A stretch of DNA of 64,000 bases, taken from positions 39,569 to 103,568 of the IMG/VR virus record IMGVR_UViG_3300028591_000013; one strand, 5' to 3'. Shown here piece after piece: positions 1 through 64,000 of this stretch. Source of the stretch: a virus. Its lineage: Duplodnaviria; Caudoviricetes. Within the stretch, counting starts at the first letter, position 1, and each line of letters starts with the position of its first letter. The notes below the pieces were generated by a model that ran no database searches, was not told where the DNA came from, and worked only from the letters and a program-made list of their open reading frames with translations. Position numbers and translations under genes: made by a program.

Positions 1-404
1 GTTCGAAGATAACCATATCCAGCACCGCGAGCAAGCGTTGTTACATCTGTACCTTTCCAGTTTTTACCTAGTTCGGTTTGACGATACAACGTACAAGCAT
101 AACTCATACAAATATCCTCTAGACGAGTTGCATTATCAATTGTTATATGTTTATAAAATTTACGACCAGCTTCGTCATTTTTAGCTCGAATAGCCTGAGC
201 AATCTGACCAAGGTCTTCTATCGTGCGTGCTTGTACAGCCATTGCATCAATAAAAGTAGAACCTCCTTCGAGGTCTATAATCAAATTGTTAGGTATCTGA
301 GCTACGCAGCTGGTCTTTCCTGATTTAGGCAAACCGTACAGTATCAAATACTGAGGGTTTACCGAGGTCGCAGGAACCGGTTGTGTAGGTAGTACTAAGC
401 TCAT
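1..404 (-). CDS. AAA-family ATPase (AAA_24/Sak4-like), 3' end runs off the window
   Basis: Hand translation from ATG at 404: MSLVLPTQPVPATSVNPQYLILYGLPKSGKTS...IIDLEGGS...HITIDNAT; Walker A GxxxxGKT. Absent from the ORF track because it is truncated. Confidence 0.8.
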   Translation of the reverse strand, partial: MSLVLPTQPVPATSVNPQYLILYGLPKSGKTSCVAQIPNNLIIDLEGGSTFIDAMAVQARTIEDLGQIAQAIRAKNDEAGRKFYKHITIDNATRLEDICMSYACTLYRQTELGKNWKGTDVTTLARGAGYGYLR

Positions 405-419
405 AATTGTATTACTAAA

Positions 420-923
420 TTATTTCTTAATCGTAATCTTCAGACCATCAGTGTAAATGGTAGCGATAGTCTTCTTCATACTATCACCAAGGTTGTAGAA
501 GAAGTTGTTATCCATCAGATTAAAGTAGAAAATCTGATCGTTAATGTGGATATAGTCATCGGTAATCATAATATAATCACCGTTAGACAGCTTCATCACC
601 TTATTCTTCTCAAACGGACACTTGAAAGCAAGGTTCGTCAGGAAGTTATAAGCCTTAGTGAAATTATCGTTTTTATCACCGAAAATGAAAGCATTCTCGA
701 GATCGTCACTGTTATCCTTAATCTTAATCTTGATCTTAGTATTCATAGGACACTCAGAACAAGTATTAATGGTAGCAGTGTTATAGCCATACAGCCAAGG
801 ATTCTTCTCTGCTATATCACTAGCAATAAGGTCATCAAGAACCTTAGAATAGTTTGTAGACTTATAAAAGGGACAATAAAACGTTGAAGGATTATTCTTA
901 GGATTAAAAGTATACTTTGTCAT
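420..923 (-). CDS. Hypothetical protein
   Basis: 167-aa ORF co-oriented within the replication operon. Confidence 0.7.
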   Translation of the reverse strand: MTKYTFNPKNNPSTFYCPFYKSTNYSKVLDDLIASDIAEKNPWLYGYNTATINTCSECPMNTKIKIKIKDNSDDLENAFIFGDKNDNFTKAYNFLTNLAFKCPFEKNKVMKLSNGDYIMITDDYIHINDQIFYFNLMDNNFFYNLGDSMKKTIATIYTDGLKITIKK

Positions 924-965
924 AATTCAGCCTTTCTTTTAAAATGTTAATACTTGTCCGATGCA

Positions 966-1889
966 TTAACATTCAAGGAGGTTGTTGTACATAAGGTCGT
1001 TCTCGAATTCAAGGATACAAGGCTTACCAGCATCCCTGTTCTTTAAAACGTGAATATAAACCTTGTTTTGTGTAGGTAAATGATTAGGACCATATTCTTG
1101 TATGCCCAACACCTCAGGTCGATGAATGACCAGGACATAATCTGATGCCTGGAAAATCGCATCGGACGATGACAGGTCACTTCGCATAGGATAGTGACTC
1201 ATAGGGTTATTAATCCTTTCTGGAGCTTCTATATTTCTATTCATCTGAGTAAGTTGTACTATCGATGTCATCGGTAGCTTCTTTACTTGGATAAACACTC
1301 GCTGTAATTCTGCAATTGTTTCCAATACAGAACCTATGGGCTTAGTAAGCAATGCGTGATCATATAAGATCACGAAATGCTTATTTGTACCTTTTACATG
1401 AGTATTATAGAAGTTATATATAATTTCTTGTACTTGCATGGGAGTAGTAGGACTATCTACGAAATAGATAGGATACTCCTTTAGCTGGTTGCATACTGTG
1501 ATGACTTGCCCCATTGTAGCATCATCCAGACTCATTTCTGAGCTATACAAAGTCGAAGTCGTTTTCCTGAGCTTATTTGAAAGCGTCCTTCCAACTTGCC
1601 TAAATCCAACCATCTCTAATGAGAAGTTCAATACTATTACATCTTCAGTAGGATTAAGATCTATGATATCAGTTTGGAGAAGATTAGCAAAGCTACTCTT
1701 ACCCGATCCAGAAATACCAGCTATGGTAACAACGGTATTGGGTTCAATACCTCCCATACACTGCTTATTGAACTTCTTCCATCTAGTTTTCAAGGACACA
1801 ATGTTGTGCTCTTTGCGCCCTTTGATATAGTTGATAGCTTCTTGAGCTACAACTTTCATCGAGCGTACATTAGATAATGTCTGTTCCAT
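966..1889 (-). CDS. dnaB: DnaB-like replicative helicase
   Basis: Walker A IAGISGSGKS, FSLEM, ILYDH, LTQMNR, SDL..SDAIFQASD and KNRD motifs of the SF4 helicase family. Confidence 0.9.
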   Translation of the reverse strand: MEQTLSNVRSMKVVAQEAINYIKGRKEHNIVSLKTRWKKFNKQCMGGIEPNTVVTIAGISGSGKSSFANLLQTDIIDLNPTEDVIVLNFSLEMVGFRQVGRTLSNKLRKTTSTLYSSEMSLDDATMGQVITVCNQLKEYPIYFVDSPTTPMQVQEIIYNFYNTHVKGTNKHFVILYDHALLTKPIGSVLETIAELQRVFIQVKKLPMTSIVQLTQMNRNIEAPERINNPMSHYPMRSDLSSSDAIFQASDYVLVIHRPEVLGIQEYGPNHLPTQNKVYIHVLKNRDAGKPCILEFENDLMYNNLLEC

Positions 1890-2436
1890 AAGAGTTTACT
1901 GCTTTTTGTTCAGTATCCTGCATTTCTTCCTCAATCGCTTCCCATTGTGAACGCGTTAACCAATTCCACATAGTCATCATATAGCTTAGACTACCTTCAC
2001 GCATGCGTTTAGATATCTCATAGTCGAGACACTTTATAATGTGTTCGGCCATTGCACTACTTCTTCCACATTTAGTATTGAAGAAATGACGACATTTGTT
2101 TACATTAGCTCGCAGATAAGATTTACTCCCATCTGCTCGTGTTACATACACTGGGTACATATCATAGAAGACATCAAAGTAGTCCTTCTTAGGAAGAACT
2201 GCTTCTTTAAGCTTGTCTGTCGGCTGATATGTAATTGACTCGCCGCTCTCAATCGCGGTTACTAGTTCTTGATTGACTAAGTATGATATTTCGTCGTCGC
2301 TTATAAGGCTGATAACGTTGCGGACGTCTTGATATATTGGTTGATTCTTACCCAATATCATACTTAGGAATACTAACTGATTCATAGATATACCTGGAAA
2401 CTCGTCCAGGATTTTTGTGTTTACTTCAATAATCAT
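1870..2436 (-). CDS. Putative replication initiator/helicase-loader-like protein
   Basis: Lies between polymerase and helicase; FDVFYDMYP resembles the F..FW..YP motif of phage replication proteins. Function is inferred. Confidence 0.5.
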   Translation of the reverse strand: MIIEVNTKILDEFPGISMNQLVFLSMILGKNQPIYQDVRNVISLISDDEISYLVNQELVTAIESGESITYQPTDKLKEAVLPKKDYFDVFYDMYPVYVTRADGSKSYLRANVNKCRHFFNTKCGRSSAMAEHIIKCLDYEISKRMREGSLSYMMTMWNWLTRSQWEAIEEEMQDTEQKAVNSYGTDII

Positions 2437-4376
2437 AATTGGTCATCAAATAAACTTAGTTGCTGTTCAGTGAAGTCGGCAACTATCTTTTTTGCTTCAC
2501 TGATGTAGTAACGATAGTTAATCTTTCGATCTTCTATCGGTCGATCATCAAACTTATTCAGGATAGTTACCCCTGATTTAGTTAACATATTTTGTTCGTT
2601 GTACTCAGGAACAGTATACTCACCAGCAGGTCCTGCATTTGACAATTCCCACTTATAAGTTTTTCCTGCATCTTCATTATATTTTCGTTTAAACAATGAA
2701 TATCCATTTGTACTTGCATAGAATCTATTAATGCGCTGCACTCGATTTTCTCCGTGCCACACTTCGAACTTCTTATCAACCTGTTGGCTCATAAGAAAAT
2801 CTCTGATATCTCTATCAGATTTAATAAATTCTTCTATTGGTTCTCCTTTCACAAAGTAGTTTATCACCGCCTTTGGTATAACCACAGGTGCAAGTCCTTT
2901 GCCTAACTTATTTTTTGTAATAAACATACCTTTTTCCTCTATCTCCCCGCCTTTTAAGACACCAAAGTAGTCATTAATAGCGTATTGATAGAACGCTTCG
3001 TATTCGTCAGATTCGAATTCTAGACGTGTAAGGGCTTCCACCTCCTTAATAGCGTCTGAAACAGCCTGTTTAAGGCCATTTTTAGCCCTGTAGACGACAC
3101 CATCAGTGTTGCACTGAATAATTTCACATCCAAGCTCTAAAAGCCTGTCTACGAGCAAAAGAAGGATTAACTGACCGTTAATTCTTATCCTGAAAACATT
3201 AAAAGGATCGTACATCCAACTCACTTCCTGCTGCATTTTACCAGTAGGTGAGTTGAGCACAATCTTTAGAAACAAGTTTTTAGTCTTCTGACCAGTACGT
3301 TTCGCTTCTAGCCTTTCGGCTTTCAACTGGGCAAACAGTTCGCGAAATATTTCTCCACCTTGACGGGGGCCAAATCCGTATTCGATTAGCAAACTAGGGT
3401 ACATTGACGCCACATCAGCGTGCCCTATGAACTCGTCAGCTTTAGGAAGGAATATCATTGGTGTATGTATAGTATGGATACCACCTACACCAACAGAATA
3501 TACCACATTCGAGAGAACAAACTTCTTCTCGTAGCCTTTTCGCTCCTTAGAATATACTACCTGTTTCTTCATATCTTCTAAGACGCTCTGTAACTTTGGG
3601 TTTTTGTATTTTATATATGGCAGAATTACATCCTTCAACGGAATATAATCCATAGGAGAACGCATTTCCTTTATAACATTTTTCGGAATACCTGATTTCT
3701 CACTAAATTTCTCAAGCAAGAAGGTTTCTGCCATCTTAACAGAGTCCATAGATAGACAATCGATACCGTGTTCCTGTTCAATAAACAAACGTAACTCGAT
3801 ATCTGGTTGTAGTCTATAAAATAACTCTGTAGTAGATTCAACATCGTTAATGTTGTACTCAATCATTTCATCTATCTTATCCACAGGGATAGGTAGTGTG
3901 AAATCACCGTCGTACTCCTGCACGTTTTTGTAGTGCATTGTTACTTGCATGGTCTTAAGACCTACGCGCAGTTTCTGACTAAACTGCATGGTTAGTAAAT
4001 CCATTGAATAGAAGTACTTAGCATACTTCCACCTTTTGAAGGGGATATCTCCACCTTCTTCGGATTCTATAATTTTCTGTGATAAGTTGGATACAGATTG
4101 ACAGACTCTCCACCAAGGGAGTTGATCGAGTTTATAATAATAATCGATCATATAGTTTATAATAACATCATCATAATGTTTATTGTTATATCCACAGAAC
4201 ATTCTGTCGTTGTTCTTATAAAAGAAGAAATCAACTAACTCAGTTAGCTGATTCCTTCGTTCAGATATCTCAAATTTTATGACTTTGTTGGTTTCTGTAT
4301 CTTTTACACAGCAATGGAAGCAATTGCTAAACACCTCTATGTCATATACATTTACACATAGGTCTTTAATCTTCAT
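2433..4376 (-). CDS. polB: DNA polymerase family B
   Basis: Exonuclease motifs YDIEV, GYNNKHYD and YNINDV; polymerase motifs DVASMYPS, KIVLNSPTGK and CNTDG. Confidence 0.93.
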   Translation of the reverse strand: MKIKDLCVNVYDIEVFSNCFHCCVKDTETNKVIKFEISERRNQLTELVDFFFYKNNDRMFCGYNNKHYDDVIINYMIDYYYKLDQLPWWRVCQSVSNLSQKIIESEEGGDIPFKRWKYAKYFYSMDLLTMQFSQKLRVGLKTMQVTMHYKNVQEYDGDFTLPIPVDKIDEMIEYNINDVESTTELFYRLQPDIELRLFIEQEHGIDCLSMDSVKMAETFLLEKFSEKSGIPKNVIKEMRSPMDYIPLKDVILPYIKYKNPKLQSVLEDMKKQVVYSKERKGYEKKFVLSNVVYSVGVGGIHTIHTPMIFLPKADEFIGHADVASMYPSLLIEYGFGPRQGGEIFRELFAQLKAERLEAKRTGQKTKNLFLKIVLNSPTGKMQQEVSWMYDPFNVFRIRINGQLILLLLVDRLLELGCEIIQCNTDGVVYRAKNGLKQAVSDAIKEVEALTRLEFESDEYEAFYQYAINDYFGVLKGGEIEEKGMFITKNKLGKGLAPVVIPKAVINYFVKGEPIEEFIKSDRDIRDFLMSQQVDKKFEVWHGENRVQRINRFYASTNGYSLFKRKYNEDAGKTYKWELSNAGPAGEYTVPEYNEQNMLTKSGVTILNKFDDRPIEDRKINYRYYISEAKKIVADFTEQQLSLFDDQL

Positions 4377-4526
4377 GCTTCTTTATTTTGTTGTTCCCCA
4401 CCGCCTATCGCTAGACACTCCGTTTCGCGAGGACTTGCTTGGCAATGTCCACGAAGTCCACTCAGTGAAGTGGGGTTCCTTAAACTCGGTTACGTGCTAA
4501 ACAGAGGCTGGACCGAGCCTTATGGA

Positions 4527-5465
4527 TTAAGCAGCTTTTTTCATTGCTTTCTTAGAAGCTAATGTTTGCTGCTTTGCGTTCTTAGCACCTATTAACGGAC
4601 GCTTTTGAGTTCGCTTATGGTTCAACAAGTCTGCGTCCAGAATTGTCGAATCTTTCTTCATTGCGACCTCAGCAGCTTTCTCTGCATTTTTGTACAGTTT
4701 ATCCTCGGAACTAAGTTTTGGAAATGAGACATCGTGTCCTTTTCCATTTACATCGTTAACTTCTGCTATTTTAATAGCATCCATCTTCTTGTCTTTAGAA
4801 TTAACACGATTTCCCATTATATCTAATTTGTTGTAACACGAGACGACGAAATCTCGGAAACGTTGCTCTGCATTAAAGCGACGCTGCTCCCAATCCTCTA
4901 CTTTATCGAAGAGGTCCTGATTAGGCTTTGGGTTCTTCTTGTCCCACTTCTCGAGTTTGTGGGCAACAAGTTTCTCCATATAAGCCTCTTTACACATTGG
5001 TTTGATTGTGTACGGATAGTTGGGAAAGTACTTTTGAAAATCATTGCGCTTTTCACGCTTAATCTTCTTCACGCTCTCGTCTTGTGGAGCGTATGACTTC
5101 CAGTTACTATACTTACGTGCTTTACACTTAATCAGTCGCTTAGGCTGTTTAAAACCACCTTCTGGTATTATCCATAGACTACCGCTATTTTTCTTGAATT
5201 CCTCCAGAGGAATCCAATCATACGCAGTGATAGATGCTCCATACATACCTGTTACAGTATGAGGATTGGTTTGCATAAACTTATTACCAGTAAGAGGATT
5301 GGTTATGACCATACTCTCATCAATCTTAGCTCCATAGCGCTTATGTTCTACTACTGAAGATATTGTCTTGGTAATATTACTAACGGTAAACTTGCGACTA
5401 ATGGATGCAAGTTGATTGACGTGAATTTTCACGCCTTTTATGATACGATAGTTCTTCATACTCAC
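4527..5465 (-). CDS. Hypothetical basic protein ending in KKAA
   Basis: 312-aa Lys-rich ORF. Confidence 0.75.
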   Translation of the reverse strand: MSMKNYRIIKGVKIHVNQLASISRKFTVSNITKTISSVVEHKRYGAKIDESMVITNPLTGNKFMQTNPHTVTGMYGASITAYDWIPLEEFKKNSGSLWIIPEGGFKQPKRLIKCKARKYSNWKSYAPQDESVKKIKREKRNDFQKYFPNYPYTIKPMCKEAYMEKLVAHKLEKWDKKNPKPNQDLFDKVEDWEQRRFNAEQRFRDFVVSCYNKLDIMGNRVNSKDKKMDAIKIAEVNDVNGKGHDVSFPKLSSEDKLYKNAEKAAEVAMKKDSTILDADLLNHKRTQKRPLIGAKNAKQQTLASKKAMKKAA

Positions 5466-5473
5466 CTCCTTTC

Positions 5474-6247
5474 TTATGCAGCCTTTTTAATGCCCGTAGA
5501 AGCCTTTTTCGAGGCCATAGAGACCTTCTTAGTCTTCTTCTGGGTAGTTGTACCAGCGGCCTTACGTTCGGCCTTCAGATCGGCTTTTTGAGCCTTCGAT
5601 AGAGCTGCTATATTACAGCGTTTACGGAACTTCATATATTCTTTACCTTCACGCTTTTTAATATCCATAGCAGCTTTACGAGCCTTCTTAGCGGCTTTAG
5701 CAGCAGCTTTTTTCTCAGCCTTAGTCTTTGACTTGGTCTTAGACTTATGCTGTTCTTGAACAGGCAAGATTGGTGGCTTTTTCTTCACATACGGATAGAT
5801 CTTAGATCCAGGAGTCATAATACTGCGGATAGTACCGAGAGTATCCTGGTCTGCTTCTATGTAGAAGTAGTTAGATCCCTGCATCTTCCACACAATGCCC
5901 TCATTCTTAAGAGCTTGTGTATTCATGTCCTTGTCATTAGGATTGAACGTAACGAGCACTAGATACTGATTAGGAGTATCAATCTGCTTAATCAGTTCCT
6001 CGACCTTGACCTTAGTCTGTTCTTCTGTCAATCCCATACGCTTGGCACGACGCTTCAGTGCACCAATACGGAAGTTCTTGTACTGTTCTTCACGCTCCTT
6101 TTTCAGGGCTTCCTTGTCTTTGAGCGTTTTTACTTTGCCAGTAGGAGTCTTATCCTTCTTGACGTTAACGGTTGCAAAAATATGCTTAGTATCTTGTTTT
6201 GGGGTCTGACCATTGTCAGTTGCCACCTTAAAATTCTTCTTACTCAT
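5474..6247 (-). CDS. Hypothetical Lys/Ala-rich (histone-tail-like) protein ending in KKAA
   Basis: 257-aa ORF containing KKAAAKAAKKARKAA; TATCAAAA directly before the ATG. Confidence 0.75.
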   Translation of the reverse strand: MSKKNFKVATDNGQTPKQDTKHIFATVNVKKDKTPTGKVKTLKDKEALKKEREEQYKNFRIGALKRRAKRMGLTEEQTKVKVEELIKQIDTPNQYLVLVTFNPNDKDMNTQALKNEGIVWKMQGSNYFYIEADQDTLGTIRSIMTPGSKIYPYVKKKPPILPVQEQHKSKTKSKTKAEKKAAAKAAKKARKAAMDIKKREGKEYMKFRKRCNIAALSKAQKADLKAERKAAGTTTQKKTKKVSMASKKASTGIKKAA

Positions 6248-6295
6248 TTTGATAATGTATTAAATTAAACATGTTATCTGGCCTCTTTGCCATTG

Positions 6296-6366
6296 TTGGA
6301 CCACCGAGATTCGAACTCAGACGATAGGACCCAAATTCCTATGTACTACCATTATACTATGGTCCA
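6296..6366 (-). tRNA. tRNA-Gln(UUG)
   Basis: Cloverleaf: acceptor TGGACCA/TGGTCCA, anticodon arm TAGGA-ATTTGGG-TCCTA, T arm CTGAG-TTCGAAT-CTCGG. Confidence 0.9.
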
Positions 6367-6396
6367 GTGTGGTTAGTGTCACTCTAACCTATTATT

Positions 6397-6948
6397 TTAT
6401 GCTGCCATATACATCTTGAAGTCTTCATTGCTATTATCATCGAGCTCAATTGCTGTATCAGTATTGAACTTCTCAAGCATAGCATCGAACTTATTAGCCT
6501 CAAGCTGCTGGTCATGGATCAGCTGAGCAATCTTCTCCTTAGAGAACGTCTCCTTCTGAGCCAGAGCCTTCTTACCCTTCTGTGCCTTAGTCTTCGGATC
6601 CAGAGTCTTAATCATCTTCAACAGAGTGATGTCCTCCTTAGCCTCACAGGCAGAGAAAATAGCATAATAATTAGTCTTCTTAAACTCCTCATAGTTAAAT
6701 GAGGTTGTACCCATATTCAGGTACTGAATCATGCCCTTAAGCTTGATTCGCTTCTCGCGCAACTGCTGGATAGTGTTATACAGAGCCTTGAGGTCAAAGC
6801 CCGAACCCTTACCTGCTGCTATAGCCTTGTTCGACATTACATTCTCCTCTCGGATAATGTGGCTATACTTCGTGATCTCCATATCGATCTTCTTCTTAAT
6901 ATTCAGAATATTACTTGCATTCATCTTTATCTTGATTGTCTTTGTCAT
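6397..6948 (-). CDS. Hypothetical coiled-coil protein ending in MAA
   Basis: 183-aa ORF with strongly biased codon usage. Confidence 0.75.
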   Translation of the reverse strand: MTKTIKIKMNASNILNIKKKIDMEITKYSHIIREENVMSNKAIAAGKGSGFDLKALYNTIQQLREKRIKLKGMIQYLNMGTTSFNYEEFKKTNYYAIFSACEAKEDITLLKMIKTLDPKTKAQKGKKALAQKETFSKEKIAQLIHDQQLEANKFDAMLEKFNTDTAIELDDNSNEDFKMYMAA

Positions 6949-7010
6949 AAGCGTCTTGATTTAAAAAGTGAAACATGTTAATTATCTGAATTCGAGATCA
7001 TTTACCTACG

Positions 7011-7225
7011 TAACTTATAGTGGTTGCGAGCTACTATAAGTTAAAATTAGACTATGATCTGCATATAGTCCCCCGCAGAGTCCAACAGATCATAGTCTAA
7101 TATATTTTTATTTTTGTTTTCGAATATTCTAATCAGGATGTACAATATCCAGATAGTCTAAACTAACACACGTACCACGTATAGACAAGCCCGCAGACCC
7201 TCTATACAACCCCCGCAGAGGTTTG
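7011..7225 (-). promoter_or_regulatory. Structured leader with long hairpins and three CUGCGGG motifs
   Basis: Perfect 16-bp inverted repeat at 7046-7061/7086-7101, second hairpin at 7011-7043, and CCCGCAG (plus strand) at about 7072, 7190 and 7212. Confidence 0.5.
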
Positions 7226-7236
7226 AACGTACCCGT

Positions 7237-7839
7237 TTAGTGTCGACCACCCTTCCAACGTACATTTAAGACTTCAAATACATCTCCAACAGCATCCCGA
7301 ACGGTTAGGAAACCGTCTGGGTGTGTGTGTCGAGGCTCAACCTCAACTTCGATGCCACCGGCATACGGGCATGAGTTAATATGGTGGTGAGGAGGATTAT
7401 CCTTCTTCAGTCCCTTATCACGCCAATATCCGTCATCGACTATGTGTCGACATACGTCGAAGAATCTATGGAGAATATTCTGATCCTTGCTATGAATACC
7501 CTGCAAAAGTACCTCTCGCGATAGTCCCTCTGCAATAGCTTCATGTGCTACAGGATTAGTTGTCATCTCCAGCAATGCGTCCCACACCTTGAGATAAAAA
7601 TCATCAAATGTGATGTGGTCATAACACCCTATAAGTTTATTCCAGAAACCGCTAAACCCTCCCCAAGAATACTTGGCGAAGTATATTCGCTCTTCTTTTC
7701 CGTCAATCTTATATTGTGTATATTCTCGTGCTTGAGCCATTAGTCCCAAACAGACTTTCTGTCGAATTTTCGGTTCCTTCAACAGATAGCCGATCAAGTC
7801 TTCAGCACCAAGCACTCCTTGTGCCTGGTTCTCTGCCAT
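7237..7839 (-). CDS. Hypothetical protein
   Basis: 200-aa ORF. Confidence 0.75.
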   Translation of the reverse strand: MAENQAQGVLGAEDLIGYLLKEPKIRQKVCLGLMAQAREYTQYKIDGKEERIYFAKYSWGGFSGFWNKLIGCYDHITFDDFYLKVWDALLEMTTNPVAHEAIAEGLSREVLLQGIHSKDQNILHRFFDVCRHIVDDGYWRDKGLKKDNPPHHHINSCPYAGGIEVEVEPRHTHPDGFLTVRDAVGDVFEVLNVRWKGGRH

Positions 7840-7844
7840 AGCTA

Positions 7845-8453
7845 TTATGCTTCAACAGTAACACTCACAGCACCGCTGCCCATATCAACCTCGGGCTTGA
7901 ACTTGTTGATGGCCTCCTGGTAGTCAAGAGCCTTCTTCTTGTTGGATGCGATAGTAGAACGGATAGAGTCACAATAGCGCTCAATCTGATTCTTCAGAGC
8001 AACCCAACGATCAAGCTCAGCCTGGTTCAGAGCATTGGCCTTGGTTACGGTCTTAATACCATCTGCGAATATACGTAGCTCACCACGAAGAGCGTCCTTC
8101 ATGGCGTCATCGGTAGTCTGACCGAAGGTCGAACCACCTGCCACAATCGCAGCGCGGCTCTCATCACCCATGCCCTTATTGAAGATAACTACGTTGTTAC
8201 CATCGATATCCTGGGCAAACTCCTGGCTCAGTACGCTGTGGCCAATAACGTTAATAGCGCGCGGTCCACGATTCGTAATAAGATCGGGGCTCTGTGGGTT
8301 CTGAAGAAGCTGGTTCTTTGTATCGTTGAATTTCAGATCTACATCTTTACCTTCAACTGTAAAATACTGTGCTCCCGTAGGAATCATACGGGAAATGTTC
8401 ATTACCTGACCACGAATGGGGTTCAGGTTGTTTTCCATTTCAATATTGTTCAT
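7845..8453 (-). CDS. Hypothetical protein
   Basis: 202-aa ORF with TATCAAAA upstream. Confidence 0.75.
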   Translation of the reverse strand: MNNIEMENNLNPIRGQVMNISRMIPTGAQYFTVEGKDVDLKFNDTKNQLLQNPQSPDLITNRGPRAINVIGHSVLSQEFAQDIDGNNVVIFNKGMGDESRAAIVAGGSTFGQTTDDAMKDALRGELRIFADGIKTVTKANALNQAELDRWVALKNQIERYCDSIRSTIASNKKKALDYQEAINKFKPEVDMGSGAVSVTVEA

Positions 8454-8489
8454 ATTTATGTCCTTTTTGATATCGTCAGTGATTGACTA

Positions 8490-10735
8490 ACGACATAAAT
8501 GATACATATGTCCTCTCGGCTCGGACGTTGCCATAAAAAATTACTACAATTCTCTCTTCAGGCTGGCTACTGTCATTATTGGCTGTACAAGATATAGTGT
8601 TTCTTATTTTGTTCTTAATCTGGTTGTGCTATGCATATGGGAAGCGCGTTTACTTTACACACATAGTTATCAATATATTCCTCATACATCCCCTGCGAAC
8701 AGGTCGTGAAAGTCATGATAACGGAGGGCCAAACGGTATGGCACAGAATATCCATCAGTGTGAAAGGACCAAAAGCGCTAAATGCCAAGATGTGCAATCA
8801 AGCACCAAAAACGAAACACAATATTGAGTTTGGTAATATTTTGTCGAATCATATTTCCCATGCGGTACTAATCCGACGGAAGTTTGTTCGTTGGCAGCAT
8901 TCCATTGACTAATGCTCAAGGCAAAATTTCAATATTGGCTACTGTTCATAGAACTCAATAAAGTGCAGTTGGTTTTCGAGTATTTACCAAATATTTCTAA
9001 AACTTACTGCCTTACTGTTGTGACCCGGTCTTGCGATACCGAGTTAGGCACAGCTACCCCTGTTCTGGTTTTAAAGTGGTCAGAACAATCAATACCCCAC
9101 CGTTTAGTTTATCAGCTTTTGGCATCTCAGGCTAAATCTAACCTGTTCATTATCGGACATGACCTAGGAGCTCCAAAACTCCATCATGGATCTACGGCTT
9201 TTTACTGTACATTCAGCTTTGCTGCTGGCTTCTGTTTATAGTGCACGAATACTGGAGGAATTCCACCTCATACGCTATAAGATTTATCACCCACTTAATG
9301 TTCCGCTTCATCGGTTTGCAGTAGTACTAACTCCATTACAGAGGTTTCATACTGTTCACTTTACCCCTCCGAGACAGGGAGGTGACTTCACTTCGCGATA
9401 AGCTGCCTTGCATCGTTTGCGTATATTGCTTCATAGACTAAGCCGATTAGTTAGATTTGCAGTCTAACCCCTAACTATTATCTATCCTGCTACTTGCTTC
9501 TCAGGAACGGTTGGCACTCGGTTCTCTATCATACGTCTAAAATGGCTATGTTTCTTCAATACAACAGAAGGACACTTTTCTAAGGCGTTGAACATAACGT
9601 AATAGATTTCATAGAGGGACATCCAATTTTGTTTAATAATGTTAATTATCACACACTCGATTATTTTCACATAGTTTATCCTTATGCAATCAAGCTATAC
9701 CGCACATGAGTTTACTACTCTCACTGATATAGTACAGCAGTGTTGCGAACTATGTTATTATCTTCTCGTGTCGAGCGATCTCCGTATATACTGGAGTGTA
9801 TAAACTTCGAATCGACCCTAATGTAAGTTTGAATACTTGAGTTTTGACTGTCAGGTTGTCATCCTTCGACTCCAGCATTTCCTCTGGTACATCTCCAATC
9901 TATATTACTTAACTATCGCTTACCATAGTCTTTCATAACTTTAGAATAGTCTTACTCGCGGACTTCACTCGCGTGGCATTCAAGCATCAATGCCCTACTT
10001 CGCCATAGGTAGCGCCATCTACCTAGCGGTCATTTTCTCTTTTATATACCGAATAAACGACCAAAAGCTCATCGGTTGTCTTCATCACATTTTCCTCAGT
10101 ACCCCATCCCCGGTGACCCAGTGGGACCGTAGCCTCAAAGGTGGTCATCTAGTAATCGAAACTAGAAGGATTTCTTCAAGGACCGTAGTTACGGTACGGC
10201 GTAGATTGTCAAGCCATCTACTTGGCTAATATGCTCAGACTCGTCCCTCAATGCAGGTTTTGGAGACCTGTGACACTAGACTACAGCTAATTGTGAATTG
10301 ATACATCATCCTACGTTGTGGCATATTTCGGATGTTCAGCTCGTGTAACGTGATTTTACTACTATGTATCATTATAGTAAATCTATCGATACGGTTCAGT
10401 TTAGAGCTACTTTGAGATTACTCTCATTTCGTTTTACTCTGTGCGTCTTCCTTACTAATATCCCTCACTTCACGAGTCTGGCAAACGCATAAAGAACGTT
10501 GCTGGTATATATTAGTGTTGGGGTCTGATACAGACGCTCTCCCCACTTACTATGAACTTTTCTGTGTAGAGTATAGTTACACATCATAGCATTTCATCCT
10601 ACCTTTTGGGTTTCTCACCTGTTGAGCAGGCTAACATATTCTCGGATCAAGTATATACTCTTGCGCGCCCGGCTAATGAGACCGTTTACATGGCGCTGAC
10701 GGGTTGCCAAAACTGGCTAGGAAGCCAGTGAATCC
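8490..10735 (-). ncRNA. Candidate large structured non-coding RNA (about 2.2 kb)
   Basis: No credible ORF in either code (for example minus-strand TAA stops in all three frames within 9004-9046) and many short perfect hairpins. Strand is assumed from the flanking genes. Confidence 0.55.
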
Positions 10736-11230
10736 TCACTGGCCTCCCACCCCGGAGTGATTGTCGTTTTTGGAGTATACAATCTCATCGTCGACAATGA
10801 GCTGTATAGATGTAGCTTTAGAAGCTACAACAGAGTCCTTGGGCTGCTCCTCACGACCCATTGTACTGTTGTTACTCAGAGCAAGCTTCATACTGTCTGG
10901 ATTGACAGCCAAAGGATGCATTCCTGAGTCACGTGCTGTAGTACGATCAGCAACGTCTTTATAACGAGTCTTCCAACGTATTTTGGTTTCCCATCGTACG
11001 CTATCAATGATATTGATAGAGTCTTTGACCTTGGGAGATTCGCGCGAGAGTCTCTTATCCAGATCGAACTGGACGTCGAGTGGCAATCCTGGTCTATCGA
11101 AAACGATAGGCTGTGGCACAGGTTGCGCCATCGCGACCTTGTTGCTAGGGAACTGGAAGTTCTGAAACGCGGTTGCACAACCGAGAATCATCATAGCAAC
11201 GCAACAGATAATTGTTGTTAATCGTCTCAT
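10736..11230 (-). CDS. Hypothetical exported/lipoprotein-like protein
   Basis: N-terminal signal peptide MRRLTTIICCVAMMILGC. Confidence 0.7.
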   Translation of the reverse strand: MRRLTTIICCVAMMILGCATAFQNFQFPSNKVAMAQPVPQPIVFDRPGLPLDVQFDLDKRLSRESPKVKDSINIIDSVRWETKIRWKTRYKDVADRTTARDSGMHPLAVNPDSMKLALSNNSTMGREEQPKDSVVASKATSIQLIVDDEIVYSKNDNHSGVGGQ

Positions 11231-11307
11231 ACTTTGATAGCATTACTAGGCGAATACATAATCGCGAATTCCGCGGACAAAAGGCGTAACGCGCTCCTTA
11301 ATCCGCT

Positions 11308-12735
11308 TTATGAGTTTTTTGACTCGCCCTCACTTTCATCGGCCTTCTTCTCTACAGTGCCAAATTCGATAAGATTGCTCTCAGAGTAATCATCGCTCTT
11401 AGCAAGAGGAGAACTGAACATATTCAGGATAATACCAGCACGCTGCTGAACGTTCAACAGAGCAGACTCAAACTCCAGCTCAGGAATCTCCACATCACTG
11501 TAATAAGTGTTGAAGATCTCCTTCTTTATAGCGCAAGCACTAATATAATTAGCGTTGGTCTTATCGTTATAAATAGCGATGAAGTTGTCTACAACGTCGA
11601 ACGACGGGTCTGTTACCAGAGAGATCATACCAGTGAAGTGTGCAATAGCACTCTTCAGACCAGCAATCTTCTTGGTCTCAGTTTCGATACCCTTGGCATT
11701 AGCCTTCTCATCCTTCTTCAGGACTTTGATGTTCTCTTCCTTAGCCTTTATGGCTTCACTCATCTCTGCGTTCTTTGCAGAAACATACCATACGATAAGC
11801 ACGCGAACCAACGATGCAATCGTCGCATCATCATACTTATACTGCTTGGTCTTCTTATTGTAGAGACAGTTCTTGAATCCACAGAAGGCAGGAATAACAC
11901 TGTTAGCATCTTCTGCGAGAGTGCACAGACGCTTGCCGAATCCCGTAAGCACAAAGGTCGGTTTGACCATTGTAATAACGTCCTGAAGGAGAGCAGCGAG
12001 ATCGAGCTCGTGCACCTTAGCAAGTTCAGCTTCCGAGTTCTCGGCATTAGAGGCGCGGAATTCCTTATAGGATCTGTAGAACTGAGCTGTTGTGATAAGA
12101 CGCTCAATCGGATTAGTGATCGCGGGGTTAAGGAGTTGAAACTCAAGCGCCTCCTTCAACTGATCATCAGTCTCAATCTTAGTGTGGTCCTTGGTATAAT
12201 CCTTATTCTTAGCGTTCTCTATCGCAGCATGTTCAGCTTTCTTCTTCTCCTTTGCCTCTTTGGTTATATTCTTATCTTCGATCTGCAACATCACCTGATT
12301 AGGTGCTGCACTAAGACCAGCCTGTGCGAGCTGTTCTTTCGTAGGCTTCGGAAGGGACTCATAGCTGGGTACGTTAACACCCATGTCCTTTGCAAGAGGT
12401 ACAAATACACCCTCATAGTTAGCCTTATTGATAGTAAGAATACTTCCAACTGGGTTCTTGCGAATCACTACCTCTGTTAAAGTAGTGTCAAGAAACAGAG
12501 CATCCTCAAGAAGCGTAAGAGCCTTATACTTCTCAGGGTTGTTCTCATTATTCTTCAGCATCTCATCCTTTCTATGCTGAGCATACCCGATCATGTCAGC
12601 TTTGTGATTCTGATCAAGACCGCTGGGAATACCAGGGATCTCAACCTTTGCCTCAGTAGTAGCAGGAACAGTATCTTCCTTCTTTTCTACCACAGGAGCT
12701 TCTACTTCGGGCATTTTTTTCTTGTCTTTTGCCAT
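11308..12735 (-). CDS. Hypothetical protein
   Basis: 475-aa ORF with TATCAAAA before the ATG. Confidence 0.8.
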   Translation of the reverse strand: MAKDKKKMPEVEAPVVEKKEDTVPATTEAKVEIPGIPSGLDQNHKADMIGYAQHRKDEMLKNNENNPEKYKALTLLEDALFLDTTLTEVVIRKNPVGSILTINKANYEGVFVPLAKDMGVNVPSYESLPKPTKEQLAQAGLSAAPNQVMLQIEDKNITKEAKEKKKAEHAAIENAKNKDYTKDHTKIETDDQLKEALEFQLLNPAITNPIERLITTAQFYRSYKEFRASNAENSEAELAKVHELDLAALLQDVITMVKPTFVLTGFGKRLCTLAEDANSVIPAFCGFKNCLYNKKTKQYKYDDATIASLVRVLIVWYVSAKNAEMSEAIKAKEENIKVLKKDEKANAKGIETETKKIAGLKSAIAHFTGMISLVTDPSFDVVDNFIAIYNDKTNANYISACAIKKEIFNTYYSDVEIPELEFESALLNVQQRAGIILNMFSSPLAKSDDYSESNLIEFGTVEKKADESEGESKNS

Positions 12736-12832
12736 TTTTGATAAATGTTTGATGTTAATTACTTAGGATTGGCTAAATCCCTTAACTGTAGCCATAATCT
12801 TTTTGGGTGTGTTCTGATGTGTGACTTGTCAG

Positions 12833-13219
12833 TCATGAATCATTAAAGAACATTTGCCAAGTTGGTTGTCCACGAGCAGATGTGTGGACTTTACTCAAGA
12901 CATTGTTGCTCAGATTGACATAATCATCCTTACTCACAGGCTTCGGGGATTTCTCCCGCAGGGTTGCTGAAAGAGCAACGTCTGTCACTGTGGTAAATAC
13001 GCACGGCGTACCTTCCAGCACCTGTGTGGGCATAGTGTCAATCATAACAACTTTGTCTTGTTTCTTTTCGCTGCTCATTGTATTAGACACGATAGTGCCT
13101 GCAACAAATGCTCCTGTAAAAGAGATGAACAGCTTCCAGAACAGCGCCTCATCGCGGTTATAGCGAGCTATACCGATACATGTAGCCAGTCCTGCTAAGA
13201 ACCAAAATAAAGTCATCAT
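12833..13219 (-). CDS. Small membrane protein immediately downstream of the sigma factor
   Basis: Two N-terminal hydrophobic helices; start overlaps the sigma stop codon. Confidence 0.65.
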   Translation of the reverse strand: MMTLFWFLAGLATCIGIARYNRDEALFWKLFISFTGAFVAGTIVSNTMSSEKKQDKVVMIDTMPTQVLEGTPCVFTTVTDVALSATLREKSPKPVSKDDYVNLSNNVLSKVHTSARGQPTWQMFFNDS

Positions 13220-13782
13220 AATTTTAATTTTTTTAATTGTTTACGTCTCCGAGAGAGATGTGATTTTATCGTACCCTCTGGGATTTTGAGAATATTACTA
13301 ATCTCACTTACTGTTAAGTTGTCTATGTAATGCAGTTCGAAGACTTTACGGACGTCTTCTGGGAACCGATTAAACTCTTCGAGTATTTGATTATAGGTAA
13401 TCTCGTCGACGGTGGATTCCCCATAATCTACTTCCTGAGCGATATCAAAGACACAAGGTCCTGAACTCTCAGGCACACACACGGTTGGTTTAAGTTTACG
13501 CAGATAATCAACAGCAGTACGGTTAGTCAGCACACGTAGCCATCCTCCAAATGAGGAATAGTCTACGAATTTAGAGAGTTTTTTGTAAACCTTATCCCAG
13601 ACAATATTGTTAATCTCTCTGGCCTCATCGTAATCTTTGAGGTATTTGTACAAAATGTTCGTTGTGAACTTCTCATACTTATGATAAAGTTTATCAAACG
13701 CAGGCATGTAGCCTGCTTGAGCACTTTTGATAAGAGCTATTTCTTCTTCAGTAATCTTCGGATTCTTAGCCATATCAAACAA
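13216..13782 (-). CDS. ECF-type sigma-70 family RNA polymerase sigma factor
   Basis: Region 2 AFDKLYHKY...SFGGWLRVLTNRTAVDYLRK; region 4 RKVFELHYIDNLTVSEISNILKIPEGTIKSHLSRRRKQL. Confidence 0.9.
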   Translation of the reverse strand: MFDMAKNPKITEEEIALIKSAQAGYMPAFDKLYHKYEKFTTNILYKYLKDYDEAREINNIVWDKVYKKLSKFVDYSSFGGWLRVLTNRTAVDYLRKLKPTVCVPESSGPCVFDIAQEVDYGESTVDEITYNQILEEFNRFPEDVRKVFELHYIDNLTVSEISNILKIPEGTIKSHLSRRRKQLKKLKL

Positions 13783-13831
13783 ATTTAACCGGTTATTAAG
13801 GTGTCACTCCTGTAACAGACGGTGCTGTATT

Positions 13832-13906
13832 GCGCCAATACCAGATTCGAACTGATATATACATACCCTAGGATACGTATGTTTTGCTCTATTAAACTAA
13901 TCGACT
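13832..13906 (-). tRNA. tRNA-like element or pseudo-tRNA, anticodon undetermined
   Basis: T arm ATCAG-TTCGAAT-CTGGT, D stem GTTT/AAAC, weak acceptor stem, irregular anticodon arm ACATAC-GTATCCTAGG-GTATGT. Confidence 0.5.
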
Positions 13907-14034
13907 CGGTGATTACTATTTCACCTATTGCGCAATTTGAGTAGCGGGTAAGGTACACACCATTAAATCACACTCTTTCAGTGATGCTACTCATTGTGGG
14001 CTGTTGCTATCAAAAGCTACCTAGAAGGACAGCC

Positions 14035-14511
14035 CTAGAATGGAAGATCCTCATTTACAACAAGAATATTCTCATTCCGTAAATTTTCACAAAGATTCAT
14101 ATGTATCCTAGTTGCAATATATTTGTTTACACGGCCTTTATCAACCAGTCCATATAACATACTTGTTGCAATTCTCAATCGCACATCAAGTGTTTGATAG
14201 GATTGTATTCCTATCTCTAATGTTATTTTCCTGTTGACCCATTTTAGCCAGTATGCTAATTTTGGTTCAGACCATATTGCTTCTATTATATCATAAGAAT
14301 CCTCGTCATCATTAAATAGAGTTACCATTCTAGTGGTATTAGCTACGCCAACTGAACCTTGATTGTATGCGATGCGCAGCTGGTCATAGATATCACTTGG
14401 TTTCTCTACTTCGGGCAATAGTCCCATTTCGTAATAGGGACTCAAATAGTTGGTAAATACGCTTATCATATCTTTATATAAGATTTTCAAAGCTGTTGAT
14501 AAGGAAGTCAC
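14035..14511 (-). CDS. Hypothetical protein ending in EDLPF (TAG stop)
   Basis: 158-aa ORF; the SSB-like acidic DLPF tail supports TAG being a true stop here. Confidence 0.7.
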   Translation of the reverse strand: MTSLSTALKILYKDMISVFTNYLSPYYEMGLLPEVEKPSDIYDQLRIAYNQGSVGVANTTRMVTLFNDDEDSYDIIEAIWSEPKLAYWLKWVNRKITLEIGIQSYQTLDVRLRIATSMLYGLVDKGRVNKYIATRIHMNLCENLRNENILVVNEDLPF

Positions 14512-14968
14512 AAAGTTTGTTCACATAAGCATTTTTATGTTCACGTATTTTTTGATTATCCTTATTTGTGGGACAGAAATCTTTCAAATGCTCAGATATA
14601 ATTTTGAGCTTGATTTCAGTAATACTTTTCCCACATTTCTTAGAGATATCATACGTATTTTGTATATACGCATGATTTTTACTAAACCAGGATACCCACG
14701 TAACTACTGCGTTCCAGCGCTTCGTTTCATTTTCTGTGAAATTATCCCACAGAATAGTATCCTCAAACTTAAAACCTTCATTAGAATCTAATCCAAGCAA
14801 TGATCGAGTTGCTTTAAGTCGCTCTTTATTACTTTTATAAATCCAAATCCAGTTATTGTACACATGGTCAAGCCATGCATCTGTTACTTTACACCATTTT
14901 AATGCAAAGATGACAACCTTCGGAGTCCTATCACGAAGCATTTGTCGGTATCCTGTCTTTGTTATCAT
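14474..14968 (-). CDS. Hypothetical protein
   Basis: 164-aa ORF. Confidence 0.7.
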   Translation of the reverse strand: MITKTGYRQMLRDRTPKVVIFALKWCKVTDAWLDHVYNNWIWIYKSNKERLKATRSLLGLDSNEGFKFEDTILWDNFTENETKRWNAVVTWVSWFSKNHAYIQNTYDISKKCGKSITEIKLKIISEHLKDFCPTNKDNQKIREHKNAYVNKLCDFLINSFENLI

Positions 14969-15070
14969 TGTTATTTAATTAATCTCTTAAGAAAGTTCTT
15001 CTACACGGTCCCCTGCGACTTTTACATCAGGAACCAGCCTACCCTCCCAAGTTGCCCTCGAAGAACTATG

Positions 15071-15144
15071 TGGACCATGCAGGGCTTGAACCTGCGACCT
15101 CCAGATTATGAGTCTGTTGCTCTAACCAACTGAGCTAAAAGTCC
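15071..15144 (-). tRNA. tRNA with CAU anticodon (Met or lysidine-modified Ile2)
   Basis: GGACTTT...AGCTCAGTTGGTTAGAGC...CAGA-CTCATAA-TCTG...GCAGG-TTCAAGC-CCTGC-ATGGTCC-A. Confidence 0.9.
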
Positions 15145-15145
15145 A

Positions 15146-15440
15146 GATGCAGGCACTTAGGTAGCCTGCTCACCGACTTCACGCTGCCTCCTTGAGGCCC
15201 GTGTAGTCAACGATGTTCATATCGCCGTTTAATTTTATGTCAAAGCGCTTAATGTCTTTACTTCCTTCGCCCGTCAAAATCCTGTCGAGCCCGGAATGCC
15301 CACATGAGGCCTACGAGTGGGCTGCGTAGATAGTCACCCCTTATTCGCTCTATGTGACAGATAGAACTCGGGACTTGCCGTGGACCCGGAGGGATTCGAA
15401 CCCTCGTCCGAACGAAATACCTCAGACACGCTAAGATTTC
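15146..15440 (-). ncRNA. ssrA: Circularly permuted two-piece tmRNA; tag peptide (A)GDMNIVDYTGLKEAA
   Basis: Acceptor piece (..GGAC-GAGGG-TTCGAAT-CCCTC-CGGGTCC-A, 3' end at 15381) lies upstream of the coding piece (GGGCTCG-ACAGGATTTTGAC, 5' end at 15292). The 7-bp acceptor stem has G3:U70 and A73. Tag ORF at 15226-15179. Outer boundaries are approximate. Confidence 0.85.
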
Positions 15441-15653
15441 TTTAGTTGCAGCTTGTCAAATTGAGTATATGGTTAATACTACTCTGCAACCCAGCTGAAT
15501 CTCCCAATGATCAGTTGGAAAATCCAATTTAAGGCTATTTACAGGCTCTTTGACGCGTTTTCTAGCCTCTTGTGGGTAGCGAACCCACTCAAGGATATAC
15601 GACGCCTCAAATCGCTTATAACGTCACCTTAAATGTTCTACATTGACCATGCT

Positions 15654-16130
15654 CTGGCTCAAAGGCTCGCACATAGTATATAGTTCACATTCTTGATATG
15701 TTGTGCAGTGTCTATATCTCGTCAATGAGAATTCCTTCTAGGAGCACCGGCTCAAAGGCTCGCACACAACAGTGATTTGATCAAATGGTCCAATATATTT
15801 TAACAGCGTTGGCTCGCTGCTTACCTGCGGACACGTCTCGCGTAACATAGAAAGGAACTACTAGTTTCTATATAATGTACAAAAATTATATGTAGGCATA
15901 ACGCTCTCAACACACGCTTCCGGTAAAACCGCTTTGCTGGTGTATTTATCAGGTTAAATAACCATTTTGAATTCTTATACAAATATATATCCACTAGTAG
16001 TATAATTTCCTTTCTCATACTCTGGCTCTAGTCCAGAATGTCGTTTCATTCGTTTTCACAGACAGGGCCCTCCCATGGTCCGTCCATTCGTTCACATCTG
16101 TCTACAGGTACTGGCTCAAAGGCTCGGACC
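15654..16130 (-). repeat. Dispersed CGAGCCTTTGAGCC repeats, mostly in stem-loops
   Basis: Identical 14-mer at 15656-15669, 15749-15762 and 16113-16126; half sites at about 15544, 15811 and 16024. Confidence 0.8.
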
Positions 16131-16141
16131 TGTTGCAGGAT

Positions 16142-16636
16142 TTATCGTGCTCCATCGCGAATAGCGGAATTCGCGCGAACGAAGATATCGTCCCAGCTCA
16201 TACCATACCACTCACCATAGGTCTTCTGCAGTTCACGCAGACGGGTGCGGCGGGCATCAGCGCAGTCGTTGATCTTCTTCGTACCATCCTTGCCGATCTT
16301 GGCGATAGCGTCCTCATACTGAACAGGCGTAGATTCACCCTTCATGAGCTTCTCTACTTCAGCCTTCTGGGTCTTCAGCATCTCCTTCAGGACGTCGGCA
16401 GTCTCTTCAGCATACTTGAAATCGATGTGACAGTGGAGGTTCTGATAGTTCGCCTTCTTGATCTTGCGCATCAGCTCATCAGCGCGGCGCTCCTTCTCTT
16501 CCTTCTCCATCTTCTCGGTGGCCATGTCGAGGACCTCCTGGTCCATCATGTTAGCCTTCTTCAAACTCTCGTCGAGATTACTGGTGGTTACTTCGGCAAT
16601 CTGCATGCCGTTCTTCTTGTCATTCTTGTTTGCCAT
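16142..16636 (-). CDS. Hypothetical coiled-coil protein
   Basis: 164-aa ORF with biased codon usage and TATCAAAA upstream. Confidence 0.75.
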   Translation of the reverse strand: MANKNDKKNGMQIAEVTTSNLDESLKKANMMDQEVLDMATEKMEKEEKERRADELMRKIKKANYQNLHCHIDFKYAEETADVLKEMLKTQKAEVEKLMKGESTPVQYEDAIAKIGKDGTKKINDCADARRTRLRELQKTYGEWYGMSWDDIFVRANSAIRDGAR

Positions 16637-16679
16637 AATTTTTGATAAATTTTAGTTGTTATTACTGTGGGTTTCCCCA

Positions 16680-16814
16680 TTATTTAAATCTCCTTGGTTC
16701 CCTTGAGATTTCGATTTCTATCTCAATCTCTGTGCGTTTACGCTTATAGGGAATTGCATTTTGATGGCGCTGGCCTTTTTTACCAACGAACACTTTTCGA
16801 TAGGTTCTAGACAT
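16680..16814 (-). CDS. Small basic protein (MSRTYRK...)
   Basis: 44-aa hand-translated ORF whose ATG overlaps the end of the upstream gene. Confidence 0.5.
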   Translation of the reverse strand: MSRTYRKVFVGKKGQRHQNAIPYKRKRTEIEIEIEISREPRRFK

Positions 16815-17298
16815 TCCACAGATCGCTGCTTATGTTCAATACGATGTGATAAATCTCATCGTTAAACCCTGTCTCGCGACGCACTTTGTCGCCCACACGA
16901 GACATCGCGTAGTCTCTTTTGAGGATTTTTACAGCCTCTAAGAGTTGTGGATTGTTTTCCTTTCGGATGGCGTCACAGAACTTTACCGCAAAATCTGCAG
17001 CAAAGTGACTAACAGACTTGTTGATACTATCTTTGCAGATACCTGCAATATATGTAACAGCAAGTTCTTGCTCAGTCAGATTTTCCTCACTTTTGTAAAA
17101 GTGCTGGCTGATAACTCCTGACGCGGGTTTTGCTGCAATTGCTTGTACCAACTCTTTTTCGTTTACGAAATAGATAGATACTTCTTTTTGACAATTACAG
17201 CATCCTGACTGTGCCAAGGTATCACAGATGTGTGACTTTGTCATATCATCTGGTTCTGCACCATCATAGGTTATTACAAGTGCTACTTTTCTACCCAT
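16807..17298 (-). CDS. Hypothetical protein (TAG stop)
   Basis: 163-aa ORF. Confidence 0.7.
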   Translation of the reverse strand: MGRKVALVITYDGAEPDDMTKSHICDTLAQSGCCNCQKEVSIYFVNEKELVQAIAAKPASGVISQHFYKSEENLTEQELAVTYIAGICKDSINKSVSHFAADFAVKFCDAIRKENNPQLLEAVKILKRDYAMSRVGDKVRRETGFNDEIYHIVLNISSDLWNV

Positions 17299-17301
17299 AA
17301 T

Positions 17302-17865
17302 TTACTCGTGGACGGTTGTTGTTATTGTTACTTTCTTACCATCTACAACAGTATCTTTACTGGTAGTAGTAGTCTTATTTACCCTGGTTGGCGGTGCCTC
17401 CGTCACCGTCGTTTTCTCTTCTTTGACTAATTCTACGGATGCAATCGGCTTGTTAGTAGAACTGTCTAGTTTAGTACTCGTATCCTTTGAACTCGGTAAG
17501 TTATTATAGTTCAGTATAGTAGGATGCGTGTACTCGTTGACTATTTCCTGCACTGTTACACTAGTTGATGTTCTCAATAGTACTGTGGACACTGCACGAA
17601 TAGCCTCTTCAGACATGGATAAGAAGATAGAATCCACGTTGTGTTTGGTAGCCATAGCTATCTGGAAGGCAACTACCTCGTCTGATGAAATCATCTGAGG
17701 GTTGATAGCGTTCTCTACAGACGTTTCAATGTCTGTAGGCTCAATAGGACCTTTGATGTAAGCACCAAGTCCATTCTCTGTGCAAGAGTTTACTCCTGCG
17801 AGCACGGCAATCGTGATGACTACCGATGCAAGGGCCATGAGGCCCCATTCAAGAATTTTGTTCAT
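17302..17865 (-). CDS. Hypothetical membrane/lipoprotein-like protein
   Basis: N-terminal hydrophobic helix ending in VNSC; Thr-rich tail. Confidence 0.7.
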   Translation of the reverse strand: MNKILEWGLMALASVVITIAVLAGVNSCTENGLGAYIKGPIEPTDIETSVENAINPQMISSDEVVAFQIAMATKHNVDSIFLSMSEEAIRAVSTVLLRTSTSVTVQEIVNEYTHPTILNYNNLPSSKDTSTKLDSSTNKPIASVELVKEEKTTVTEAPPTRVNKTTTTSKDTVVDGKKVTITTTVHE

Positions 17866-18004
17866 CGTTTGATACGAATTAAATTGTTAATAATTTATGT
17901 TAATTAAACCCAAAAAGATTCAATTTAAAATGTCCTACCAGATGTTTGACATTACATCTCCCAACCTCACGTACGCGAAGTACGCCCCTTAACCTCGGAC
18001 ATAG

Positions 18005-18076
18005 TAGTCTATAGCAGAGTCGAACTGCTCTTTAGAGAATGAAAATCTCTCGTCCTAACCGATAGACGAATAGACC
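18005..18076 (-). tRNA. tRNA-Glu(UUC)
   Basis: Acceptor GGTCTAT/ATAGACT, anticodon arm AGAGA-TTTTCAT-TCTCT, T arm AGCAG-TTCGACT-CTGCT. Confidence 0.9.
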
Positions 18077-18338
18077 GTGTGTACTGTTTTCACCGACTTG
18101 ACGAGGTCAGACGATACTACCGTGAAACGTCGGATCTTCAGGTACAGTACTAAACCTATGGGTTGTGGGGTGTTTCACAATACCCCACACTGGCAACACT
18201 TCTTTGTTTCTCAACAAATAATGCTCGACTGCATAGATACAGATGTACGTATGCTATGAGTCTGTGTTCTCTTTCTGGAAAACCAAAACCATTAAGAATG
18301 AACAATCGGTTTAACATTATAAAGTAATGCCATTATTG

Positions 18339-18411
18339 CTGGGGAAGGCGGGCTCAAACCGCCAACATCTAGATCCAGCGTCTAGCGTTCTATCAATTGA
18401 ACTATTCCCCA
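18339..18411 (-). tRNA. tRNA, probably Gln(CUG), with non-canonical G33
   Basis: Acceptor TGGGGAA/TTCCCCA (U1-A72, G73), anticodon arm CTAGA-CGCTGGA-TCTAG, T arm GGCGG-TTTGAGC-CCGCC. Confidence 0.7.
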
Positions 18412-18988
18412 TACATGCATTTCAGCATGTTTCTTTGGCCCCTCTTTTTTAAGTGGTTTGACTGGCCGCCTGAGATTACCACCGGTTGTACACTTCTACC
18501 TGTACCCATAGTGTCAGCTTCTTTTTAAGTCTCCTCTGACCACGACATATTCACTACTTACAACCGAGGTATACTTTCGTTCCGTCTCGTACTGTTGCTA
18601 AATGGAGTAGTAGGCCATTCGATTACTTTTGCAACACATTTCTTCTCTCTTCAGACTTCCACTGTCATTCTTGGTGGTGTTGCGGTTGGTGCTGTGCAAC
18701 ACTAGTATATTGCACACTTTCTAGATTTGCACCATGCTTGCAATCTGTCTACACATACAATCAACCTTAAGCTTGTTGTTGCTGCCAGTTACCAAGCAAT
18801 TTTGTCAAAAGACATTCCCTCTCATCATTCGTCGCTTCTTTACAGTCGTCTCTCTCAGACTGAGGTACCATGGAGATGCATGGTGTGACTTGCGGGCTTG
18901 AGGTTTCCGCTTTAGCTGATTTCTAAATGTCATATAAATGAGTCTCCGTGTTTCACAACAGAGAGACTCTAAACATTAGTAAATTCAT

Positions 18989-19246
18989 CTATGGCTTCAC
19001 AAATATAATATCATTGATTAAGCAATTTGGCTTATTGCTATTATCGCCATTTTTTGTTTTTACGTCAGGACATAACATTATATTGTCCTCGTACAGACAA
19101 CCAGTACATCCTGATGTACGCTTACGGGCTCTTACGATACACCCGTTACAGGACCAGAATTGTCCTGGTTTAATCTTTTTCATATTCTCATTTTTATATA
19201 AAACCTCATAATCAGTATAATTACAATGAGAAGTACACCCAGCCAA
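18989..19246 (-). CDS. Small Cys-rich protein (TAG stop; true start may be at MKKIKPG)
   Basis: CNGC, CTGC and further Cys residues. Confidence 0.6.
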   Translation of the reverse strand: MAGCTSHCNYTDYEVLYKNENMKKIKPGQFWSCNGCIVRARKRTSGCTGCLYEDNIMLCPDVKTKNGDNSNKPNCLINDIIFVKP

Positions 19247-19273
19247 AAGCCAGGCGGTAAAGGTTCTGAGTTC

Positions 19274-19486
19274 TTACTGATGCTGCTCATATTTCTTAAA
19301 ATACTTATTAACACCAATAATTTTCTCACATGTTGTTACACCATGAGACTTTTTGAACTCCTGTAGTGCTTTGTTATATGCACAATTTTTGATTTCACAT
19401 ACTGTACATGCACACTGATGTGGTTTTGTTGGGGTGACTATGTATTTCTCGTCACCTATAGTTACAACAGAGTTTATATTAATCAT
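19274..19486 (-). CDS. Small Cys-rich protein
   Basis: CACTVC...C...C. Confidence 0.6.
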   Translation of the reverse strand: MININSVVTIGDEKYIVTPTKPHQCACTVCEIKNCAYNKALQEFKKSHGVTTCEKIIGVNKYFKKYEQHQ

Positions 19487-19643
19487 TGTTCATATTTTTT
19501 TGTGACAAACCTTCTTTGTAACCATCATCGTATCCGACGTTATAACCTTTTGACCAACCATCACGCCTACCATCCCAATAACCCATTAGGAACATAGCTA
19601 CTAATAGGCATACTTCAAAAGCTACTTTTAATACTACAATCAT
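19479..19643 (-). CDS. Small membrane protein with GYxxG repeats
   Basis: Hand translation: MIVVLKVAFEVCLLVAMFLMGYWDGRRDGWSKGYNVGYDDGYKEG; overlaps both neighbours. Confidence 0.55.
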   Translation of the reverse strand: MIVVLKVAFEVCLLVAMFLMGYWDGRRDGWSKGYNVGYDDGYKEGLSQKNMNND

Positions 19644-19867
19644 CTTATTATTTTAAATATAGTTTTTTGTTTACCTCCCAATTTACCTATTACTTCAGAG
19701 ATCTTGTTGATGAATACTTCGGCAGCATTTTCCGTCAAGTTTTCTACAACAATCATACTAGCGCCACCATCTTTAGCAATTACTCTTACACGAGAATTGC
19801 CTTTATCATCCACACGCTTCTTTTTAGGAAGCGGTGGATGTATTTGATTCTGTGTGCAGCATCCCAT
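19640..19867 (-). CDS. Hypothetical protein
   Basis: 75-aa ORF in a tightly packed operon. Confidence 0.6.
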   Translation of the reverse strand: MGCCTQNQIHPPLPKKKRVDDKGNSRVRVIAKDGGASMIVVENLTENAAEVFINKISEVIGKLGGKQKTIFKIIR

Positions 19868-19868
19868 A

Positions 19869-20372
19869 TCATTTGTTGTTTTCTATGAAACACTTACACA
19901 TTTTTATGGCCAACTTCTTGGAGAAGTGACCATAAGGGAGTACAATGCTGTTATCACCAAGCTCGATTTCGGATAACAATGCCAGTGCCACGCAGTCTCC
20001 GTCTTCGAGTTCTTGAAGGACCTCTTTAACGAATTCTACGTCTTTATTTCTCTCCCTCTTTTCGTCTTGAACCTTCTCGTCTTCAATCTCCATCTTATTG
20101 ATGGCATCGAGGAATGTCTGTGTTGCCATCTCAAGATCATGAATGTCCTGGTGATCGAATACCATGTTGGTTCTTGATGTCAACAATACTGTTGTGTTAT
20201 CGCACTCAATAGACCACGTTAAATGGCAATCTTTTGCCAAAGCAACGATACGGTTACGCAACTTCTTGTCTGCGAATCTTTTAGTTTCGCTGTCTGTCAG
20301 TACAGTTACGATTGAACACTTAATGGCTTTTACACCATTTTCAACTTCTACCAAACTAAATTTCTGTTCCAT
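19869..20372 (-). CDS. Hypothetical protein
   Basis: 167-aa ORF. Confidence 0.7.
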   Translation of the reverse strand: MEQKFSLVEVENGVKAIKCSIVTVLTDSETKRFADKKLRNRIVALAKDCHLTWSIECDNTTVLLTSRTNMVFDHQDIHDLEMATQTFLDAINKMEIEDEKVQDEKRERNKDVEFVKEVLQELEDGDCVALALLSEIELGDNSIVLPYGHFSKKLAIKMCKCFIENNK

Positions 20373-20413
20373 AAATTTGATATTTATTTAGTTGTTTTAT
20401 ATTTTCCAGCAAC

Positions 20414-20645
20414 TTAACCTATGCTGGATTTAGGTTCTAGAGGTTTTGGGTAGCGGCACATTCCCATTTGTTCAGCACAATACCATAATCCCAATATACA
20501 AGGATGATGATTTTCTTTTCTACAGGTCTCACATGAGTAACCAAATTCTGATTTAGTTATGCGAAATTGCTTTAACTCCCTTTTGACTCGTAAAGTCACA
20601 ATTTGTCCAGCTTTCCATTTTGGAACTAAACACATCTTTGCCATA
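20414..20645 (-). CDS. Small Cys-rich protein (start at MAKMCLV; start coordinate approximate)
   Basis: CETC...C...C...C; directly follows the stop of the upstream gene. Confidence 0.55.
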
Positions 20646-21008
20646 TTAATTTCCTTTTTTCCAGTTAATGTCATATGCAATTGAATCAGCTTTTGTTTCC
20701 AATTCAAATGCACCATAGAAATCACCGTCAACCAATTGGTCTAGAGATACCCACTCATCGCACTCAACCAAAACATCCTCAACATAATTTGGATTATCCA
20801 CCCAAATCCGATGCAACAGTGCATTGTATGCATAGATTATGTTGTTTTTGTTTTCTAATTGAGTCTCGAGAGCGTTAGAGTTTATTTTCTCTAATTGAGA
20901 AAACTTAGCACACTGCCCTATTGCAATTGCAGTGAGGGCGACCAAGGTAATAGCTAGAGCTATTATAATAGCTTCTAGTCTTTTTGGAATTAAATACTTC
21001 TTTTTCAT
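20646..21008 (-). CDS. Hypothetical membrane protein
   Basis: N-terminal transmembrane helix. Confidence 0.65.
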   Translation of the reverse strand: MKKKYLIPKRLEAIIIALAITLVALTAIAIGQCAKFSQLEKINSNALETQLENKNNIIYAYNALLHRIWVDNPNYVEDVLVECDEWVSLDQLVDGDFYGAFELETKADSIAYDINWKKGN

Positions 21009-21708
21009 ATGTTTAAGTTTGAATTGATTTCTGTTAAAAACGGTGAGAGTGCTACCGCTGTAGCATAATCATCATGAGTTCTTTGAATATGAGTAAAATT
21101 GCGTACTGATATACTCTCTCACCGCTGTGATTGTTCCTGAAACAATCTATTCACCTAAAAACAACTAAATGTGGTTTCTACAAAAAGGGAGAGCATATCT
21201 GAAAGCCCAGATTATGCCCTCCACACGCGTGCTCGGTCTTATGTACAACTCAGACCGACTAGTTTGCATGTATCCCATGACTTCCATGCACTCACAGTGT
21301 TCCGACTCCTATTTTCAAATAGCGAGTAACTGTGTGTTTTGTGCATATTCCAATTGTTTTATGCACATCCCACAATATTTGGACTATCTACGTACGATAG
21401 TAATTGTGGGTTTTGGTGAACGCACGTGTAATTCACCTGTTTCAGCATCCAGATAATGATTTTTCACATTTCTTTTTCGACCATATTGTAGCTGAATACA
21501 TTTGTGGACGGATTTTCTTGGTCACCGTCTCACGATAATCCATCAGAGGCTGTCTCTCCCCACATAGCGTGACTTAAGGAATATGTGGTAAGTGTGATGG
21601 ATTAAAAATTTGAGCGTTTCAGTTTATCTTACGCACAACTTGAACAGTATCTCTTTTCAGGCCTATTTCAAGAGTTCCTTCTGTTCACGCCAGGCCGTTA
21701 AACATATT

Positions 21709-21763
21709 ACTGTTTCGTCTCAATTTTCAGGGACTCATCAGGAGCTTTGGTGGGCTCGACAGT
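21709..21763 (-). ncRNA. Type III hammerhead ribozyme
   Basis: ACUGUC^GAGC-CCACCAAA-GCUC-CUGAUGA-GUC-CCUGAAAAUUGA-GAC-GAAA-CAGU: complete catalytic core, three stems and a GUC cleavage triplet. Confidence 0.9.
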
Positions 21764-21783
21764 GTAGCAGTTTAGACACTTGC

Positions 21784-22008
21784 TTAGGTGTAGAAGATGT
21801 CTATTATACGATTTAACCTAATAAATATGTCTTTGTTTGACATTTTATTATTTGCTACTTCGTTTGATAGGCTTATCAATTGTCGTCTTATAGTATTTAT
21901 TCGTATTTTGTCATCTGTTTTATTATGATGTAACGACAACCAATGCATCAATAGCAATGTTGCACATGCTATTATTACCACTAATAAAATTGTTATTTGT
22001 GTAGTCAT
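21784..22008 (-). CDS. Small membrane protein
   Basis: N-terminal transmembrane helix; TATCAAAA upstream. Confidence 0.6.
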   Translation of the reverse strand: MTTQITILLVVIIACATLLLMHWLSLHHNKTDDKIRINTIRRQLISLSNEVANNKMSNKDIFIRLNRIIDIFYT

Positions 22009-22260
22009 AATTTTGATAATTAAAAGATTTGTGCTACTCCTTTACACCGAATAGCTCTGTGAATAGTACACTGGAATATTAACAATGTGAGTGTGGCCTG
22101 CCCATTTTGTAACTTCCTGAACATATTCTTGTCCTGCCACATTGATTGTTTGTTTCTTGTATGTCATATTGCTATGATATTATAATTGACAAACACCAAA
22201 TGCAGAACCAACCCACTATCATACCTAATGCAGTGGGGATAAATGAGAGAATTGATTTCA

Positions 22261-22437
22261 TCATATTTTGAAATTATGATCTTCCATTATTTTCTTGATG
22301 AAGCCATTAGCCCTTTCAGAGTCTTCGTCGCACGATAGTACGATATCACACATATTCACATACAGCTCTAGTTTCTGTTTGAATTGTTTTACATACTCAT
22401 GAGGTAGTATATCCTCACCTTTAATACCTTTTGCCAT
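22261..22437 (-). CDS. Small hypothetical protein (MAKGIKGED...)
   Basis: 58-aa hand-translated ORF with a GAAATCAATT leader. Confidence 0.55.
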   Translation of the reverse strand: MAKGIKGEDILPHEYVKQFKQKLELYVNMCDIVLSCDEDSERANGFIKKIMEDHNFKI

Positions 22438-22553
22438 ATTTTGTTTGTTTAAGAATTGATTTCAAGGAAAAGGCCCGCTTTCGAATTGCGGGAGTGCGGG
22501 CCAAGGTGCTTAGGCATCACCACCCAACTCTTTAACGCGGTTGGGTTTACGTT

Positions 22554-22748
22554 TTAGTAATTACAGTCACCTGATACTTCTAAAGCAAGACCTTCGTCTG
22601 TCAGGCATATTTCAGCAGATTTCTTGAAGTCGTGATTCCAATAATCTGGATACCATACTCCAACAGGAAGATCATCTGGAAGCGTTGCTAAAAAAGCTTT
22701 TAATTGTTTTACGCTTTTTACTGTTTTTGTTTTGATTTCTTTTGCCAT
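22554..22748 (-). CDS. Small hypothetical protein
   Basis: TVKSVKQLKAFLATLPDDLPV resembles a common small-phage-protein motif; GAAATCAATT leader. Confidence 0.6.
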   Translation of the reverse strand: MAKEIKTKTVKSVKQLKAFLATLPDDLPVGVWYPDYWNHDFKKSAEICLTDEGLALEVSGDCNY

Positions 22749-22815
22749 AAATATGTTGTTTAAAAATTGATTTCAATCAAACACAGTATACTGACATCCA
22801 GCGATACTGTGTAGT

Positions 22816-23010
22816 TTAGAGTCTTTCGATGCGTTGATAAGATGCGAGCATCATAGCTTGTCGTGGCGTGACAGCTATTTTTATTAGCCCGCATTTTGCG
22901 AACACATTCTTAACTCTACGGCCAGTTGTACCAGCCTTTTTGTCGTGCAATAAATGCACATGTTCTCCATCACTTGATGCGATGGAATTACGATTGAATC
23001 TTGGTCTCAT
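22816..23010 (-). CDS. Small hypothetical protein
   Basis: 64-aa ORF. Confidence 0.5.
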   Translation of the reverse strand: MRPRFNRNSIASSDGEHVHLLHDKKAGTTGRRVKNVFAKCGLIKIAVTPRQAMMLASYQRIERL

Positions 23011-23250
23011 ATATTATGTTGTTGGTGAATATTCAAACAAAAATGTCTGTCTTTCCAGACTGCCAGACTCTTATGCGCTCACATGCTCGTCACACATGTT
23101 TGCGGAACAGTTCCTTTAGCCGATTACCCACACGCCCTAACTGTCAACGGTGGAACGTAACTTTCGTCACGATTAAAACCTCTGGTTCTCTTTGGCATCG
23201 CCTCTCGTCCATAATGACGTTCATTTTGAGATCTCGGAGTGCGCACAGCT

Positions 23251-23294
23251 GTTTCAAACGTTTCAAACGTTTCAAACGTTTCAAACGTTTCAAA
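23251..23294. repeat. 9-bp tandem repeat (GTTTCAAAC) x about 5
   Basis: Seen directly; encodes FET repeats in ORF 23124-23357. Confidence 0.9.
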
Positions 23295-23433
23295 TTGTAC
23301 GGAGTTGCAGACTAACTGCCATGTTTTGGTCGCCCGTTGTTTTTGGTGAATATTCACTTAAATAATATTCTTGATTGATTTATTGTTTCATTTTGGCTAT
23401 TTTATGTGTTGTTTTACTCCGAGACAAAAGGTA

Positions 23434-23462
23434 AAAGGGCCGTGCTCTGTGGCACGACCCCG
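23434..23462 (-). terminator. Rho-independent terminator
   Basis: GGGTCGTGC-CACAGA-GCACGGCCC-TTTT immediately after ORF 23472-24089. Confidence 0.65.
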
Positions 23463-23471
23463 TGTTGCGGA

Positions 23472-24089
23472 TTAGACTGCTGGTGCTCCTCCTTGTTGTG
23501 AAACGCCATTTATTAATGGTGCTTCTGCTCCAATTGGCAGTGCTACACCCGTCTGAGAGCCTGAGTCGAACTGTGACGCAGGAGCATACAGGTTGTTCCA
23601 GATTCCGCTGGCCTGCTCTTGTGGGCTCCACCCGCGTGCATAACGCGATTCACCAGTCTCGTTGTCCACGACCTTCTTGGTCAACACCAGAATGGATGTG
23701 CGACGATAGAACTGGTTGTTCTTGGGATTCACAGCAGGACCTTCGCCAGTGTCGTTGAGGCGAACCATTTCGACGCCACCTGGGCTTGGAACTTCCTCAA
23801 ACTGAGAGTGAGTCATCACCAGCATTTCAGCAGGAATTGGCTTGGTAGCATCCTTGAGCTGGCTGGGTAACCAGGAATCGCGGCCGAACTGGTCTTTTCC
23901 GCCTGGCTGTGCTGGGAGAATATACTGCTCGAACTGTTTGACTACACGCTCATTGAACGTGGTCATCTGTCCTGGCTCTTCCCAGATGTCGTCAGGGTTA
24001 ACTACTGTAGCCTGAATGAACAGTGCACCTGCATTCTGCTTACCTTCCGCAACTTTGCGCAATTTAATGTCTTCAAGATTGTACTTCAT
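23472..24089 (-). CDS. Early hypothetical protein
   Basis: 205-aa ORF flanked by a repeated upstream motif and a terminator. Confidence 0.8.
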   Translation of the reverse strand: MKYNLEDIKLRKVAEGKQNAGALFIQATVVNPDDIWEEPGQMTTFNERVVKQFEQYILPAQPGGKDQFGRDSWLPSQLKDATKPIPAEMLVMTHSQFEEVPSPGGVEMVRLNDTGEGPAVNPKNNQFYRRTSILVLTKKVVDNETGESRYARGWSPQEQASGIWNNLYAPASQFDSGSQTGVALPIGAEAPLINGVSQQGGAPAV

Positions 24090-24225
24090 ACTTTAAAACG
24101 TTTTAAATGGAACAATGTTATGCAGCTTTCTTACTGCAATCGATAGTAAAAGGCTTATTCGATTTCCGCCTTATTTGAAATTCAAACAAAATGGGAACAG
24201 GATTTACCTGTCCCCAATCTTGTAG

Positions 24226-24654
24226 TCATAGTGCGATAAGTTCTTTCTCAACGAATACACTTCCAGAATCCCATGACAGTGGAAGCATAAACTCATTGAC
24301 GTACTTTTGTGCAATCGTAAGAGGGTCGTATCCCATATAGTATGTGCCATTCTTTGTTTTTGGACACATTAACACAAGGTTGCGAGTTGCCATTACGCCA
24401 CCAAACAAATCACGCTTGATATTACCTTTACCGTCGATAAACACGTAAGGTATGTCATCGTTAATTGTTATTGTAACGATATCTGCGTCAATTGTTACAG
24501 GAGCATGTTGGTTGTAGAAGGTGATTTTATACAAAAATCCTTCAATTCCGTCTGCCTTGTACTTGGCCTTAGAACGTAATCCACAACGTGGCACTACTTC
24601 CTCCACTGCTGACTGTAGTCTTGCTGTTACTGACTTTTTACTTGATATTTCCAT
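24226..24654 (-). CDS. Early hypothetical protein, possible paralog of 23472-24089
   Basis: Start at MEISSKK, just downstream of the repeat; shared C-terminal pattern Y..G[YW].P...A. Confidence 0.65.
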   Translation of the reverse strand: MEISSKKSVTARLQSAVEEVVPRCGLRSKAKYKADGIEGFLYKITFYNQHAPVTIDADIVTITINDDIPYVFIDGKGNIKRDLFGGVMATRNLVLMCPKTKNGTYYMGYDPLTIAQKYVNEFMLPLSWDSGSVFVEKELIAL

Positions 24655-24891
24655 AACTAAAATATTTAAGTTGTGCAATATTGCAATAAACAGGAGAAGG
24701 AATATTCGATAACACAACTTGTGTGAGTTACACCCCCTCCTGGTACTGGCCTACTGTAATCATCTTCGAGCGGTTCCCAGGCTTTACGCAATTACACTTA
24801 TGCTTCTTATATAGGGTGTACTCACACTGAAAGAGATATCACACAGTCTATGTACCTCGCGCCTTATTCGAATCAAACAACAAGAAGAGGC

Positions 24892-25086
24892 CTATTTGGC
24901 CTCAACTGTGTTCTCCTCGACGATGGCCACGTTGCGAACGTAGGTCACCTGCAGGTATCTGCACGATAGCGTTTTAACCATTCGCTCTACGAGCCTAGTT
25001 ACTTCTGCTAAGTCAGACTTGGGTTCAGTTGTGTGCCAAACGCCCTTTACCTTGACGGAGGCTTGCCATGTGATAATCTCTTTCAT
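24892..25086 (-). CDS. Small early protein (TAG stop)
   Basis: 64-aa ORF downstream of the repeat motif. Confidence 0.6.
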   Translation of the reverse strand: MKEIITWQASVKVKGVWHTTEPKSDLAEVTRLVERMVKTLSCRYLQVTYVRNVAIVEENTVEAK

Positions 25087-25553
25087 TGTTATAACATTTT
25101 AAGTTGTGCAATATTGCATTCGGTAGTAGAAGGCTTATTCGACATTGAAGGGGTGGGGGTGGTTTCCTTTTGTATCTGACCTGGGGGACTGAGTGGTGTG
25201 TGTTTCTCGTTTCCACACTCGCAAAATAAAAAATTTTAAAAATTTTAATCCCCGCAGGAGTGTAAAAAAGAACCCCAGGATCATCTTTCGATAACCCCAG
25301 GGTTCCCCATCATTTAGACCATTTATCCACACCTCTACATAAATAGCCTAAAATAAATGCCACCCACACTTGACAGAATATAAATATTCTTGCAAGCATG
25401 TTGTGGTCCAACAAGTCAAAAAACTCATTCATAATAAAAAAATTAATACAACAAAAAGACCCTAAGGTTGATTCTAAGGGTCTATGTCATGTTTGAGGTG
25501 TGTTATAATTTTAAGTAACTATATATCTATTGACTATATATTTAATTGATTCG

Positions 25554-25883
25554 TTATAAAGTATGTTTCATCCATACGTAATCAGCATCTTCACTATCGT
25601 AACAGAAATCACTATATCCGTGATTAGCATACCAATCGTGTACCCAGGATGATTTTATCACCTTCAGACATATTACAGTATAATTGTACTTCTTTGCTTC
25701 TTTATCAGCAAGTTCAAGTATTTTGTTACCAAGTCCACGACCTCTTGCTGATTGTTCTACCTTTATGTTTGATAGATACATAGTATTTTTATCATCATTA
25801 TAAGTATATAAAGCAAATCTACAACAACCATTCTTGTAATAGTAAACTATACCCCAATCTGTTGTTTCTTTCATGATGTTCAT
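25554..25883 (-). CDS. GNAT-family acetyltransferase
   Basis: YLSNIKVEQSARGRGLGNKIL (motif A) and WYANHGY. Confidence 0.85.
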   Translation of the reverse strand: MNIMKETTDWGIVYYYKNGCCRFALYTYNDDKNTMYLSNIKVEQSARGRGLGNKILELADKEAKKYNYTVICLKVIKSSWVHDWYANHGYSDFCYDSEDADYVWMKHTL

Positions 25884-26084
25884 ACCTTATCTATTCATCA
25901 TTTTTCTGTATTTCTTCTTTCGCGGCTTAATAAACGTTATTTGTTCTAAAAGACTGTTTCCTGTGTACGATTTAATAGGCCTTATCATGTATTCTATGGC
26001 CCTTTCTGTAACCTTATTCATCTTTCCACGGCTTAGTAAGTGCTAATACTATTCCCATTACTATAGCCAATCCTATTGCTATAC

Positions 26085-27659
26085 TCATTTGTTCTGTTCT
26101 TTTAATGATTTATATTCTTTTTTAGCATCTTCTATAATCTTATCTACATTTAGGTTGGTTATAGAATGCATTACTGGTACAAACATTGATCCTATTACTC
26201 TTCCGTGAATAGTATCGCTATTCCAATGATATCTACATATTGTTCTACTTAATGCAAACTCATTTACAGCTTTTTCTATACAATCTGCTTTGTCTGGCAT
26301 TACTTCTGTTAGTAATACTCCTAATCCTTGTATAAAGGCTGAGTGACCAGAAGGATATGAATTAGACCACAGTTCTTTTTGGAAATATGTTACGTAGTCT
26401 CCTATGTGTGTTCCATCATAACTTATATAATCACCATCTGCATTATAGTAGCCAGTAGTATGTCCATCACCTTCTTCTATTGCATAATTTACTAATACTC
26501 TTTGATCCGGGTCTGGGTTACATGTAGCATCTCTACGCCCCATTCCTGGTCTGCGTCTTCCATATTCTTGATCTAAGAGGGATTTGCGGTTATATGAACA
26601 GTTGCATGCAAGATTTACAAGTTTGGCTATAGCTCCATCTGTGGGTATTTCTATTCCTAGGTTATGCTTTCCGAATACAGGGTGTATTGTCATCTGCCCA
26701 TATTCAGGATCTTCTACTATTCTATCACCTCCGAATATATGTAATACATCTCCATCTTTATTGGCGATAGACTGTATTGTAGTCTCATTCTTATGCTTAT
26801 ATTTTGTACCCAGATAATAGTTGTCAGAGATCATATTGTGGATTTCCTGATCTTGCTTTAAGTTATAGTTTACGTCAGGGTCAGCATTTACAGGGTATTC
26901 TCTATGATCATCTAAGTATGGTCCCGGGGCATGTGGCATGAATCCTGTTAGATCTATGAAACATTCGTCAATTTCGTTTTCATACTTTATCTTCTTACCT
27001 CCCAATTCCTCACGCATTTCTTCTATCTTCTCAGGTTGTCTACTTATAGAATATACATAAGAAGCTATCATTCTTGCTATATTTGGGTCTGTTTCAAAGC
27101 TCCATCCATATGTAGGCTGTTCAGAACCATCTGTTTTATAATCGTAAGCAAGTGCATATATTTCAGAACGTTTCTCTGGTACTAATTCTGATAATATCAT
27201 CCCAAATAACCAAGCAATGGTTTGTTCGTGTCTATAAGGATTTACTGTATCAGTATAGTAGTTGGTTATATATGGGAAGTTATGTATGTTGTACAGTTTT
27301 GGGTATCTTGCGTATTCGCATAGATAAGACCTTTCTAACAAATATTGATATGTTTTGCCATCTTTTGGTATTGAAATAACCTGTGAAAAATATTCAATTA
27401 GGTCTTCAAATATAACCTTCACTTTATCTTCTTTTTCTGCAGGTTTTTCTTCATCTTCTGTAGGCTTATCGGGCTCATCTGGCTGTTGTTTTTCCTTTTC
27501 CTCTTCTTTCTCTTCCTGTTTTTCTTCTGGTTCCTTTGGTTTTTCTGGTTCTATCATAGGCTTCTCAACTTCTTTTTCTTTGTTTTTAATGAAAAACCCA
27601 GCAACAAGACCTGCCACAGCAACCAAAAAAGCTGGTATAACTATTGTTGTAATTGCCAT
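26085..27659 (-). CDS. Membrane-anchored PAP2-superfamily (class A acid) phosphatase
   Basis: N-terminal transmembrane helix and Glu/Lys linker; motifs YGRRRP, SYPSGHS and SRTICRYHWNSD. Confidence 0.85.
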   Translation of the reverse strand: MAITTIVIPAFLVAVAGLVAGFFIKNKEKEVEKPMIEPEKPKEPEEKQEEKEEEKEKQQPDEPDKPTEDEEKPAEKEDKVKVIFEDLIEYFSQVISIPKDGKTYQYLLERSYLCEYARYPKLYNIHNFPYITNYYTDTVNPYRHEQTIAWLFGMILSELVPEKRSEIYALAYDYKTDGSEQPTYGWSFETDPNIARMIASYVYSISRQPEKIEEMREELGGKKIKYENEIDECFIDLTGFMPHAPGPYLDDHREYPVNADPDVNYNLKQDQEIHNMISDNYYLGTKYKHKNETTIQSIANKDGDVLHIFGGDRIVEDPEYGQMTIHPVFGKHNLGIEIPTDGAIAKLVNLACNCSYNRKSLLDQEYGRRRPGMGRRDATCNPDPDQRVLVNYAIEEGDGHTTGYYNADGDYISYDGTHIGDYVTYFQKELWSNSYPSGHSAFIQGLGVLLTEVMPDKADCIEKAVNEFALSRTICRYHWNSDTIHGRVIGSMFVPVMHSITNLNVDKIIEDAKKEYKSLKEQNK

Positions 27660-27663
27660 ATTA

Positions 27664-27924
27664 TTATAAATTAAATGATTCTTCAGCTTCTTTTCTACTA
27701 TCGTATAGGAAATGCAAATCGTTGTGTACTATTCCGCTTTTTATTCCAGTATCGTATAAACCATCTACACCATATACTTTTCTGCGGAGTATATTATCAG
27801 GACCATATCCATCTATTGGAATTAATAATTCTTCGCGTGTCTATACAGATCTTACAATTCCGTGGCCAACACTAAAACCTTCTGTAAACCAAACTTCATC
27901 TCCTATTTTGTATTCTTTTTTCAT
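27664..27924 (-). CDS. Small hypothetical protein with one in-frame TAG (Gln)
   Basis: MKKEYKIGDEVWF...RSV*TREELL...FNL-TAA; fills the gap between neighbouring genes exactly. Confidence 0.65.
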
Positions 27925-28151
27925 AATTCAAAACTGTGCCATTTACCGCCTACTTTATAGAAATCCCTTTCTCCGCACACGTTTACAGGAGTGTTGTGTT
28001 CAGGATCCATATTAGCATACCACACTACTTCTCTACAGTTATCAGTATGTAGCACAGGCATATCTATTTGTTTACCGTTTTTGAGTACTTTAGACTCTAG
28101 TAAAGAATATTTCCCTATATAATCAACTCCAAGTGTCATATCAATCTTCAA
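27921..28151 (-). CDS. Small hypothetical protein
   Basis: 76-aa ORF coupled to its neighbours. Confidence 0.6.
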   Translation of the reverse strand: MKIDMTLGVDYIGKYSLLESKVLKNGKQIDMPVLHTDNCREVVWYANMDPEHNTPVNVCGERDFYKVGGKWHSFEL

Positions 28152-28335
28152 ATAATTCTAGTAACCCGTTATCTGCTCCTATTGGTTCAAGGATAAACTG
28201 CCAATCTTTATGATCATTATTCCTCTCTATATCGTATCTGCGTATTACTTCTTGCTTTACGTCTTCTGTATAATGATCGTTTTCTGCAGATATTATACTT
28301 GCGAGTAAGAATGATCTTAGTTCTTCTCCTTCCAT
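28141..28335 (-). CDS. Small hypothetical protein
   Basis: 64-aa ORF coupled to its neighbours. Confidence 0.6.
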   Translation of the reverse strand: MEGEELRSFLLASIISAENDHYTEDVKQEVIRRYDIERNNDHKDWQFILEPIGADNGLLELFED

Positions 28336-28766
28336 GTCTTATTGTTTAATGATTCATATTCTTTTTCTGCATCAAAACAGGGACACATCTTCTTCCATTT
28401 TCTACTATCCTTTCCCCAGATATCCCTGTGCCCCATTATATGGGCACTAGGGAATTGTTGTATTAGATAGGATAGTATGTTAAAGAGTGAGTCTTTTTGT
28501 GCTTGTGTGCGGTTATCTATAGCTCTTCCTTTGTTATCAACCCCTCCAACATAGGCGATGTTGATGCTTGTGCTGTTGTATCCTTGTACTCCATTGCTTA
28601 CTTTGGCTATATCTAATAGGTTTTCTATCTTCCCATCAGGAAATACAACGTAATGGTATCCTGGGTTCTTCCATCCTTTACTCTTGAACTCATTCAGTAG
28701 ATCCTGTTTCGTCTACTTCTGGTTCCCCGCTGTGCAATGGACGAATATCCTCTTTATCTGTCTCAT
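28317..28766 (-). CDS. Endolysin: N-acetylmuramoyl-L-alanine amidase (T7-lysozyme-like) with TAG at codon 18
   Basis: MRQIKRIFVHCTAGNQK*TKQ...PGYHYVV...NSTSINIAYVGG...IMGHRD...KMCPCFD; Zn ligands H, H and C are present. Missed by the ORF track. Confidence 0.9.
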
Positions 28767-29154
28767 CTTCCTTTATTTCTTCAATGGGTTCAACGTATTC
28801 ATCCATTATGGTACCATTGTCATACTGCTTTTTGAACTCTTCCATGACTTTATTTATCTCGTCAAGTTGCTTTTGTTCAGCTTCATTAGCGGTATCTTTA
28901 GCATTTTGGATGCTATCAGTCAAGAATGACATACGCTTCATCAAATCTTGCCTACTCATCCCATCATACATGTGTATAAGCCACTTTTGGGCGTTATTTA
29001 AGTATACTTTGTATACTTCATTATCAGGGTTTTCTTCGACTTTTTTGGTCAAATCATCAACTAACTTCTCACACTCCTCAAGTGTATACGTATGCTGAGG
29101 AGATTTGTTGATTATATTACCGTCAATGTCGTATAAATTACTAAATTTACTCAT
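28690..29154 (-). CDS. Hypothetical protein
   Basis: 154-aa ORF. Confidence 0.7.
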   Translation of the reverse strand: MSKFSNLYDIDGNIINKSPQHTYTLEECEKLVDDLTKKVEENPDNEVYKVYLNNAQKWLIHMYDGMSRQDLMKRMSFLTDSIQNAKDTANEAEQKQLDEINKVMEEFKKQYDNGTIMDEYVEPIEEIKEDETDKEDIRPLHSGEPEVDETGSTE

Positions 29155-29272
29155 ATTTAATCAATATTATAGTCGTCGTCGCGATTTGGCCTTCTATCAT
29201 CATCGTCGTACGGCTCGATTTCGTTTAAATTATTCGTTGTCATTAGGATAAAGTCCGTTTTTGATTGCGTTT

Positions 29273-29785
29273 TTATAAGCTCTAATCATTATATCTTGGG
29301 CTTTTAAGTAAGCCTCGTTTAGCGAGAAGCGTTTCAGCGTGCTTGACGTATTTCGTACATTCTGTTTCTTGGGGGTCTCCATTTTCGTTGAACGTTATGT
29401 GAGTATAAATTTGTTCTTTTTGCCAATTTTTTAACACATTTAGAGCTGTTTTTCGCTCTTGCTTTGTACTATATCTATGAATGCACTTTAACATCTATTC
29501 TGCACTCACGCTTCCACAGGCTTTTATACTGCAAATATCGTCTATAAAACTCATAGCCGCATCTTCGTCATACTTATCCCGGATTGCTTGGAATTCCTAA
29601 ACCGCTTGCATTATATACTAATTCTCTGGGTCATATTCAGGCTCTAAATCTACTATAAAAGCGCTATTTATAGGGTATCCATGTATAAAGAAATACTTAC
29701 AGTTGTCTGTAACAGGGATGCTCTATTCTTTAAGACTTAGAAAATCAGCATAATACAGTATGGCATTTAGTTCTAAATGGGTCAT
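29273..29785 (-). CDS. Hypothetical protein with five in-frame TAG
   Basis: MTHLELNAILYYADFLSLKE*SIPV...AE*MLKCIH...; ATG overlaps the upstream TGA and the frame is open until TAA. Confidence 0.75.
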
Positions 29786-30240
29786 TTCTTTATAATAGTT
29801 TTATAGATACACTTGAACACCCATTCTAAATAATAGCAAAAAGGTTCTTGCTTACACACTTCGGTACAAATTCTATCTTCTACGTAACTATACGTATCAA
29901 GAACAACGTGGCCTGCTTCGTGTACGAGCGTTGCAAGATTATCTAAAAAGGCTTCCGGTTTACTAGGTTTAGAAAGATCAAAATTAATCTTTACAAGTAC
30001 AACATTACTTCCGTCAGACTTTCTTTTGGCTCGTATAACACACCCAAGGCAGTTTGTAAAATCAGAATCTTCTAATTCTGCACCATCAAACCAGCAGTAA
30101 TCTTTAGCTATCTGTTTAGTAGTAGCAGCATTGTTAGCAACTACTAGCGGAGTAGGATATATCGATTCGTATGTATCTATATGAACTTTACTTTTTTGTT
30201 TCATGTCTCTACTTTTACTGGGGAAAGAGAAAGTAACCAA
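29782..30240 (-). CDS. Small zincin-like (HExxH) protein
   Basis: LVHEAGHV...QEPFCYY; true start is probably MKQKSK. Confidence 0.65.
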   Translation of the reverse strand: MVTFSFPSKSRDMKQKSKVHIDTYESIYPTPLVVANNAATTKQIAKDYCWFDGAELEDSDFTNCLGCVIRAKRKSDGSNVVLVKINFDLSKPSKPEAFLDNLATLVHEAGHVVLDTYSYVEDRICTEVCKQEPFCYYLEWVFKCIYKTIIKK

Positions 30241-30344
30241 AGAGAAAGGGCCAGTATATATTATATTTAGATAAAATAAGATAGAACATCATAGGGCCCT
30301 AATAACCCCCTATAGTCCCCCTTCTTCCCCATAGGTACACTCAA

Positions 30345-30427
30345 ATAACGCAAAAATCATCAAAAAAGTTGCATTTTTGCAAATTTTTTTATTAAATTGC
30401 AACCGAAGCATAATTTTTTTACGTTAT
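30345..30427. promoter_or_regulatory. Divergent pair of ECF-type late promoters, TGCAAC-N17/18-CGTTAT
   Basis: Minus strand: TGCAAC 30373-30368 and CGTTAT 30350-30345. Plus strand: TGCAAC 30398-30403 and CGTTAT 30422-30427. Located exactly at the strand switch. Confidence 0.7.
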
Positions 30428-30452
30428 GTGGGCATAAAATAAATTTGAAACA

Positions 30453-30866
30453 ATGGAAAAAACATTACGTGTAATTGAATCATTCTTTGTTATGGAGGTT
30501 GGCGATACGTTCACTTGGGATGATAATACCAAGATGTACGTAGCAGAACACTCAGAACAGTTCCATAAGTCGGACGATAATAATTCTGAAGTTCGCTCAA
30601 CCTATCAATCTAATTTTGCAATCTCTGCTGATTATGCAAAAGAGCTGATCGCAGATGGATATCTTGAAGTAGTTGGTGCAGAGAACAAGAAGGTCTTCAT
30701 GAACGTATTTGATGAGATCAGTCGTCTTACAAACAAGTATGAGGACGAGCTCAAGAATCTTAATGAAGATATGGCAAACATGCCTGAGTGTATGAAGGTA
30801 GAGCGCACTACAGTGCTCAACAATATGCTCTCACTCCTTGATCATCTTGCAGGACTTAAAAAGTGA
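30453..30866 (+). CDS. Hypothetical protein
   Basis: 137-aa ORF, first gene of the rightward late operon. Confidence 0.75.
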   Translation: MEKTLRVIESFFVMEVGDTFTWDDNTKMYVAEHSEQFHKSDDNNSEVRSTYQSNFAISADYAKELIADGYLEVVGAENKKVFMNVFDEISRLTNKYEDELKNLNEDMANMPECMKVERTTVLNNMLSLLDHLAGLKK

Positions 30867-30870
30867 TAAA

Positions 30871-31284
30871 ATGGAAGACGAGAAGTTAATTGATCAATCG
30901 GTGCTTGCCGAAGATGTAGCCAGTCAGATAAAATATCAGTTCCTGGACTTCTTCCTCGTAAAGCCCCTGGATCCGGTCAAAGTAAAGAAAGAGTTTAGTA
31001 AACCTGTCCCAACTGGTACACCCGCAAAAGATGAAAATGGAATCGAAGCACAAGACTTCGATCGCGTTGAGACAGAGGTTAAAGAAGTTGATTCTGATTA
31101 TCGCAGAGGTGTTGTTTTGAAACGTCCTTTGTATTATATTGATTCTGAAAAAAATGATAACGTCTATACTAACATAAATGTTGGCGATGTTGTTATATTC
31201 AGAGATACTGCTGGACTTCGCTTTGATCTACTTAAAGACAGTCGCCTTTTGAGGCAATATGATATTTTAGGCATTGAAAAGTGA
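30871..31284 (+). CDS. GroES/Cpn10-like co-chaperonin
   Basis: FLVKPL...RRGVVL...INVGDVVIF...LLRQYDILG; start at MEDEK. Confidence 0.65.
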   Translation: MEDEKLIDQSVLAEDVASQIKYQFLDFFLVKPLDPVKVKKEFSKPVPTGTPAKDENGIEAQDFDRVETEVKEVDSDYRRGVVLKRPLYYIDSEKNDNVYTNINVGDVVIFRDTAGLRFDLLKDSRLLRQYDILGIEK

Positions 31285-31496
31285 TTGATATCGAGAGAGT
31301 AATAAAAGACGTTTCCAAGAACTTAGATGTAGATCGCGATACTGTCAGTGCGGTTTGTAAACATGCATTCCAAACAGTAGTTGATACGATGAAAGATGAT
31401 GGAGATACTAGAGATATACTATTCAATCAGGCATTTAAGTTTAAACTGAAACGCAGATACAAACAAGACAAGACAAAACAATACAGTTCAAAATGA
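31281..31496 (+). CDS. HU/IHF-like DNA-binding protein
   Basis: Two helices followed by ILFNQAFKFKLKRR, resembling the IHF fold found in crAss-like late modules. Confidence 0.55.
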   Translation: MIDIERVIKDVSKNLDVDRDTVSAVCKHAFQTVVDTMKDDGDTRDILFNQAFKFKLKRRYKQDKTKQYSSK

Positions 31497-31957
31497 AGAC
31501 TTTATATTTAACAGACAGCTCAACAAACATTGTTGTAGATCCCGATACCGACTTCGTAGGCACACTTCCACAGGAGGACCGTTATGCTATTCGCTCAGTA
31601 TATTATATAGAAGAGCCGATGCACATTGTATACAATTGTGGTGAGTGCAAGGAAGAGATCGATGCTAAGAAGGGTGACATCCTTCTTCTGTTCTACTCAA
31701 ACAAGTATAACAAGTACAACATCGACACAATTAGAACAAAGCAGTGGACTGCTAATATCAAGAACCGTAGAGCTATTGAGCAGAAGGAAAAGGAAGAGTG
31801 GGCTGCTAAACAAGCAGAAAACGAGTGTAAATATTGCTATTGCGAGGCGTGCCCAGACGTGTGCGCTCCAGAACCTCCAAAGGAGACTGTTTGTGAAAAG
31901 ATTTCCAAGGCCTTGACCAAGGCTAAGAAAGCTGTTAAGAAAGTTAAGAAAGCATAA
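31493..31957 (+). CDS. Hypothetical protein
   Basis: 154-aa ORF with a Cys cluster and a basic tail. Confidence 0.7.
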   Translation: MKTLYLTDSSTNIVVDPDTDFVGTLPQEDRYAIRSVYYIEEPMHIVYNCGECKEEIDAKKGDILLLFYSNKYNKYNIDTIRTKQWTANIKNRRAIEQKEKEEWAAKQAENECKYCYCEACPDVCAPEPPKETVCEKISKALTKAKKAVKKVKKA

Positions 31958-31973
31958 TCAGATATATAGAATT

Positions 31974-32315
31974 ATGAAGAAGAATATTAAAACAAAGCCC
32001 GCTTTTATTGTAAATCTTACTAATATTGAAAACTGTGACGACATAAAGTTCGAGTTTATTAGAGCAAAGGCTACACAGGGCGTGGCAATTACAGAAGATG
32101 ATATTACCTGGCTTGTGATGCTTGGAGTTAAAATTACAGGCGACATTCTCAATGAGATTGATGAAGAGTGCGAGAAGAATATTATTCGTATTAAGGACGA
32201 TAAGTTGTTTAATAAGCTTGAGGATATTCTTAAGGAGGCTACAGGTAAAAAGAAGGAGCCTTGGTATAAGCGCTTCTGGAATTGGATTAAACATCCTTTT
32301 AAGAAAAACAAGTAA
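31974..32315 (+). CDS. Hypothetical protein
   Basis: 113-aa ORF ending in KEPWYKRFWNW. Confidence 0.7.
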   Translation: MKKNIKTKPAFIVNLTNIENCDDIKFEFIRAKATQGVAITEDDITWLVMLGVKITGDILNEIDEECEKNIIRIKDDKLFNKLEDILKEATGKKKEPWYKRFWNWIKHPFKKNK

Positions 32316-32344
32316 ACGAGTATAACCGTTATGTTATACTGGAA

Positions 32345-32532
32345 GGCGCTGCGATATGTCGGTTATCCGGCGGGCGTGTAGGAAGTTCGAATCTTCCCAG
32401 AGCCGCACAATACAGCCGATACAGGGGAGGCTGAGATTCGGATGGCCATCCGGACCCCTGTGATATAGTTAAAATGTTGATTGGCAACCTACGGTTAGAC
32501 CCAATGCGGGGGAGCGTTACCCCCGGTAGGTA
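32345..32532 (+). ncRNA. Cluster of three short tRNA-like elements (closing stem plus T-arm-like hairpin)
   Basis: GGAAG-TTCGAAT-CTTCC arm at 32381-32397; ACAGGGG...CCCCTGT; ACCTAC...CGGGG-GAGCGTTA-CCCCG-GTAGGT. Confidence 0.45.
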
Positions 32533-32533
32533 C

Positions 32534-32610
32534 TGCTTAGTGGTGTATGATTCCTAGCACGTCGGGCTCTAACCCCGGAAGATCTGGAGATGAACCGGAC
32601 TGGGCAACCA
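32534..32610 (+). tRNA. Amber suppressor tRNA(CUA), probably charged with Gln
   Basis: Acceptor TGCTTAG/CTGGGCA (U1-A72), D stem GTGT/GCAC, anticodon arm TCGGG-CTCTAAC-CCCGG (CTA at 32569-32571), T stem TCTGG/CCGGA, encoded A-CCA end. Confidence 0.85.
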
Positions 32611-32634
32611 TTATTACTAAAATTATATATAAAG

Positions 32635-33192
32635 ATGGTAATTAAATTTAAAAGACTTTCAGAAAATGCAATCGCACCTGTAAAGGCACATGCCACAGAT
32701 GCTGGATTCGATTTGACATGTACACGAATCACAACAGAGATTAACGAATGTGGACAACTTGTACTTGTATATCATACTGATATTGCAGTAGAGATTCCTC
32801 AAGGTTATTTTGGAGCTCTTGTTCCTCGTTCATCTATCTCAAAGAAATCTCTTACTCTTACTAATTGTATTGGTGTAATTGATTCTGATTATCGTGGCGA
32901 AGTAATGGCCAAGATGCGAGCTACAACAGATGTTGTACCTGCTATATATAAAGAAGGTGAAAGATTTTGTCAACTCCTTATACTCCCAGTACCTGATGTA
33001 CAGTTTGAGGAGAGTGATACACTCAGTGAGACTGACCGTGGAGAAGGCGGTTATGGGTCTACTGACAATATAAACGAAAGCGCACCTACGGCTACTCAGA
33101 GTCTTCCGGAAACAGAAGTCGAGACTACAAACTCTGAGCCCGCAAATGAGGCAGCGGTGGAATCGATAAACGATTCTGAAGAAGCACAATAA
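32635..33192 (+). CDS. dut: dUTPase (trimeric)
   Basis: AGFDL, PRSS, GVIDSDYRGE and RGEGGYGST motifs. Confidence 0.95.
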   Translation: MVIKFKRLSENAIAPVKAHATDAGFDLTCTRITTEINECGQLVLVYHTDIAVEIPQGYFGALVPRSSISKKSLTLTNCIGVIDSDYRGEVMAKMRATTDVVPAIYKEGERFCQLLILPVPDVQFEESDTLSETDRGEGGYGSTDNINESAPTATQSLPETEVETTNSEPANEAAVESINDSEEAQ

Positions 33193-33408
33193 TTACGTAA
33201 TAAAAGCTTCATGGGGTGGCGTACATCAGATGGCAAAACCTCACAAACTGCAGTTGTTAAAAAACAATTGTATTCATTGTTAGATTAAAATTAGTTATGC
33301 TGATAGGGGACCATTCAAGGCCCCCTATTGGCGTATATATCAACAACAGTTCCCGCGCTGTATAATGCGGATATCAACAACAACTATTAATTATCAACAA
33401 TTTAAACT

Positions 33409-34302
33409 ATGGAAAGTTCTAAAATTATGATGTTCCCTGAGATGGGAAGTACTAATGGCATTGATCCGAACCTGCTGTTAGCTCTTAACAACAATGGTGG
33501 TTTCGGTGGTAATAACTGGATATGGATCCTCTTCCTCTGGATGATCTGGGGTTGGGGTGGCAATGGTAACTGGGGTGGAAACGGTAACAACGGATTCCTC
33601 TCTAATCAGATTGCTAACGACTCTGGTCGTGAGCTCCTGATGAACGCTATCCAGGGTAATGGTAACGCTATTCGTGACCTTGCTAATCTTCTTAATACAG
33701 AAATAAGCACTGTTCAGAATGGCATCTTTACTCTTAACAATGCTATTACTTCTGTTGGTACTCAGGTGGGCATGAGCGGATTGCAAATTTAGAACGCTAT
33801 CCAGAGTGGTAATGCATCTATCGCAAGCCAGATCTGTCAGTGCTGCTGCGAGAATCGTTTGGCTATTGCCAATCAGACCAACGCACTGCAGTCTCAGATG
33901 GCCGCAAATCAAGCAGCCGATCAGCTTGCAGTATGTCAGCAAACAAATTCGCTGAGCACACAGGCTGAGCGTAATACTCGCGACATCGTAGATGCAATAC
34001 AGAGTCAGAGTGTAATGATCAACGATAAGTTCTGTGATCTCGAAAAGAGAGAACTGCAGGATAAGATTAACTCTCTGACAGCTGACAATGCTCTGTTGCG
34101 TTCTAATATAAACAATGACCGCCAGACTGCATTTATTAACGAGAAATTTAATAATGTTGCTACTGAGCTTGCAGCCATTAAGGCTTCACAGCCCAATACA
34201 GTACCTGTACAGTGGCCTCAACTGACCGCAGTTAACACAACCCCATACATGGGAAGTTTCTACGGTGGTTGGAACGGTTGGAGCAACAATGTTTCATTTT
34301 AA
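33409..34302 (+). CDS. Bacteroidota-phage protein with Gly/Trp-rich N-terminus, CCC motif and coiled coil; one TAG
   Basis: Track ORFs 33409-33792 and 33859-34302 are in frame and joined through TAG at 33790. Confidence 0.8.
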
Positions 34303-34314
34303 TAGTTAGTGGCT

Positions 34315-34647
34315 ATGGGGTGCTTTAATGTAACTACAAATGTAAATGGAGTTCCATACTTAAGCACAACTAACGTAACTGTAACTGATACAGCGGTAGA
34401 CTTTGCTTTAGGTTTCCGCCGCATTCAGCCTGTTGGGTATTTTACAGTTCGTATCTAGGATGCTATTCCTGAGGGTACTACTGGTACACTGCCAGTAACC
34501 CTCACATTGAATGGTACAGCTAGACCGCTTACTTTCTTCAATGGAACCCCTGTAACTGCAGCCGATTTAACAGGCACAGGTATTATTACGGTCTTCAATG
34601 ATCGATTTAATGGCATACTGCAGATAACATCTGCTGTAGCAGCTTAA
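34315..34647 (+). CDS. Hypothetical beta-rich protein with one TAG
   Basis: MGCFNVTTNVNGVPY...TVRI*DAIPEG...SAVAA. Confidence 0.75.
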
Positions 34648-34673
34648 TATTAACATTTTAACATTATTAAATT

Positions 34674-35003
34674 ATGGTAGTTATTGAAATGCGTGATGCT
34701 GCATACGATACGGCATTCGATCTTCTTGAGGAAGCTAAGCATAGCGCCAAGAAGACTAAACTCACATTGTGTGAGCTTGAGGATGCTATATACGATTGCT
34801 ATGAAGCATCAAAAGATGAGTCAGAGTATTCTGAGGAGCCAGAGATGGAGTTCCGCGGAATGTCTGCAAATAGATCAGGTTATCGCCATGATGATTATGA
34901 TATGCGTGAAGATGAGGACGATGATGCTCGCTCTATGATGAGACGTAGTGGTCGTCTGCGTAGTATGCGTATGCGCCGTAGTCGCATGGGACGTCGTTAT
35001 TAA
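34674..35003 (+). CDS. Hypothetical protein with an Arg-rich tail
   Basis: 109-aa ORF followed by a hairpin. Confidence 0.7.
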   Translation: MVVIEMRDAAYDTAFDLLEEAKHSAKKTKLTLCELEDAIYDCYEASKDESEYSEEPEMEFRGMSANRSGYRHDDYDMREDEDDDARSMMRRSGRLRSMRMRRSRMGRRY

Positions 35004-35060
35004 TAATATTGTACACTCAGGGGCTTCGGCCCCTGCTCTGTACATTTAATTTTAACAGAT

Positions 35061-35567
35061 ATGTTTTCAACGTTAAGAAAAGGTGCTACTGTCTATATAT
35101 TGGATAAGACAAGTAAACCAGAAGTTAAAATTGGTTACGTCGAGAACGTAACAATGCCACGTCCCATGTATCCTACTTATAACCCAGCAGTTAGTCTTGG
35201 TACTAATATGCAGAGTGTAGTAGATCTAACGGTGCGTGTAGATGATGAAAAGAAAGAGTTTTGTGTACCAAGCAATCTGTCTATACATACGTATGGGGAT
35301 TATACTTTAAGCGAAAACAAAGAGGCTATGATATCAGAAGTAGATTCTTTGTTAAAAGACTGCGAAGATAGAATAAATAACATCCCTAAATATAAAGAAG
35401 ATGCTGCTTCATTTAAAGATATACTAAAGGCATTAAATCCTGTATACGCTAAAGAAGAACAGCGCGATGAAGCTATAGATAGTTTGACGCAACGTGTAGA
35501 CGGTATGTATTCAGCTCTTGAACGTTTAGAATCATTACTAAGAAATAGAGTAAATGGAGCAAACTAA
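35061..35567 (+). CDS. Hypothetical protein
   Basis: 168-aa ORF. Confidence 0.75.
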   Translation: MFSTLRKGATVYILDKTSKPEVKIGYVENVTMPRPMYPTYNPAVSLGTNMQSVVDLTVRVDDEKKEFCVPSNLSIHTYGDYTLSENKEAMISEVDSLLKDCEDRINNIPKYKEDAASFKDILKALNPVYAKEEQRDEAIDSLTQRVDGMYSALERLESLLRNRVNGAN

Positions 35568-35934
35568 GCATTTTAGGAAATACATGAGATTGTATGGTCC
35601 CCACTTCACCAAAGAGTTATGTAACTTTGCTGTGTCTTTAATGTCAAACGACAAAGGTAAAATAACTCCGATAACCAAAGAATGGTTAGAAGAAAAATTA
35701 AAAGCTCGGGATATTACTCTCCAATATAATAAGATGTATGATGCGGTATATGTGGCAAACATGTGCAAAGCTGATTACTTAGGAGATGCCGTCCCTGACA
35801 ATGATTACAATCTCTGTATGTACGTCAAGAAAACAATTGACGATCCTGACGGATATGATGGGTAGCCATTCTATAGATGGCTATCAGATATCGAAGGTAT
35901 GCACATTCCAGTAGATTGGTCAGAGTTTGTATGA
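35554..35934 (+). CDS. Hypothetical protein with one TAG
   Basis: ...YVANMCKADY...DDPDGYDG*PFYRW...; extends to a TGA that overlaps the next ATG. Confidence 0.75.
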
Positions 35935-36329
35935 TAGCATAGTATATACAACTTGGGGATCACGACTGGAATGTTCTTGTGTATTATAATGCAAGCAAAG
36001 AAGACTCTGTTGAAATAGCAGATTCATTAAGCCAGCTGGACTGTCCTGAATAGGATATAAGAAAATGTCTAAGAGTATTACGTAGAAAGAATACTGGCTT
36101 TACGTTTACAAATACAGACTATAAAATGAGTATTATTTGTATAGGGTAGGCTACTAACATTAGTCAATTTGTTAACACTTGTATACACGAAGCAGATCAT
36201 GTATAGGCTCATATATGTGAATACTATGGTGTTCCTATACACGGTGAAGCAGCTGCATATCTTATTGGACATCTTGTACAAAGAATGTACATGATGGTTG
36301 AAAAGATACTGAGATCGTACATAAACTAA
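35931..36329 (+). CDS. Small zincin-like (HExxH) protein with four TAG
   Basis: MIA*YIQLG...CIHEADHV*AHIC...GEAAAYL. Confidence 0.7.
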
Positions 36330-36336
36330 CAATTAT

Positions 36337-36849
36337 ATGTTCGACATAAAAGCGGATAAGATATCTCTCAGCACCGAGGATTTAGCAATTCCTCCATTTA
36401 AAGATTATTATAATGAAGCGAAGGATAAATCCTTGGCGTTGAAAGAGATAGAGTATATCGTCTGGCTATATAAATGGAATACTCCTTACGAGGCATACCC
36501 TTTAGATTAGAGACCTCGCGTAGTAGCCAAAGACGTATTTAAAGATGAAAAGTATGTACCTACTGCGGAGGTAGAAGAGCTAGCTAGGAGGTTTCGCGAA
36601 TTTTAGGAGACGCCGGGAACACGATTATTAGCAGCCTCATAGACTGCAGCAGAGGGGCTTATAGCTGCCCTAAACGACTACTCTTAGGGTAATATGGATA
36701 TTGACACTGCCATCAAAGTCACACGAATATTGAAAGACGTTGGCAATATAGTTAAGTCTCTGGATACGGCTATGAAACAAGCTAAAGCCGAGTAGTTGGA
36801 GACAGGTCGAATTAAAGGTGGCGGTATTATAGGCCGCTACGAAATTTAA
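36337..36849 (+). CDS. crAss-like late protein (possible terminase small subunit) with five TAG
   Basis: MFDIKADKISL...IKGGGIIGRYEI is open only when TAG is read as sense; function is inferred. Confidence 0.65.
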
Positions 36850-36855
36850 TATAAT

Positions 36856-37989
36856 ATGGATAAGAAAGTATTACTTCAAGATCTTGTCGAAACTGGTCGC
36901 AATGTCCGTAAACAAATAATCTCTAAGGTAGTTTGCACAGATCGTGGCGTGTATCCAATCGGTGAATTGTGGGATGCCAACACAACAATCAACACTATCG
37001 TAGACGGAGCTACAATTGCATTCGACACGCTTAAAGAGGTTGAAGTCAAGCTTAACTCACTTGATAGAGACCTTAACGCTGAGACTGCTAGAGCTAAAGC
37101 AGTTGAGTAGGCTTTGGATGCTGCGAAAGCAGATAAAGCTACTACACTCGAAGGATATGGTATAACTGATGCTTACACAAAGCAGGAAGTAAATGATAAG
37201 ATTGGTGATCTTGGTGATCTTGTAATTCCCGACGTTCCTGAATACTGGACGGTCGGTGACAGAAAGTTTGATCATGATCCCAGCGTAGAATATTCTGAGA
37301 ACTTCGATTATATATGGGATGAGGCTTCTTGGAATGATTCGTACGAGAATGGAGGACTTAAGCTCTACTACGAGAAGTATCCTGAGGAAGACCTCTGGAA
37401 TACTGTAGAGAATCGTCCTGCAAATATAAACGATCGTGCTGCTGACGGTACATATCCTAATTGCATCCATTGTTGGCTTGGAGCTATAAATGCTCCTGGT
37501 GCCAAGTATCCTTGGATTGTTCCTCATTTTGATAAGGTTGAAAACGCTAAGGTTGTCTTCGAATATGAAGGTAAAGAACCTATTAAGCCTTGGGGAGATA
37601 CATTATTCTCGGATCTTAATGGAAACAAAACATGGGGATGTGCATCTGTTCCTGTAGAGCTTGGTGAAGAGTTTATCCTTGATAACCAAGGACATACTAC
37701 ATTTGATATTAATAAGTTCAAGATGAAGCTTGAGCGTCAAGATGTAGTATATCACGAAGCGCAGGAAGGTTACACGATTCCGCATACCGTTAAGTCTTAC
37801 GTAGACATGTGGATTGCTAGAGTAATCGATATGATTGTTCATGGTGAAGGTGGTCAATTAGGACCTGACACAGTTGGTACAAGTGAGATTATTGACGGTT
37901 CAATCAAACTTGAAGATTTTTCACAAGAAGTAAAAGACAAACTGTAGGCTACAGTTGACGAAGAGAGCGAGAATGCGACCTTTCATTAA
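36856..37989 (+). CDS. Putative tail/structural protein with two TAG
   Basis: KADKATTLEGYGITDAYTK fibre motif; joined through TAG at 37108 and 37945. Confidence 0.7.
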
Positions 37990-38021
37990 TTGACCTACTT
38001 TAATTTTTTAATTTATAAATT

Positions 38022-38978
38022 ATGGATAAAAAGTATTTATCAAAACTTACCTTTGGTAGTAATACCTATGACTTGAAGGATGCCGAGGCTCGTTTGGAGA
38101 TTGACAATATTAAAACGTCAATCACTGGTGCCATGCATTGGGCTGGCTTCACCACTACTGCTCTGGTAGACGGTTCTACTACTAACCCCATCGTAATTGA
38201 TGGTGAGAATTACACCGCTAAGGCCGGTGATGTTGTAGCTATCGCAGGTGATACCTACGAGGAGGAGAAGGAGTTCGTGTTCAATGGAACCAAGTGGCAG
38301 AAGATGGGTCCTGCTGGCTCATTCAAAGCTCTTGCTTTCAAAGATAGCGCTACTGGTGATGTTACTTGTGCTGGTAGTAACTCTGCTTCATCTGTATCGT
38401 TCTCAGGTACCGCTACCGAGACTGTTTTGAAGGCTATTGACAGCGAGGCTGTTGCTCCTTCATTTACTGAGGGTGCTTTCAGTGCTGGTACGCTTCCTAG
38501 CTTTACAGAGGGCGCATTCACCCCAGCTTCTTTGGCTGAAGGTTTCGTAACTGCTGGTTCTGCTGCTTCTTACAGCCACAGCGGTTTCGATGGTGGTTCA
38601 CTCGGTGCTGCCACTACTGGTACCTTTACCACAGAGGGTATTGTTGCTTCTGTAAACGAGGCTAACGAGCTTCTCACTCTTAGTGACGCCTCTACTTCTA
38701 GTGCTGTAACTGCTCAGGGTACGTTTACTCCTGCTACTTATGGTACTGATACATTCAACGGTGGTACTCCTACCTCTATTGATGTAAGTAAGTTTGATGG
38801 TGGTTCTAAGGCTTCTGACACCTTCAGTGCAGGTACTCTGCCTTCTAAGGCTGCTGATACCTTTAATGCTGGTAGCGCTGCTACGTTCACTACTGAGTCT
38901 GTTATTACTGACCTTGGTACTGCAACTGCTGCTGCTCAGGTATTCACTGGTTCTACTGTATCTGTAACAGTATCTTAA
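38022..38978 (+). CDS. Ser/Thr/Gly-rich structural (fibre-like) protein
   Basis: YDLKDAEAR N-terminus; repeated F.AG.LPS units; no TAG. Confidence 0.75.
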   Translation: MDKKYLSKLTFGSNTYDLKDAEARLEIDNIKTSITGAMHWAGFTTTALVDGSTTNPIVIDGENYTAKAGDVVAIAGDTYEEEKEFVFNGTKWQKMGPAGSFKALAFKDSATGDVTCAGSNSASSVSFSGTATETVLKAIDSEAVAPSFTEGAFSAGTLPSFTEGAFTPASLAEGFVTAGSAASYSHSGFDGGSLGAATTGTFTTEGIVASVNEANELLTLSDASTSSAVTAQGTFTPATYGTDTFNGGTPTSIDVSKFDGGSKASDTFSAGTLPSKAADTFNAGSAATFTTESVITDLGTATAAAQVFTGSTVSVTVS

Positions 38979-39076
38979 TCATATTTAAGGCTTGTGGGGT
39001 CATAAGTACCCCACTTCCTTAAATTATTAATAACCCTTACGAGATCAAAACGTACTCGGAGGTAAAATATATTACT

Positions 39077-39520
39077 ATGTATAATCCATAGATAAAAGAT
39101 AAATATTCTTTAATTGATCTTACGAGATACGGAACGAAAGCAAGAAAGCATGTACATTCTGATGTGCTAATAGGTGTACATCCTCCATATCCTTTATTCA
39201 AGGAAGGAGATATACTCGATGCAAACGCTACGTTCAATCTTATACAAAATGCGTATGATCAAAGTAAGGTATACAAAATACTATCTACTAGGATTGATGA
39301 AGTCGAAGAAACTGTAAGAAATATAGATGTAGACTTTGAGTCTGTTAGAGAAGAAATCGAACAGACAGAACAATCCGTTGTAGAATTAGAAAGAAAACAT
39401 GATCGTGATATATAGGACGCAAAGCGGTATGTTGATCAAGAAATAGATAAAGCTACTGCTAAAGTTGTATATGACGAATTAGAAGAAAACTTATTAGTAT
39501 ATAACGTAAATCATGGTTAA
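39077..39520 (+). CDS. Hypothetical coiled-coil protein with two TAG
   Basis: MYNP*IKDK...DRDI*DAKRY...NHG-TAA. Confidence 0.7.
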
Positions 39521-42500
39521 ACATATTGCAAAAATCGTTCTTGGCGAAGAATTGTATAATATAAAAGATACTGAGGTTAGGGGCGATCTTAATAGTCACG
39601 AATCAAATACAAATGTGCACGTAACCGCTGCTGAGAAGGAATATTGGAATTCAAAAGTTAACCCTCCTTCTTATTCAGCACCTACTGCTAAATCATTAAC
39701 GTATATTGGAGAACCTCAGGCTTTACTTAACGCAGGAAGTTCTACTGCCGGAACCATTCAGTATTCTATAGATTAGAGCGAATGGTCTACTAATATTCCG
39801 CAGGCTACTAATGCTGGAACATATTTTGCATATTGGAGATTCATTGGTGCAGAGGTAGTTTATATAGACTCTACTGCAATAGAAGTAACAATATCTAAAG
39901 CAAACCCAGCATACACAGCTCCTAGTACTAAATCGCTTATATACAATGGTAATTCACAAGAGCTAATCAACGCTGGAGAGTCTAATGACGGAACGTTTAG
40001 TTATTCTGCAGATGAAGAAACTTGGACATCTTCTGTTCCACAAGCCACTAATGCTGGAGAGCATACTTCATATTGGAAGTTGACAGGTGACGCTAATCAT
40101 AATGATGTAGTATCGACACCTATTACAACTACTATTTCTAAGGTCACTCCTACTGTAACAGCACCTGTTACAAAGACTGGTCTTGTATATAGCGAACTTG
40201 CACAAACTTTAGCAGATAATGGTTCTACTAACTTTGGAACGTTGCAGTATTCATCAGACGGACAGACTTATACAACATCTGTTCCTCAAGCAATTAATGC
40301 CGGTGAACATACTGTATACTATAAGGTAGTAGGTGATAGCAACATCAACGATGTTGCTGCCGCAACAATAACAGCTTCTATAGCTAAAGTAACTCCTACT
40401 GTAACTGCTCCTACTCCAAAGGTTGTTGTATTCGATGGTACAGCACAAGAGCTTATTACAGCTGGTTCTACTGATTTTGGTACAATACAATATAAGGTTG
40501 GTAGTGATTCATGGTCAACAGAAATACCAACTAGAACAAACGGAGGTTCATACGAACTCTTATATAAAGTAGTCGGAGATTCAAACATTAATGATGTACC
40601 ATATGATACAGTAGAATGTTCTATCTCTGAAAAAGAAATAACGGCTACCGTAGAACTGTCACAAGATACATATGTTTACGATGGACTTGCTAAGACTCCA
40701 TCTGTAACAGTTAAAGACGGTAGTGTGATAATTGACCCATCTGAATATTCTGTTTCTTATAGTAATAATATTAATGCAGGAACAGCAACGGTTTCAGTTT
40801 ATGATAACGACGGTGGTGATTATAATGTAGTGGGCAGTGCTACCTTTACTATTACAAAGACTAGTGGAAGTGTAACCTCAGCCCCTACTGCTAAATCTCT
40901 TACATACAGCGGTTCGGCACAAACCCTTGCTAACGAAGGAAGTGGTACAGGTATAATGTATTACAGTCTTAGCGAAGATAGTGACTTTAGTACAACAGTA
41001 CCTACTGGAACAAATTCCGGTAGTTATACTGTATATTATTACGCTGCAGAAAGTGCTAACTATAATCAAAGCTCAACTGAAAGCATATCAGTGACGATCG
41101 GAAAGGCCAACGGTAGTGTCACCTCTGCTCCTACGGCAAAGAGCCTTACATACAGCGGTTCTGCACAGACGCTTCTCAATGCTGGTTCTGGTACTGGCAC
41201 GATGTATTACAGCCTGAATTCTTCAAGCGACTTCTCTACAACAATTCCTACTGGTACTAATGCTATAAGCTACACAGTTTATTATTACGCTGCTGAAAGT
41301 GACAATTATAATCAGAGTGCTACCGGTAATATTTCTGTAAGTATTGGCAAAGCAGATCCTACATATACTGCTCCTACTGCTACATCTCCTATGTACACTG
41401 GCTTAGCACAAGCATTGTTAGTTACAGGCTCTACAAGTGAAGGTACAATGCAATACAGCAGTGACAATTCTACTTGGGATACTACTATACCTACTGGTAC
41501 CAATGCCAATACATATACCTCATATTGGAGAATAATTGGGGATAGTAACCATAAGGATAAAGAGTCTGATTCTATTAATACTGTTATTGCTAAAGCAAGT
41601 CAAAGTGCTCCTACTGCAACTGGAGATTCTGTTATCTATGGCAACACAGCAACAGCAACAGCTAGCGGAGGAGGAAATCAAGGTACTATTGAATGGAGTA
41701 ATGGCGGCACTCTTACTGGAAATGTAGGAAGCAAAATTACTAAAGCAAGATGGTCTGGAAATAGTAATTATGAGGCTTCTCCTTACTCTAATGAGGTAAC
41801 ATTGGAAATTACGAAAGCTGCAGGAAGTGCAACAGCTCCAACAGCTAAGGCTCTTACATATAATAGTAGTGCCCAAACTTTAGCAAATGCTGGTAGTGGT
41901 ACTGGAACAATATATTATAGATTAGGAACAAGTGGTGATTTCTCTACTACAGTACCTAGTTAGACAAATGCAGGTTCTTGGACATTGTACTACTATGCTG
42001 CAGCCTCGACTAACTACACTTAGAGTGATACTGGTTCTATAACAGTTTCTATAGGTAAAGCAAATCAATCTGCTCCAACAGCTTCAGGAGCTACTACAAC
42101 ATATAGTACAACGGCTACAGCTACAGCATCAGGTGGTGGTGGTCAGGGTTCTATTGAATGGTCTAATGGTAATACTTAGACATCAGTTGGTTCTAAAACT
42201 ACTCAAGCTAGATGGTCTGGAAATAGTAATTATAATGCTTCAGATTGGTCAAACCAAGTAACATTAACAATGAACAAAGCTAGTGGCTCCGTTTCAACTG
42301 CCCCTGCAAACAGAGGAGTTACATATAATGGATCTAATCAGACTTTGGTAACTGCAGGCTCTGGTACTGGAACTATGTATTATTATGGTGCTAGTAATTC
42401 TTCTTATAGTACTAGTTTACCCTATGCTTCAGGTGCTGGTAGTTATACTATTTATTACTATTGTGCTGAGTCTACTAACTATACTCAAAGTTCCACTGGA

Positions 42501-43487
42501 TCTATGACTGCTACCATAGGAAAGGCTTCTCAGTCAGCTCCAACGGCCTCTGGATCTTCTGTTACATATGGTAATACTGCTACTGCTTCAGCTTCTGGAG
42601 GAGGAGGTCAAGGAAGTATTGAATGGAGTAATGGTAATACCCTTACAGGAAATGCTGGTGGTAGTAAGACTACAAAAGCTCGATGGAGTGGTAGCAGTAA
42701 CTATAATGCCTCTGGATGGTCTAATGAAGTTACTCTTTCTATTACTAAAGCTAATTAGAATGCTCCTACAGCAACTGGTGCAACAGTACAATATGGTTCT
42801 ACCGCTACAGCCTCAGCTTCTGGAGGTGGAGGACAGGGCTCCATCGAATGGAGTAATGGTAACACAAGAACTGCTATTGGTTCTTAGAATACACAAGCAC
42901 GTTGGACAGGAAATGGTAATTATAATGCGTCAGCGTGGTCTAATGAAGTAACATTAACAGTTAATGATCCTTATAACGGTTATGCTTATGTAGATCTTGG
43001 ATTACCAAGTGGTAGAAAATGGGCTAAATATAATGTTGGAGCTAGTAGTGAATCAGGATATGGTAATTTTTATATGTATGGAAAAGGTAATAGAGCATAT
43101 AATAGTTCTGATTCTGCTTATACAGGTACTGAAAATCCTCTTTCTTTAAGTGTAGATACTGCAAGACAAGTGATGGGAGGTGCTTGGAGAATGCCTACTT
43201 TAACTGAAATACAAGAATTACTTAATAATACTAACTTCTCGTGGACAACAGTTAGTGGAGTAACTGGTGCCAAATTGACAAGTAAAAATAATAGTAATTA
43301 TATTTTCCTCCCAGCCTGTGGTACATATGATGGTGGTAATAGAAAGTATGAAGGAGAAAGAGCATATATATGGTCATCGACTCCAGAAGGTAGTGATACT
43401 GCTCATACTATTTATACTAATCATGAATAGTGTAGGGATTATAGAGCATCAAGAGGAATTGGACGAACTGTTCGTGGAATAGTTTAA
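39513..43487 (+). CDS. Long repeat-containing tail fibre/adhesin (about 1324 aa) with a C-terminal lectin-like (DUF1566/CLec-type) domain
   Basis: Four track ORFs lie in one frame joined by TAGs; repeats of about 80 aa (APTAKSLTY.G..Q.L.NAG...TNAG.Y); C-terminal YVDLGLPSGRKWA...WRMPT...IFLPA.G...WSST...VRG. Confidence 0.85.
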
Positions 43488-43507
43488 TGGTTAATATATT
43501 TTGTATT

Positions 43508-44095
43508 ATGAAAAGAAATGGACCAATAAAATATTTTTCATATCTTACTGAATATAGTGTACTATATATTGTAGGGTATGATTTAGAGAAAGTTAATGAA
43601 GATATGTATTCTTGGCATGAATTAATTTTATTTAAAGATGAATATAATAAGCTTGACATAGATACTATTAAGGAAGTAATCATTAATGATATTAATAATA
43701 GAACTGATGAAACTATTCTTAATGGTTTTGTTTGGAAAGAAATGTCTATTTATTTATCTAAAGAAAATTAGTTTAATTTCAAAGCAGCTTACGATCTTGC
43801 ATTACAAACACAAGGAGCTTCTTTGCCTGTTAAATTTAAATTAGGGCAAACTCCAAGTTATAATGAAAATATAGGTACTGAAGATGAACCAAACATTGTA
43901 AAACGTGGTGGAGATCCTGTATACTATACTTTTGAAACTCTAGAAGACATTTCTGATTTCTATGTAAAAGCTATTGCTTTTATTAATCAAACACTTAATG
44001 AAGGTTGGATTAAAAAAGATAGTATTGATTGGACTCCTTATGAGAACGCCTTGAATACTCAACCAGAAGTAACAGAAGAACCTACTGAAGAATGA
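43508..44095 (+). CDS. Tail-fibre-associated protein (DUF4376-like) with one TAG
   Basis: YLSKEN*FNFKAAYDLALQT..LPVKFKLG; the TAG sits where an ENQFN motif is expected from recalled homologs. Confidence 0.75.
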
Positions 44096-44559
44096 ATACC
44101 GATATAATACCTACACTAATTAGTTCTGTTATAGCAGGTGAGTTCTTATTAGTAGATATAATAAAGAATAAAAAGATTCCTGAAAGTATATCTGCTACAG
44201 TATACGACTTACCTAAGGCATAGAAGTGGATATGGACTATATGGATGTGGTTGATATCATTAACTGCATGCATACCAATGATGGATAAAGTACCAGCACC
44301 ATTAGGGTTTGCTACAATGGCATCTCTAATGTTCTGCGGTGCACTCCCACTATAGAAGAAACAATCATAGACTATGCATAATATCTTTGGGATAAGCTCA
44401 GGTATATTATCATAGATATGTGTAGCTATAATGAATCCTGCATGTTTAGCTGTATGGGCATTGATGCCTATAGCACTTATAAAGAAGCTAAAGGATAATG
44501 CTGTATTCATAGCAGAGCTGATATGTGCAGTATCATTATATTGTAGTCAACTATTATAA
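44092..44559 (+). CDS. Multi-pass membrane protein with four TAG
   Basis: MNTDIIPTLISSV...IPESISATVY...; hydrophobic and fills the gap before terL. Confidence 0.7.
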
Positions 44560-44565
44560 TAAATC

Positions 44566-46629
44566 ATGGTAGACTTTAATAAAAAGATAATTAATACAAA
44601 CAAGTTCCGCCAGGCAGCAATATTTTTCAAAGAACATGGAACATATACGCTAGCCCCGCGAGGCACTACAGATTATACACAATACTGGGACCGGGAAACG
44701 GAGCGCTGTATAAATGGTTATGTTGCTCCTGACGGAGATTTTATTACCGGCTACCATTATTTTTACTTAAACTACAGTCCTATCATTAAACGTAAAAACA
44801 CAGAATATATAGACCGTAACGGAGATAAACGAATCAGGCGTGAGCGTATACTAGACTTCCCTGATTTCTGGGACGGCGATTATTACTTCTTTTAGGCTGT
44901 AGAAGAGGCCGAGCTGCAAGGTAAACACCTTGCAGTTCTAAAGGCCCGTAAAAAGGGATTTAGTTTTAAAGGCTCATCAATGCTTGTTAGAAACTATGCC
45001 CTTATTAAAGAATCTAAGAGCTTTGCGATAGCGTCAGAACAAAAGTTCCTTATTGGAGATGGACTGCTAACGAAAGCTTGGGAGATTATGGATTTTGTAG
45101 ACTAGCACACAGACTGGGCTAAGCGTAGATTAACCGCTACCCGTATGGAACGTGTTTCTGGTTTTAAAATCAAAGATGAATTCGGTAGAGAAACCGAACA
45201 AGGATACAAATCATCAATAACAGGAATGACTCTTAAGAATGATCCAGAGCGTGTTCGTGGTATTCGTGGTAAGCTTGTACTCTTTGAGGAGAGTGGTAAG
45301 TTCCCAAATCTAGAGACAGCATGGCGTGTAAGCCAGCCTTCTATGGAGGATGATAACGGAGAGGCATTCGGACTTATGATTGCTTTTGGTACTGGTGGTA
45401 CTGAAGGTGGTCAGTTTGATGGATTAAAAACATTATTTTATAGTCCAGAAGCTTATAACGTGCTTAGCTTCCCTAATATATGGGATGATAAAGCTGAGGA
45501 AACTAGATGCGGTTATTTCTCACCTTTCTATCTAAACATGGAAGGTTTCGATGAGAATGGAGACCGCATATTTATGGATAAAGATGGAAACAGTCTAGTA
45601 GAGAAAGCTATCGAAGATACTATAGCCAAACGTAATGAAGTTAAGTCTGGCGGTGCTTCATAGACGTCTATTGACCGTTTTATATCTGAGCGACCTATAA
45701 AACCATAGGAAGCTGTATTAGAATTGGGTAAAAATATATTCCCCCGTAAACTCTTAATGGACCAATTAACCCGTATTAGAACTAATAAGAAACTGTAGAA
45801 CATGAAACATATAGTAGATCTAGTGTGGGATGGTAAAGGAGGAGTAGAAGCACGTGAAAAGAAATCTGGAGATATAACAACATATCATTTAAAGAAAGAT
45901 GACAAACCAGGAGGATCAGTAGTTATATGGGAATACCCAATCCCAGATCCCCCCTTCGGACTATACATTGGCGGTTGCGACCCGTATGATCACGACGAGT
46001 CGTTCACTAACTCCTTAGGATCGACGTTCATTTTTAAGCGCGTTAGAGCAGGAGAAGCATGGAACGACGTAATTGTGGCAGAGTACACCGGTCGTCCGGA
46101 TACTGCGGAAGAGTATTATGAAAATGTTCGCAAACTACTGATATTTTATAATGCGAGACTTTTGTTTGAGAATGAACGTAAGGGTATTTACCCTTACTTC
46201 ACAAACAAACATTGTGATTACCTACTGGCAGATCAACCAGATAAAATTATTACGGAGGTCTTTAAAGACAGTAAAGTGCAGCGCCGTAAAGGCTGTCACA
46301 TGACTAAATAGATTAGGGCTTATGGAGAAGGATTAATTCTCGAATGGCTAATGGAAGAATATGAAGAAGGCCATCCTAATCTAGAAAGAATATACAGCGA
46401 ACCACTTATAGAAGAACTAATAGAGAATGATGGTGTACGAAACGTAGACCGTGTTATTGCCCTGTGTATGGTTATGATATATAGAGAAGAGCTCTATTAG
46501 GTTAAAGTGTCAGCTGCAAAAGAAGAAAACAAACAGGTTGAACTCTTCGAATTGCCGTTATTCAGTTAGCGTTATTGGGATGCTGGCGATAACGACGTGA
46601 AAGACGATATACCTTTATTTAGCTTTTAA
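44566..46629 (+). CDS. terL: Terminase large subunit with eight in-frame TAG
   Basis: Walker A-like LKARKKGFS, Walker B LVLFEESG, AFGTGG, nuclease motifs GCDPYDHD and NVDRV; TAG at 44893, 45103, 45661, 45706, 45796, 46309, 46498 and 46567. Confidence 0.92.
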
Positions 46630-46631
46630 CA

Positions 46632-49121
46632 ATGGTTAGAGTAGAAGATAATTTATATAACGCATCATTCCCTCAACAGAAGCTACCTCTTAAAAAGAAA
46701 GATGAGAAGTGGCAGCAAGACTGTGTTAACTATATTATTGGCGAGGGAAACATTACGTCTGGCGGTATGGCCAAGACGCCTTTCGGAGAGATATAGACCT
46801 ACTACAACCTTTATAATTCTATATTTGATGAAAAAGACTTCAAGCGAATTACAAACCCGTTTAAAGTAGAAGATGGGTTTCCCGCTACTCCTCAAGATTT
46901 CAATATAATAAGGCCTAAGGTAGACCTCCTTATAGGTGAAGAGACAAAGAGGCCGATGAACTTCAGGGTAGTGAGAACATCGTAGGAAGCTGCATCAGAA
47001 CTTATGGATAAAGAGAAGGAGATGCTTATGCAATATATTATGGCATCTATTACTGCTCGCATGAGTCCAGAAGAAGCTGAACAATTCTAGCAACAGCTAT
47101 AGAACGGCGAAATAATGCCCCCTGAAGCTATCGCTAAATATATGACAAAGGATTATAAAGATGTTGTAGAGAACACAGCATATCATACTCTCACATATTT
47201 AAGAGAAAAATTAAACCTAGATAACGAGTTTATTAAAGGTTGGAAGGATGCTCTTATTGCAGGTCAAGAAATATATTATGTTGGCGTGCAAAACGATGAG
47301 CCTTATTTGGAGAGAGTAAATCCAATGTTCTTTGGATACGACCACAGTCCTGATCTTGAATTTATAGAAGATGGTTCTTGGTGTTGCAGGAAGATGAGAC
47401 TTCCTGTAGCAGAGATTTATGATAGATACTATGATAAGCTTACAGAGAAGGATCTCAATAAACTGAACGAGATGCTTACTGGAAGACCAGGAAATGATAT
47501 GGGCGATAAAGACATTGTAGATACTTTTGGAGGTGGTATTCAACTGCACATATACGATAATCCAACACTGGACCAAAAGAGTCGCTATTCTATAAATGTA
47601 TGGCATTGTTGTTGGAAGTCGTTTAAAAAGATATATTATGTCACGTACTTTGATGAAGCTGGTCAAGCACAAGTTGAAATAGCAGACGAATCCTACAAGA
47701 AAACAGGTATGGAAATCTCTGTTGAACCAGATTGGATTATAGAAGTATGGGAAGGATATCGTGCGGGTTCTGATTTATACTTTGGCATTCAGCCTCTTGA
47801 ATATCAGCACGTATCTCTCGATAACCCAAATTCTTAGAAGCTTCCCTATTGCGGATGCGTTTATTCTAATACCAATAGTCGTCCTAGGTCCTTGGTTAGC
47901 ATCCTTAAGCCTTTACAGTATATGTATATAGTGCTTTGGTACAGACTAGAGTTAGCTATAGCAAGAGACAAAGGAAAAGTAGTAAATATGGATATTACAT
48001 AGATTCCTAAATCTATGAATATTACTCCGGATAGATGGATGCACTACTTGTCTAGTGTTGGTGTAAACTTTATTAATCCTTATGAAGAAGGTTGGAATGT
48101 ACCAGGAAGAGAAGGCGGAAAGCCTGCTACGTTTAATCAAATCACTTCTCTCGATCTTACTATGTCGAACGTAATCGCTGAGTATATTCAGTTGATGGAC
48201 AAGATCGAACAATTGGCAGGTACTATATCTGGTATCACAGAACAACGTGAAGGTGCTATTAGTTCTAGTGAGCTTGTGGGTAATGTAGAACGTAGTGTTG
48301 TACAATCTTCACATATTACAGAACCTTTGTTCTGGGCACACAACCAGTGTAAGCGCCACGCTTTAAATATGTTGCTTAATACAGCGCAGGGTGCATGGAG
48401 GCAGACTGGTAAACAGAAGCTTAGTTATATCTTCGATAATGGTGAGCGTGCATATCTTGATATTACAGAGAAGTTCTACTATGAAGATATGGATGTATTT
48501 GTAAGCGATACTTCTAAGGATGTGGAGAATATCCAGAAGTTGCAGCAGCTTATTCAGCCTGCTATGCAGAACGGTGCTAGCTTACTTGAAGCAGCTGAAG
48601 TACTTACAAACGACAACTTCAACATCATTAAGCAGAAGCTTAAAGAGATGCAAGAGCGTCAAGAACAGATGCAACAGCAAGCTCAGGAAGCTGAACAACA
48701 ACAAGCTGTACAGCTGCAACAGATGCAGAATGAACAGCGTGAGCAAGAGCTTATGCTTGAGGAAGCTAAGATGGAGCTTGAGCGTTACAAGATTGATGCT
48801 GATAATCAGACTAAGATTGCAGTAGCCGAGATTAGTGCATATCGTGGTACAGAAGAGAAGGATGCGAACAACAATCAAATTCCAGATCCTATCGAAATTG
48901 CCAAAGATGCTACACAACAGCGTAAGATTGCATCAGACGAGTATACTAAGCGTTATGAATCTCGACAGAAGAAGGAGATAGAAGATAAGAAGATTGATCT
49001 CGAAAAGCAGCGTATGAAGCACGAGATGGAGTTGCAGAAGTAGAAAGATGATGCTGCTCTTGAACGTGAAAGAGTTAAGGCTCGCGCAGCTATTCGTAAT
49101 AAAGTAGCTGGTGAAAAATGA
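46632..49121 (+). CDS. Portal protein with several TAG
   Basis: 829 codons directly after terL; FNIIRPKVDLLIGE, ISGITEQREG and a Gln-rich C-terminal coil. Confidence 0.88.
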
Positions 49122-49306
49122 CGCATGCTGAGGAACAAGAGCTTCTATAGCTTACTAGAGAGAACAATCAATTATTAAAACTTATACTAAGATTAGTTTG
49201 GCACGACGGAGGTGATGATTTCATGACCAACGTCGTTGCTAATCTACTTAGCAATAGAATAGACGGATATGGGCAAAGATACAACAGCATTTAGAGAACG
49301 GTTTAA
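49118..49306 (+). CDS. Small hypothetical protein with TAG
   Basis: MTHAEEQELL*LTRENN...DFMTNVVANL; ATG overlaps the portal stop. Confidence 0.55.
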
Positions 49307-51455
49307 CGCTTATAAGAACGGTAAACCCGTATCTGAGATATATGATGCAGGGCTTCCTAGATATAATAGAGGAAAGAAGAGTGTGATCGATAGTTTGGAC
49401 GAAGAACAACTTGACACGCTACATCACATACATGACTATTTTTCTAATCTAGGGATGAGTCGTCAAGACATTGCTGGTATTGCTGCGAATATGTTTAAAG
49501 AATCTTCGTTTAGGCACAATGCTAAAGATAGCAGCGGATACCACGGATATGTATAGATGAGTCCTGATATGCAGACTGCAGTGAAGGCTGTTTATGGCAA
49601 TTTAGATCCCGACACACAGTTGTAGTTTGTGTACGATCAAATAACAGGCAACAGTAAAGTTAAAGGGTATACTAACGGAAGGGGCTATAAATACGGGCAA
49701 TATAAAACCGGAGGAGATGCTGCGGAAGCATTTAGATCTACATTTGAAAGAAACAAGGCTGGTAGACAACAATCTAGAATAGATTATGGAGATTAGTTTT
49801 ATGATTACTTTAACCAAAGAGCACTTCAGTAGACCATCGGAGAATAGCCTAAGCCTATAATACTTCAACCAGTATCTACTGCTGTACGCACTATTATTCC
49901 TCAAGAATAGACTAAAGCCAGGTGGGATGGTGCAGAGCAAGTATCTCCATACATAACCGGTAAACCTATGGTTAAACTTAGGCCAAGATTACAGCTGCCG
50001 AATTTAGTAGAGTTGATAGAGGACTCTGAGTGGGAGCCTGGGTTTCCTGGATTGAAAAATGGAAAGTTGCCTGGATATAAGATAGGCCACAATGTGTCTA
50101 ATGCTAAATTAAATGAAGACAGCACGTTTACAGATGACTATACCAAGGTATTTGAAGATATGTATGTAACTCCATAGAAGACAGATCTGAAACGAGGTAG
50201 TTATACTTTAAATAATTTTCCATATTATCTTTAGCATCGTACAGACTGGGCAAAACCTTTTATGTCTTCCGGTACTAACGAAAAAGGATTAGAATTAGTA
50301 CATCCGGAGTTTGATTTGCTTCTTGGGGGGAGATAGATGGTCACCGAAATATTGCCGCTAAAACAATCTGCAAAAACAGCAACAGAATAGATAAACTTTG
50401 AAGATTTTGGTAAGGCTGTTGCAAAAATGAAAGCAGAAGACGATGCATTTCGCGCAGCTCACCCAGAATATGAAATAGACAACTTTCTAAAATCTAGAAA
50501 AATTTCCGATGATAGTAATATATTAGACGCACTATCAAAATTAAACCTAGAGGAAAAATCTACTAGGGATATATTTCATAAAATGCTATACGAAAATGAA
50601 AATGTTCACGGAAAACAAATCGTTAATCTTCATAATAATAGAGCCAGATTAACTGGAGATCCTGTAGATGAAGTTGGAAGAGTTTTCGACGTTGATGATC
50701 CAAAAGGTCGCGAAGCTGCTTTACAATGGCTGGAAGATAATTATTTTGGAAGCCGTGAAGGTGCAGAACGTGCGCTTAAAGACCCAGATATTATATCGAG
50801 ATTAAAAGGATTTTCTTTACCGAAAGGAGATAGACCTGTTTTTATTTCAAAAAAGAAACTCGTATAGCATCAAGAATAGGCTTTGGGCAGAAAGTTGACA
50901 GAATAGGAAGCAGATGATCTATATTATAAAGTTATATCTCACGAGAGGCATCACTCTTTCGATAGAATACACGATATTCCAGAAGGTTTTGATCTAAGTA
51001 AAATTAAAACCGGCGCTTATTTTGCAAAAGACGGTTTTGATGAATTAGCAGCAAGGGGTACACAATTAAAAAATATGTTTGGATTGATTAATAGACCATT
51101 AACCGGTGCACATTTAAGATATGCTGAATCACAATATTTTAAAGATCCTTCTAATATAAATAACAATATGATGGAATTCTTCAATCTAATTACAGATTAT
51201 AATAAAGCTGCAAGATGGTTATAGTAGAATGCTTCCGCTATTTTACCTGTAGGATTAACTACATCAGCTGCATATAGTGTTCCAGAATATAAAAATGGCA
51301 AATCTCCAATTTACATTAAACCTGCTAATCGTGGTAAATTTACTGCTTTAAAAAAACGAACAGGACATTCTGCTTCTTGGTTTAAAGAGAACGGTACGCC
51401 TGAACAAAAGAAGATGGCAGTATTTGCTTTAAACGCAAAGAAGTGGAAACATTAA
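49269..51455 (+). CDS. Virion-associated multidomain protein: tail-lysozyme-like domain, HExxH region and basic C-terminal motif; many TAG
   Basis: IAGIAANMFKESSF...GYV*M...AAEAFRSTFER; SHERHH...ELAAR; IYIKPANRGKFT...FALNAKKWKH. Confidence 0.75.
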
Positions 51456-51497
51456 TATAACAGAATAAACTGTACAAATTAACTTACATATTATAAT

Positions 51498-52667
51498 ATG
51501 GCAAAGAAAAAGAATACAATTCCGAGCGGATTTGATGATCTGTTGGGCAATATTTATTCTAACGCCGAAGAAGGTGGTGGAATAACAGATATTGATGCAA
51601 TTGATCAATTCTCAGATCCAATCGATGATGACAAGATACTTAATGAGCCGCCAGTGAAAGATCCTGAGGACGGCAATAAACCGGATCCAAATAAACCGGA
51701 TCCAAATGCACAAGAGGATAACACTCCGGTTCCTCCCGTGAACAACAACCAAGAACCACCCACACCTCCAGCAGAGCCTCCTGTAGAGGATCCTAAAGAT
51801 AATGAAGATCCTACAGAAGCCGATGTAATTGAAGCCGAACAAGTTGGCCTCTTCTTCGATGCTCTCGGACAGTCACTTGGGTGGAATATGGATGAGATTG
51901 ATGAAAAAGATAGACCTCTTACAGTAGATCAGTTGACAGATTATATGAAGGCTGTTGTAACTGAGAACTCCACACCTGACTACGCGGATGAGCGTATACA
52001 GGCGCTTGACGAGTATGTAAAGAACGGAGGTAAATTTGAGGATTTCTATCGTAGACAGCAAGAGGCTCTTACTCTTGATAACATTGATCTCGAAGATGAG
52101 AATAATCAAAAGGCAGTTGTACGTGAACTCATGCAACGTAGTGGCTATACTGACGAACAAATAAATAAGAAGATAACCCGTTACGAGGATAGTGATATGT
52201 TGTATGAGGAATCTGAGGATGCTTTGGATAGACTTAAAGAACTTCGCAAGAAGGAAGTAGAAGAAGCTCAACGTCAGCAAGAGGAGCTTGCAAAATAGCA
52301 AGAAGAACAATCAAGACAATTCTTCAATACAGTAAGTAAGGAGATTAACGAACTTACTAATATTCGCGGTATTGCAATTCCTAAAGAAGATCGTAAGGCT
52401 TTGTTCGATTATATCTTCAAGGTAGATCAGAACGGACAGTCACAATATACAAAGGACTTCAACAAAAATCTTTCAAAGAATCTGATCGAATCTGCATACT
52501 TCACAATGAAAGCTGATTCTTTAATTTCTAGTGCAAAGAATACCGGAGAAACATCCGCTGCTGATAAACTTAGGAAAATGTTAAGGCATAGTGCAAAGAA
52601 TCATAGCACTTATAATGCCGACGATAAATCAAAGTCAGTAACAGACCTTATAGGTGGTATGTTCTGA
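51498..52667 (+). CDS. Putative capsid scaffolding protein with one TAG
   Basis: Acidic, Pro-rich then coiled coil; directly precedes the major capsid gene; joined through TAG at 52296. Confidence 0.7.
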
Positions 52668-52688
52668 TGCACACAATTATAAATATAT

Positions 52689-54197
52689 ATGAATAATACT
52701 TTACTTAACAATCTCCAGCTGTATCGCGGACGTCGTTTCAGCGATCTGGTGGACGAGAACATGATTTCTAATGCACTTCTGACCAAGCCTCACGAGGTAT
52801 CTGGTCTTCTTTCACTGGTATTCGGTACTAAGGATGATGGTATTTCAACTACCATCGACCTGATCACTGGTGGACTCGGAAAGACAATGGTAATCGAGAA
52901 TCGTGAGTTTGAGTGGGCTGTGCAGGTAGATAGCGATCACGCTGTAAATATTCGCTGGGCTAAGTGGAATGGCCAGGAAATTACTACTGCCAACTACAAC
53001 CAGCTTACTCCTGGTGCCGGTAATACTCCAATCTATCTCGCTCTTGAAGAGCGTTGGTTTGGACCTGGCGCTATTCTGAGCTTCGATGATTTCCACTTCC
53101 AGGTTCGTACCACTGGTGTTCCTTATCAGGATGGTAGCGCTTGGGTATACGAGTGTTATGTAATTGATGGTTCTCAGGCTGCTTATATTCCTGGTGAGCT
53201 CATGCTTCCTGGTCGTCAGGTAAGCCGTATGGGTTCTGCTTACGAGGAGTACAGCGATGAGGCAGATATCATCAACTATCAGACTCCGTTTAAGATGCGT
53301 AACCACCTCCAGACCCTTCGTCTGAGCTATGATATCACCGGCGACGCTTATAGCACCGTTCTTGCTATCGCTCTGAAGGATCCCGAGACTGGCAAGTCAT
53401 CTTATCTGTGGGCTGATTATCAGTACTGGAAGGCTCTTCGTGAGTGGAAGAAGCGTGAGGAAACCGCTCTGCTCTTCTCTAAGAGTAACCGTCTGGGTGA
53501 TGGTACCTATATTAACAAGGGTACTAATGGTCGTCCTGTTCCCACAATGGCCGGTCTGCTCGAGCAGATTAGCCCTGCTAACATCCGTTATTACACCAAG
53601 CTTACTGCTGAGCTGTTTGAGGATTATCTGTTTGATCTCTGCTATAATATCCTTGGTACCAACGAGCGTCGTTTCGTTGCTCTGACTGGTGAGATGGGTA
53701 TTCGCGAGTTCGATCGTATCCTGAAGGAGAAGGTCGCTAGCTTTAATATGTGTGAGAACATCTTCGTTGACGGTAGTGGTCAGAACCTGACTCTTGGTGG
53801 CCAGTTTACTACTTATAAAATGACTAATGGCATCACGCTGTCTGTGAAGCGTTGTCCCATGTTCGACAATATGGAGCTCTTCCGTCAGCTTCATCCGCTG
53901 ACTGGTAAACCCCTGATGTCTTATACTTTCCTCTTCGTTGATATTAGCAACGCTGATGGTCAGTCTAACATCGTTAAGGTTTGTCGTAAGGGTCGTGAGT
54001 TCGTTCAGTGGTATACTGGTGGTTCTGTAGCCCCCAACGGTTACGCTAACAGCATCAACACACTGCGTTCTAATAGCCGTGATGGTTACCAGGTACACTT
54101 CCTTGGTGAAGTTGGTATTATGGTTCGTAACCCGCTGTCTTGTGGTATTCTGTACTGCGACGCAGAGGATACTGAGATCTCTAACAGCGGTATTTAA
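52689..54197 (+). CDS. Major capsid protein
   Basis: 502 aa with strong codon bias, after portal and scaffold, followed by a terminator-like hairpin; no TAG. Confidence 0.85.
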   Translation: MNNTLLNNLQLYRGRRFSDLVDENMISNALLTKPHEVSGLLSLVFGTKDDGISTTIDLITGGLGKTMVIENREFEWAVQVDSDHAVNIRWAKWNGQEITTANYNQLTPGAGNTPIYLALEERWFGPGAILSFDDFHFQVRTTGVPYQDGSAWVYECYVIDGSQAAYIPGELMLPGRQVSRMGSAYEEYSDEADIINYQTPFKMRNHLQTLRLSYDITGDAYSTVLAIALKDPETGKSSYLWADYQYWKALREWKKREETALLFSKSNRLGDGTYINKGTNGRPVPTMAGLLEQISPANIRYYTKLTAELFEDYLFDLCYNILGTNERRFVALTGEMGIREFDRILKEKVASFNMCENIFVDGSGQNLTLGGQFTTYKMTNGITLSVKRCPMFDNMELFRQLHPLTGKPLMSYTFLFVDISNADGQSNIVKVCRKGREFVQWYTGGSVAPNGYANSINTLRSNSRDGYQVHFLGEVGIMVRNPLSCGILYCDAEDTEISNSGI

Positions 54198-54225
54198 TTA
54201 GCGCGCATAAAATAAAATATAAGTA

Positions 54226-54260
54226 TTCGACGGGGGTCGAAAGACCCCCTGTTCGATACT
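54226..54260 (+). terminator. Hairpin after the major capsid gene
   Basis: GGGGGTC-GAAA-GACCCCC. Confidence 0.6.
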
Positions 54261-54279
54261 CAACATACTAATGTAAATT

Positions 54280-55032
54280 ATGGTAGTTGAATTAAAGATC
54301 AAAAAGAAGAATCCCTGGGGTAGTTTTTTGAAGTATCGTAATTGCTTTGATTATATTGCTCCTTACTATACTCGCTCCGGGTCGATATATACGGGTCTCA
54401 CCCCAGAAGATGAGAAATATTTTGAGAAAGCTTTAGGTTATGAAGAAGGACACCTTGCTAAGACGTCTGACTTCTGGACCACATTCTCGGTTAAAGTTGG
54501 AGCTCGCACACTATTGCTGGACGATTCTATTCCTCGTCAGGCTATGATGATTAAATTCCTTAGCGGACATAAACGTGTTGCCACTTCTTTAGATAAACTG
54601 GATGCTGGCAAAGATTATTTGTTGATCAACCGTGAGGCTGAAGCAATTGAACAGAACAAGCAGAATAAGCTTCGTCGTGATGCCATTAAAGAGTTTGATA
54701 ATCTTAGTCTTGAACAGATGCGTAAGTGCTTACGACTCTATGGTATGGCATCGGATCGCATGTCTAATGAACTTGTTGAGTCCACATTGTTTAATCAAGT
54801 AGATAAGAATCCTAAGAAGTTCTTCGAGAAATGGGTTGACAACAAGTCTAAAGAAACTGAGTTCCTGCTTGAAAGTGCTATTGCAAAAGGAGTTATTAGA
54901 AAGGATAAAACACATTACTTCTATGGTAGTGATATGTTTGCCGATTCACTTCAGGACGCAATTGCATATCTGGATAGTAAGAAAAACCAAGATCTGAAGC
55001 TTTCGATTATTAACGAAGTAGAGAATAAATAA
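54280..55032 (+). CDS. crAss-like protein downstream of the major capsid gene
   Basis: 250-aa ORF with no TAG. Confidence 0.8.
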   Translation: MVVELKIKKKNPWGSFLKYRNCFDYIAPYYTRSGSIYTGLTPEDEKYFEKALGYEEGHLAKTSDFWTTFSVKVGARTLLLDDSIPRQAMMIKFLSGHKRVATSLDKLDAGKDYLLINREAEAIEQNKQNKLRRDAIKEFDNLSLEQMRKCLRLYGMASDRMSNELVESTLFNQVDKNPKKFFEKWVDNKSKETEFLLESAIAKGVIRKDKTHYFYGSDMFADSLQDAIAYLDSKKNQDLKLSIINEVENK

Positions 55033-55052
55033 TTCTTTATAAACAACGAGAT

Positions 55053-55757
55053 ATGACGCCGCATAGTAATATAAAAACAAAATTCCTGATAGAATATGAC
55101 AAAGCAAATGTTACTTCGTCATATCCGTCGCTTACAGATTACGAAATTGCTACAATTCTTAATAAAGCGTATCTTGCATTGATAGCTTAGAAGGTTACAG
55201 GCAACAATCCAAGGCGTGCTCCATTTGAAGCAGATACAAAAGCTATTTCAGATATTCAAGAGTTAGTAACTTTTGTAACTCTTCCTCATGAATCAATGGT
55301 ACATCCATCTGCAGAGAATTCTGCTCTGTATGACCTTGATAAATGTAAAAATGAAAAGGGAGAGAGTGATTTCTTGTATTACGTATCTGGTACTATTAAT
55401 CTTACAGGAAAAATGAATCCTGTAACTTTAGTAAGCCATGAAGTAGCTCAAAAGTTTAAGCAATCTTCTACAAATAGACCTTGGATAAAAAATGCTGTAG
55501 CGTATATAGAGAGCAATGCTATAATTGTATTATACGATAATTATCTTTACAATCCAACAGGCGTAAAAGCTCCTGGAGAATTTGTTTTGACATACATACG
55601 AGAACCAGAGAAGTTTACATAGAACTTTGACGGTACTTTTGAACTTAATGACACAATGGCAGAAGAATTAATATCACTTGCTGTAATATTTGCTCTGGAG
55701 AACGTAGAGTCATCCAGACTTAATACTAAAGCACAAACGAGAGGACTTGAAGCATGA
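55053..55757 (+). CDS. Putative tail ring/adaptor protein with TAG
   Basis: EIATILNKA...YIREPE...AEELISLAVIFALENVES.R. Confidence 0.7.
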
Positions 55758-56449
55758 ACATGTACGAAACTAGACAACTTGGTATGGAAGTTGAGCGCAG
55801 GCTTCAAACTATTCTGCCAACGTTTAAACTTGAGAACAAGATAGATACTGAAGATATCTATGCATTTCTTAACCAATTTCAGAAGCAGTATATAGATCAG
55901 TTGTATAGATAGAACGACCAAGTGCCTTCAGGCTCTCGTACGGCTGTTCTAATCGAAGATCTCTTAAGTACCTTAACAACACACGCCATACTTACTAATG
56001 GCGCAGCAGACGGCTCTTTAGATATCAAAAACACAACGTTTACATTGCCTGATAATTATTATGCATATGTACGTTCTATATCTAATATAAGAGGCAATTA
56101 TAAGGATGCCAATAAGCAAGCTGTTGTTTCTAATGTTTTATTAAAACAGCCAGATGCAAATACTGTAATCAACCAGATATATGATCAGCATAGAATTCTT
56201 AGGAATCCTGCTGTTATACTCGAACAAGGAAAGATTAAAGTTATCCATGATGAGTACACTACAGTGAATAATGTAGATGTTACTTATATAAAACTCCCTG
56301 CAGAATTCAGCGTACTTACTAACACTGCATGTGAGTTACCAATGGAATGCTTTAATGATCTTGTTGAAGGTGCTACAGATTTATATATAAGACATCTTAC
56401 TGCCACACAACCAAAGAAAGAACAAAAGAAATAGGAGGCTGAAGAATGA
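55754..56449 (+). CDS. Putative tail ring/adaptor protein with TAG
   Basis: YAFLNQFQ...TYIKLP...CELP; coupled start and stop with both neighbours. Confidence 0.7.
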
Positions 56450-57138
56450 CAAACATTGAAATAATTGCTAATTTTGAGCGAGAGATAAATAAAATCGATG
56501 ACGCCGTCAATAAGCCTTCTACAGAAGATTCTCTTTTTTGGATGAATCAGGCAATTGCTAAGTTTATCAAACTTAGGACAAACGGCGACTTTGTACATAA
56601 AACAGGTTATGAACAAACTGAAAAAAGAAGAGAAGACCTTATTAAACTTTTCAAAGAAGCGTCTTTAGGACTGGTCCAAGGACAATAGGACGAAAATCCA
56701 AACTTCCTTAGATTTTCTGTTACTTATCCTGATGATTTTCTTTATGCTCTTAATGAGGATGTTGTAATTGATTCTGTGGATGGTGGTCACCCAATGAATA
56801 CTTGTGTATTCGAGTGCACAAGAGATAGTTTTATGTATAGAATAAACAACAGTCTTACGGACTTTCATTACAAATATCATAAAGCACGACCTATTCGAAT
56901 AAGAAAAGATAATGGGTGCGATCTGCTTACTGATAAGAATTATACAATTTCATCCTATACTTTAGGCTACATTAGGAAGCCTACTGAACTTACACTTGAT
57001 AATCCGCGAGCTGAGTACACGGATTTTCAAGATCATATAATGTACGAGATCATCAAGATGGCTGCTTAGATGTATATCGAAAATTAGGCAGATCCTAGGT
57101 ATCGTACTATTATTAATGAAGTAAATACTCAAGAATAA
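56446..57138 (+). CDS. Putative tail ring/adaptor protein with TAG
   Basis: FWMNQA...KRREDL...GYIRKP...EIIKMAA*MYIEN; apparent paralog of the two preceding genes. Confidence 0.7.
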
Positions 57139-57213
57139 TTTTAACGTGGAAACCCCAGCTAGTTAGGTCTAGACATTGAAATATAGGGGGAGTAGAAAAA
57201 ATTAATTTAAATT

Positions 57214-58260
57214 ATGATTACATACGTAAACACCGTACTTGTTAGCAACCTCGCTTCAGGTGCTGTACTTAATGCTGCTCCGCAGCCTGCCGCTTCTATG
57301 AGCGCTGTTTCTGCTGATGCTGGTAAGTTCATTATCATGAACTGTGACCCCAACATCGCTCCTGATGATCTCTACAATGTTACTGCTGGTAACGCTGGCG
57401 ACATTGAGACCATTAAGATTGGTATCGTTACTAAGAAGAACACCGTTCTTCGTCAGGGTAACGCTGTTACTTACATGCCTATCATCAAGTGGTCAAACGA
57501 GATCAAGGCTGCTGATATTAAGAGCCTGAGCGTACTTGCTTACGCTGCTGATACTGAGGATGAGATTACGATCGACTTCTCTGGTCTGACTGCTAATCTT
57601 GAGAACCTCTTCGCAGAAGGTGGCAAGCGTATTATCGTTCGTCTTACTTTCAAGGATATGCCTCACCGCTATCGTAAGTGGACAGAGTCTTATGAGTATG
57701 TTACTGAGATTGGTGACACAAAGAACACCATCGCTCAGAACATCGCTTTCATGATCAATAAGGAGTGGAAGCGCGCTCGTGTAGAAGCTGTTGCTAATGG
57801 CGCTAAGGTTGTTATCACAGCACTTCCTTATGACGACGATGATGCTAACGACACACTGAACTGGGCTAACAAGGTTCGTTTCAATGCTAATGTTTATTAC
57901 ACCGATCCTGCTGCAGACGGATGGGAGTCAACAAACAAGCATTTCCCCACTGGTGTTAAGATTGACAAGGTTCCTGGTGTGCAGTATCCTGCATCTGCCA
58001 AGCTGGTTCGCGATCGCGAGTCTCAGGCTATGGGCTACCTTGGAATCCTGAACCGTGGTGAGGGTACATGGCCGATCATTAAGCCGGCTATGGAAGCTGA
58101 TATCAACGCTTGTTATGATGCTATCACTCTCGAGTTCGAGAATATGTATCGTGCTGCTGATGATATCTTCCGCAAGACGAAGCAGACTGTAGAGATTTAT
58201 GGTATTCAGGGTCAGCTTTCTGACATCCAGGCCATTCTCGAAGCCTTCGCTACTGCTTAA
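57214..58260 (+). CDS. Abundant structural protein
   Basis: 348 aa, codon bias similar to the major capsid gene, no TAG, followed by a terminator. Confidence 0.75.
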   Translation: MITYVNTVLVSNLASGAVLNAAPQPAASMSAVSADAGKFIIMNCDPNIAPDDLYNVTAGNAGDIETIKIGIVTKKNTVLRQGNAVTYMPIIKWSNEIKAADIKSLSVLAYAADTEDEITIDFSGLTANLENLFAEGGKRIIVRLTFKDMPHRYRKWTESYEYVTEIGDTKNTIAQNIAFMINKEWKRARVEAVANGAKVVITALPYDDDDANDTLNWANKVRFNANVYYTDPAADGWESTNKHFPTGVKIDKVPGVQYPASAKLVRDRESQAMGYLGILNRGEGTWPIIKPAMEADINACYDAITLEFENMYRAADDIFRKTKQTVEIYGIQGQLSDIQAILEAFATA

Positions 58261-58280
58261 TTTTTATCAAAATTATAAAA

Positions 58281-58322
58281 CTGGCTGCGGGTGGGCAACG
58301 CCCATCTGTGGCCTTTTTTATT
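58281..58322 (+). terminator. Rho-independent terminator
   Basis: GGCTGCGGGTGGGC-AAC-GCCCATCTGTGGCC-TTTTT. Confidence 0.7.
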
Positions 58323-58335
58323 AACATATTGCAAT

Positions 58336-59835
58336 ATGAGAAAAATTAGAATTGGTAATGACATTAGGTTGAAACTTACAATCGAACCGAATACTCAAGC
58401 AGGGTTTGATAAGATTGATGAGTTTGATCAAACTAATGTTAAACAATTAAGATGCTACCTTATCAATACTGATTTCTTCAGGCCTAAGAAAGATGATGTA
58501 CATCCTAAACCATTCTTGAGAGTAGGATTTCCTGAATTCTATCATCCAACACACCATAATATAAACAACACTGGATTCCCTAGTTATCATATGCGTCCGG
58601 CTAATTTGTGTAACTATGATAGATTTTCTCCAGATTTCCATGACTTTCATTGGTGGCCTGGTTACAGAGGATTTGGTTTGCATCCAGAACACTTTCACGA
58701 CCACTGTTGTCATCTCGAACACGGTCCACGTCCAAAGCCTTCGTGTTGCGGATTTGTACCATTTGGACATCCTGGTTGGTGTGATCCACACATCGGACAT
58801 CCACATATGCCATGCTGGATGAATCCCCCATTACCACCTTGTGCTGAACCGCATCATCCAGAACCAGAGCCCTATGATATCTTTGGTCGTACTATGGAAG
58901 ATCACAGACATCCAAACCCATTCCTTCCTTATTATCTTGCAGATTCTTAGGTATTGAATGAAAAGAATACACTCACGTGTTTCTTCCCTGCAGTATAGCA
59001 GAAGATGTGTGGTGTATATAAATTAGTGGTTGTTCTGACAGTATTTGAACAAGGTTGGGGGCGTCACAATTTACGTACATATACGATAGATAAAGGTGAT
59101 GTTTTTGAGCTTGTAGATGATGAAACAGGCGAGTCTGGTGCTATTACAATAACACCTGATTCCGATGGACAACGTGAAAATGTATTCAAACTGTTTTATC
59201 CAGAGAATAAGGATTATATTATGGCAAGTAATACTACAATGAGAATTGGTGAATTTGATTCTACTGGTCTTGATTACAATGTATATGCTTTGCTTAAAGA
59301 TGGTACAACTGTTCTTTATAATCCTTTAGATTGGCATTTTACAGAGCTTAAGTTTGAATCTTCCGACGAAAGTATTGTTAAAATAGATAAGGATGGTACT
59401 ATACACGCTCAAGATATTAACGAAGCTGAGGCAGTAGCTACTATTACTGTAACAGATATAGATGACGTTAATAATGAACGCGCATGTACATTTACTGTTA
59501 CGGTTAAGTATATGGATACTATTAAAATTGGATTTAGTCCTATCAGCAGTCCTGAAGAAATTAGTTCTGATTCCGCTGGTATCAACAACTATAAGATCAA
59601 GACTGGTAGATATTCTATAATGAACGAGAAGTCAGGAAACTACCTTTGGATTTTCTCTCAGCGTAAGATTCATTATATTAAATCTGTAGAGACGAATGAT
59701 GAACTTGCAGCTGAATTATCTTCTGGATTTAGAGTTCCCATGACTAATTCTATCATTAAAGATGGGTACTTCTGTTATCGTAGCGTAGCTCCTATTTTAA
59801 ATGGTACAATGAACTTTAAAATCAAATTTGCATGA
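58336..59835 (+). CDS. Tail protein with a His/Pro/Cys-rich insert and an Ig-like domain; two TAG
   Basis: MRKIRIGNDI...; FESSDESIVKIDKDGTI (Big_2-like); joined through TAG at 58948 and about 58995. Confidence 0.7.
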
Positions 59836-60425
59836 TGAATTGTAGTTTAAATAATTGCCAGTGCTGTAACTGTAACGGAGGGTATTGTCCTAATTCAGCA
59901 ATGCCTGGTAATGAAAGTAAAGAGATAAGAGTATACGGTACTCTTAAAAACTGGACCTACGATCCTCAAAGATCGAACGGAACTACTGCTGATCCTGATT
60001 ATCATAATGATGCTCTTGCATATGCATATCAGTTGTATGATAATAGATTCTTTCCAGATCAAAATACAATTGAGAATTATCAGGATATGATCAATAAACG
60101 CCTGACTGCAATTTCTTATGCAGATGGTGTTACTACTATTGAGAATAGGGATGGTTCTAAGGGAGATCCTTATATGCTTATTGTCAATGGTAATACAAAC
60201 ATCGGTGGTGATATCCACATTGATGGAGACTTGTATTACAAAGACGAACAAGGCAACGAGCATAAGATTGATCTTTCTGAACTATTTGACCGTATTGCTA
60301 AGCTAGAAAGTATGTGGGAGATTAATCCTGATGACGATACCCAGATTATAGCTAAGACTTATAATGGGAGACGTCGTTCTGCTGCAGCTTATGGTTTTTA
60401 TGATGTAGATCCACAAATGAATTAA
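59832..60425 (+). CDS. Tail-associated protein with a Cys-rich N-terminus
   Basis: 197-aa ORF. Confidence 0.7.
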   Translation: MMNCSLNNCQCCNCNGGYCPNSAMPGNESKEIRVYGTLKNWTYDPQRSNGTTADPDYHNDALAYAYQLYDNRFFPDQNTIENYQDMINKRLTAISYADGVTTIENRDGSKGDPYMLIVNGNTNIGGDIHIDGDLYYKDEQGNEHKIDLSELFDRIAKLESMWEINPDDDTQIIAKTYNGRRRSAAAYGFYDVDPQMN

Positions 60426-60437
60426 TACTGAACGAAT

Positions 60438-62018
60438 ATGGTAAGATGTTATAAAAATTGTGCTAACTGTGGTTATCACGAGCACGCAGAACCATGCTGT
60501 CCAAAACCATGTTGCGGTCCAGCACCATGTTGTCCAGGTGTTCCTTGTGAACACAGTATTCATTGTGCCGATCCTGTATGCATGCGTCCGTGCTGGGATA
60601 CATGTAAGTGCATGGACGAGATTCTGAAACTCCAGAAGAATGAGGACAAAGATCAGGCTGTTATCAACAATTTGGAAGGAAGAGTTGAGAAAGTTGAAAA
60701 AGACTTCATTGAATTTAATGGAGATATTACTGAACAGTTTGGTCGTCTTGCTCAGAAAGAACAGCATGATTTTGATTGTCTTAATGATAAGATAGACGAA
60801 GAGAAGGATCGTGCTATTGCCGAGGAGCAGCGTATTGAAGCTCGTGTAGCTACTGAAGAACAACGTGCACAGCAGAGAGAAGCAGAGCTTGCTGACGCTA
60901 TCGGTGAAGAAAGAGAACGCGCTATTAATAGGGAAAACGAGATTGACAACCGTGTTGCTGCAGAAGAAGCTAGGGCTCAAGCAAAAGAAAATGAGCTTAA
61001 TCAGGCAATTAACGATGAGGTAACAAGAGCTACTGATAGAGAGAATCAAATCGACAACCGTATAGCAAATGAGGAAACTCGTGCTCAGGCTAAAGAAGAT
61101 GAAATAAGCTCTGCTCTCAATAGAGAAATAAGTAGAGCTACTAGCAACGAAGATCGTATTGAAGATCTTGTCAGTGCAGAAGAAACTCGCGCAGAAAACA
61201 GAGAAGATGAGATTGCTGCAAACCTTGCTGCAGAATCTTCTGATCGTTTGATGAATGCTATCACAGATGCTGAATACGTTCCTTCTCAAAAGAAGATCAA
61301 CTTTAAGCGTCAGAACGGTGATGTTGTCGCTGTTGTAGATGCTACTGATTTTGTTCGTGACGGAATGGTCGATAGTGTAGTTTGGAATAACAGACAGCTG
61401 ATTATTACTTGGAATACTGATTCTGGTAAACAGCAAACAATTATTCCTGGAGATTAGATCTTTAATCCAGATAACTATTATACGAAAGCAGACATTGATC
61501 AAAAGACCACTGCTATTAATACTGATATTAATCTGCTTAATACTAATCTTGCTACAACTAACTCGAACCTCACATCGTTAACAAATAAAGTAAATAACAC
61601 TGTTGACTACGGACAAACGATCGATTGGGGTACTACTGAGACTCTTGCTCTTGTAAACGGTACGCCGATTACTGCAGGTATTCCTGAGTTCCCAAATGTT
61701 GTTTCAAACGTTTTGGTGGATAACAATGGTCACCTTGTTGTTTATGATACAGATCATCCGCAAGAACCTCGTACATATGATTTGCCTGCCGGTTATATCA
61801 ACCGTGTAACGCATCTTGAAGAGCTTACGGAACAGCAACAAACAACTATTAACAACCTTGTTAATAACGTTATTCCTGCATTGGAAGCAAGAATTCAAGC
61901 ACTTGAGGCTGATAACCTGTGGCAGATTAATCCTAATAACAGTAATCAGGTTATTGCTAAGAACAACAGATCTGCTGCTGCATACGGATTCTATGATACT
62001 GATCCTAACATGATTTGA
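60438..62018 (+). CDS. Coiled-coil tail fibre with a Cys-rich N-terminus; one TAG
   Basis: 18-aa E..RA...E repeats and DATDFVRDGMVDSV; joined through TAG at 61455. Confidence 0.78.
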
Positions 62019-62020
62019 TT

Positions 62021-63286
62021 ATGGTAAGAATGATGACTTATAAAGAGGCAAACCAGATTCTTGGTTGCGCTCTTTCACCTAACTATAGGTGTATTTGTAA
62101 AAAGACAGCCATCGCAAATCGTGCCCAAGAAAATCCTCTTGCTCCGTTTACACAGAATAGACTTGTTCCAGTAAAGACCGCGGGTATGGCACACGGTGTT
62201 GCTAAGAAACATCACGTTGTTATACTTGATGAGAACGGAGGGACGATATATGACTTGTGGATGGAAGACGGTGCCGCTATTCCAAATCCAGGACATCCTG
62301 CTAAAGAAGGATACGATCCAGCAGGATGGTCTCCTAGTTTGCCTGCTACTGCCACACAAGATGGTGTTTACCGCAGACAGTACACAATAAAAGCGTATAC
62401 TATTACGTTTATAGGAAAAGACGGCTAGACTTTGCCAAATTCTGGTACATATACTTACGGATAGGCTATAGTAGCTCCAGATCCACAGACACCTTCTGGG
62501 TGGGCATTTGATGGATGGAATCCTGCTGTTCCAGCAACTGCTACGGCTAATGGTACATATTATGGACAGTATCATCAGAGTACGCCTGATGTTCAGCCAG
62601 ACGATGATACTCCTGTAAGACCTGATGATCCAGATAAGAAGGGCCGTGATGGTTATGCATATACTATGGACCAAATGTATCAGGCTTATAGACCCGATAA
62701 ACCAACCCCACAGACATCTATTGCTCAATGGGCTCCTATTGGTGGAGGATGGTGGTCTGGTCCTATGGATGGATTTGACAAAGACTCTAAATACGGAGAA
62801 GACAATGGTATTTGTGCAAGAAGACTTCCTGGACGAGATCAAGCCAATAGAAGTAGATTCTTTAAGTATGATTCGGACGGATGTGTTTATGAATATGCAA
62901 AGCCGACGTCTAGTCAAATGCATAGTGGTACTGTAGATGTAGATGATCTTTTAAGCTATTGGGAGTGTGATTGTTACGATAGTAATAACAACTATATGGG
63001 TAAGTATACCATTACAAGTAACGACAGCTGGATTAAATTTATTGTTGAGCCTGGCGGGTATGATATAGTTGATATCACGGTACCGTTTGTTGTTTCATAT
63101 TATATCGACGAAAATAGAGACGGTGGCCCAGCTAGAAAAGGTACAGTTACTGTAACTACTCCGGGAGGTGTATCACATTATGATGCAAACTACGGACACA
63201 AAGGATTACCGTACATCGAAAACGGTATTACATATTTCTATTAGCAGAGCGCTGCAGAATCATACGATACACCTGATGCACAATGA
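62021..63286 (+). CDS. Tail/adhesion protein with InlB-B-repeat-like and BACON-like segments; three TAG
   Basis: PAKEGY...GW and PSGWAFDGW; SNDSWI...EN....ARKGTVTV. Confidence 0.65.
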
Positions 63287-63831
63287 CCATGATACAACAT
63301 TTATCCGAAACACTATCCCGTATCGCTTCATCATTAAATGCAATGGCTAATGGAAGCGCTATTGGAAAATTCTTGATAGGTTTGGGATCTGCTGTAATAG
63401 GGTTTTATGCCCCGATATGGTACTTATTAGTAATATGTTTCGCTACTACGTTTATAGATATGATCTATGGGTTTAAAGTAGCTAGGAAATTTAAATAGAA
63501 GATTGAAAGCGGTAAGAATTGGTCTGGTACTATAAGCAAACTGAGAGATGAGGCTGTGATACTTTCATTACTTCACGGTTTAGAATGGGCAGTAGTAGAC
63601 CAGTCCGGAGTATTTATTCTTACTGGAGGTGCGACCATAATTATCACATTGACAGAATTGTGGTCCATAATAGAGAATTTGAACACACTTGATCCCAAAG
63701 GACCTTGGAAGTTATTAGGTAAATTCCTCAGAAAGAAAGGTGAGGATTATACGGGAATTGACTTGAATTTAGAAGATGAACATACTGACAATACTGCCAT
63801 GGCTAAAGAGTCACTGGAAGATAGTCATTAA
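63283..63831 (+). CDS. Holin (Phage_holin_4-like) with one TAG
   Basis: Transmembrane helices, FIDMIYG and TELWSIIENL; joined through TAG at 63496. Confidence 0.8.
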
Positions 63832-64000
63832 GGGCATTTGCGTGGCTTCTGTTGCGTTTTTACTGTTGTGGGGTGTAAATACCCACAGAAGCAATATAAA
63901 GCTGTCACAGGAGCTAGAAATGGCTCAGAACAACATTGAAGCCTATTAGGGGTTATTAGATAGCTCCTAGTAGGCTAATAATGTTTTATGGCTAGATATA
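63776..64000 (+). CDS. Putative inner-membrane spanin-like protein, partial, with three TAG including a TAG-TAG pair
   Basis: MNILTILPWLK...VAFLLLWG...NNIEAY*GLLDSS**ANN; transmembrane helix plus coiled coil after the holin. Confidence 0.55.

Follow-up and report, generated by a model that had tools for sequence, protein, structure and literature searches.

A conserved, structured non-coding element of 2.0–2.4 kb in Suoliviridae phages: a candidate giant phage RNA

Three large bacterial or phage RNAs offer the closest points of comparison for the locus studied here. OLE is chromosomal in extremophilic Firmicutes and has dedicated protein partners. ROOL is roughly 580 nt long and contains pseudoknots, with its 5′ and 3′ parts intertwined. 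GOLLD and ROOL are large structured RNAs of unknown function whose genes are carried by phages and prophages, frequently close to tRNA genes; GOLLD was the largest among three large ornate RNA classes analysed in one study, and ROOL occurs in gut and rumen habitats and is without a known protein partner (PMC12286853). At a smaller scale, an IMG/VR survey reported thousands of structured motifs of 29–151 nt in phage intergenic DNA (PMC10690425). In addition, crAss-like phages are known to carry many group I introns (PMC7886860).

We analysed an ORF-free tract in a 64-kb window of phage DNA. Judged from comparative sequence analysis, this tract is a real, conserved, structured and non-coding element that belongs to no known RNA family; a literature search found no description of it. 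We propose that it probably encodes a very large structured ncRNA of a new family, approximately 2.0–2.4 kb long (2.28 kb in this phage), which is read from the minus strand and specific to crAss-like phages filed under Suoliviridae.

Genomic setting and coding potential

The window corresponds to the right-hand 64 kb of a phage genome that is complete (103,568 bp) and has direct terminal repeats. By its nucleotide and protein matches, the phage groups with crAss-like phages whose records are assigned to Suoliviridae. The first 30 kb of the window contain minus-strand genes in the standard code, and TAG must be read as glutamine in the plus-strand late genes, which bears out for these genes the code used in the first-pass annotation. 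That annotation had described a hairpin-dense tract without a credible ORF, beginning at 8490, in which no gene is interrupted. The true element runs from 8454 (Table 1), and both neighbouring genes were indeed complete, each with its own start and stop. The surrounding genes are syntenic in the order sigma factor, ~130-aa gene, ~475-aa gene, ~150-aa gene, the element and ~200-aa gene. Genes for DNA polymerase, primase and helicase are located a few genes away. tRNAs were found at 6295–6366 and 15070–15144 and a tmRNA at 15088–15470; i.e., tRNA-Gln lies 1.5 kb downstream of the tract, and tRNA-Met and the tmRNA lie 4.3 kb upstream.

Neither a promoter nor a terminator belonging to the tract was seen at its ends, no conserved Bacteroidota-type or ECF-type promoter was seen by eye upstream, and there was no internal terminator-like site on the minus strand within the tract. 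The 475-aa and 202-aa proteins matched no Pfam or PHROG family, and an atlas search yielded sub-threshold leads only. Their AlphaFold models (pLDDT 75.6 and 74.0, respectively) had no Foldseek match in the PDB at E ≤ 0.001. The neighbouring proteins therefore offer no recognisable family or fold as a clue to function. A second ORF-poor tract in the window (21009–23471) was considered as a paralogue and rejected, as it matched neither the full-length profile described below nor other phages by blastn.

Table 1. Position of the tract, its neighbours and its conserved features in the window (RNA position 1 corresponds to window position 10753)
Feature	Window position	Strand	Remarks
Whole ORF-free tract, candidate giant structured RNA locus	8454..10735	-	2282 nt
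164-aa gene	10736-11230	-	complete; stop borders the tract
202-aa gene	7845-8453	-	complete; ATG borders the tract
5′ edge, two hairpins	10713..10750	-	one lies across the stop codon of the 164-aa gene; the second, CUGGC/GCCAG, precedes UUUU
Hairpin H0, loop UCUCAUUAG	10670..10684	-	loop nearly invariant
Helix P1	10593..10650	-	10644-10650 with 10593-10599; encloses the invariant core
Invariant core inside P1	within 10593..10650	-	GAGAAUAUGUUAGC-(P1a hairpin, 10618-10630)-GUGAGA..CAAAAGGUA
Helix P2	10550..10589	-	closes a variable-length insert; 6/6 pairs changed on both sides
Hairpin P3 (GGGG...CCCC)	10521..10544	-	4/4 pairs changed on both sides
Two adjacent hairpins	10182..10221	-	RNA 533-553 and 554-572; RNAalifold 7 bp (7 compensatory) and 6 bp (6 compensatory)
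T-loop-like hairpin, (G)UUUCGAUUA(C), TCTAGT/ACTAGA	10148..10166	-	loop GUUCGAUUC conserved; stem varies by lineage
Helix GGUCGUUU / AAAUGACC	10027..10063	-	RNA 691-727; conserved loop AUGCGGUAUAUAAAAG
Hairpin UAUACA..CCAGUAUA	9786..9803	-	RNA 951-968; beside conserved GGUCGAUUCGA
Hairpin GTTAGA/TCTAAC	9449..9469	-	RNA 1285-1305; 7 bp, 6 compensatory
Most conserved block of the 3′ half, AGUGGGUGA...GUAUUCGUGCACUAUAAAC	9240..9295	-	one of five cross-subfamily blocks
Helix region AGCCGUAG ... GUUCGAUAAUGAAACG	9154..9196	-	RNA 1558-1600; 7 bp, 6 compensatory
3′ edge hairpin, then CGAUAUCAAAAAGGA	8461..8493	-	arms 8473-8480 and 8486-8493; the 202-aa gene starts (ATG) after a further 7 nt

Under the standard code, the longest ORF in the tract was 109 aa; it reached 122 aa when TAG was read as glutamine, 116 aa when TGA was read as tryptophan and 139 aa when TAA was read as glutamine. 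The longest stop-free run (110 codons) resembled that of shuffled sequence (99 ± 22). The absence of a credible ORF even with TAG as glutamine, as claimed at first pass, was thereby confirmed, and it held for the other stop reassignments too. No lineage contained a long ORF in the tract, and no ORF of at least 40 codons was conserved on either strand among relatives. Substitutions between nine close pairs showed no codon phase in the tract (p 0.29–0.92), whereas third-position substitutions dominated in the adjacent gene with p values down to 1e-19. A cryptic or decayed coding region, disguised by an odd code or extensive frameshifting or consisting of numerous tiny genes or of a gene in antisense, might be suggested by the "hypothetical protein" calls placed inside the tract in the Bohxovirus, cr7_1, cr131_1 and Dulem virus 42 records, and by antisense stop-free runs of 151–198 codons in some relatives. 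However, these antisense runs are missing from the window and from close relatives, and their protein similarity merely mirrors the conservation of the nucleotides; we rejected them as genes. Together with the lack of conserved ORFs and of codon phase, this makes a coding origin highly improbable. The tract does not encode protein.

Conservation and distribution

Every relative examined had a collinear homologue of 2.0–2.4 kb at the corresponding syntenic position. IMG/VR was scanned twice with the invariant core motif (Table 1), which returned 42 and 91 loci, and 94 full-length IMG/VR loci formed 26 sequence clusters at 88% identity. The gap between the flanking genes measured 2025–2367 nt in all 94 complete loci. 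Among reference phages, 16 members of the Suoliviridae from human, pig, macaque and lemur guts carried a homologue, and the conserved unit as a whole spans two subfamilies of this family. An unannotated gap of 2.0–2.2 kb occupied the same place in cr272_1, cr273_1, cr131_1, cr130_1, Bohxovirus, cr52_1, cr124_1, cr7_1 and cr4_1, nine phages sampled from human, pig and macaque faeces. Further carriers were found by blastn (cr53, cr56, cr60, cr109, cr113, a lemur virus and one unannotated record), with query coverage of up to 100% among Loutivirinae. Altogether, well over a hundred related phages carry the element, with more than 130 members in IMG/VR. The host is probably Prevotella or Segatella, since one homologue is assigned to a Prevotella MAG and cr52_1 bears the name Buchavirus copri. 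TAG recoding was found in 6/6 carriers tested; such recoding fits a translation-related role and may reflect common descent only.

An nhmmer profile of 2107 positions was built from the 26 lineage representatives. In the window, it gave a single match, at 10746–8455 on the minus strand. The Burzaovirus gaps lack the exact core motif, yet they matched the profile nearly end to end (positions 48–2105 of 2107, E about 1e-184). The element occurs in one copy per genome, as a covariance model of the 5′ domain gave one match per locus (99 matches in 100 sources); Burzaovirus and the lemur virus were among those matched. In 185,579 prokaryotic species genomes, the core motif was confined to four MAG contigs, one of which was 100 kb long. 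These four contigs being the sole matches, we conclude that the element belongs to phages.

The tract is better conserved than its surroundings. It was 74–77% identical to that of the nearest relatives (L019 and L029), compared with 33–37% for the protein of the next gene. Against cr272_1, the flanking proteins were 29–36% identical and patches of the tract about 89–91%; across reference phages overall, the flanking proteins were 22–36% identical. By this comparison of sequences, purifying selection on the tract is stronger than that on the neighbouring genes. Five blocks, extending from RNA position 104 to 2292, were kept across both subfamily groups. Conserved blocks were evenly spread and insertions or deletions were restricted to variable hairpins, in the manner of expansion segments.

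Known RNA families did not account for the element. At the gathering score, cmscan of the whole window detected three tRNAs only; a permissive scan of 8300–10900 (E up to 10) gave one chance match (E 8.6), and the gaps of five relatives gave no Rfam match at E up to 1. These negatives cover GOLLD, ROOL, OLE, group I and II introns, rRNA and RNase P, in agreement with the first-pass annotation, in which the tract was not recognised as GOLLD, ROOL or OLE. They also bear on the idea of a self-splicing intron or another known mobile RNA element without an ORF. The abundance of group I introns in crAss-like phages and the splitting of one relative's late gene by 1.3 kb would be in keeping with such an element. 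Nevertheless, no group I, group II or other Rfam model matched with E values of up to 10 allowed, the genes on both sides are complete, no ORF lies inside the tract and no reverse transcriptase (RVT_1 domain) is encoded anywhere in the phage genome. Unlike a mobile intron, the element is present in all lineages, always at the same locus. We consider an intron extremely improbable.

Covarying helices and invariant blocks

The first-pass annotation had regarded the tract as hairpin-dense and had listed ten hairpins. Nine of these were present at the places given, whereas CAGGTT/AGCCTG is not a true complement. A density beyond chance was not borne out: in 150-nt windows of the single sequence, the mean MFE z-score of the minus strand was −0.2, weaker than that of the flanking coding DNA (−0.9 to −1.25), and only the 5′ edge (10600–10825) had an exceptional folding energy (z −3.6 to −4.7). 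Because the z-scores are like those of shuffled sequence, hairpin density in a single sequence is not itself a finding. The real signal is comparative, i.e., conservation together with covariation, and is invisible in one sequence.

RNAalifold on the full-length L-INS-i alignment predicted 177 pairs, of which 116 were compensatory; 86% of pairings were canonical against 36–44% when slid. The signal extended over the whole length, as each third of the RNA was 85–88% canonical against 31–52% with the partner slid. In the 5′ domain, 23 pairs were 88.9% paired across 26 lineages compared with 67.7% after shuffling, and the covariation score was 0.544 compared with 0.183 in shuffled alignments (0/500) and at most 0.20 in slid ones. 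When 63 distinct sequences were used for this domain, 94% of cells were paired and 10/10 pairs had changed on both sides (0/500 shuffles). The 5′ alignment displays invariant loops on stems that are altered on both sides. The middle part contributed 19 pairs, 13 of them compensatory. Overall, comparison of relatives indicates dozens of local helices that are kept through compensatory changes and lie between invariant unpaired blocks. The tract has two generic features of a structured ncRNA, namely compensatory pairs above the controls and no coding signal.

The individual features are described from 5′ to 3′. The 5′ edge hairpin was kept in close relatives despite its different sequence, with poor family-wide pairing (42%) in the MAFFT alignment; the two hairpins at this edge may possibly form a terminator, a processing site or the start of the RNA. 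The stem of H0 read from the alignment occurs as CGG/CCG, UGGG/CCCA, CUGG/CCAG and UGUGU/ACACA, and its column count was only 67.6% paired because of misregister in the alignment. In P1, 6/6 pairs had changed on both sides, with pairing of 96% in 26 lineages and 95% in the 63 distinct sequences. P1a showed covariation at 3/4 pairs, and the letters of the core were identical in 26/26 lineages. P2 was 91.8% paired with up to four pair types per position, and P3 was paired at 89% in 26 lineages and 92% over 63 sequences.

The first of the two adjacent hairpins further downstream corresponds to GTAGAT/ATCTAC and was 71% canonical across the family. In the TCTAGT/ACTAGA hairpin, the T-loop-like motif is located at 10152–10162, and poor column counts are again due to misregister. 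Two copies of the T-loop-like UUCGAU occur in the tract, which is no enrichment over chance in the window. The helix at RNA 691–727 comprises 8–9 bp with 96% canonical pairing and four compensatory pairs; its closing pair is UA in 13 cases and CG in 12. The hairpin at RNA 951–968 has 6 bp, 6 of them compensatory, and a separate consensus fold gave 5 pairs, all changed on both sides. That at RNA 1285–1305 was 86% canonical, with up to five pair types per position.

In the 3′ half, RNAalifold returned 0 pairs on MAFFT alignments of RNA 1320–1640 and 1452–1524, because the gaps placed by MAFFT were out of register; a hairpin given by hand was nevertheless well paired in a 3′-half alignment. This hairpin, at 9255–9269 within the most conserved 3′ block and with the loop UGGAAUU, was 96.3% paired compared with 85.2% after shuffling (0/500) and exchanged AU, GC and CG pairs. 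The 3′ edge hairpin, another of the five conserved blocks, was found in both subfamily groups with stem changes UUAG/CUGA, UGG/CCA and CCGUA/UACGG, and its motif is unique within the window. We regard the hairpins at both edges, i.e., the 5′ pair and the 3′ hairpin with its ribosome-binding stretch, as candidate processing or regulatory sites.

Across the alignment, G-U cells outnumbered A-C cells (522 vs 191), indicating that the folded strand is the minus strand, which is the sense of the neighbouring genes. G-T wobble is tolerated in single-stranded DNA too, and this strand asymmetry is therefore also compatible with a DNA-level element, such as a replication origin, a packaging site or another cis-acting DNA sequence that forms its hairpins when single-stranded. 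The nearby genes for replication proteins would suit an origin. On the other side, the tract contained no iterons, tandem repeats or long palindromes, its GC content (37–48%) showed no AT-rich dip, and the cumulative GC skew was monotonic without a turn. In addition, known origins do not resemble a 2-kb series of ordered helices and invariant unpaired blocks, and the genome ends are the direct terminal repeats, located elsewhere. A DNA-level role is accordingly very unlikely in our judgement.

Interpretation and comparison with known systems

Whether the conserved helices belong to one molecule is the main question of interpretation. A cluster made up of separate small structured RNAs, of cis-regulatory leaders (a long 5′ UTR of the 202-aa gene among them) or of both would explain why only local hairpins are supported. 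A covariation stack search for long-range helices gave 46 candidates compared with 35 in a parallel-stack control, none of which we claim, and two long inverted repeats of the window (I3 and I4) were not conserved in relatives. Moreover, the 3′ edge hairpin lies directly beside the ribosome-binding region of the 202-aa gene, and phage intergenic DNA is rich in motifs of 29–151 nt (PMC10690425). Several observations speak against such a cluster. The parts keep one order, one orientation and a fixed total length in 26 divergent lineages, and no gene was ever inserted between them, while the neighbouring proteins drifted to 22–36% identity; it is on this fixed arrangement beside fast-evolving neighbours that the case for a single RNA is built. 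The even spread of the conserved blocks, the confinement of indels to variable hairpins and the lack of an internal terminator-like site point in the same direction. We therefore hold a cluster to be possible although unlikely, and the conserved element is, on comparative grounds, most likely one giant phage RNA.

The first-pass annotation had presented the tract as a candidate for a very large undescribed phage ncRNA and had proposed to collect homologues and examine covariation. This candidacy is now supported by collinear conservation in syntenic homologues of 2.0–2.4 kb, by compensatory pairs above the controls, by the absence of a coding signal and by the lack of a match in Rfam or the literature.

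As a single giant RNA, the element would be transcribed together with the leftward early/middle gene block and may be trimmed near the hairpins at both edges. It could then act in trans during infection as a stable scaffold or an RNA–protein particle, and the invariant single-stranded blocks may serve as contacts for tertiary structure, for protein or for another RNA. A link to the translation apparatus is our favoured guess. A more specific version is speculative and improbable: one RNA of ~2.2 kb with a defined 3D fold would form a machine or particle of rRNA scale that is unique to these phages and acts on the host translation apparatus, e.g., by sequestering release factor 1 or ribosomal components, thereby aiding the mid-infection switch of TAG to glutamine. 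The TAG recoding of all six carriers tested and the position among phage tRNA and tmRNA genes would fit this version, although shared ancestry could account for the association.

The element exceeds 2 kb, occupies about 2% of the genome and is present in every member examined, with conservation above that of the neighbouring genes. This size and conservation suggest an important RNA-based function that has hitherto not been studied. As a single molecule, it would rank as the longest structured ncRNA candidate known from a phage, about 2.5 times the length of GOLLD, and a prime target for cryo-EM and functional work. The spurious small "hypothetical proteins" annotated within the tract in GenBank records should be removed. 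In addition, the invariant core motif and the covariance model provide a ready marker for this phage lineage.

Among known systems, the short intergenic motifs share with the tract both the data source and the type of evidence, and single hairpins of the tract may be among them; however, they measure 29–151 nt and are not presented as belonging to any 2-kb unit (PMC10690425). OLE resembles the tract in being large and highly conserved with many conserved unpaired nucleotides, whereas it is chromosomal with protein partners, and the tract is phage-only without a match to Rfam. The 16S and 23S rRNAs are analogues in size and architecture only: they share the kilobase scale, short covarying helices, invariant single-stranded blocks, length variation in expansion hairpins and unremarkable folding energy, but the tract has no SSU or LSU similarity even at E up to 10 and no sign of a ribosomal role. 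ROOL is likewise phage-borne, near tRNA genes and found in the gut. The tract has no Rfam match to it and is about four times longer than the roughly 580 nt of ROOL, and no long-range pairing comparable with the intertwined 5′ and 3′ parts of ROOL is demonstrable in it. GOLLD is just over 800 nt long compared with about 2.1–2.3 kb for the tract, which does not match its Rfam model, and the host range differs in that the carriers of the tract are crAss-like phages of gut Bacteroidota-type hosts. The likeness to GOLLD, a phage-borne element near tRNA genes, is one of context only and does not show membership. Although unrelated to the giant phage RNAs GOLLD and ROOL and far longer, the element by its context likely works like them, being phage-borne and placed beside tRNA and tmRNA genes.

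Hairpins beside the genes that flank the element

Two hairpins flank the genes next to the RNA. We suggest that a transcription unit could end at the terminator-like hairpin, immediately upstream of the 164-aa gene that adjoins the RNA. The second hairpin, together with the CGAUAUCAAAAAGGA that follows it, was kept in both subfamilies of Suoliviridae carrying the element and occurred only once in the window. It may serve in translational regulation of the 202-aa gene, or it may mark where the RNA is processed at its 3' end.

Hairpins in the window and annotated ORFs in homologous loci (L-numbers) of related phages
Feature	Position	Strand	Location
Terminator-like hairpin, CGCGGAATTCGCG then T-rich tail	11263-11275	-	Between 475-aa and 164-aa genes
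Hairpin, then CGAUAUCAAAAAGGA	8461-8493		Immediately 5' of the ATG of the 202-aa gene
GenBank 'hypothetical proteins'	L007:3797-4303		Homologous tract, Bohxovirus record
GenBank 'hypothetical proteins'	L143:4138-4620		Homologous tract, cr7_1 record
GenBank 'hypothetical proteins'	L149:2971-4979		Homologous tract, Dulem virus 42 record

Annotated ORFs and bacterial bins

The hypothetical proteins annotated in the homologous tracts of Bohxovirus, cr7_1 and Dulem virus 42, the last of which was assigned a dozen ORFs of 30-100 aa each, are probably gene-caller artefacts. The full element was also present on GTDB genome contigs (L144-L147) binned with Lachnospiraceae, Sphaerochaeta and Intestinibacter MAGs. 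At 100,100 bp, one of these contigs was as long as a crAss-like genome, and we consider all four to be probably mis-binned phage contigs.

Other ORF-poor regions and a split late gene

A 1.4-kb stretch adjoining tRNA-Gln(CUG) (18412-19868) held only short or antisense ORFs. Another ORF-poor tract, of ~2.46 kb, lay at 21009-23471; it contained no ORF >104 aa under the standard code or with TAG read as Gln, and blastn against the phage collection returned no match. We rejected this tract as a relative of the RNA element (8454-10735), as the element's full-length profile found no match there; it may contain small genes or a further non-coding region that evolves quickly.

Separately, the homologue of the window's late gene at 44566-46629 was split in cr131_1 (NC_055902.1) into two pieces (17336-18748 and 20040-20672) with 1.3 kb between them. 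In-frame TAGs were present in both pieces, and the break may reflect an intron, an intein or the insertion of a gene.

Follow-up and report, generated by a model that had tools for sequence, protein, structure and literature searches.

Can a phage that reads the stop codon TAG as sense also carry a transfer-messenger RNA (tmRNA) gene of its own, and if so, from where does such a gene come and what might it be for? These questions are raised by a short locus in the window analysed here, a stretch of 64,000 nucleotides that makes up the last 64 kb of a complete viral genome of 103,568 bp with direct terminal repeats, from a crAss-like phage of the rumen type. A first-pass annotation, made from the letters alone, had read the locus as a circularly permuted, minimal two-piece tmRNA of a recoded phage. 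Permuted tmRNA genes are a textbook example of a rare rearrangement; they have been seen in three bacterial clades and in mitochondria. We consider it likely that the locus is a functional two-piece tmRNA gene of a TAG-recoded crAss-like phage, descended from a one-piece tmRNA of Bacteroidota.

Anatomy of the permuted gene

The minus strand of the window holds a circularly permuted tmRNA gene between positions 15432 and 15146, found by ARAGORN and by reading of the strand. ARAGORN called five RNA genes in the window. The permuted tmRNA is one of these and lies on the minus strand; its tag, GDMNIVDYTGLKEAA, and its UGA stop are identical to those proposed before. The 3' half of the tRNA-like domain is encoded upstream of the 5' half on a single strand, and the order of transcription is T arm and 3' acceptor half, spacer, 5' acceptor half, helix 2 and tag. 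The first-pass annotation had let one half end at 15381 and the other start at 15292, with an intervening segment of 88 nt, which reading of the minus strand confirmed. It had given the locus as 15146-15440; this range does contain the gene, but its 5' limit is arbitrary, and conserved pairing begins at 15432.

The acceptor piece extends at least from 15432 to 15381 (minus strand, as are all features of the gene; ARAGORN, pairing and covariation). It begins with one strand each of helix 2c (AGCGU, 15432-15428) and helix 2b (GUCU, 15427-15424), followed by an internal loop, the helix 2a strand UUUCGUUCG (15417-15409) and GAC. Then come the T arm (15405-15389, stem GAGGG/CCCUC, loop UUCGAAU), the 3' strand of the acceptor stem (CGGGUCC, 15388-15382) and the discriminator A (A73) at 15381. 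The bases after A15381 are CGG and CCA is not encoded. The 88 nt from 15380 to 15293 are the spacer, predicted to be excised. The coding piece (15292-15146; ARAGORN, alignment, RNAalifold and cofold) opens with the acceptor 5' strand GGGCUCG (15292-15286) and a D-loop analogue ACAGGAUUUUGA (15285-15274), which, as ACAGGAUUUUGAC, is host-like and ends in GAC. These are followed by the helix 2a strand CGGGCGAAG (15273-15265), a conserved GAAGUAA (15264-15258), the helix 2b strand AGAC (15257-15254) with a bulge AUUAA after it, the helix 2c strand GCGCU (15248-15244), an A/U-rich linker of 17 nt (15243-15227), the tag reading frame with its stop (15226-15179; ARAGORN, and kept in 14 lineages) and a post-tag hairpin region (15174-15149).

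With roughly 55 nt in the acceptor piece and roughly 147 nt in the coding piece, the two together come to about 200 nt. GGGCUCG and CGGGUCC form seven pairs including G3:U70, the alanine determinant named in the annotation; its reading of the gene as a minimal permuted tmRNA holds. The proposed helix 2 pairing of CGGGCGAAG with UUUCGUUCG was likewise found, and when the two predicted pieces were cofolded without constraints, the inter-piece acceptor stem and the distal part of helix 2 were recovered.

The tag comprises 15 codons, GDMNIVDYTGLKEAA (15226-15182), from a GGC resume codon (15226-15224) to the UGA stop (15181-15179). Two hairpins lie within it, one at the resume codon (GGCGAU, 15226-15221, with AUCGUU, 15214-15209) and one further on (GCCUC, 15198-15194, with GAGGC, 15190-15186); both covary. 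Codons 2 and 5 of the tag change together (GAU/AUC, AAU/AUU, AAC/GUU), which suggests that RNA structure moulds its N-terminal half. A resume codon within a conserved hairpin is not known to be typical of characterised tmRNAs such as that of E. coli.

Two-piece tmRNAs with reduced sets of pseudoknots are known, hence the absence of PK1-PK4 alone does not exclude a gene from the tmRNAs. The annotation had seen no clear PK1, and PK1 is indeed absent from the gene: only the 17-nt linker stands between helix 2 and the resume codon. PK1-PK4 of the standard tmRNA are all missing, and a single hairpin is found between the tag and the following tRNA, GCAGGC (15169-15164) with GCCUGC (15154-15149) around a conserved loop UACCUAAGU; its stem covaries. 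A candidate stem of 4 bp of the H-type, GGUG (15174-15171) with UACC of the loop (15163-15160), has its four pairs formed in each of the 12 sequences with letters at all of these positions, the sole compensatory change being AGUG/UACU in cr130, and we regard the small pseudoknot after the tag as a weak candidate. Pairing of the loop UACCUAAGU with the internal loop of the acceptor piece (AGGUA) or with the AUUAA bulge (CAUU/AGUG) was rejected, as neither covaries and they break in L121, L008 and cr273.

Relatives and covariation

Relatives on crAss-sized contigs and records were collected in three ways: viral contigs were scanned with the T-arm/acceptor signature and, independently, with a pattern of the 5' half, and deposited phages were searched by BLAST. 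The resulting alignment comprises 14 distinct sequences from crAss-like genomes; cr131_1 and the truncated L118 also belong to the family. Three hits of the second scan (L115, L117 and L119) were chance matches, and the 475-aa neighbour protein, used as a probe for relatives, returned one locus only. The subgroup L011, L016 and L021 is missed by ARAGORN.

The first-pass annotation had called a tmRNA in a crAss-like phage unusual, which was overstated: two-piece phage tmRNAs have been published (PMC9004378), and six RefSeq crAss-like phages (cr7_1, cr124_1, cr130_1, cr131_1, cr272_1 and cr273_1) carry the annotation 'transfer-messenger RNA, SsrA'. The four records that we read (cr273_1, cr7_1, cr130_1 and cr131_1) belong to Suoliviridae/Oafivirinae and to the genera Burzaovirus, Chuhaivirus, Cacepaovirus and Buhlduvirus, and in each the tmRNA gene is located upstream of a phage sigma-factor gene. 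The RefSeq genes share with the window the permutation, the architecture and related tags (GNINVVDYTGLQEAA, DNVNNIVDYTNVA, DNYNVVDYTHVA). However, the nearest of them has about 86% nucleotide identity to the window gene over half of its length only, their spacers are unrelated to that of the window, and they are followed by a truncated tRNA-like element where the window has a real tRNA(CAU). The tmRNA gene itself is not new: the lineage is a variant of the permuted tmRNA, and the window gene adds one more member to this lineage, which is annotated yet undescribed. A search for literature on tmRNA in crAss-like phages or Crassvirales, or in connection with stop-codon recoding, returned mentions in methods sections only, subscription journals lying mostly outside its range; the searchable library held no paper on the crAss-like tmRNA lineage, its host-type origin or its architecture, and the supplements of the tmRNA database paper hold no phage rows.

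Several further contigs deserve mention. L120 (IMGVR_UViG_3300045988_066459, 7500-7650) has a T-loop GGCAGAG instead of UUCGAnU, with the rest of the gene intact, and may be a decaying or rewired copy. In L116 (IMGVR_UViG_3300028591_000134, about 6170-7330, minus strand) the T-loop of a permuted family member is split by a group I intron (RF00028, 65.9 bits) that carries an ORF for an HNH-type endonuclease, the inferred exon junction being GAGGGUUCGAAU|CCCUCC; a second group I intron is found at 5366-5568 of the same contig. Permuted tmRNAs with the Bacteroidota-type T-arm/acceptor signature were also seen in other IMG/VR contigs of 4-129 kb (L002, L004 and L014; L006, L010, L015 and L019; L012). 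Their tags differ (e.g. ...RVAVAA, ...RERLAA) and CCA is encoded in some. Of these, L006, L010, L012, L014 and L015 were called by ARAGORN, L002 and L004 were read by eye, and L019 is truncated. The permuted host-type form may thus extend beyond crAss-like phages.

As a check the annotation had named covariance models of permuted tmRNAs. The Rfam model RF04321 (tmRNA_permuted), which according to its authors was built solely from alpha-, beta- and cyanobacterial sequences (PMC11915505), matched the window gene over the full length of the model (positions 1-213, E 4.6e-6), but at 38.9 bits this copy stays below the cut-off of 47. Two relatives exceed this gathering threshold (L113 with 64.5 and L114 with 49.5 bits), and cr273_1 reaches 46.2 bits.

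In an alignment of nine two-piece sequences 90.3% of the cells were paired, compared to 39-48% in slid controls, and the covariation score was reached by none of 500 shuffles; 15 pairs had changed on both sides. Together with the E value of the model match, this places the tmRNA match of the window far beyond chance. Helix 2a differs in sequence in each lineage and keeps its complementarity (seven of nine pairs compensatory), and helices 2b and 2c covary in the same nine sequences. An automated helix scan misses helix 2a owing to the alignment register and cannot exclude other pairings. In the tRNA-like domain compensatory changes are seen between lineages at acceptor pairs 5:68 and 6:67, the T stem comes in six complementary variants, and G1, G2, G3:U70, C4 and A73 are invariant. 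When the coding piece alone was given to RNAalifold with no structure imposed, exactly three hairpins were returned and the first ~76 columns stayed open, as is expected if those columns pair in trans. These three hairpins are 95.3% paired over the 14 sequences (35-47% when slid), with 8 of 13 pairs compensatory.

The annotation had held that a tag frame not conserved in homologs would speak against its reading. The open frame up to a stop is intact in all 14 lineages, with a codon starting with G at its beginning, or with A in one subgroup, and indels between subgroups are in-frame only (6 and 9 nt). In its C-terminal half the tag is conserved, reading DYTGL(K/Q)EAA or DYT(H/N)VA, and it always ends in AA or VA. 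The window tag ends in EAA, the host tag in LAA. Tag stops are TAA in eight lineages, TGA in six and TAG in none. The UGA stop of the window, which had been taken as a safeguard against amber suppression, is present, but it counts for little as such: TAG ends the tag in only 5 of 71 host Bacteroidota tmRNAs, which is no meaningful difference from 0 of 14, and we dropped the avoidance of UAG as evidence.

Origin of the lineage

A search of 185,579 species genomes returned the exact 29-nt T-arm/acceptor signature in 88, of which 87 are Bacteroidota. All 71 signature genomes in which ARAGORN called the gene have a one-piece tmRNA of 365-400 nt with tags such as GENNYALAA, and the Gly start that the annotation had likened to Bacteroidota tags is indeed shared. 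The phage sequences L008 and L017 agree with the first 22 nt of Prevotella/Bacteroides tmRNA at all but one position (21 of 22), and the resume contexts are similar. Common to the one-piece tmRNA of Bacteroidota (RF00023; Prevotella, Bacteroides) and the phage gene are the 29-nt signature, the resume context AUUA.CU-GGC, a tag starting with Gly and an unencoded CCA. They differ in that the host gene is in standard order, measures 365-400 nt, has pseudoknots and encodes a tag of 9-10 residues ending in YALAA, whereas the phage gene is permuted, comes in two pieces of about 200 nt and encodes 11-15 residues ending in EAA or VA. In the tmRNA database, among 29,415 Bacteroidota assemblies, 24,380 standard genes stand against 48 permuted ones.

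In the usual model of permutation a gene is duplicated in tandem and its outer halves are then lost. For the permuted tmRNAs of Alphaproteobacteria, of a betaproteobacterial lineage and of cyanobacteria, PMC11915505 and PMC9004378 cite Keiler 2000 and Sharkady & Williams 2004. These two-piece tmRNAs (RF01849-RF01851, merged in RF04321) have the same gene order as the phage gene, with a tRNA-like domain and a tag ORF, and maturation by tRNA-processing enzymes is assumed for them as for the phage gene. In contrast, the phage gene has a domain of the Bacteroidota type (GGGC start, UUUGAC, GUCCA end), lacks PK1-4, is phage-borne and belongs to phages whose hosts have a one-piece tmRNA. The shared GGGC start, UUUGAC and GUCCA end argue for an origin separate from the alpha-, beta- and cyanobacterial permuted lineages. 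Descent from these three clades was rejected: the signature is Bacteroidota in 87 of 88 genomes and one-piece wherever called, and the beta_tmRNA model matched only the tRNA-like core of the window, with 31.7 bits against a threshold of 84. Judged from the sequences, the phage gene is probably derived from a Bacteroidota-type tmRNA that underwent a permutation of its own and lost the pseudoknot region.

Other phages carry two-piece tmRNAs as well; among 18,146 genomes 53 ARAGORN calls have been reported, and marine or aquatic ones account for 50 of these (PMC9004378). Those of marine phages (OM43 phage Melnitz, pelagimyophages) resemble the window gene in that phages encode them, in their permutation and in being called by ARAGORN, and no SmpB has been reported from these phages. 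However, they are of the alphaproteobacterial type and none has been linked to stop-codon recoding; Melnitz has a glutamine riboswitch (PMC9004378).

Processing, function and the recoded genome

How might such a gene work? A single precursor would be transcribed from the minus strand as part of an early/middle, non-recoded gene block, and host tRNA-processing enzymes would cut it at three tRNA-like sites. RNase P would cut 5' of G15292, a 3' endonuclease or trimming would act after the discriminator A15381, to which a host enzyme would then add CCA, and a further RNase P cut 5' of the tRNA(CAU) would free the 3' end of the coding piece. Acceptor and coding piece would be held together by the acceptor stem and the long helix 2. 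Host AlaRS would charge the RNA via G3:U70 and A73, and SmpB would deliver it to stalled ribosomes, where translation would resume at GGC and add GDMNIVDYTGLKEAA. This SmpB would have to be that of the host, since no SmpB gene was found in the genome of the window or in five other carriers (six genomes, G000-G005).

The spacer ranges from 17 nt (L011/L021) to 197 nt (L121) across lineages and its sequence is not conserved; it behaves like a segment to be removed. The spacer of the window (15380-15293) is about 92% identical to that of L008, though the acceptor stems and helix 2a of the two differ, and it is unrelated to the spacers of cr273_1, L017 and cr7_1. Such a pattern suggests recombination or module exchange, and the patchy likeness argues against a conserved function of structures inside the spacer. 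CCA is never fully encoded in the aligned phage lineages, as in host genes.

At its other end the coding piece runs directly into the tRNA(CAU), as the annotation had noted. This tRNA (15144-15070, minus strand; ARAGORN, and 66.2 bits with the Rfam tRNA model) starts 4 nt past the post-tag hairpin, and in relatives a tRNA-shaped element stands at the same spot: a 6-7-bp acceptor stem with a canonical T arm lies within about 25 nt of the coding piece in 14 of 14 lineages. Its body, from the acceptor 5' strand to the T arm, often measures 12-28 nt, compared to 42 nt in the full tRNA of the window. In three lineages the element scores as a tRNA (cr273_1 with 53.6 bits, L121 with 48 bits, and cr7_1 as 'tRNA-Cys(aca)' by ARAGORN). 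The nearest relative, L005, has a truncated element in this slot and its tRNA(CAU) further downstream, whereas the slot of the window is taken by the full tRNA(CAU). Processing of 3' ends by tRNA-like elements is known elsewhere, and the arrangement fits an RNase P cut that would set the 3' end of the coding piece, as the annotation had suggested. The tRNA(CAU) is 77% identical to tRNAs of Stx phages that are annotated variously as Met or Ile (ileZ/ileX). Rather than a tRNA-Met, it could be a tRNA-Ile of the lysidine type, which would read AUA.

Contigs from three sheep-gut RNA libraries contain the locus at 90-99% identity. They are assembled contigs that span the spacer, in which precursor RNA and DNA carry-over are inseparable and whose depth cannot rank segments. 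In one of them an Illumina adapter directly abuts 15381, the predicted cleavage site after the discriminator, which we take as a weak hint of processing. A scan of the minus strand upstream for sigma-70 promoters, which does not cover promoters of Bacteroidota or phages, returned nothing. A conserved non-coding block lies upstream of the acceptor piece (about 15600-15505, minus strand; ACCCACAA...GCGUCAGAGAGCCUGUAAAUAGCCUUAAAU...CUGAUCA) and is common to the flanks of cr273_1, L008, L113, L114, L120 and cr7_1. In most lineages a UACAA(A/G) motif, located just 5' of helix 2c, follows CUGAUCA at a distance of 11-13 nt; in the window and L005 this distance is about 45 nt longer. The block may be the promoter or leader of the tmRNA precursor.

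Would the locus have to be a tmRNA at all? It could be a scrap of a host ssrA gene, rearranged and drifting, that the phage picked up, for instance by integrating at a site linked to ssrA. Integration at tmRNA genes is common and fragments of such genes occur in prophages (PMC9004378), and one relative, L120, has the degenerate T-loop described above. However, extensive compensatory change keeps every helix, which largely refutes the idea, and the position upstream of a sigma-factor gene in four named Oafivirinae genera and the intact tag frame in 14 of 14 lineages are not what a drifting scrap would display; we find such a passenger scarcely credible. Hardly more persuasive, and in our view very improbable, is a role as processing scaffold only, with the tRNA-like modules serving as signals for RNase P and 3' cleavage in a non-coding or tRNA transcript and the 'tag' left untranslated. 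Processing does not require G3:U70, A73 or a host-type resume context, yet these are conserved or invariant; moreover, indels in the tag come in multiples of three and the frame always closes with a stop codon. The hairpin that constrains the N-terminal half of the tag, with its covarying codons 2 and 5, and the location of the locus in an ORF-free stretch beside tRNAs would suit a scaffold.

The same reading frame bears on the idea of a decoy, in which the phage RNA mimics host tmRNA and soaks up SmpB, AlaRS or EF-Tu, or outcompetes the host tmRNA. A pure sponge needs no frame, yet frame, stop and in-frame indels are kept in 14 lineages, and a C-terminus of Ala-Ala or Val-Ala is still tmRNA-like. 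If it were a decoy, stalled products would receive a non-degron tag (EAA/VA and not LAA) or none, and quality control would be redirected, not boosted. The C-terminus of the phage tag is indeed unlike the near-invariant YALAA of the host, the tRNA-like domain is nearly identical to that of the host, as a competitor would need, the phage is without its own SmpB, and the tag-less tmRNA of mycobacteriophage DS6A has been reported to inhibit endogenous tmRNA (PMC11915505). We regard a decoy as improbable, and competition and real tagging would be compatible with each other. Returning to a functional two-piece tmRNA, we infer that it would be processed, charged and used for tagging, and that an extra need for rescue might arise once amber suppression reads through TAG stops. 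Against a functional gene speak the score of the window copy below the Rfam cut-off, the missing PK1-PK4, the resume codon inside a hairpin, the EAA end of the tag and the T-loop of L120, a sign that some copies may be decaying.

The genome around the gene is recoded, as had been claimed: plus-strand structural genes are rich in in-frame TAG, with up to 51 TAGs per frame (in one of 5,069 codons). In-frame TAG is nearly absent from the minus-strand block, to which the tmRNA belongs together with the tRNAs and an ECF-type sigma factor; the tmRNA itself lies within about 1 kb without ORFs. Late-strand ORFs stop with TAA or TGA only, and in a crude list 7 of 51 early-strand ORFs end in TAG. In each of the seven carrier genomes tested, long frames on one strand together contain 144-397 in-frame TAGs, and the tmRNA is encoded on the opposite strand; these seven form one clade, hence the association is confounded by descent and we do not count it as support for function. 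It is compatible with a rescue of ribosomes during the code switch, which the annotation had suggested. A candidate amber-suppressor tRNA(CUA) is located at 32534-32610 of the window (plus strand), missed by ARAGORN and Rfam, and is syntenic and homologous with the tRNA(cta) that ARAGORN called in G005 and G001. Its acceptor stem has 7 bp (U1-A72), its anticodon stem bears the loop CUCUAAC and CCA is encoded; the T-loop (AGAUGAA) and the D-loop are non-canonical. Another pairing of tmRNA and amber suppressor in one phage is seen in L003 (IMGVR_UViG_3300021387_000463, 412,753 bp), where a tRNA with CUA anticodon lies within 5 kb of a one-piece tmRNA with the tag AENVDSPAYEYAIAA.

It might be tempting to go further and to see in the gene a separate, phage-born permutation and one of the smallest tmRNAs to encode a tag, with three tRNA-like sites for its maturation and a functional coupling to a switch of TAG to Gln. 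We consider this full reading unlikely. If it were true, the amber suppressor, once on, would cause TAG-ended messages of the host and of the early phage genes to be read to their 3' ends, and the phage would supply a suppression-proof rescuer whose tag is without the LAA degron, some host tmRNAs (5 of 71) having a tag that stops at UAG. For annotation, pipelines label the gene already, yet the standard covariance model leaves some copies below its threshold and ARAGORN misses one subgroup. If permuted tmRNAs have a further origin in phages of Bacteroidota, the loss of PK1-4 and the tRNA-shaped 3' processing signal would show that trans-translation can do with very little RNA, and the phage tmRNA would be a compact natural scaffold for studies of SmpB and ribosome recognition. 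The gene is found in an abundant group of gut and rumen phages that switch TAG from stop to sense, and how these phages cope with read-through and stalled ribosomes would be testable there.

Follow-up and report, generated by a model that had tools for sequence, protein, structure and literature searches.

How might a phage that reads the stop codon TAG as a sense codon in its late genes bring this change of code into step with late transcription? The question is raised by a locus in a crAss-like phage from the sheep gut (Suoliviridae; Oafivirinae-like), where two TAG-recoded units are transcribed away from each other and a suppressor tRNA lies a short distance into one of them. The window (i.e., the whole 64-kb stretch of DNA that was analyzed) comprises bases 39569 to 103568, the right-hand part of a virus record that is 103,568 bp long and has direct terminal repeats of 127 bp. 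The closest named relatives are cr130_1, cr124_1, Bohxovirus, and Dulem virus 42, all of which are Suoliviridae/Oafivirinae crAss-like phages.

With TAG taken as a sense codon, the genome resolves into two blocks. The rightward block extends from window position 30453 to the end of the record and on to genome position 32913, and its contents include structural genes and giant polymerase-like proteins. This late block carries 198 in-frame TAG codons in approximately 21,500 codons (i.e., a mean of 9.2 per 1,000 codons). TAG is nearly absent from the leftward block, and a short leftward unit at the divergence point (30204 down to approximately 27664) is recoded like the rightward block.

Divergent sites at the junction of two recoded units

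A sequence-only reading of this DNA had placed back-to-back TGCAAC-N17/18-CGTTAT sites with the AAC/CGT signature of extracytoplasmic function (ECF) promoters at the divergence point, and both sites withstood our analysis. The leftward site (30345..30373, minus strand) consists of TGCAAC (30373-30368), a 17-nt spacer, and CGTTAT (30350-30345), and it points toward the lysis-side unit. The rightward site (30398..30427, plus strand) consists of TGCAAC (30398-30403), an 18-nt spacer, and CGTTAT (30422-30427), and it stands 25 nt upstream of the ATG at 30453. The strict pattern TGCAAC-N16-19-CGTTA occurs twice in the 64-kb window, compared with 0.10 matches expected, and both matches fall inside the intergenic region of approximately 250 nt between 30204 and 30453, one per strand and back to back. 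Taken by itself, TGCAAC shows no enrichment (33 occurrences; 31.5 expected), and CGTTAT is slightly enriched (37 occurrences; 29 expected). When scored with a weight matrix derived from 23 nonredundant orthologous sites, the leftward and rightward sites reached 21.7 and 28.8 bits, respectively, above the 19.2 bits that was the top score when the whole 103.5-kb genome was shuffled 30 times. They are the sole clear matrix outliers in the genome, and no sigma-70-type match was found within either of them.

The pair is also kept in relatives. We retrieved 26 related loci via the first rightward protein (DUF7399; 46 to 99% identity). The rightward pattern TTTGCAACC-N16/17-ACGTTATG is present in all 26 of these loci, 25 to 40 nt ahead of the DUF7399 gene, and nearly all of them have TGCAACT-N16/17-ACGTTA in the opposite, leftward orientation. 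The hexamers and the spacing within each site are constant over the 26 loci, while the spacer sequence and the flanks diverge. Among 17 related genomes, the strict pattern was found 47 times (4 times for the reversed control), and the pair is present in each of these genomes, one of which (G009) has one strict match only. The resulting consensus comprises a -35 element TTGCAAC(C/T), a spacer of 16 to 18 nt, and a -10 element (A)CGTTA(T). The sites thus have the features of ECF-type promoters, i.e., a -35 element containing AAC, a -10 element containing CGT, a spacer of 16 to 18 nt, and an orientation facing a gene start. These comparisons give in silico support to the pair as genuine promoter-like sites of ECF type that are conserved through the phylogeny and stand where the two TAG-recoded units part. 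Also ahead of the ATG is a -7 element of Bacteroidota type (TAAATTTG, approximately 30439-30446), which was set aside, being absent from the sequences of the relatives.

This phage or close strains of it are represented, as contigs only, in four sheep-gut RNA libraries. Two studies contributed contigs with ends at 30453 and 30455, a further contig has its end at 30325, and the promoter gap is crossed by none of the RNA-library pieces among those listed. The ends at 30325 and at 30453/30455 give at most a weak hint of transcript starts, as contigs show neither starts nor strand and may include DNA. Uncovered stretches, differences in depth, and a joint from 32289 to 32641 in the RNA contigs were discounted as coming from related strains or from assembly.

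Beyond the window, an additional TGCAAC-N18-CGTTA is found at genome positions 220-248, inside coding sequence; the terminal repeat with which the window closes lies 93 nt before it. Its score on the flanks of the matrix is poor. Across ten genomes (this phage and nine relatives), CGTTA and GCAAC are invariant and the leading T is retained in eight, and the invariance of the site extends to wobble positions and to positions with an amino acid change. A third promoter may be situated here, internal to a gene and upstream of the tail and polymerase module.

The suppressor tRNA and the genes ahead of it

An amber suppressor tRNA(CUA) with four stems and an encoded CCA was found by hand at 32534..32610 on the plus strand and confirmed against relatives. 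It has a cloverleaf, a 7-nt anticodon loop (CU-CUA-AC; U33-CUA-A37), and U1-A72. Its elbow is noncanonical, i.e., the D loop ATGATTCCTA lacks GG and the T loop AGATGAA lacks TTC. Neither ARAGORN (default, intron, and relaxed modes) nor Rfam (E values up to 10) reported a tRNA(CUA) at 32340-32610, and standard tools called none anywhere in the genome. Single-sequence minimum free energy folding of 32325-32625 was no better than that of shuffles (z = 0.82) and was thus uninformative. Relatives have a canonical or similarly odd tRNA(CUA) at the matching place, approximately 2 kb past the promoter. When 12 tRNA(CUA) homologues were aligned and analyzed with RNAalifold, 17 of the 20 predicted pairs showed double compensatory changes. 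A covariance model built from that alignment gave 70.2 bits for the suppressor and 50.8 bits for the next match, the tRNA-Gln(UUG) of the phage; neither this model nor a loop scan found a second CUA loop in a tRNA context in the genome. Given the compensatory changes in the homologues, we regard 32534-32610 as a real but noncanonical predicted tRNA(CUA), as the sequence-only reading had proposed, although ARAGORN and Rfam miss it. The position of tRNA-Gln(UUG) as the nearest match to the family model fits a predicted reading of TAG as Gln.

The suppressor is preceded by a conserved cluster of structured RNA (32340..32533, plus strand), in which compensatory differences from four related loci (L008, L009, L013, and L016) were recognized by eye. 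One element of the cluster is tRNA-like and has a canonical T arm, a second resembles a pseudoknot, and a third is a conserved 17-nt block, GTTAAAATGTTGATTGG (32462-32478). The last part of the cluster, which combines an acceptor with a T arm, ends 2 nt ahead of the tRNA(CUA). A permuted tmRNA was called by ARAGORN only; the role in clearing stalled ribosomes that the sequence-only reading gave it is purely speculative.

The rightward unit is headed by five TAG-free genes (30453..32315, plus strand) that encode DUF7399, a GroES-like protein, and proteins of 71, 154, and 113 amino acids (aa). The tRNA(CUA) is located behind these genes, 2.1 kb downstream of the rightward site. The first gene past the suppressor encodes a dUTPase (32635..33192, plus strand) and is TAG free as well, and the first in-frame TAG of the unit (33790..33792, plus strand) lies in the gene at 33409-34302. 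The earlier observation that no in-frame TAG occurs between the promoter and the suppressor, and that the first one appears at 33790, is therefore accurate for 30453-32315 and also covers the dUTPase. The first six rightward genes (approximately 800 codons) contain no TAG (Poisson estimate, approximately 1e-3; gene-order permutation, approximately 1e-2), and these depletion figures are approximate in that one 113-aa gene was missed by the gene caller. Of the 18 related loci examined, most have TAG-free orthologues of the leader genes. TAG is also absent from many late genes that lie far from the promoter (e.g., at 52689-54197), so the avoidance of TAG may reflect high expression rather than gene order.

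On the other side of the divergence point, the first leftward gene (phrog_1365; 29782..30204, minus strand) is TAG free here and in all relatives examined. The second leftward gene (29273..29785, minus strand; 170 aa) contains five in-frame TAG codons and is conserved (tblastn E values of 1e-43 or better); its orthologues have one to eight in-frame stops, apart from that in L025, which has none. An amidase-type endolysin is encoded at 28317..28766 on the minus strand (phrog_822; 3.3e-43). Its codon 18 is TAG, and the amidase thus needs TAG read-through.

How the suppressor is transcribed bears directly on the question raised above. No terminator-like site was found on the plus strand between 30453 and 32534, so a model in which the suppressor is transcribed from the rightward site needs no separate promoter for it. 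The suppressor might nevertheless have an unrecognized promoter of its own, possibly an early one, in or just before the RNA cluster, for example at the block 32462-32478. This 17-nt block is conserved in four lineages, approximately 55 to 140 nt upstream of the tRNA, and promoter motifs often precede tRNA genes in phi14:2-like phages (10.1101/2020.03.07.982082). However, by eye, the block does not match the ECF motif or a promoter of the TTTG/TAnnTTTG type, and it is missing in relatives with a canonical tRNA(CUA) (e.g., L013). Moreover, a conserved ECF site precedes the tRNA in no relative, and the conserved TAG-free genes upstream fit co-transcription with the suppressor. We consider a promoter of this kind unlikely and prefer co-transcription of the suppressor with the leader genes.

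The phage sigma factor and the reading of the divergent sites

An ECF-type sigma factor is encoded at 13216..13782 on the minus strand (188-aa open reading frame; likely ATG at 13773), in the standard-code block. The gene is TAG free, and the gene directly upstream of it terminates in TAG. The Pfam domains of the protein are Sigma70_r2 (residues 32 to 98) and Sigma70_r4_2 (residues 132 to 183 of 188), with no others. Its score against TIGR02937 (sigma70-ECF) is 74.9 bits (cut-off, 42.9 bits), and it reached no equivalog cut-off. The best solved relative is SigW (5wuq), with the RNA polymerase sigma-H factor (6in7) and RpoE as further ones. The sigma gene in standard code that had been postulated from the sequence is thus well founded in its sigma-2 and sigma-4 domains, its TIGR02937 score, and its place in the TAG-free block. 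GenBank records of crAss genomes already annotate such genes as "sigma-W factor," so the sigma gene itself is not new; a literature search of limited coverage yielded no publication dealing with sigma factors of crAss-like phages or with the promoters that they use.

As a rule, an ECF sigma gene is headed by its own target promoter, and a gene for a cognate anti-sigma factor often adjoins it; both arrangements are common but not universal. Near 13773-14035, ahead of the sigma gene of this phage, there is no matrix match. The 128-aa protein encoded downstream of the sigma gene has N-terminal hydrophobic stretches and belongs to no Pfam family, and no recognizable anti-sigma factor was found.

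A sigma orthologue is present in all 17 motif-bearing genomes. Since the sigma factor and the motif are inseparable within the clade, the link between them leans on a few outgroup genomes. In crAss001 (Steigviridae), we found no sigma factor, no DUF7399 gene, and no motif. In other Suoliviridae subfamilies, the sigma factor is just 26 to 29% identical, and inspection by eye revealed TTAACA-N15/16-CGTTT (cr4_1, cr52_1, and cr125_1) or CAAC-N16-CGTTAT (cr1_1 and cr10_1) before the corresponding gene neighborhood. In these few genomes, the type of motif appears to shift with the sigma clade, which is the pattern expected under co-evolution of promoter and sigma factor.

The pair could also consist of real promoters that are read by a host ECF sigma factor or another host factor, with the phage sigma factor having other targets or another role. 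Bacteroidota possess many ECF sigma factors, and the absence of a motif copy upstream of the phage sigma gene would agree with a host reader. Yet the genome has no other clear ECF-like motif, which would leave the phage sigma factor without targets. The motif type, in addition, tracks the sigma clade across Suoliviridae, and the motif is absent from the crAss phage that lacks the sigma factor. On this evidence, a host reader seems improbable, and the phage sigma factor is our preferred candidate.

It is very improbable that the inverted motif pair serves as an operator for a phage regulator, or as a replication or packaging site, rather than as promoters. The two sites do form an imperfect inverted repeat within a noncoding gap, but the distance between them (-35 to -35) varies from approximately 6 to approximately 45 nt over the loci, in contrast to the constant 16 to 18 nt inside each site. 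Because the gap between the sites is variable and the spacing within each is fixed, we interpret them as two separate bipartite sites and not as one palindromic operator. A gene start lies 25 to 140 nt ahead of each site, in its direction, and the AAC/CGT makeup and the spacing of the conserved blocks fit ECF promoters.

Finally, the original proposal that a third ECF promoter at 32304-32332 separately drives the tRNA-like cluster and the suppressor is scarcely credible: the string exists (32304..32339 with the overlapping hairpin, plus strand; AAAAAC, 32304-32309; N17; CGTTAT, 32327-32332) and its -10 half scores 8.2 bits, but its -35 half scores -8.6 bits, and the relaxed pattern AAAC-N16-18-CGTTAT is at chance level (1 match; 0.56 expected; equalled in 41 of 100 shuffles). 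The six nucleotides of CGTTAT form the loop of a hairpin (GTATAAC/GTTATAC, perfect 7-bp stem; 32320-32339) that begins 5 nt past a stop codon. This loop is CGTCAA in the L008 orthologue, in which the element is otherwise near identical, and no relative has a matrix match ahead of the tRNA(CUA). We therefore rejected the site as a chance match within an element of another kind, i.e., a hairpin in which the promoter-like string is not conserved.

A proposed coupling of late transcription and the code switch

With a probability of roughly 0.6, we propose that the two ECF-type late promoters are read by the phage sigma factor and that the suppressor is co-transcribed rightward, which would make the change of transcription and the change of code one event. 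The divergent region would contain two late promoters of ECF type that act independently, both most likely read by the host core RNA polymerase together with the ECF sigma factor of the phage, which is encoded in the leftward, TAG-free block of early/middle genes. The leftward promoter would serve the short recoded unit that includes the amidase. The rightward promoter would serve the five TAG-free genes, the tRNA-like cluster, the tRNA(CUA), and the dUTPase, followed by the recoded structural genes. The suppressor would be part of the sigma-dependent rightward transcript, with no promoter of its own at 32304-32332, and would be excised by tRNA processing. Being inside this transcript, it would tie the UAG-to-Gln switch to the transcriptional switch. 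Of the sigma-controlled code switch in the sequence-only reading, we thus retain the conserved ECF-type pair, the phage sigma factor, the suppressor behind TAG-free genes, and the TAG of the amidase, and we give up the separate suppressor promoter.

A more detailed order of events is possible but tentative. The ECF sigma factor would trigger the code switch, and the leader would be TAG free across lineages as it would be translated before the suppressor is released by the tRNA-like modules; the amidase (codon 18) and the structural genes would be decoded thereafter. The hairpin region that follows the dUTPase (33193-33340) is strongly conserved and could end the rightward unit ahead of the recoded genes. 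Transcription of approximately 66 kb of rightward genes from two or three promoters would need read-through of several hairpins or further promoters. Overall, the cascade is plausible.

Among the phage sigma factors that direct the RNA polymerase of the host toward middle or late promoters are gp28 and gp33/34 of SPO1, gp55 of T4, and the ECF-like gp36 of phiEco32. The present phage resembles these in having a small sigma factor among its earlier genes and a distinct promoter consensus before late, structural, and lysis genes. Unlike them, it is crAss-like and also packages its own giant RNA polymerase, it shows just two or three promoter copies, and one of the units that would be controlled carries a code-changing suppressor tRNA. 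ECF promoters of the Bacillus SigW/SigM type are composed of TGAAAC or TGCAAC, a spacer of 16 to 17 nt, and CGT. The phage sites share with them the AAC in the -35 element, the CGT in the -10 element, and a spacer of 16 to 18 nt, whereas the extended conserved flanks (TTTGCAACC and ACGTTATG) are specific to this phage clade. Also unlike the Bacillus system, neither an autoregulatory copy nor a recognizable anti-sigma factor was found here.

The middle and late promoters of phi14:2 resemble the -35/-10 elements of primary sigma factors and are used by the Escherichia coli sigma-70 holoenzyme (10.1101/2020.03.07.982082). In contrast, the present phage has an ECF-type motif and encodes its own sigma factor. 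One crAss family would accordingly differ from phi14:2, for which the model has late promoters read by the primary sigma factor of the host.

Stop-codon recoding was previously proposed to time the expression of late and lysis genes (10.1101/2021.08.26.457843; PMC7886860). The present phage agrees with this model in the recoding of TAG in structural and lysis genes, a phage-encoded suppressor tRNA, and the standard code of the early genes. The words "sigma" and "promoter" are absent from both papers, and the locus described here goes beyond them by offering a concrete wiring of sigma factor, promoter, TAG-free leader genes, and suppressor. In addition, the tRNA at 32534-32610 exemplifies what PMC7886860 discusses as the "suppressor that escapes detection." The locus provides the recoding-timing idea in gut phages with a named, bench-testable control point, which was previously lacking. 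Its parts (i.e., a 190-aa sigma factor, a divergent promoter fragment of 85 bp, and one suppressor gene) are conserved across a widespread crAss-like family. If the proposed coupling is true, a single transcriptional event would time both assembly and lysis via a change of the genetic code.

RNA elements around the suppressor tRNA gene

The amber suppressor tRNA(CUA) gene (window 32534-32610, + strand) lies close to two stretches with predicted RNA structure. A pseudoknot-like element together with a conserved 17-nt block is located at 32412-32478, in which a CAGCC/GGCTG pairing is interleaved with an ACAGGGG/CCCCTGT pairing and the block (GTTAAAATGTTGATTGG) follows on the 3' side. Compensatory differences in the pseudoknot-like element were seen in four related loci (L008, L009, L013, and L016), and a comparison of the region with Rfam returned no matching family. 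The second stretch, which is non-coding, extends 3' of the dUTPase gene (33193-33340); in DNA-level comparisons with relatives, its conservation was well above that of the flanking genes. It comprises a hairpin whose loop is conserved and whose stem covaries (GGGGT/ACCTC, GGGGC/GCCTC, and GACTCT/AGAGTT), followed by another hairpin (ATAGGGG...CCCCTAT) and then by TGGCGTATATA. This stretch could mark the boundary of a unit or encode a small RNA.

The tRNA(CUA) gene itself is split in several relatives by an insertion directly 3' of CTCT in the anticodon loop (about 5990-6010 in locus L007, about 6030-6060 in L008, and about 5763-5795 in L002). The insertion has a conserved sequence at its start and carries an ORF of about 250 to 300 aa; it resembles a suppressor-gene intron that encodes a homing endonuclease.

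Additional promoter-like motifs

Just beyond the right end of the window, within coding sequence, a TGCAAC-N18-CGTTA motif (genome 220-248) is maintained in ten genomes, at synonymous and nonsynonymous positions alike. It is possibly an internal ECF-type promoter ahead of the tail and virion-polymerase genes. A pair of G-runs after this site resembles that of the leftward transcript of window 30300-30335, which reads GGGG...GGGGG-ACTATA-GGGGG (C-runs on the + strand) and is also kept in cr130_1 and Bohxovirus. Upstream of the DUF7399 genes, cr125_1, cr4_1, and cr52_1 (loci L077, L079, and L081, respectively) share GTTAACAAATGTTAAAA followed by TTAACA-N15/16-CGTTT. The sigma of these phages is divergent, and their promoter-like motif is a different one.

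Sigma gene neighborhood and standard-code block

The phage sigma gene is flanked directly upstream by a tRNA-like element (13790-13945, - strand) with an acceptor-like ATTGCGC/GCGCAAT pairing, a TTCGAAT loop, and a long, irregular middle part. Its stop codon is overlapped (ATGA) by a gene for a 128-aa protein (12833-13219, - strand) with hydrophobic segments at the N terminus. Several other Suoliviridae also carry a small gene of unknown function 3' of the sigma gene, and the 128-aa protein is a candidate partner or anti-sigma factor.

ARAGORN predicted a permuted tmRNA at 15088-15470 (- strand; tag, GDMNIVDYTGLKEAA), which overlaps a tRNA-Met; no tmRNA match at the Rfam gathering score was found. 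GenBank records annotate a tmRNA near the sigma genes of cr52_1 and cr124_1. Within the standard-code block, TAG terminates only 2 of the 35 longer genes (at 14035 and 16807). Thus, TAG is rare as a stop codon even where it is not a sense codon.
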